NCBI RefSeq assembly: GCF_001194135.2
Contig: NC_069005.1
Span: 21,947,970 to 21,987,054 of the forward strand
Origin: Octopus bimaculoides
Lineage: Eukaryota
DNA length: 39,085 nt
Direction of reading: 5' to 3'
The translations under genes and the position numbers were made by a program. Below the pieces are notes generated by a model, which was given only the letters and a program-made list of their open reading frames with translations, searched no databases and was not told the DNA's origin. Positions 1 to 39,085 of this stretch are shown here, one piece after another (the stretch's first letter is position 1; each line of letters opens with the position of its first letter).

Positions 1-121
1 GTCTATGTTCCATGCTGGCATGGATTGGAGAGTTATTAATGTAGAAATATGGTATCGTAGCTACTAACAGTTGAGGGTTGCGTAGTCTAGACGGCGTTTT
101 TAGATTTCATTATTCTCTTTA

Positions 122-151
122 ACCCGGGCAAAGCCGGGTATTTCTGCTAGT
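122..151 (+). mobile_element. Helitron-like 3' terminus
   Basis: Hairpin ACCCGG-gcaaag-CCGGGT (122-139) followed 7 nt later by CTAG (147-150) and then T, which is the canonical Helitron 3' end. The 5' end is not visible. Confidence 0.65.
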
Positions 152-326
152 ATATATATATATATATATAACTGCCTGACAAATAATTATATTTTGCAGG
201 TGCATTGTTTTCATAAAGAATCTCTGCTTCTGTCAGGTCTTCGGAAGCCAATATATTTTGAATCTGCAAATGGATAAAAATTATTTCAGAACGTATATAG
301 GCGCAGGCGTGACTGTGTAGCAAGAA

Positions 327-586
327 GGCGGAGAGCTGGCAGAGTGGTTAGCACACCGGGCCAAATACTTATCGGTATTTTGTCTGCCACTGCGTTCCGA
401 GTTCAAATTCCGCCGAGGTCGACTTTAACTTTCAACCTTTCGGAGTCGATAAATTAAGTACCAGTTACGCACTGGGATCGACTTAATCCCTTTGTCTGTC
501 CTTGTTTGTCCCCTCTATGTTTAGCCCCTTGTGGGCAATAAAGAGATAAGAAACGTTAGCACGCCGGACGAAATGCTTAGCGGTAT
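327..586 (+). mobile_element. tRNA-derived SINE family A (GGCGGCGAGCTGGCAGAA head), followed by a partial restart of the head
   Basis: A-box/B-box-like head (GAGTTCAAATTCC), central block CTTTCA.CCTTTCGGAGTCGATAAATTAAGTACCAG, and tail ending GCAATAAAGAGATAAG. The head restarts at about 551. About 13 related copies or fragments occur in the window. Confidence 0.85.
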
Positions 587-901
587 TTAGTCGAGAAAAT
601 CGACCCCATGACTTATTTCTTTGTAAGCCTAGTACTTATTCTATCGGTCTCTTTTTGCCGAACCGCTAATTTGCGGGGACGTAAACACACCAGCATCGAT
701 TGTCAAGCGATGGTGAGGGGGACAAACAGAGACACACACGACGGGCTTCTTTCAGTTTCCATTTACCAAATCCACTCATAAGGCTTTGGTCGGCCCGAGG
801 GTATAGTAGAAGATACTTGCCCAAGGTGCCACGCAGTGAGACTGAACCCGGAACCATGTGGTTGGTAAGCAAGTTGCTTACCACACAGCCACTCCTGCGC
901 A
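587..901 (-). mobile_element. tRNA-derived CORE-type SINE family B (resembles the octopus OR2 family)
   Basis: Reverse complement of GCGCAGGAGTGGCTGTGTGGTAAG...GGTTCAGT...GGCACCTTGGGCAAGT...; homologous to copies at 4468-4570, 32141-32545 and 38458-39085. A 5' head fragment of the same family lies at about 298-326 (+). Confidence 0.85.
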
Positions 902-1575
902 TANNNNNNNNNNNNNNNNNNNNNNNNNNNNNNNNNNNNNNNNNNNNNNNNNNNNNNNNNNNNNNNNNNNNNNNNNNNNNNNNNNNNNNNNNNNNNNNNN
1001 NNNNNNNNNNNNNNNNNNNNNNNNNNNNNNNNNNNNNNNNNNNNNNNNNNNNNNNNNNNNNNNNNNNNNNNNNNNNNNNNNNNNNNNNNNNNNNNNNNNN
1101 NNNNNNNNNNNNNNNNNNNNNNNNTATATATATATATATATATCCTAGATGTTCCGAAAATACGTTGGATTTCAACACCCATGTATGCAAGGAAATATGT
1201 AAAACAACAATTACTACTACTACTACTACTTGTAAGTGAAGTGGCAAGCAATTTTCGTTCTATGTTTTTGATGAGATTTACGATGGTACATTGACCTAAT
1301 CAAAATTTAAATTTAGAAACAGGACATGCTATGACAATCCCTTTCTGCCACAATGTTTTTAAATAAAATAAAATAAAATAAAATAAAATAAAATGGCAAT
1401 TTCCATCTAATTAGCTTACTTTTACACGGATATAAAATTATAGAGATATCAAAACTGTGACTGGATGAGCTAAAGAAAGGAAAATAGCTTAAATATTCCT
1501 GATGATAAATCAGTGATAATATGTTGCTGCAGAACAACAATACGTTGTTTATAACTTCAGTCTGTCTTTCCCGGT

Positions 1576-1801
1576 TTTACCCTTTCGCATTCAGATTTCT
1601 GTGTCAAATATATTGCTTATTTATTCATATCATTTAGAATTAATCATGCATTATCTTGTAGCTTTGAAATTTCAATGGTATGATATTATATTTTTAGAAT
1701 GACATATTAGAATAAGTGTAAAAGGTTGGATCTGGCCAGTTTTAGCATAAAACGTAGAATATTTGAACCAGATATGGCCGGATTAAATGCTAAAGAGTTA
1801 A
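1576..1801. mobile_element. piggyBac-like MITE
   Basis: Imperfect terminal inverted repeats (ttta-CCCTTTCGCATT ... AATGCTAAAGAG-ttaa), with TTAA on the right and a degenerate TTTA on the left. About 225 bp, non-coding. Confidence 0.6.
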
Positions 1802-2052
1802 AGACTAGGATGGGATTTGAGGTTTGGTTGCTAGTTCGGTCGACCGCGATGTGCCTTCAACAATAGGCTGTTGTTGACATTGTTGTTGTTCTTGCTGCTG
1901 CTGCTGTTGTCTTGCTCCAAGTCAAGCGTGATACAGCATGCTTATGATCACAGGTATTCCAACCTGGACCATCCTGTCAGTTGAGTATTATTAGGAAGCG
2001 AACTGGCAGAATTATTTGGACCTGGGACAAAATGCTTTACAATTTTTTTTTT

Positions 2053-2463
2053 AAAGTAGTTGTATGCTGTCAACTTAATGTGACAGTCCCAAGAAGAGAA
2101 TAACACTACTGCTATTTAGCCCTAGGAAGCAGCACCGCTTCCTGTCGGCCTTGACACATTTCCTGTGTCCTTATGTTTACAAGGGGGAGACAAGCACCAC
2201 CATCCAGCTAAGCTTGCATCCAGAGACATGTTTCTGAGTCTTTGCTCGTCATCAGTCTGGAGTAGCAAAGGTCTGCTAGTTGGGATGCCTGTCAAGCTCT
2301 CGTAAACATATAATAATTCTAGTAAAACACATTCACTGATTTCAAAAAATAGAAATAATACATTTCTAAATCTCTCAGAGAGATTTATGCAGTAGTGATG
2401 CGATAAAGTAGTTATATGCTGTCAACTTAATGTGACAGTCCCAAGAAGAGAATAACACTACTG
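2053..2463 (-). repeat. 352-bp tandem unit carrying a hammerhead ribozyme (retrozyme or PLE pseudo-LTR-like): one full unit plus the start of a second
   Basis: AAAGTAGTT(G/A)TATGCTGTCAACTTAATGTGACAGTCCC... starts at 2053 and again at 2405 (period 352). The second unit runs into an assembly gap. Confidence 0.85.
2219..2261 (-). ncRNA. Type I minimal hammerhead ribozyme motif
   Basis: The minus strand reads UCCAGA CUGAUGA C GAG caaaga CUC A GAAAC AU GUC UCUGGA. This gives stem I UCCAGA/UCUGGA, core CUGAUGA...GAAA, stem II GAG/CUC, a palindromic stem III (ACAUGU) and a GUC cleavage triplet (cut between 2225 and 2224). There is a non-canonical C/A pair at the base of stem II. Confidence 0.75.
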
Positions 2464-2845
2464 NNNNNNNNNNNNNNNNNNNNNNNNNNNNNNNNNNNNN
2501 NNNNNNNNNNNNNNNNNNNNNNNNNNNNNNNNNNNNNNNNNNNNNNNNNNNNNNNNNNNNNNNNNNNNNNNNNNNNNNNNNNNNNNNNNNNNNNNNNNNN
2601 NNNNNNNNNNNNNNNNNNNNNNNNNNNNNNNNNNNNNNNNNNNNNNNNNNNNNNNNNNNNNNNNNNNNNNNNNNNNNNNNNNNNNNNNNNNNNNNNNNNN
2701 NNNNNNNNNNNNNNNNNNNNNNNNNNNNNNNNNNNNNNNNNNNNNNNNNNNNNNNNNNNNNNNNNNNNNNNNNNNNNNNNNNNNNNNNNNNNNNNNNNNN
2801 NNNNNNNNNNNNNNNNNNNNNNNNNNNNNNNNNNNNNNNNNNNNN

Positions 2846-3060
2846 GCTTAGCTAAGTGGGGGTGATTGTCTTCTCCTTGTAAACATAAGGACACAGGAAA
2901 TGTGTCAAGGCCGACAGGAAGCGGTGCAGCTTCCTAGAGCTAAATAGCGGTAGTATTATTCCCTTCATGGGACTGTCACATTAAGTTGACAACATACAAC
3001 TACTTTATCGCATCACTACTGCATAAATCTCTCTGAGAGATTTAAAAATATATTATTTCA
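2846..3060 (+). repeat. Inverted copy of the 352-bp HHR-bearing unit, spanning a unit junction
   Basis: Diverged reverse complement of about 2053-2212, continuing into the reverse complement of about 2350-2404. Its HHR would fall just inside the upstream gap. Confidence 0.85.
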
Positions 3061-3074
3061 ATTTTTTTTTTTTT

Positions 3075-3290
3075 TTCGGTTCTTTACATTCTGGATTCGA
3101 TCTCGCCGAAGCTTACGAAAGTCGACAAAACAAATTAGCAGCCCAAAGCACAGGATTGGTGTAATTGTTAGAGCGATGAACAAATTGCTTTTCAGTATTT
3201 GTTTCGGCTTCTTACGTTCTGGATTGACATCTCACTCAGGCTTCTCGTGGTAGATAAAAGAAAGTACCACTCCAGAATGGTTGACTGGTC
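3075..3290 (+). mobile_element. Degenerate fragments of SINE family A
   Basis: Two decayed head-like segments (TTACATTCTGGATTCGATCTCGCCGA; TTACGTTCTGGATTGACATCTC...GATAAAAGAAAGTACC). Confidence 0.45.
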
Positions 3291-3494
3291 AAAGTATTAA
3301 TATAGCATTAAGTGTATCTTTACAGATTTTTCTATAGAATTTAGAGCCAGCGCTGAAAGTTACGACGTTTCGTATACGAATACTTCTATGTAAATAATGC
3401 GATCGAAGATAGAAAAAATGGGTAATGGGTGTATATGCATATTTCAGGATCTATTGCAATTTCATCAGCCCCACATCCAACTCATTAACCATCC

Positions 3495-3880
3495 ACGACG
3501 TCGTCGTCGTCGTCCTCGGCGTCTTATCGTGTGTCCGATAATTTATTTGGTTTCTTCTTGACCACTTCTTCCCCTCTGTCCGCGTTTATGCCTCTGATGA
3601 CTAATGAGGCCGATTCTTGAATGGAAGAGTCTGTTGCAAAGTTCACAAGGGATCCGTGATGAAGGTTTGGTTGTTGCAGCCACCATTTTCTTTCTTTTTG
3701 TTTCTCTTCCTCTTTTCTCTGTCGTTCAGCTTCAAAAGGATTTGTCACAGTGGCGGTGGAATGATGCAAGCCGTGCCTGTCCTGAGCTTCAATGACCCAG
3801 GCTTCGGGATTGTTCCCAGGCTTTGGGATCCAACCGCGAACACATTGCTTAAATAGCCACTAAGTTTCGCGGTGCAACAC
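3495..3880 (-). mobile_element. RTE-clade LINE, 3' end remnant (frameshifted)
   Basis: The minus strand encodes ...PEAWVIEAQDRHG...NPFEAERQRKEEEKQKERK and, after a frameshift, PCELCNRLFHSRIGLISHQRH (C2H2, about 3586-3650). This matches the typical RTE/BovB ORF C-terminus. A short 3' UTR ends in (GAC)n. Confidence 0.8.
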
Positions 3881-4467
3881 TGCTGGATAGATTAATTTAC
3901 ATATTAAGCACATAGTTCAAATAGACAACAGATACGNNNNNNNNNNNNNNNNNNNNNNNNNNNNNNNNNNNNNNNNNNNNNNNNNNNNNNNNNNNNNNNN
4001 NNNNNNNNNNNNNNNNNNNNNNNNNNNNNNNNNNNNNNNNNNNNNNNNNNNNNNNNNNNNNNNNNNNNNNNNNNNNNNNNNNNNNNNNNNNNNNNNNNNN
4101 NNNNNNNNNNNNNNNNNNNNNNNNNNNNNNNNNNNNNNNNNNNNNNNNNNNNNNNNNNNNNNNNNNNNNNNNNNNNNNNNNNNNNNNNNNNNNNNNNNNN
4201 NNNNNNNNNNNNNNNNNNNNNNNNNNNNNNNNNNNNNNNNNNNNNNNNNNNNNNNNNNNNNNNNNNNNNNNNNNNNNNNNNNNNNNNNNNNNNNNNNNNN
4301 NNNNNNNNNNNNNNNNNNNNNNNNNNNNNNNNNNNNNNNNNNNNNNNNNNNNNNNNNNNNNNNNNNNNNNNNNNNNNNNNNNNNNNNNNNNNNNNNNNNN
4401 NNNNNNNNNNNNNNNNNNNNNNNNNNNNNNNNNNNNNNNNNNNNNNNNNNNNNNNNNNNNNNNNNNN

Positions 4468-4570
4468 CGTGGCTATAGTAGAAGACACTTGCCCAAGGTA
4501 CCACGCAGTGGGACTGAACCTGGAACCGTGTGGTTGGTAAGCAAGCTACTTACCACAAAGCCGCTCCTAT
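4468..4570 (-). mobile_element. SINE family B, 5' portion
   Basis: Close match to 790-900; truncated by a gap. Confidence 0.85.
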
Positions 4571-4629
4571 ATATATTTGGTGTGTATTCGTGTATGTGTG
4601 TGTGTGCGTGAGTGAGATGGAGGGAGAGA

Positions 4630-4915
4630 GACAGATTATATGGTTGCAGCTCGAACTGGTTTGATCGTAGGTCAGCCCGATCAGAGTTGACCCGAAGCTG
4701 ACCAACAACAACAACAACAACAACTGGAAAGTTTCTGTTTGTTCACTGGAATTCCTAGAAAAAAACATCCCCACCTGCGTCCCAGAAAAACAAAAGAACT
4801 CCCCCAAAAAAACCAATGACGCATTGAATGAAGAAGACTTTGATATATTGTGTTTCTAACAAAAGAAACAGGATGGTCACGACTGGAAAACCTTAGGTAC
4901 GCACCTACTGGTTGA
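4630..4915 (-). repeat. Fragments of an unclassified interspersed repeat ending in (CAA)n
   Basis: GGATGGTCACGACTGGAA... and TTTGATCGTAGGTCAGCCCGATCAGAGTTGACC...CAACAAC; related to 1905-1977 in the opposite orientation. Confidence 0.4.
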
Positions 4916-5149
4916 GATGTGACAAAGATAATGACAAAGCAATAATGACAACAGATAAGTAAACTGATTTTCTGTTCCTTTGTTGATTGTTATGTGTATT
5001 GTCAACTCTTTGATGAGTATTTGTAACATCCTTGATGCTGTGGTTTGTGTTCTTCCCGCCGGAAAATGATGACAAGACGAATGACAAGAGCAAATAACAA
5101 ACTGAATGCACTAATATCGATGACTGACCATAAAAACAAGTGCAATTGA

Positions 5150-5217
<68 letters not shown>

Positions 5218-5522
5218 NNNNNNNNNNNNNNNNNNNNNNNNNNNNNNNNNNNNNNNNNNNNNNNNNNNNNNNNNNNNNNNNNNNNNNNNNNNNNNNNNNN
5301 NNNNNNNNNNNNNNNNNNNNNNNNNNNNNNNNNNNNNNNNNNNNNNNNNNNNNNNNNNNNNNNNNNNNNNNNNNNNNNNNNNNNNNNNNNNNNNNNNNNN
5401 NNNNNNNNNNNNNNNNNNNNNNNNNNNNNNNNNNNNNNNNNNNNNNNNNNNNNNNNNNNNNNNNNNNNNNNNNNNNNNNNNNNNNNNNNNNNNNNNNNNN
5501 NNNNNNNNNNNNNNNNNNNNNN

Positions 5523-5665
5523 ATAAAGTCACCATGTTGCGCACATGTGGTTGTGATGCATGTACCCGGTGTAACTTTATCAGACGAGTAGTAATGACGG
5601 GTATATTGGGCTTCGCATTATTGTACCCCAGTGTCACTTTGATGGCATGCACTGCTCTCTCACTC

Positions 5666-5717
<52 letters not shown>

Positions 5718-5725
5718 GTAATAAT
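5523..5725 (+). mobile_element. 3' end of a retroelement with an (AAT)n tail (unclassified)
   Basis: Unique segment ...GTCACTTTGATGGCATGCACTGCTCTCTCACTC directly followed by (AAT)n, with another (AAT)n before the upstream gap. Confidence 0.4.
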
Positions 5726-5879
5726 AATGACGATTTCTTTATTAACCACAAAGGCTTACATTAAGGAAGAACATTACGGACTGTACAGGACAAAACAAAG
5801 GATGTGCGCGTGTTGATGTACGGGTTTTGCGTGTAAACAAGACTAAGAAAATTTTTTTTAAATCAACAATGTGTGATCC

Positions 5880-7064
5880 TCAATTGGGAGATGTTCGAGG
5901 GCTACTCATGGAAAAACCTCATAAGAAAACATGGGTAACTTGACTTTTGGTGCAGGTTGGAAGAAGTGTACTATAAGGTCTTTACTATAGAAATGAACAG
6001 GTACTTATCTAGTAAAGAGGATTGGATGCTGCGACTTGTGTGCGAGCATGGAAGCAGCAAAAGGTCGCATTCTGTTGTCAAGAAAGCTTATAAATTTGCA
6101 AGAAAACTTGGCAGTAACTCTGAATTAGATGAAAAACCTGAAACCACGGCTGAAAGGCATCAAAACGAATGAAGCAGATTACAAAAAAAAAATGGGGTGG
6201 GGACAAACTGAGGAGCGGTTGAGGCAGAAGTTCCTGCATGGATAATATATTCTTCGAAGTCAGCAACAACCCATCAGTGGCTGAAGAATTCAGAATTAAG
6301 AGTAGAGACTGAAGGCTTCATACTGGTGGTGCAAGATCAAACCAGAAATTACCAGGCTAACGTTCTTCAAAACCGTACTGACCTTAGCCGCAGATTCTGT
6401 AATAAATTTGACGAAACAACAGACCATCTAGTTTCGGGATGTCTTGTGCTGATAGCAAACAAATACAAAAATCCACGATAGTGTAGGACAGTATTTACAT
6501 TGGAAAATATGTAAACACTTAAAAAACCACTCCTGCTAACTGGTATGGACATCATACTGAACCAGTTATTGAAAGTAAAAATGCTACCATCCTCTGGGAT
6601 TTTCCAGTCAACACTGTCAGAATGATCCAGGATAATCGACTAGACATAATCATTAAAGAGAGGGAAAAAAATACTTGTAGGTTAATAGATTTCAGTGTTT
6701 TCACTGATAAAAATCTGTAGAGGAATATCTGTAAAGGAATTTATTAAATGCAAGGACCTGGAAATAGAAATACAAAAGATGTGGCATCTTCAATCAAAAA
6801 CTGTTCCTGTTATTGTAGGTGTCGTAGGTATGATAAAAAAAAAAGGGATGTCAGACAAAATTTAGACAACATCCCAGGAGAGCCATGTCTTAAAGAAATC
6901 CAAAAGATTGTGCAGACATGTACTGCCCATATCTTTTGAAAAACCCTAGCAATTTAAATATTTGTGTTGCGTTATATGGAGGTATTTCTCTACTGCCCTC
7001 GCAACTCCCCCCCCCCACCACCACCACTAAGCTTTCAGTTATAGTTCAACATCCCTTAACCTTC
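5880..7064 (+). mobile_element. RLE-type non-LTR retrotransposon (R4/Dong-like), decayed 3' part of the ORF plus 3' UTR
   Basis: Frameshifted motifs THQWLKNSELRVETEGFILVVQDQ; decayed zinc knuckle (RRFCNKFDETTDHLVSGC); YLHWKICKH; ILWDFPVNT..NRLDIII..CRLIDFSV; KDLEIEIQKMWHL; VPVIVGVVG; LKEIQKIV. These cover the zinc knuckle and the PD-(D/E)xK nuclease. Confidence 0.85.
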
Positions 7065-7573
7065 NNNNNNNNNNNNNNNNNNNNNNNNNNNNNNNNNNNN
7101 NNNNNNNNNNNNNNNNNNNNNNNNNNNNNNNNNNNNNNNNNNNNNNNNNNNNNNNNNNNNNNNNNNNNNNNNNNNNNNNNNNNNNNNNNNNNNNNNNNNN
7201 NNNNNNNNNNNNNNNNNNNNNNNNNNNNNNNNNNNNNNNNNNNNNNNNNNNNNNNNNNNNNNNNNNNNNNNNNNNNNNNNNNNNNNNNNNNNNNNNNNNN
7301 NNNNNNNNNNNNNNNNNNNNNNNNNNNNNNNNNNNNNNNNNNNNNNNNNNNNNNNNNNNNNNNNNNNNNNNNNNNNNNNNNNNNNNNNNNNNNNNNNNNN
7401 NNNNNNNNNNNNNNNNNNNNNNNNNNNNNNNNNNNNNNNNNNNNNNNNNNNNNNNNNNNNNNNNNNNNNNNNNNNNNNNNNNNNNNNNNNNNNNNNNNNN
7501 NNNNNNNNNNNNNNNNNNNNNNNNNNNNNNNNNNNNNNNNNNNNNNNNNNNNNNNNNNNNNNNNNNNNNNNNN

Positions 7574-7600
<27 letters not shown>

Positions 7601-7606
<6 letters not shown>

Positions 7607-7689
7607 TAATAATAATGATGATGATGATGATTTCTTTATTAACCGCAAGGGTTTACATTAAGAAAAACATGGACAGTATAGGACAAAAC
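7601..7689 (-). repeat. Retroelement 3'-tail fragment, identical to 8787-8875 and related to about 5727-5795
   Basis: The minus strand ends ...CTTGCGGTTAATAAAGAAATCATCAT, similar to the tail of SINE family A at 520-550 and 38130-38165. Confidence 0.65.
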
Positions 7690-7694
7690 AAAGA

Positions 7695-7769
<75 letters not shown>

Positions 7770-7812
7770 TAATTCGTTTTATTGGCCACAAGGGCTAATA
7801 TCAATTAAAAAC

Positions 7813-7844
<32 letters not shown>

Positions 7845-8257
7845 GCCACAAAGTTTATGTTGAAAATGAATATTACGAATCCAGTTAATTGAAAAGTAGA
7901 CAAATTAAATAATGTATTGTGTGCGTGTGCTTGTGTGTGCGTGTGCGTGCGTGTGTGTATGCTCGATTGTGTTTGTGCTCGTGTGTGTGTCTGTGTGTGC
8001 GTGAGCGTACATGTGACTATGGTTGCGCGTATGACATATAAGTGCATATGTGTATGCATGCGTATCAGCGGATGCTTATCTCCGGAGTGTGTTTCCGAAA
8101 TTGATGTTCGCCGAAAGCAATCGAATTATATGCAAATTAATTGGCCACTATTAATGAGACACAAGAGAGCTATATATATATATATATATATATATATNNN
8201 NNNNNNNCATGCAGATTAAAAGTAAATAACAACAACAACAACAACAACAATAATAAT

Positions 8258-8467
8258 GATTTCAAGTTTTTGCAACAAGGGCAGCTTGCGGGAGGGGGTT
8301 AAATCGATTACATCAACTTCAGTGCGTAACTGGTACTTATTTAATCCACCCCGAAATCGTGAAAGGCAAAGACACCCTCGGTGGAATTTGAACTCAGAAC
8401 ATAACGACACAAAATACCGATAAGCACTTCGCCCGGCGTGCTACCGATTCTGCCAGCTCACCGCCTT
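8258..8467 (-). mobile_element. SINE family A
   Basis: Head, central block and tail (..TTGCAAAAACTTGAAA); flanked by (AAC/AAT)n. Confidence 0.85.
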
Positions 8468-8493
8468 AATAATAATAATAATAATAATAATAA

Positions 8494-8707
8494 TCCTTTC
8501 CATTATAAGCACAAGGCCTGAAATTTGGGGGAAGGGGGATAGTCGATTATATTGACCCCAGTGTTTCACTGGTACTTAATTCATCGACCCCGAAAGGATG
8601 AAAGACAAAGTCGATCTCGGCGGAGTTTGAACTCAGAACGCAGCGACAGGCGAAAAACCGCTAAGATTTTCGTCCAGCGTGCTAACGATACTACTAGCTC
8701 GCTGCCT
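8494..8707 (-). mobile_element. SINE family A
   Basis: Full head and central block, tail GGCCTTGTGCTTATAATGGAAAGGA; flanked by (AAT)n on both sides. Confidence 0.85.
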
Positions 8708-8713
8708 TAATTA

Positions 8714-8786
<73 letters not shown>

Positions 8787-8792
<6 letters not shown>

Positions 8793-8875
8793 TAATAATA
8801 ATGATGATGATGATGATTTCTTTATTAACCGCAAGGGTTTACATTAAGAAAAACATGGACAGTATAGGACAAAAC
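8787..8875 (-). repeat. Exact duplicate of 7601-7689
   Basis: 89 identical nt, including the microsatellite interruption; ends at a gap. Confidence 0.8.
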
Positions 8876-9661
8876 NNNNNNNNNNNNNNNNNNNNNNNNN
8901 NNNNNNNNNNNNNNNNNNNNNNNNNNNNNNNNNNNNNNNNNNNNNNNNNNNNNNNNNNNNNNNNNNNNNNNNNNNNNNNNNNNNNNNNNNNNNNNNNNNN
9001 NNNNNNNNNNNNNNNNNNNNNNNNNNNNNNNNNNNNNNNNNNNNNNNNNNNNNNNNNNNNNNNNNNNNNNNNNNNNNNNNNNNNNNNNNNNNNNNNNNNN
9101 NNNNNNNNNNNNNNNNNNNNNNNNNNNNNNNNNNNNNNNNNNNNNNNNNNNNNNNNNNNNNNNNNNNNNNNNNNNNNNNNNNNNNNNNNNNNNNNNNNNN
9201 NNNNNNNNNNNNNNNNNNNNNNNNNNNNNNNNNNNNNNNNNNNNNNNNNNNNNNNNNNNNNNNNNNNNNNNNNNNNNNNNNNNNNNNNNNNNNNNNNNNN
9301 NNNNNNNNNNNNNNNNNNNNNNNNNNNNNNNNNNNNNNNNNNNNNNNNNNNNNNNNNNNNNNNNNNNNNNNNNNNNNNNNNNNNNNNNNNNNNNNNNNNN
9401 NNNNNNNNNNNNNNNNNNNNNNNNNNNNNNNNNNNNNNNNNNNNNNNNNNNNNNNNNNNNNNNNNNNNNNNNNNNNNNNNNNNNNNNNNNNNNNNNNNNN
9501 NNNNNNNNNNNNNNNNNNNNNNNNNNNNNNNNNNNNNNNNNNNNNNNNNNNNNNNNNNNNNNNNNNNNNNNNNNNNNNNNNNNNNNNNNNNNNNNNNNNN
9601 NNNNNNNNNNNNNNNNNNNNNNNNNNNNNNNNNNNNNNNNNNNNNNNNNNNNNNNNNNNNN

Positions 9662-10204
9662 CGCTCTTCCGATCTATATATATACACAAATGTACGTAGA
9701 TATATAAATATATGCATACATGCGTTTATGTATACATACAGATATATGTGTATGCATGCATATGTGTATGTGTGCATGCATGCATGTATGTGTGCATGTA
9801 TGCATGCACACATACATACATACATACATACATACGTATGCATGCATTCATGCATTCAGTGAGATGGAAAGACAGACAGACAGACAGATATTTTACAAAG
9901 AAGAAATCGAAGAACCGTAGCGACAATAACATTGGTGTTTCGAAAAAACACCACCGCCGCCGCCACCACTACTACCACCAACACACACACACACACACAC
10001 ACACCAACATCAATACCATCACCAGCACCAAAGGCAAGCAGTACGAGCTGCAACATTAACAACAACAACAACAACAACAACAACAGCAACAACAATCATG
10101 AAAGCCGTGCTTACTCCTTAATTTCCGACGACCAAACTACCAAAATACTTCTCGCACCAGGATACCTTTTCCGTTTTTGTATTCCTTTGCTTAGTGGCTT
10201 TATC

Positions 10205-10240
<36 letters not shown>

Positions 10241-11075
10241 CCATCATCATCATCACCATCATCATCGTCATCGTCGTCGTCGTCGTCATCATTATCATCA
10301 CCATCACCATCATCTTCAGCATCACCCCACCCTACCCCTCCACCACCATCATCAGTATTAGCGTAATCACCATCACTATTACAATCATAATCAACAGCCT
10401 CATCACCACCACCATCCCCACCACCACCACCACCACCACCACCNNNNNNNNNNNNNNNNNNNNNNNNNNNNNNNNNNNNNNNNNNNNNNNNNNNNNNNNN
10501 NNNNNNNNNNNNNNNNNNNNNNNNNNNNNNNNNNNNNNNNNNNNNNNNNNNNNNNNNNNNNNNNNNNNNNNNNNNNNNNNNNNNNNNNNNNNNNNNNNNN
10601 NNNNNNNNNNNNNNNNNNCCACCACCACCACCACCACCACCGCCATCAGTATCAGCATAATCACCATCACCATTACCATCATGATCATCAACAGCCTCAT
10701 CATCATCATCATCATCACCACCATTATCACCACCATCATATCATCATTCTTTTCTTTTATTTCATTCTATTTTTGTGCTGAGTCGGCAGAAACTTGGTGG
10801 TGGTGGTAGTGGTGGTGGTGGTGGTTTTGTTGGTGGCGGTGGTGGTGGAGATTCTGCTCGAGAGAAAACAATAACCATAATCAATAAGAACAAAAAACAA
10901 ACAAACAAAATAAATAAATAAATAAAAACAAGAACGACCTCAAAGACTACGACTAACAACAACAACAATAAATACAGTAACATCAGCACCAAGAATAACA
11001 AACACAACAATAACGAGTACAACAACAACGCCAAGAACATTAACAGCAACAGTAGCAGTAGCATTAACCACACCG
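9662..11075. repeat. Low-complexity and microsatellite block: (CATA)n, (AGAC)n, (CA)n, (AAC)n, (CAT)n, (CAC)n, (GGT)n
   Basis: Read directly from the sequence; explains the poly-S, poly-N and poly-V ORFs. Confidence 0.9.
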
Positions 11076-11227
11076 AATCAACGATTGACGGTGGTTGAAT
11101 GATCGGCTAGAAATAGCAGTCGAATCTTCTCGAAATCACACCGTACAGATTAGGGAAAGGAGATGCAGCACTGGAGAATATAATCATTGAAATATTTTTG
11201 AAATAATGAGAGAGTTATGTTCGGGAT

Positions 11228-11427
11228 AATATTGGTTTCAAATTTTGGCACAAGGCCAGCAATTTTGGAGTAGGGGTTAAGTCGATTATATCAACCCCAG
11301 TGTTCAACTTGTACGTTATTTTGTCGATCCCGAAAGGACGAAATGCGTAGTCGACCTCGGCGGAACTTGAACTCAGAATGTAGCGACGGTCGAAATGCCG
11401 CTAAGTATCCTGCCACCTCGCTGCCTT
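11228..11427 (-). mobile_element. SINE family A
   Basis: Head with an internal deletion, central block, tail GGCCTTGTGCCAAAATTTGAAACC. Confidence 0.8.
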
Positions 11428-11590
11428 CTATGTTCAGGATAATCTTAATCCTAAGTGTAGTTGACCATGGTAGACCATGGTAGACCTGGGGTTAAATAAT
11501 TACAATAACAATGACAAGAATCGTAGGCAGAATATTGAAGAAAACAGATGCAGCAAGTGTAACAATTATAGTAAAGGATCACCTTATCTC

Positions 11591-11760
11591 GTGGAGGCAT
11601 ATGGCCTAGTGGTTAGAACAGCGGACCCGCGGTCAAGGGAACGTGGGTTCGAATCTCAGACCGGGCGATGTGTGTATTTATGAGCGAAACATCTAACCTC
11701 CACGCGGCTCCGGCAGAAGGTGATGGCGAACTTCTGCTGACTCCTTTGCCACAACTTTCT
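11591..11760 (+). mobile_element. tRNA-derived SINE family C (resembles octopus OR1), 5' half
   Basis: GTGGAGGCATATGGCCTAGTGGTTAG (A box) ... GGGTTCGAATCTC (B box); homologous to 23312-23490. Confidence 0.8.
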
Positions 11761-11764
11761 CCGC

Positions 11765-12285
11765 GTGCATCTCAGATAAGCCCGACTGATTGCACACCCG
11801 TGCCCGTAGAGATTTCTGGAAGTTATCCATAGTCCCTAGCCCGAAAGTCCTTCGGAGGAGACCAGCCAGTTGATGATGCCACCCCCTCCCCGACGCCCAG
11901 GACCTCTCCGAGTACGTAGTCGCTCTTGCCCTCCAAGAATCCCCTATAGAACTCCAAGGTGGAACTTCCACCAACCGCATTGCTCGACTGGCCGAGTGCT
12001 GTGAGCACTTGGAGACACACTAGGTGCCAAGCGCCCTGCCTCGGTCTACGCCTGATCCAGGACTGTAGCTCCGTCAAGGAGACGAGCTGCGGAAAAACGC
12101 ATTCAACAAACGGCGACCGTACCTGTTCACCGTTAAAGTATCGCTGGAGATGTCGCAGCCTCAGTGCATATCTGCGCACCCTCAACCACGGCATACCCAT
12201 TGCTCCACGCAACGGGTGCTGACAGCAAATGGACCGTCTGACAAGCAGTATCTGTCCCTTCCTCAGGAAGCGAAAGAGCAAACAA
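11765..12285 (-). mobile_element. L1/Tx1-clade LINE ORF2 fragment (post-RT region)
   Basis: LFRFLRKGQILLVRRSICCQHPLRGAMGMPWL resembles the L1/Tx1 motif F.W.G....V.R......P...GGLG.P. It continues after a frameshift as QLAGLLRRTFGLGTMDNFQKSL. Confidence 0.75.
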
Positions 12286-12292
12286 TAATATT

Positions 12293-12499
12293 AATAATGG
12301 TTTCAGATTTTGGTACAAGGCCAGGTTCAAGGGAGGGGCTAAGTTGATTATATCAACACGAGTATTCTATTTTATCGACCTCGAAAAGATGAGAGGCAAA
12401 ATGAACCCCGGCAGAATTTGAACTCAGAACGTAAAGACGGACGAAATGCAACTAAACATCTTTCCAGGCGTGCTAAGGATTCTGCCAGCTCACCGTCTT
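12293..12499 (-). mobile_element. SINE family A
   Basis: Head, central block and tail. Confidence 0.8.
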
Positions 12500-12521
12500 A
12501 GTAATAATAATAATAATAATA

Positions 12522-12645
12522 ATCCTTTCTACTATAGGCACAAGACCTGAAATTTGGGGTGAGGAGACCAGTCGATTACATCGACCCATGTTTCATTGGT
12601 ACTTAATTTGTCGACACCGAAAGGATGAAAGGCAAAGTCAACCCA
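12522..12645 (-). mobile_element. SINE family A, 3' half
   Basis: Central block plus tail GTCTTGTGCCTATAGTAGAAAGGA; the head is absent. Confidence 0.8.
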
Positions 12646-13859
12646 GACGCACATATGCACATACAGAGACATGCACATATACACACATGAATACACACAC
12701 ATGCACACACACACACACATGTATAGAGTGCTTGAAGTGGCGTACAGATACTGCATATTAAGAAAATGGAGGCAGTCAGAATTTTGGAGAATTCTTTACT
12801 AACGCTTTCGTTCGTTCAATCAAACTCTTCAAGATATTAATGTACAGAAGATTTCATCCCCCTTTTATGTAAATCGAAAAGGGGGAGTTGTTTTGTTTAA
12901 AAGGGAAATTCTGTTTGGGGGGAAAGCTAGTAAGAGGGGGGATAGGAAGAAGGACAATAAAGAAAGAGAAAGAAAAGCAAAGAAAAGTGGAAGAGAGACA
13001 TAGAGAAAGAGGCTTCTTTTCAATTGTAATTGAATCGATGTGGTTAACCCATTGAAATTTAATTACAATTCAAGTGTTTTCGAAAGCATCTCTTTCTCTC
13101 TCCCTCTTCTTCTCTCTTTATATACATATTAGCATGTTTGTAACTATAACATATATGTGTGTGTGTATGTTGTTTTGTTTTGAATAGGAGAAAGAGAAAA
13201 GAGGTAGGAAGGGAGGAGAGGAGGAGGGAGTAGAGAAGGCGTGTATTTTGGGATACTCTGTGCTAAATGAACTTTTAAGTTGTCAATTTTAGGAAAAAGG
13301 ATAAGAAAGAAAAAGAGAGAAAGAAGAAAAATGAAAGGGAAAGACAGAGAAAGAGAGAAGCTTCTTTTCAATTATATTGTGTCGATGTGATCAACTTGTT
13401 AAAATTTAATTACAATTCAAGATATCATTCTTGATTCAGTTATTGTTTTTGAAAGTCCCTTATCATATACATCTCTTTTACTCTTTTATTCTTTTATTCG
13501 TTTACTTGTTGAAATCACAACCTTACAATTGGGAGCCGATTACCCTCACCACTAAGCCTTCACACCTAATGACCAATTTGTAACGGGCATATTACGGCCG
13601 GAGCTACATACGTCATACACATTGTGAACACTTTACAATCGGAAATAACTCGAGAAGCAGAGGTACCTGCTACCATTACTCCTGATACTATGAATCATAC
13701 AGAAGAGATGTCCCATATTTCGTGTTTCTGAAGAATTAGGAAAGCGATATCCTCTCCAAATATCATGCAGAATGAGTCAGTTATCGAGCGGAAATTGCTT
13801 GGAGGAGGCCATTCTGGAGTAGGTATTTATCCCACGACTTCCTACTAATGTATAACTAA

Positions 13860-14430
13860 TATTAGTCTCCATGAAATATCATTTTCCCGTTACACAGCTA
13901 GATGAGTTGGCGAATACGATAGCGGAGATATATTACCTCAAATCTGCTCCAACCATTAGTAGAGCTACAATACATGCCTTCAATAAAACTTGAAGTGACA
14001 GCGACCAGAGTAGATGCCAACGATTTGAGACAGCATGTTCCTTGGGTTTTTGTCGTCAATATGTAATAGCAGATTCAAACGCAAATATGCTAGTCTCTTT
14101 CGTGTTCGTCACAGGAAAATAGCTCGTCCGCTTTGACGACCATATGTTCGTACCACGCTCGATGCATTAGTACAAGGGATTTTGGTGCACCTATCTTTCA
14201 ACATGTTGTGTTTTATCAGTCAGAAATATCCGAACTAATAAATCTAAACAGGAGACGATGGGCTTGCTTATAATTTCAGCGAATAAATTGTTGGCTGGTC
14301 TGTACTGATATCTACTAACTGCAATTCATTATGCACTATCGGTCGCTTCCTGTTAGATTCATTTGTCCAAGTGTGCTTCTGCCTGACGAGACAGAAGCAT
14401 GTCGGAACACCGGTGTCCCAGATTACCCTG
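13860..14430 (+). mobile_element. Possible highly decayed Penelope-like element (GIY-YIG region) ending in an HHR
   Basis: Broken motifs DILP...SN..Y..C, then LRQHVP, SSAL..DH and FISQKYPN resemble the PLE endonuclease C-terminus. Many stops and frameshifts; the neighbouring HHR motif adds support. Confidence 0.35.
14378..14422 (+). ncRNA. Degenerate type I minimal hammerhead motif
   Basis: UCUGc CUGACGA GAC agaagcau GUC GgAAC ACCGGU GUC cCAGA. Stem II GAC/GUC, palindromic stem III (ACACCGGUGU), GUC triplet, stem I UCUG/CAGA. Two defects: A13 to G, and a C-C mismatch at pair 1.1. Confidence 0.65.
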
Positions 14431-14889
14431 TACAATTGCATAGAGTATGATATGAACTCATAGTTATCGCAAAACAGATGCTGTTCTCCTGTGACCGAAC
14501 CTAACAGCAGTTAGCATATTTGCGACCCAATATGCATGAAAATATTAAGAATAAATATGCAAGTAATATGTGTGTGTATATGTATCATACATACATATAT
14601 ATATTATATATATTCCACGTGTATAATCATGTATATGTTTATGCATTATATATATAGATAGATTGATAGATACATAGATAAACATAAACAGACACACAGG
14701 ACAACCCTACTCAAACACACAAACATGCACACACGCGCGTTCACTCGAGTGCGCGCGCAAGCACATTGAATATGATCCGAGTTGAATGCAGCCCGGGGAA
14801 AGATAGGGACGGGAAAAGCTGTTATGAAGTTAATTATAGTTTTCCTGGATTAGTACTGAAGTGTACCTAAAATCAGCAACAAAAATCTT

Positions 14890-15123
14890 TTTTTCTCTCT
14901 CTCTCTCTCTTGCTCTTTCTCGGTCACTCTCTCTCTCTCTCTCTCTCTCACTCTCTTTATCTCTCTCTCTCTATCACTTTTCCCTTCTCTCTGTATATGT
15001 ATGCATACATGTTCTAACATATACGTATATATGTAATGTCTATAAAATCAACATATTCAATATGAATCTTAAGAACTGTTTGTGTGTGTGCGTGCGTATG
15101 CATATGTATACACATATATATAT

Positions 15124-15174
<51 letters not shown>

Positions 15175-15238
15175 CATATGTATGTATGTATATACATATG
15201 CACATATATATATGCATATATATATTTATATATATGTA

Positions 15239-15283
<45 letters not shown>

Positions 15284-16286
15284 NNNNNNNNNNNNNNNNN
15301 NNNNNNNNNNNNNNNNNNNNNNNNNNNNNNNNNNNNNNNNNNNNNNNNNNNNNNNNNNNNNNNNNNNNNNNNNNNNNNNNNNNNNNNNNNNNNNNNNNNN
15401 NNNNNNNNNNNNNNNNNNNNNNNNNNNNNNNNNNNNNNNNNNNNNNNNNNNNNNNNNNNNNNNNNNNNNNNNNNNNNNNNNNNNNNNNNNNNNNNNNNNN
15501 NNNNNNNNNNNNNNNNNNNNNNNNNNNNNNNNNNNNNNNNNNNNNNNNNNNNNNNNNNNNNNNNNNNNNNNNNNNNNNNNNNNNNNNNNNNNNNNNNNNN
15601 NNNNNNNNNNNNNNNNNNNNNNNNNNNNNNNNNNNNNNNNNNNNNNNNNNNNNNNNNNNNNNNNNNNNNNNNNNNNNNNNNNNNNNNNNNNNNNNNNNNN
15701 NNNNNNNNNNNNNNNNNNATAAACGCATATATCTTTCCCCTCCTCCTCCTCCTCCTCCTCCTCCTTCCCTTCTTCTTCTTCTTCTTCTTCTTCTTCTTCT
15801 TCTTCTTCTTCTCCTCCCCTCTACATTCTGCATTCGTACACTCGCACTCACCAACCACAACACACTGTATTTCTGTGTTTATCGATCGATTACTTTTTTC
15901 TTTTTTTCCCCCCTTGTGTGCACAGACGCACATGCTGGCTTTCATTCTTGCTCCAAAGTATTGCTCTTTCTAGGTGCATGGCACATAAATATGTGTAGTA
16001 TGTTTGTGTGTGTATGCATGTATGTATATGTAATATACAAATGTATGTATTTATGCATGTTTAAGTATATGTACGTCCATATAGATTTGTGCGGATATAT
16101 TTAATGTGAAAATGTCTTCTGCATGTGTTTGTGTGTACACTTGTGTATTTGTATATGCATAAATATTCTTTTATTCTTGATGTTATGTTCCTAGAATCTG
16201 CTGAGTTGACCAAATTTATTGATTATCAAATAATTCTGTCCAAAACTACTGAACTGGTTTACCTATCTCTCAATACATAAACATAT

Positions 16287-16365
<79 letters not shown>

Positions 16366-16366
16366 C

Positions 16367-16397
<31 letters not shown>

Positions 16398-16601
16398 ATA
16401 TATATATATGTGTGTGTGTGTGTATTATAATATACATATATTATGTGTATAATATTGTATGATATATATATATATATATATTTATATATACGTATGTGTA
16501 TATATATACACATATATATAAATATGTAAAATAATATATATATCATATTATATTTATTATATATTATATTATATATAATATTGTATGTTATATATATAAT
16601 A

Positions 16602-16654
<53 letters not shown>
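14890..16654. repeat. Microsatellite block: (CT)n, (TA)n, (CA)n, (CCT)n/(CTT)n
   Basis: Read directly from the sequence. Confidence 0.9.
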
Positions 16655-17039
16655 NNNNNNNNNNNNNNNNNNNNNNNNNNNNNNNNNNNNNNNNNNNNNN
16701 NNNNNNNNNNNNNNNNNNNNNNNNNNNNNNNNNNNNNNNNNNNNNNNNNNNNNNNNNNNNNNNNNNNNNNNNNNNNNNNNNNNNNNNNNNNNNNNNNNNN
16801 NNNNNNNNNNNNNNNNNNNNNNNNNNNNNNNNNNNNNNNNNNNNNNNNNNNNNNNNNNNNNNNNNNNNNNNNNNNNNNNNNNNNACAAACACAGAGTGAG
16901 AGACGGAGAGAGATGGATAGGAAGAGTTCTCATCACTTTAGTTCAATTTTCGTCAAAATAATTAATTGATAATTTTTTTATAATTTGGTTAACTCAGCAG
17001 ATTCTAACAAGCAACATATTTTGGCAGAAATAATAGGAA

Positions 17040-17300
17040 ATACATGTGAAACGCGCGCAAGAGAGAGAGAGAAAGAGGGAAACGAGAGAGAGAGAGAATG
17101 TGTGTGTGTGTGTGTGTGTGTGTGGAAAGGGACATAGTCGAGAACGCGGACGTGGAACGGCGTGGATTGGATTGATTTGCACCGACATAGTTTCGAATAA
17201 ATTGCAAAAGAATCGACGAAAGGAAGTGCAGAAGATCACAATTAAAAATGGCGGCTGTGAAAAACAAGGCAACAACAATTGGTCAGATGAAAAAAAGTAA
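17040..17300 (+). promoter_or_regulatory. Candidate CpG-rich promoter or first exon
   Basis: Local CpG enrichment; ETS-like GGAAGTG at 17222-17228; AAAATGGCGGC (YY1-like, or an ATG in good context) at 17245-17255; possible donor GTAAAT at 17297. The putative exon 17248-17296 reads MAAVKNKATTIGQMKK. No homolog recognised. Confidence 0.3.
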
Positions 17301-19809
17301 ATAAATAAAAAAAATAAGCGTTTTTCACATCGCTGAACAATTTTTTATGGTTACTTACAACTAGGATTCTCGTTATTATTATTATTATCATCATCATCTT
17401 CATCGTCGTCGTCGTCGTCATCATCATCATCATCATCATCCTCTACGTACGTACAATTTGAACCAATTAAATACTTCAGTTTTCCAGGTCATCTACTTAT
17501 TGTTTTCTTTGTTTATTTATGTGTGAGTTGAGTGAGTGAGTGCGCGCGTGCGGGTGTATATGCGTGTGTGTATATGCACGCGTGTGTGTGCGTACGTGCG
17601 TGCGTGGTATTGTGTGTGTGTGTATTTGTGGGTTGATTTAGTGTCGTCGTGGCGGGGATGGTGGCGTGTTTAGTGGTTTTTCTGTGTATTTGTTAACGAA
17701 TTTCTGTTTAGTTTATGTTGAATGTGTGTATGTGTGCGTGTGTGCGTGTGTGTATGTGGGTGTGTATGTGTGTGTGTGTGTGTGCGTGTGTGTGTGTGTG
17801 TGTGTTTACGTTTTGTTGTTTTATTTTTCACCGACCGGAGAAAGTATTCACCAGATGATATAAACACACACGCACACACACATTTAGACACACACGCGCA
17901 CATACAGACACGCACACACACATCCGCATACATGCACACGCACACATACACATACACACGCACGCACAAGCAGCCACACACTTACACAGACACAAGCACA
18001 CGTGTGTGTATTTATCTGTGTATATATGCATACCCGTGTATATATTTGTATGTATAATGTTAGTGTATGTTTGCATGATTTCGTAAATATTTATATAGTT
18101 TGCTGTCTCTACATCGATATGACAATATATCGATCTTTATAGACCTATATGAAGATATAGTTATCTATATATTGATCAACTTGTTTTCAGTTCATCCAGC
18201 CAGCCACTGTTAGCCATCCAGTCAGCTAAACCATTCACACACACACACGCGCGCGCGCACACACATATATGTGTATATGTATATATANNNNNNNNNNNNN
18301 NNNNNNNNNNNNNNNNNNNNNNNNNNNNNNNNNNNNNNNNNNNNNNNNNNNNNNNNNNNNNNNNNNNNNNNNNNNNNNNNNNNNNNNNNNNNNNNNNNNN
18401 NNNNNNNNNNNNNNNNNNNNNNNNNNNNNNNNNNNNNNNNNNNNNNNNNNNNNNNNNNNNNNNNNNNNNNNNNNNNNNNNNNNNNNNNNNNNNNNNNNNN
18501 NNNNNNNNNNNNNNNNNNNNNNNNNNNNNNNNNNNNNNNNNNNNNNNNNNNNNNNNNNNNNNNNNNNNNNNNNNNNNNNNNNNNNNNNNNNNNNNNNNNN
18601 NNNNNNNNNNNNNNNNNNNNNNNNNNNNNNNNNNNNNNNNNNNNNNNNNNNNNNNNNNNNNNNNNNNNNNNNNNNNNNNNNNNNNNNNNNNNNNNNNNNN
18701 NNNNNNNNNNNNNNNNNNNNNNNNNNNNNNNNNNNNNNNNNNNNNNNNNNNNNNNNNNNNNNNNNNNNNNNNNNNNNNNNNNNNNNNNNNNNNNNNNNNN
18801 NNNNNNNNNNNNNNNNNNNNNNNNNNNNNNNNNNNNNNNNNNNNNNNNNNNNNNNNNNNNNNNNNNNNNNNNNNNNNNNNNNNNNNNNNNNNNNNNNNNN
18901 NNNNNNNNNNNNNNNNNNNNNNNNNNNNNNNNNNNNNNNNNNNNNNNNNNNNNNNNNNNNNNNNNNNNNNNNNNNNNNNNNNNNNNNNNNNNNNNNNNNN
19001 NNNNNNNNNNNNNNNNNNNNNNNNNNNNNNNNNNNNNNNNNNNNNNNNNNNNNNNNNNNNNNNNNNNNNNNNNNNNNNNNNNNNNNNNNNNNNNNNNNNN
19101 NNNNNNNNNNNNNNNNNNNNNNNNNNNNNNNNNNNNNNNNNNNNNNNNNNNNNNNNATATATATATATATATATAACTACGTAAATATACTCGTAAATTA
19201 TAAATAAAACATAAATGTACTTGTAAATTATATATGAAATATATAAATATATATGTAGTGCGAGTGTGATAGAGAACAACATTATTTTGTAATAATATAC
19301 CAAATACGCGACTACAAAGTTTAAACTGTTTAATTCATGAGTTTTCTTATTTCTCTATTAGTTCTATATGTTTAGTTTGCAATAAAACCGTTCTCAACTC
19401 CATTTGTCCATTAACAGTTCAAAATATTCTTGATTTCATCAGATTGAAATTATAGAAATAATGGCGGACAGCTCGTGCGCTTTGCTGTAGGTCTCAAAGG
19501 ATCATGTTGATGCTGTTATAACTGATAAAGTCATCAACACCGGTTTTGAAATTACTCAGCTGCTAAATCCTGTCAGATCTCATGATTTATTTCACATTTG
19601 TTGTACACCTGTGTCGAGTTTTGATTTGTATTTTGCTTTTAGTAAAACCTCTGTATTTATATGTATGTGTGTGTGTGTGTGTGTGAATACACGCGCACAC
19701 ACATATAAATATATACATATATATTATGTGTATATGTAGGTATGTGTGCGTGAATGTATGTATATATATATATATATATATAAAATGTTACACATACACT
19801 CACACACAT

Positions 19810-19840
<31 letters not shown>

Positions 19841-19868
19841 ATTTACATATGCAAATTATGTATACATA

Positions 19869-19928
<60 letters not shown>

Positions 19929-20074
19929 CAAATTCAAGAACAAAATTAAAATCAATTTTCCTATAGTAGAAAGGATTATTGAATCGAGTACGGTTTCTAA
20001 GGGTTGCCTTATTGCTACCAGGTACGTTGGGGTGGGGTTCAGGGGAATAGTTCGCAGGGTCTACCGTCAGGCGG

Positions 20075-20265
20075 TGAAGTTTGCGTCTATTAGAGGGGGC
20101 AATTATGGGGCCTAAATTAGGCATGGAGGAGTAGGAGATTTTAATAAAAGATTTGTTAAAGAGACGGTAATATTTATGTTGTGGTGGGAAATTGGAGTTT
20201 AGAACTTTAAAGAAAAGCTTAGATAGGGATTTAACTTGAAAGGAAAAAGGTGGTGCAAACCACAA
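20075..20265 (-). mobile_element. Penelope-like element fragment (linker between RT and GIY-YIG)
   Basis: WFAPPFSFQVKSLSKLFFKVLNSNFPPQHKYYRLFNKSFIKISYSSMPNLGPII matches the PLE pattern WFNPPFS...F..L....FP..H.....FN...IKISYSCMPN...II. Confidence 0.8.
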
Positions 20266-21867
20266 GGGATTATATATATATATGTCACTGTATCGATCAG
20301 ACTATCAGATGTTGTTATACATTGCTGCTCACAGTGCGCTTGCAATTCTTTCTTGATTGCGCCATTTTTTCCATCTTGATCCAAATCGTGTAATGACCTT
20401 AAGACTTGATCCGGTTGTTGTGTCAAGGCCGTTATATCGTGTCGTTATGATGGAGTTGACTGTGACGTGGAAAATGAGGATGATGAGAAGAGAGAGAGAG
20501 AGAGAGGAATAGGAGGTAGAGAGAAACTAGGAGACAGGTAGAAAGGAGGGAGCCTATGCAGTGTTAGTAGAAGAATGCAAATGAAATGGAAGTGAGGAAG
20601 AGCTGTGGGCGGTAGGAATCGGGTGCAAGGGTTTTGTAGGGCTCTCTGTTACAAAGTGGATTCAGGCTTTTAGTGTAGTTGGACGTCAGGTGAAAGGATG
20701 GTTGAGGCTGATTTGTTAGCAGAGAATTCGGCAAGCAGCACCGGAGGAAGTACTTATCAAACACGAATTTGGCCATTGTCACTCTGTAACTTCTGTCTAT
20801 TATTAATGTGTGTGTGTGTGTGTGTATATATATNNNNNNNNNNNNNNNNNNNNNNNNNNNNNNNNNNNNNNNNNNNNNNNNNNNNNNNNNNNNNNNNNNN
20901 NNNNNNNNNNNNNNNNNNNNNNNNNNNNNNNNNNNNNNNNNNNNNNNNNNNNNNNNNNNNNNNNNNNNNNNNNNNNNNNNNNNNNNNNNNNNNNNNNNNN
21001 NNNNNNNNNNNNNNNNNNNNNNNNNNNNNNNNNNNNNNNNNNNNNNNNNNNNNNNNNNNNNNNNNNNNNNNNNNNNNNNNNNNNNNNNNNNNNNNNNNNN
21101 NNNNNNNNNNNNNNNNNNNNNNNNNNNNNNNNNNNNNNNNNNNNNNNNNNNNNNNNNNNNNNNNNNNNNNNNNNNNNNNNNNNNNNNNNNNNNNNNNNNN
21201 NNNNNNNNNNNNNNNNNNNNNNNNNNNNNNNNNNNNNNNNNNNNNNNNNNNNNNNNNNNNNNNNNNNNNNNNNNNNNNNNNNNNNNNNNNNNNNNNNNNN
21301 NNNNNNNNNNNNNNNNNNNNNNNNNNNNNNNNNNNNNNNNNNNNNNNNNNNNNNNNNNNNNNNNNNNNNNNNNNNNNNNNNNNNNNNNNNNNNNNNNNNN
21401 NNNNNNNNNNNNNNNNNNNNNNNNNNNNNNNNNNNNNNNNNNNNNNNNNNNNNNNNNNNNNNNNNNNNNNNNNNNNNNNNNNNNNNNNNNNNNNNNNNNN
21501 NNNNNNNNNNNNNNNNNNNNNNNNNNNNNNNNNNNNNNNNNNNNNNNNNNNNNNNNNNNNNNNNNNNNNNNNNNNNNNNNNNNNNNNNNNNNNNNNNNNN
21601 NNNNNNNNNNNNNNNNNNNNNNNNNNNNNNNNNNNNNNNNNNNNNNNNNNNNNNNNNNNNNNNNNNNNNNNNNNNNNNNNNNNNNNNNNNNNTTTGTCAA
21701 AAACGTTAAGAGTAAACCCTGTTCTACGTGACACATTCTACCAGTATCCGAAGTTTCAAAGTGTTTAGTTTTAAAAAAATGAATTAAAAAAATCTGTGCA
21801 TGAGATGGAACAGATCCCAATTTTGCCAGCTCACCACCTTCTCCCGCTGTTGGTATATTTATTGAAT

Positions 21868-22088
21868 AAGGCGCGAGCTGACAGAATCGTTAGCACGCCG
21901 GGCAAAATGCTTAGTGGTATTTCGTCTGCCGTTATGTTATGAGTTCAAATTCCGCCGAGGTCGACTTTGCTTTTCATCCTTTTGGGGTCGATAAATTAAG
22001 TACCAGTGAAGCACTGGCGTCGATGTAATCGACTTAATTTCCATCCCCTAAGTTTGAAGCATTTTGCTTCCAGTAGAAAGGATATTAT
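21868..22088 (+). mobile_element. SINE family A, near full length
   Basis: Head, B box GAGTTCAAATTCC, central block, tail ..CAGTAGAAAGGATATT. Confidence 0.85.
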
Positions 22089-23311
22089 GTTTATTGAATA
22101 CCATGTTAAATTATCAACTTTATCTGGTATACTACAGGCAAAGAGTAAAAGGAACAGAAACAAAAACAGCGCTCATTTGACCGTGTGAGAAGGAGAGGAA
22201 ATACCTATGACTGGTGCAGGTCGTCTTGTCACAGTAGTGAGATTAACGTGGTTGATAATCTTTAGTTTGAACTTCTGTAGGTTTGAGTTGTATTTGTCTA
22301 GTAAGTGGCTTGAACTGAGACCATGGGCTAGAACCGTTATATTTGGAGGAGCTCCTTTAGTCACTTGAAAACGCACAATAGTTGCAAACTGGTTTCTGAC
22401 AAAAATCCACTGCAGTGGAAGTGTGTCAGTGATCAGATCGCAGCGGTATGACGAAAATATTGACACGTGATGATATCAATGGAAAATGAACGTACCAGTT
22501 TTTGTAAGTTGTTATATGAACTAAAATGGTCCGTTCTATAGCATAATTGCTTTTGGATGTCATTTTCGTTTAGGAAAAACATTAGGCGAGCAAAGTTTAC
22601 ATGATTTTCTAGAATTAAGGACTGGACTAAGATTATGCGGACGGAGTTTGGAAGGTGAGGAAAGAGAGAAGGTGAAGGAATCAGAAGAGCTGTAGGATGG
22701 GAGGAGGGGGAGTCGAGTCGGCCCACATAGAGAGCCGCATGAAATAAAGGTTTTTTTTTTTTAAGTAGTTGTATAACCTCACTGCTTTGCTTTTTTAATT
22801 AATTTTCTTAGCTTTCCTTTTTAGTAGTTTCAGTTTCTTCAACTAAATAAATTTTTCTCACGATTCCCTTTCGTTGCAATTCTAACGAAAATAGCATAAA
22901 ATATAAAAACAAGAATTATTTGTCGAATATTAAGGAATTATAAAAGAAAAATTACAAACGTCTTTGGCAAGACATTTTCATTGTCTTGCCAATGTTAAGT
23001 GGTGCTTTAAACATTTTTTTTCTCTCTTCTCGTTATCATTTCTATTTTACCCACACTAAGAAACATCAGCTTAGAATAAAAAATGAAAAAAAAAAAANNN
23101 NNNNNNNGTTCAGTTTTTTTTTTTTTTGATTCGGGTATTATTACAATGACATTTGCTAATGTAACCAAGTGCAACGAGTCCACAAAATTGTTTCGAGTTC
23201 AAGTTGGAGTTAATTTCAACCGTCATAAATCATCGCCGTGATTGCATGTATGTCTATGTAACTCTTCAACCTTCATATTTTGATGGTTGTTACTGCTATA
23301 TCTATTTAACA

Positions 23312-23696
23312 GTGGAGGCGCAATGGCCCAGTGGTTAGGGCAGCGGACTCGCGGTCATAGGATCGCGGTTTCGATTCCCAGACCGGGCGTTGTGAGTGTT
23401 TATTGAGCGAAAACACCTAATGCTCCACGAGGCTCCGGCAAGGGATGGTGGCGAACCCTGTTGTACTCTTTCACCACAATTTTCCCTCACTCTTACTTCC
23501 TGTTTCTGTTGTGCCTGTAATTCAAAGGGCCAGTCTTGTCACACTGTTTCACGCTGAATATCCCCGAGAACTACGTTGAGGGTACACGTGTCTGTGGAGT
23601 GCTCAGCCACTTGCACGTTAATTTCACGAGCAGGCTGTTCCGTTGATCGGATCAATTGGAACCTTCGTCGTCGCAAGCGACGGAGTGCCAACAACA
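23312..23696 (+). mobile_element. Full-length SINE family C with a 12-bp target-site duplication
   Basis: A box TGGCCCAGTGG, B box GGTTTCGATTCC, tail ending GACGGAGTGCCAACAACA. TSD ATCTATTTAACA at 23300-23311 and 23697-23708. Confidence 0.9.
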
Positions 23697-35463: not shown

Positions 35464-36209
35464 AAAGGAGATTGCCACAAAGTACCTGGTGAACAAGAGA
35501 GACAGTGACGCTCTTGCAATCCCAAGGTGCAACCGCATGTGTAGACTGTCATGTGTAGGACGACATCACGCATGTGATTAACAGCTGTCCTAAAATGTCG
35601 TCCCAGTACTACCTCCCTATGCTGCACGGTGTTATTGCCAAAACAATTTACAATGCCCTCCGCAAAAAAGAGTCCTGAAATAAACTGAGAAAATCCCCCT
35701 GTTATGGAATACATTCATAAACACCAACTCAAGGAATATTGGTGGAATATTCCTATCAAATCTTCTGTCGAATGTAAACATAACAGGCCGGATATTGTTC
35801 TTTGGGACAGAGAGGCAAAGGCGTGTACCATCAAAGAGGTCAGCTGTCCTGCAGATATAAATATCTCTTTGAAAATCAAAGACAAAGAGGATATCTATGG
35901 ACAACTGCTTCGAAAACTCCAGCTTCTATATCCAGACTATGAATTCATATTCATACCAATAATAATTGGAGTACTTGGGTTTGTTAGTAAATGCTTAAAG
36001 GAGAATCTGGATAAACTGGGATTTTCAGAAAGAGAAATCGACTGGCTAATTCGTATATTACAAGTGCAATCTGTGAGTGGAACAGTAAAAATATGCAAGA
36101 CTTTTCTCAAGTTCCAAATGTGAATTTGTCTGTGTTAACTACATCCCAAAGATGGAGCCTTGTATCTTTGTTGGAAATCGGCTCCCTCCTTAGTGGAAAA
36201 TTTATAATA
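35464..36209 (+). mobile_element. RLE-type non-LTR retrotransposon, second family, 3' part
   Basis: EIATKYLVNKRD; frameshifted CCHC knuckle CRL.H..DDITHVINSC (35540-35588); open frame 35704-36123 with NRPDIVLWD...IKEVSCP...K.DKEDIY...IPIIIGVLG (PD-(D/E)xK nuclease). Confidence 0.9.
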
Positions 36210-36896
36210 NNNNNNNNNNNNNNNNNNNNNNNNNNNNNNNNNNNNNNNNNNNNNNNNNNNNNNNNNNNNNNNNNNNNNNNNNNNNNNNNNNNNNNNNNNN
36301 NNNNNNNNNNNNNNNNNNNNNNNNNNNNNNNNNNNNNNNNNNNNNNNNNNNNNNNNNNNNNNNNNNNNNNNNNNNNNNNNNNNNNNNNNNNNNNNNNNNN
36401 NNNNNNNNNNNNNNNNNNNNNNNNNNNNNNNNNNNNNNNNNNNNNNNNNNNNNNNNNNNNNNNNNNNNNNNNNNNNNNNNNNNNNNNNNNNNNNNNNNNN
36501 NNNNNNNNNNNNNNNNNNNNNNNNNNNNNNNNNNNNNNNNNNNNNNNNNNNNNNNNNNNNNNNNNNNNNNNNNNNNNNNNNNNNNATATATATATATATA
36601 TATACATACACATATGTATACATGTCCATTGCATGTGTGGATTAGTATGTTTTGACCCATGTATGTGTACCAGTTATATATGTACATATACGTAAACATC
36701 GGGCTCAACTTCTGCAAAGTTTTACATATTTTTATACTTCCATTGACGGCTTGTAGTTGTAATTTCTTAATTAATCGTGTCTTTTCTCATTTGTGAAGTC
36801 AACCTTAACACTGACGCCGAGATAACTTGTTACATAACCGAACGCACGAATATTTGCAAGTATAAATCTAAAGTTATAAAAAAAAATAATAATAAA

Positions 36897-37144
36897 TGCG
36901 CTCTTTTAAAGCCTAGGTAGACTCATGGGCCCGGTTTCCTGGTTTCAATGGCGAATGTGTTCCCCAGCTGGACGGGACGCTAGTCCATCGCAGCGTTACT
37001 CATTTTTGCCAGCTGAGTGGACTGGAGCAACGTGAAATGAAGTGTTTTGCTCAAGAACACAACGCGTCGCCCGGTCCAGGAATCGAAACTACAATCTTAC
37101 GATCGAGGTGCTGACACCCTAACCACTAGGCCACGCGCCTCCAC
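36897..37144 (-). mobile_element. tRNA-derived SINE family D (same head type as family C, different body)
   Basis: GTGGAGGCGCGTGGCCTAGTGGTTAGG ... GTTTCGATTCC, CORE-like TGTGTTCTTGAGCAAAACACTT..AAAAATGAGT, then GCGATGGACTAGCGTCCCGTCCAG, and a tail ending AAAAGAGCGCA. Confidence 0.85.
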
Positions 37145-37481
37145 ACAGTCCAAATGTAATATCAACAAATTTCTCAATAGTTCGCCAAAAAATGTCTTCT
37201 TTATCTTTTTATCTTTAACGCATTAACTTTTGATGACCATCTAATTTCTTTTACGGTGCACATTTTCTCGCTCTCTCTTTCTCTGCTTTTCTCCCCACCC
37301 TTGCTCTCTCAGAGCATTATGTTCAGTCTGTTGTATCGACTCTTAACAAAAGTCTTCATAGGAACGTTCAACCAGTTTTCTTTCATATTATAAGGTTCAA
37401 CTTACCAAGACTTTCCTGTTCCTTTCCGTGTTGTGCGTCATGCAGACAGACAGCCAGGATCTTGTTTCCATTCCATTCTTT

Positions 37482-38330
37482 AATGTCGGCGAGCTGGCAG
37501 AAACGTTAGCGCGTCGGGCGAAATGCTTAGCGATATTTCGTCTGCCGTTACGTTCTGAGATCAAATTCCGCCGAGATCGTCTTTGCCTTTCATCCTTTCG
37601 GGGTCGATAAATTAAGTACCAGTTACGCACTAGGGTTGATCNNNNNNNNNNNNNNNNNNNNNNNNNNNNNNNNNNNNNNNNNNNNNNNNNNNNNNNNNNN
37701 NNNNNNNNNNNNNNNNNNNNNNNNNNNNNNNNNNNNNNNNNNNNNNNNNNNNNNNNNNNNNNNNNNNNNNNNNNNNNNNNNNNNNNNNNNNNNNNNNNNN
37801 NNNNNNNNNNNNNNNNNNNNNNNNNNNNNNNNNNNNNNNNNNNNNNNNNNNNNNNNNNNNNNNNNNNNNNNNNNNNNNNNNNNNNNNNNNNNNNNNNNNN
37901 NNNNNNNNNNNNNNNNNNNNNNNNNNNNNNNNNNNNNNNNNNNNNNNNNNNNNNNNNNNNNNNNNNNNNNNNNNNNNNNNNNNNNNNNNNNNNNNNNNNN
38001 NNNNNNNNNNNNNNNNNNNNNNNNNNNNNCTTTGCCTTTCATCCTTTCGGGGTCGATAAATTAAGTACCAGTTACGCACTGGGGTCGATGTAATCGACTT
38101 AATCCCCTTGTCCGTCTTTGTTTGTCCCTTCTATGTTTAGCCCCTTGAGGGCAATAAAGAAATAGGTATTTCGTCTGCCGTTACGTTCTGAGATCAAATT
38201 CCGCCGAGGTCGTCTTTGCCTTTCATCCTTTCGGGGTCGATAAATTAAGTACCAGTTACGCACTAGGGTTGATCTAATCGACTGGGCCCGTCCCCCAAAT
38301 TTTTCGGGCCTTGTTCCTAGAGTAGAAAAA
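37482..38330 (+). mobile_element. Multimeric SINE family A (head and central block, gap, central block with tail 1, internal restart, central block with tail 2)
   Basis: 37539-37641 is nearly identical to 38171-38275; the restart GTATTTCGTCTGCCG follows directly after the tail GCAATAAAGAAATAG. Confidence 0.85.
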
Positions 38331-38457
38331 TAATGTCGTCAGTCCACAAACCTCTTTGACAGCCTCAATATTTTCAGTCGAGGTGGTCATTAGCAATGAC
38401 TCATGGCACATAATATGTCCACAATATGAACTTGATTCTCGACAATAAGCAACCAGT

Positions 38458-38845
38458 ATTCTTTTATTCTTTAACGCGTTTCAGTTATTTGACTGCGGCC
38501 ATGCTGGAGCACTGCCTTAAAGTGTTTTACTCCAACAAATCAACCCCGGGACTTACTCTTTGTAAGCCTATTACTTTTGCTGAACCGCTAGGTTACGGGG
38601 CTATAAATACACCAACATCGGTTGTCAAGCGATGGTGGGAGACAAAAACAGACACAAAGACACACACATAAATATATATACATATAATATACGACAGGCT
38701 TCTTTCAGTTTCCGTCAACGAAATCCACTCACAAGGATTTGGTTGGCTCGAGGTTATAGTAGAAGACACTTGCTCAAGGTGACAAGCAGTGAGACTGAAC
38801 CCGGAATTATGTGGTTGGTAAGCAAGCTACTTACCACACAGCCAC
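38458..38845 (-). mobile_element. SINE family B, near full length
   Basis: Reverse complement of the 32141-32545 type. Confidence 0.9.
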
Positions 38846-38861
38846 ATATGTACGTATGTTC

Positions 38862-39085
38862 TATCTTCTAATTGTTTCAGTCATTTGACTGCGGCCATGC
38901 TGGGGCACCGCCTTCAGGAATTGTTAGTCGAAGAAATCGACCGCAGTACTTATTCTTTTTCTTTTGAAAGCCTGGAATTTATTCTACCGGTCTCTTTGCC
39001 GAACCGCTAAGTTATGAGCACGTAAACGCACCAACACTGGTTGTCAAGCGGTGATGGGGGACAAACACAGACAGAAATACATACA
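38862..39085 (-). mobile_element. SINE family B, 3' part (runs off the window)
   Basis: TTTCAGTCATTTGACTGCGGCCATGCTGG...GCCGAACCGCTAAG. Confidence 0.85.

What the first reader, a model, noticed from the sequence alone, without database searches (positions are those of the whole stretch)
2053..2463. Hammerhead-ribozyme tandem repeat: candidate retrozyme or circular-RNA element in a probable cephalopod
Seen: a 352-bp unit (starts at 2053 and 2405) whose minus strand contains a type I hammerhead with a 6-bp stem I, a CUGAUGA...GAAA core, a GUC cut site and a tiny palindromic stem III (ACAUGU). No ORF is evident in the unit. Established: minimal type I HHRs with a palindromic helix III self-cleave as dimers, and occur in Penelope-like pseudo-LTRs and in animal non-LTR retrozymes, whose tandem transcripts are cut to unit length and circularised. 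Inference: minus-strand transcription of this array would give 352-nt monomers or circRNAs, mobilised in trans by a PLE reverse transcriptase. I do not recall such a family being described in cephalopods, but cannot check. Caveat: the base of stem II is C/A in this copy.
Basis: partly seen in the sequence, partly recalled or inferred. Interest (0 to 1): 0.85.

Follow-up and report, generated by a model that had tools for sequence, protein, structure and literature searches.

The report
Hammerhead-ribozyme retrozyme insertion inside a SINE
This is an old copy of a small non-coding mobile element, a "retrozyme" whose RNA carries a self-cutting hammerhead ribozyme, inserted into another repeat; it is a new example of a known kind, not a new kind of system.

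Summary
A 352-bp unit (2053-2404) restarts at 2405, and its minus strand carries a complete type I hammerhead with the cut after C2225. A generic descriptor finds only this site in the window (2 hits in 1000 shuffles). A covariance model built from known type I hammerheads ranks it first (23.4 bits, E about 4e-5). Rfam's own Hammerhead_1 model does not report it.

It is the canonical metazoan hammerhead, not a minimal Penelope-type one. It has a 6-bp helix I, the UAC/U internal loop, loop 2 CAAAGA, and a one-pair helix III capped by palindromic CAUG.

- Only 1.17 units and one ribozyme are visible before an assembly gap (2464-2845).
- An inverted arm of the same element lies at 2846-3067.
- The whole block is an insertion in a tRNA-type SINE copy, flanked by T9 runs.

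Unit size, 41% G+C, a strongly self-paired RNA (z = -5.9), no coding capacity and head-to-head arms fit an animal non-LTR retrozyme inserted by Penelope-like machinery. This copy looks decayed: the arms are 92% identical and the base of helix II is a C/A mismatch. Cleavage, circular RNA and copy number could not be tested.

The parts
1992..2042 (+). 5' half of the host tRNA-type SINE copy (left flank of the insertion)
   Evidence: The joined flanks align collinearly with 8 other SINE copies of the window across the junction.
2043..2051 (.). Left T9 run, putative target-site duplication
   Evidence: There are nine T before the first unit-derived base. T2052 matches the T that precedes the second unit. 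This is low-complexity sequence, so the call is tentative.
2053..2404 (-). One complete 352-bp retrozyme unit. The ribozyme (sense) strand is the minus strand.
   Evidence: 352-bp period. G+C is 41%. The sense RNA folds at -117.7 kcal/mol against -87.5 +/- 5.1 for shuffles, z = -5.9, with 60% of bases paired.
2213..2269 (-). Canonical type I hammerhead with peripheral elements. Closing stem UUUGC 2269-2265 pairs with GCAAG 2217-2213. Loop 1 is UAC 2264-2262 and U 2218. Helix I is 2261-2256 with 2224-2219. Core CUGAUGA is 2255-2249. Helix II is C2248 GAG 2247-2245 with CUC 2238-2236 A2235. Loop 2 CAAAGA is 2244-2239. GAA is 2234-2232. A15.1 is 2231, the palindromic loop CAUG is 2230-2227 and U16.1 is 2226. 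C17 is 2225, and the predicted cut is between 2225 and 2224.
   Evidence: Architecture compared with the Rfam RF00163 consensus and with the Schistosoma-derived N79 sequence.
2405..2463 (-). Last 59 nt (in sense direction) of the neighbouring unit, cut off by the gap. It shows one head-to-tail unit junction at 2404/2405.
   Evidence: 98% identical to 2053-2111.
2464..2845 (.). Assembly gap (382 N). It hides the 5' parts of both arms, and any further ribozyme copies if the arms continue into it.
2846..3067 (+). Inverted arm of the same element, with the sense strand on plus. It starts 11 nt after the cleavage position, runs through a unit junction (3006/3007) and ends in the unit's own U6 run (3062-3067).
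   Evidence: Gapless 222-nt alignment to a tandem model of the unit, with 17 mismatches (92.3% identity; 12 transitions, 5 transversions).
3068..3076 (.). Right T9 run, putative target-site duplication
   Evidence: The right T run is 15 T, of which 6 are unit-derived and 9 are extra. This matches the 9 flanking T on the left.
3077..3142 (+). 3' half of the host SINE copy (right flank)
   Evidence: Collinear continuation of the SINE alignment.

Best explanation
The block 2053-3067 is one old insertion of a small non-autonomous, non-coding retroelement of the animal 'non-LTR retrozyme' type.

Shown by the sequence:
- The repeating unit is 352 bp.
- Its sense strand carries a canonical type I hammerhead ribozyme.
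- Helix III of the ribozyme is only one A-U pair capped by the palindromic tetraloop CAUG.

Inferred life cycle of the family, from the anatomy and from published work on such elements:
1. An array is transcribed as a multimer.
2. Ribozymes of neighbouring units pair through ACAUGU into a double hammerhead and cut after GUC (position 2225 here). This releases 352-nt monomers.
3. The strongly self-paired monomer brings its ends together through helix I and is ligated into a circular RNA.
4. A Penelope-like reverse transcriptase/endonuclease supplied in trans copies the circular or multimeric RNA at a nicked T/A run.
5. More-than-unit copying gives head-to-tail units. Priming from both sides of the break gives two arms whose 5' ends face each other, flanked by a duplicated T9.

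This particular copy sits in a SINE. Its arms have diverged by about 8% and it has a C/A mismatch at the base of helix II. It is most likely a decaying relic rather than an active source locus.
For: Ribozyme:
- Descriptor: 1 hit in the window against 2 in 1000 shuffles.
- Independent covariance model: top hit, 23.4 bits, E about 4e-5.
- Architecture matches the Rfam type I consensus aUccag-CUGAcGA-GUCC-CAAAUA-GGAC-GAA-ACGcgCGU-C-cuggAu.
- It also matches the Schistosoma-derived N79 ribozyme GCAGG-UAC-AUCCAG-CUGAUGA-GUCC-CAAAUA-GGAC-GAAAC...GUC-CUGGAU-U-CCACUGC. Shared features are the UAC/U internal loop, a 6-bp helix I, 4 helix II positions and 5 of 6 loop 2 bases.
- Cervera and de la Pena 2014 describe canonical metazoan hammerheads as helix I 6 bp, helix II 4 bp and helix III 1-2 bp with a small palindromic loop that acts as a dimer.
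- The double-hammerhead pairing is energetically near-optimal: -20.2 against a dimer minimum of -21.0 kcal/mol.

Retrozyme features listed in PMC7229834:
- Unit of 150-450 bp: 352 bp here.
- G+C below 45-50%: 41% here.
- Highly self-paired RNA: z = -5.9.
- No LTR or ORF.
- Target-site duplication longer than 4 bp: T9 here.
- Head-to-tail junctions are seen twice (2404/2405 and 3006/3007).

Discrete insertion: the joined flanks reconstitute a SINE copy collinear with 8 other copies. This also validates the scaffold orientation.

Penelope link:
- Partial tandems plus an adjacent inverted copy, and a bias for microsatellite targets, are the published Penelope-like insertion pattern (PMC8557442).
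- Retrozymes are argued to be non-autonomous Penelope derivatives (bioRxiv 10.64898/2026.07.22.740005).
- Penelope families are reported as recently active in Octopus vulgaris (PMC13282606).

A mismatch at the base of helix II does not preclude cleavage. The axolotl HHR_Amex2 has a U/U mismatch there and cleaves, efficiently so as a dimer.
Against: - Rfam RF00163 does not report the site, even at E<=10 on 81 nt.
- The highly conserved G10.1-C11.1 pair is replaced by C/A.
- Only one ribozyme and 1.17 + 0.63 units are visible. The rest is an assembly gap whose size is only an estimate.
- No other copy exists in the 39-kb window. None was found in the collections I could scan, but these hold essentially no animal genomes. 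So there is no family consensus, no covariation and no copy number.
- The duplicated site is a T run, which is weak evidence for a duplication.
- No reverse transcriptase or GIY-YIG ORF is in the window.
- Transcription, cleavage and circularisation are untested.
Confidence: 0.78

Rival explanations
1. The units are the pseudo-LTR or terminal region of an autonomous Penelope-like element. Its reverse transcriptase/endonuclease ORF is hidden in, or was lost from, the gap.
For: Hammerheads with a palindromic helix III occur in Penelope pseudo-LTRs. Tandem-plus-inverted structures are typical of these elements, and they break short-read assemblies. The gap content is unknown.
Against: The repeat period is 352 bp, with direct unit-to-unit junctions seen twice. 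An autonomous element would repeat with a period of several kb. Metazoan Penelope hammerheads are described as minimal, with helix II 7-8 bp, helix I 4-5 bp and no defined loop 1. This one is the canonical loop-bearing type, which is associated with retrozymes. The estimated gap of 382 bp is too small for an ORF. No RT or GIY-YIG signal was found in the window.
Confidence: 0.1
2. This is a short block of ordinary satellite DNA that happens to carry a hammerhead. It was amplified locally by DNA-level processes and is not mobile.
For: Type I hammerheads were first described in 'satellite' repeats of newts and schistosomes. No second locus is available to show transposition.
Against: The block interrupts a SINE copy cleanly and is flanked by equal T9 runs. 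The right arm ends exactly at the unit's own U6, next to the target T run, as expected for primed reverse transcription. The classical hammerhead satellites have themselves been reinterpreted as retrozymes.
Confidence: 0.07
3. The hammerhead resemblance is a chance match, or the inverted arrangement is a scaffolding artefact.
For: Rfam does not report the site. The window is a draft scaffold with 21 gaps. With the relaxed descriptor, 0.002 chance hits per window would still give on the order of a hundred hits in a genome of a few gigabases.
Against: The site also carries features that the descriptor did not ask for. These are the UAC/U loop 1, the CAAAGA loop 2, a 5-bp closing stem, and its location in a 352-bp repeat with a strongly self-paired RNA. 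The two contigs on either side of the gap carry the two halves of one SINE in the same orientation. A wrong join or a wrong orientation would not give that.
Confidence: 0.03

Closest known systems
Animal non-LTR retrozymes (Cervera and de la Pena 2020, PMC7229834: coral, mussel, axolotl)
   Same: A type I hammerhead in head-to-tail units of a few hundred bp. Low G+C, non-coding, strongly self-paired RNA. Target duplications longer than 4 bp. Coexistence with Penelope-like elements.
   Different: Only one ribozyme and under two units per arm are visible here. The two arms lie head to head. Helix II has a C/A mismatch at its base. The host is apparently a cephalopod. No expression or copy-number data are available.
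Newt satellite 2 / axolotl HHR_Amex1 retrozymes (330-350 bp units)
   Same: Nearly the same unit size. Helix III is reduced to one base pair capped by a palindromic tetraloop. Loop 1 / loop 2 elements are present. Efficient cleavage is therefore expected only as a dimer.
   Different: Different unit sequence and host. Those families have tens of thousands of copies and proven circular RNAs. Neither is known here.
Schistosoma mansoni Sm-alpha hammerhead (parent of N79) and Rfam Hammerhead_1 (RF00163)
   Same: Same order and size of elements: closing stem, UAC, 6-bp helix I, CUGAUGA, 4-nt helix II strands, CAAA(U/G)A loop, GAAAC, GUC, and a U bulge.
   Different: The helix II sequence differs (CGAG/CUCA against GUCC/GGAC), with a mismatch at 10.1/11.1. 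Helix III is 2 nt shorter than the Rfam consensus. The score is below anything Rfam reports.
Minimal hammerheads in pseudo-LTRs of Penelope-like elements (Cervera and de la Pena 2014, PMC4209133)
   Same: Palindromic helix III, a dimeric mode of action, and tandem/inverted insertion architecture.
   Different: The metazoan Penelope-type motifs described there have a long helix II (7-8 bp), a short helix I (4-5 bp), an extra unpaired base before helix II and no defined loop 1. They flank a reverse transcriptase/GIY-YIG ORF, which is absent here.
Plant LTR retrozymes (PMC4918200)
   Same: Non-autonomous retroelements that make hammerhead-processed circular RNAs.
   Different: Plant elements have type III hammerheads inside LTRs, a primer-binding site and polypurine tract, a 600-1000 nt size, higher G+C, 4-bp duplications, and mobilisation by LTR retrotransposons.

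Membership tests
Hammerhead ribozyme, type I | Conserved core CUGANGA ... GAAA, with a U-H cleavage dinucleotide after helix III | tested here: met
   CUGAUGA 2255-2249, GAAA 2234-2231, U16.1 2226, C17 2225.
Hammerhead ribozyme, type I | Three helices around the core, with helix I open (5' and 3' ends in helix I) | tested here: met
   Helix I is 6 bp, UCCAGA/UCUGGA. Helix II is GAG/CUC. Helix III is A-U plus the palindromic CAUG.
Hammerhead ribozyme, type I | G10.1-C11.1 pair at the base of helix II | tested here: not met
   C2248 lies opposite A2235. A natural precedent for a mismatch at this position that still cleaves is the axolotl HHR_Amex2 (U/U).
Hammerhead ribozyme, type I | Match to the curated Rfam model RF00163 at its gathering score (34 bits) | tested here: not met
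   No match at gathering. None at E<=10 on 1.5 kb or on 81 nt.
Hammerhead ribozyme, type I | Significant match to a sequence-plus-structure model built from known members only | tested here: met
   Model R1 was built from the Rfam consensus, N79 and two database copies. Its top hit in the window is 2261..2219(-): 23.4 bits, rough E 3.9e-5, full length.
Hammerhead ribozyme, type I | Loop 1 / loop 2 elements of canonical metazoan motifs (tertiary contacts) | tested here: met
   UAC/U internal loop and CAAAGA loop 2, against UAC/U and CAAAUA in N79 and Rfam. This is met by sequence comparison only. The contacts themselves were not tested.
Hammerhead ribozyme, type I | Self-cleavage at the predicted site | not testable with these tools
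   Needs in vitro transcription of monomer and dimer constructs.
Animal non-LTR retrozyme | Type I hammerhead inside head-to-tail repeats (dimers to multimers) of 150-450 bp | tested here: inconclusive
   The unit is 352 bp and two head-to-tail junctions are seen. Only 1.17 and 0.63 units and one ribozyme are visible. The rest is a gap.
Animal non-LTR retrozyme | Low G+C (below 45-50%), no LTR, primer-binding site, polypurine tract or ORF | tested here: met
   G+C is 41%. The only long open frame has no family match and no homologue.
Animal non-LTR retrozyme | Unit RNA is highly self-paired | tested here: met
   -117.7 kcal/mol against -87.5 +/- 5.1 for shuffles, z = -5.9. 60-62% of bases are paired in the linear or circular fold.
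Animal non-LTR retrozyme | Many dispersed genomic copies, with species-specific families | not testable with these tools
   No other copy in the window. The collections available hold no animal genomes. Scans found nothing.
Animal non-LTR retrozyme | Expression as unit-length linear and circular RNA | not testable with these tools
   No transcriptome data are available.
Penelope-like element (autonomous) | ORF with a reverse transcriptase and a GIY-YIG endonuclease between pseudo-LTRs | tested here: not met
   There is no such ORF in the visible element. None of the 10 most complex open frames of the window hit RT or GIY-YIG families. The gap content is unknown.
Penelope-like element (insertion signature) | Partial tandem copies with an adjacent inverted copy, and insertion into simple repeats | tested here: met
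   Head-to-head arms, each containing a unit junction, inserted at a T run in a SINE. Pattern as described in PMC8557442.

The most novel reading that the evidence does not exclude
The C10.1/A11.1 mismatch may be a conserved feature of a live, undescribed cephalopod retrozyme family rather than decay. An A opposite C inside a long, strongly paired RNA is the kind of site that I recall (from memory, not checked here) being favoured for adenosine-to-inosine editing, and the same recollection is that such editing is extensive in coleoid cephalopods. Editing A2235 would create an I-C pair at the base of helix II. Self-cleavage and circle formation would then depend on RNA editing. Nothing here tests this. 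It rests on one genomic copy and on general knowledge.
Probability: 0.03. Interest if true: 0.8.

Novelty: new member of a known kind. Interest (0 to 1): 0.3.

Why it matters
If the family is confirmed genome-wide, it would extend hammerhead retrozymes to cephalopods. Until now only unexamined Rfam 'hammerhead 1' counts have been published for a cephalopod.

This locus also gives a clean view of how such an element lands: a discrete insertion in a SINE, two arms with facing 5' ends, one arm ending at the unit's own U run next to a T-run target, and a 9-nt duplication. That anatomy fits the recent proposal that animal retrozymes are mobilised by Penelope-like elements.

For genome annotation it shows two things. 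Canonical hammerheads with a divergent helix II can fall below Rfam's model. Such elements also sit at contig breaks in short-read assemblies.

Tried and rejected
1. Rfam at gathering score on the whole window, and at E<=10 on 1800-3300 and on 2205-2285. No hammerhead was reported, only chance-level snoRNA and other matches.
2. Searches for relatives all found nothing. These were a protein search with the 99-codon frame of the unit, two metagenome scans and three viral-contig scans. These collections are essentially free of animal genomes, so the result says little.
3. A scan of prokaryotic genome contigs with the canonical loop pattern gave three hits. One lies inside a probable coding region and looks like chance. 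Two lie in one contig of a MAG labelled Nitrospirales. They served only to display the Rfam consensus.
4. Organism identification failed. I tried homologues of the ORF at 35704-36123, their contigs and their cluster members, and none carried a name. The cephalopod origin therefore remains unverified. The abundant tRNA-type SINE resembles octopus SINEs only from my memory.
5. A hammerhead-like core at 24963-24997(+) fails the descriptor (no helix I or III) and is rejected.
6. I asked whether the second model hit at 14377-14423 belongs to a 347-bp array starting at 12943. Only one 132-nt repeat pair exists and it does not reach the motif.
7. The CAA before the right T run was considered as part of the duplication. 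It aligns better as the unit's own CUA with one mismatch, so I kept T9 only.
8. Poly(A)-tail reading of the A run next to the left arm: rejected, because the same run appears as T on the sense strand of the other arm. That fits a duplicated target.

Full report
**What is there.** The window is a draft eukaryotic scaffold with 21 runs of N.
- At 2052-2111 and 2404-2463 there is a direct repeat with a spacing of 352 bp and 98% identity.
- The second copy stops after 59 nt at a 382-N gap (2464-2845). Tandem Repeats Finder did not report the repeat.
- Beyond the gap, 2846-3067 is the same element in inverted orientation. It aligns without gaps over 222 nt to a tandem model of the unit, with 17 mismatches (92.3% identity), and runs through a unit-to-unit junction at 3006/3007.
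- No other copy of the unit is in the window.

**The ribozyme.** The minus strand 2269..2213 reads UUUGC-UAC-UCCAGA-CUGAUGA-C-GAG-CAAAGA-CUC-A-GAA-A-CAUG-U-C / UCUGGA-U-GCAAG. C17 is at 2225.
- A generic type I descriptor finds this and no other site on both strands. It found 2 hits in 1000 dinucleotide shuffles of the whole window.
- That rate alone would still allow on the order of a hundred chance hits in a genome of a few gigabases, so I looked for features the descriptor does not require.
- The Rfam type I consensus, seen in an alignment to an unrelated database sequence, is aUccag-CUGAcGA-GUCC-CAAAUA-GGAC-GAA-ACGcgCGU-C-cuggAu.
- The Schistosoma-derived N79 ribozyme printed in PMC12550524 is GCAGG-UAC-AUCCAG-CUGAUGA-GUCC-CAAAUA-GGAC-GAAAC...GUC-CUGGAU-U-CCACUGC.
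- The window sequence has the same 6-bp helix I, the same UAC/U internal loop followed by a 5-bp closing stem, 4 positions per helix II strand, and loop 2 CAAAGA against CAAAUA.
- A covariance model built only from those known sequences ranks 2261..2219(-) first in the window. The score is 23.4 bits with a rough E of 3.9e-5, over the full model length, with filters off.

**What speaks against it.** Rfam's own model gives nothing at its gathering score. It also gives nothing at E<=10, whether 1.5 kb or only 81 nt is searched. The likely reasons are the divergent helix II, the C/A mismatch at 10.1/11.1 and a helix III that is 2 nt shorter than the consensus.

**Which kind of hammerhead.** Cervera and de la Pena (PMC4209133) separate two kinds.
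- Canonical metazoan type I motifs have helix I of 6 bp and helix II of 4 bp with interacting loops. Helix III is 1-2 bp with a small palindromic loop, and the ribozyme is active as a dimer in tandem transcripts.
- The minimal motifs of metazoan Penelope-like elements have helix II of 7-8 bp, helix I of 4-5 bp and a poorly defined loop 1.

The present motif is of the first kind. Its helix III is one A-U pair capped by the palindromic tetraloop CAUG. That is how the newt and axolotl HHR_Amex1 ribozymes are described: they cleave poorly as monomers (6% in 1 h) and efficiently as dimers. The double-hammerhead pairing of two copies through ACAUGU has an energy of -20.2 kcal/mol, close to the unconstrained dimer minimum of -21.0. 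The G10.1-C11.1 pair is called highly conserved. Here it is C/A. The axolotl HHR_Amex2 family has a U/U mismatch at the same place and still cleaves, so the mismatch lowers the odds of activity but does not exclude it.

**The unit as a whole.**
- G+C is 41%.
- The 352-nt sense RNA, permuted to start at the cleavage site, folds at -117.7 kcal/mol against -87.5 +/- 5.1 for shuffles (z = -5.9). The antisense strand gives z = -4.5. About 60% of bases are paired.
- In that fold, helix I continues into a long-range stem that joins the two ends of the monomer.
- The unit has a 99-codon stop-free frame on the minus strand, with no Pfam match and no homologue in the large protein collection. With a unit length of 3n+1, the frame cannot continue through an array.

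These are the properties listed for animal non-LTR retrozymes: units of 150-450 bp, low G+C, no LTR, primer-binding site or polypurine tract, highly self-paired circular RNAs of about 170-400 nt, and target duplications longer than 4 bp (PMC7229834).

**The locus is a discrete insertion.**
- The window holds many copies of a tRNA-type SINE.
- When the left flank (to 2052) and the right flank (from 3068) are joined, they align collinearly with eight other SINE copies straight across the junction.
- The element therefore interrupts one SINE copy. The two contigs on either side of the gap belong together in the orientation given, which argues against a scaffolding artefact.
- The left flank ends in nine T (2043-2051) before the first unit base.
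- The right arm ends in the unit's own U6 (3062-3067), followed by nine further T (3068-3076). I read this as a 9-nt target duplication, with the caveat that a T run is weak evidence.
- The sense strands of both arms point outward, so their 5' ends face each other in the gap.

Partial tandems with an adjacent inverted copy, insertion into simple repeats, and resulting breaks in short-read assemblies are the published signature of Penelope-like elements (PMC8557442). I infer the following. A Penelope-type enzyme nicked the T/A run. The A-run 3' end annealed to the U6 of a multimeric or circular template and primed one arm. The other strand primed the second arm.

**Partner elements and prior knowledge.**
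- No reverse transcriptase or GIY-YIG frame is in the window, so any mobilisation was in trans.
- Penelope families are reported as recently active in Octopus vulgaris (PMC13282606).
- For cephalopods I found no description of retrozymes. The giant squid genome paper does list 235 Rfam 'hammerhead 1' loci (PMC6962438).
- Retrozymes are characterised in another mollusc, the mussel.
- I could not verify that the window is cephalopod.

**State of this copy.** The two arms differ at 7.7% of positions, while the two neighbouring units of the left arm differ at 1 of 59. Either the insertion is old, or the template was heterogeneous. Together with the C/A mismatch and the host SINE, I consider this locus a relic rather than a source of RNA. 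The family, if it exists in many copies, may still be active elsewhere.

**Verdict.** The best reading is a retrozyme-type insertion with a canonical type I hammerhead, made by Penelope-like machinery. I rate it a new member of a known kind and of modest interest. What is missing is everything that needs the rest of the genome or RNA: copy number, consensus and covariation, the content of the gap, cleavage and circles.

Noticed in passing
window 14377-14423 (+): Second-best hit of the type I hammerhead model (14.9 bits, rough E 0.026): UUCUGC-CUGACGA-GACA-GAAGCA-UGUC-GGAA-CACCGGUG-U-C-CCAGAU. It has a perfect 4-bp helix II with G10.1-C11.1, a 10-nt palindromic helix III and GUC. But GAAA is GGAA and helix I has two mismatches. 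It may be a decayed hammerhead of another family. It is not in a visible repeat.
   Followed up: partly
window 2270-2264 with 2246-2240 (minus strand): CUUUGCU upstream of the ribozyme is perfectly complementary to AGCAAAG, which spans helix II and loop 2. It is also complementary to GCAAG after the cleavage site. The same strand can therefore either close helix I (compatible with the active fold) or disrupt helix II. This may be a conformational switch or a coincidence.
   Followed up: no
window 300-500(+), 8290-8480(-), 8530-8720(-), 11270-11460(-), 12320-12510(-), 21850-22040(+), 37460-37641(+), 38095-38290(+), 3140-3300(+): Many copies of one tRNA-type SINE (…GTTCAAATTCCGCCGAGGTCGAC…GGGGTCGATAAATTAAGTACCAGT…), often next to (AAT)n runs. 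From memory they resemble octopus SINEs. This was not verified.
   Followed up: partly
window 35704-36123 (+) and 6212-6478 (+): A 139-aa ORF with 36 unnamed homologues (up to 76% identity) on contigs of up to several Mb. It has no Pfam domain. From memory it looks like the C-terminal part of a non-LTR retrotransposon protein. A related fragment lies at 6212-6478.
   Followed up: partly
window 28682-28927 (-): An 82-aa open frame with a weak match to a helicase family (PF02689, E 8.5e-4, below the curated cut-off). It may be a Helitron or Pif1-type helicase remnant.
   Followed up: no
window 27939-28197: A 42-bp minisatellite with 6.2 copies and 91% matches. It lies inside a 146-aa open frame (27824-28264) that reads through it as a 14-residue repeat (approximately HTSTTAYRYLQQYT).
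   Followed up: no
window 12943-13074 and 13290-13421; also 796-896 and 4468-4568: Two unexplained direct repeat pairs: 132 nt at 79% identity with an offset of 347 bp, and 101 nt at 89% identity 3.7 kb apart. The second pair lies next to gaps.
   Followed up: partly
L003 1799-1843 and L005 3147-3191 (contig CBDBCZ010000018.1, labelled Nitrospirales MAG): Two copies of a type I hammerhead-like motif (Rfam Hammerhead_1, 27.2 bits, below the gathering score of 34). They sit in DNA that looks eukaryotic, with microsatellites and low G+C stretches. This may be host contamination or a mis-binned contig.
   Followed up: no
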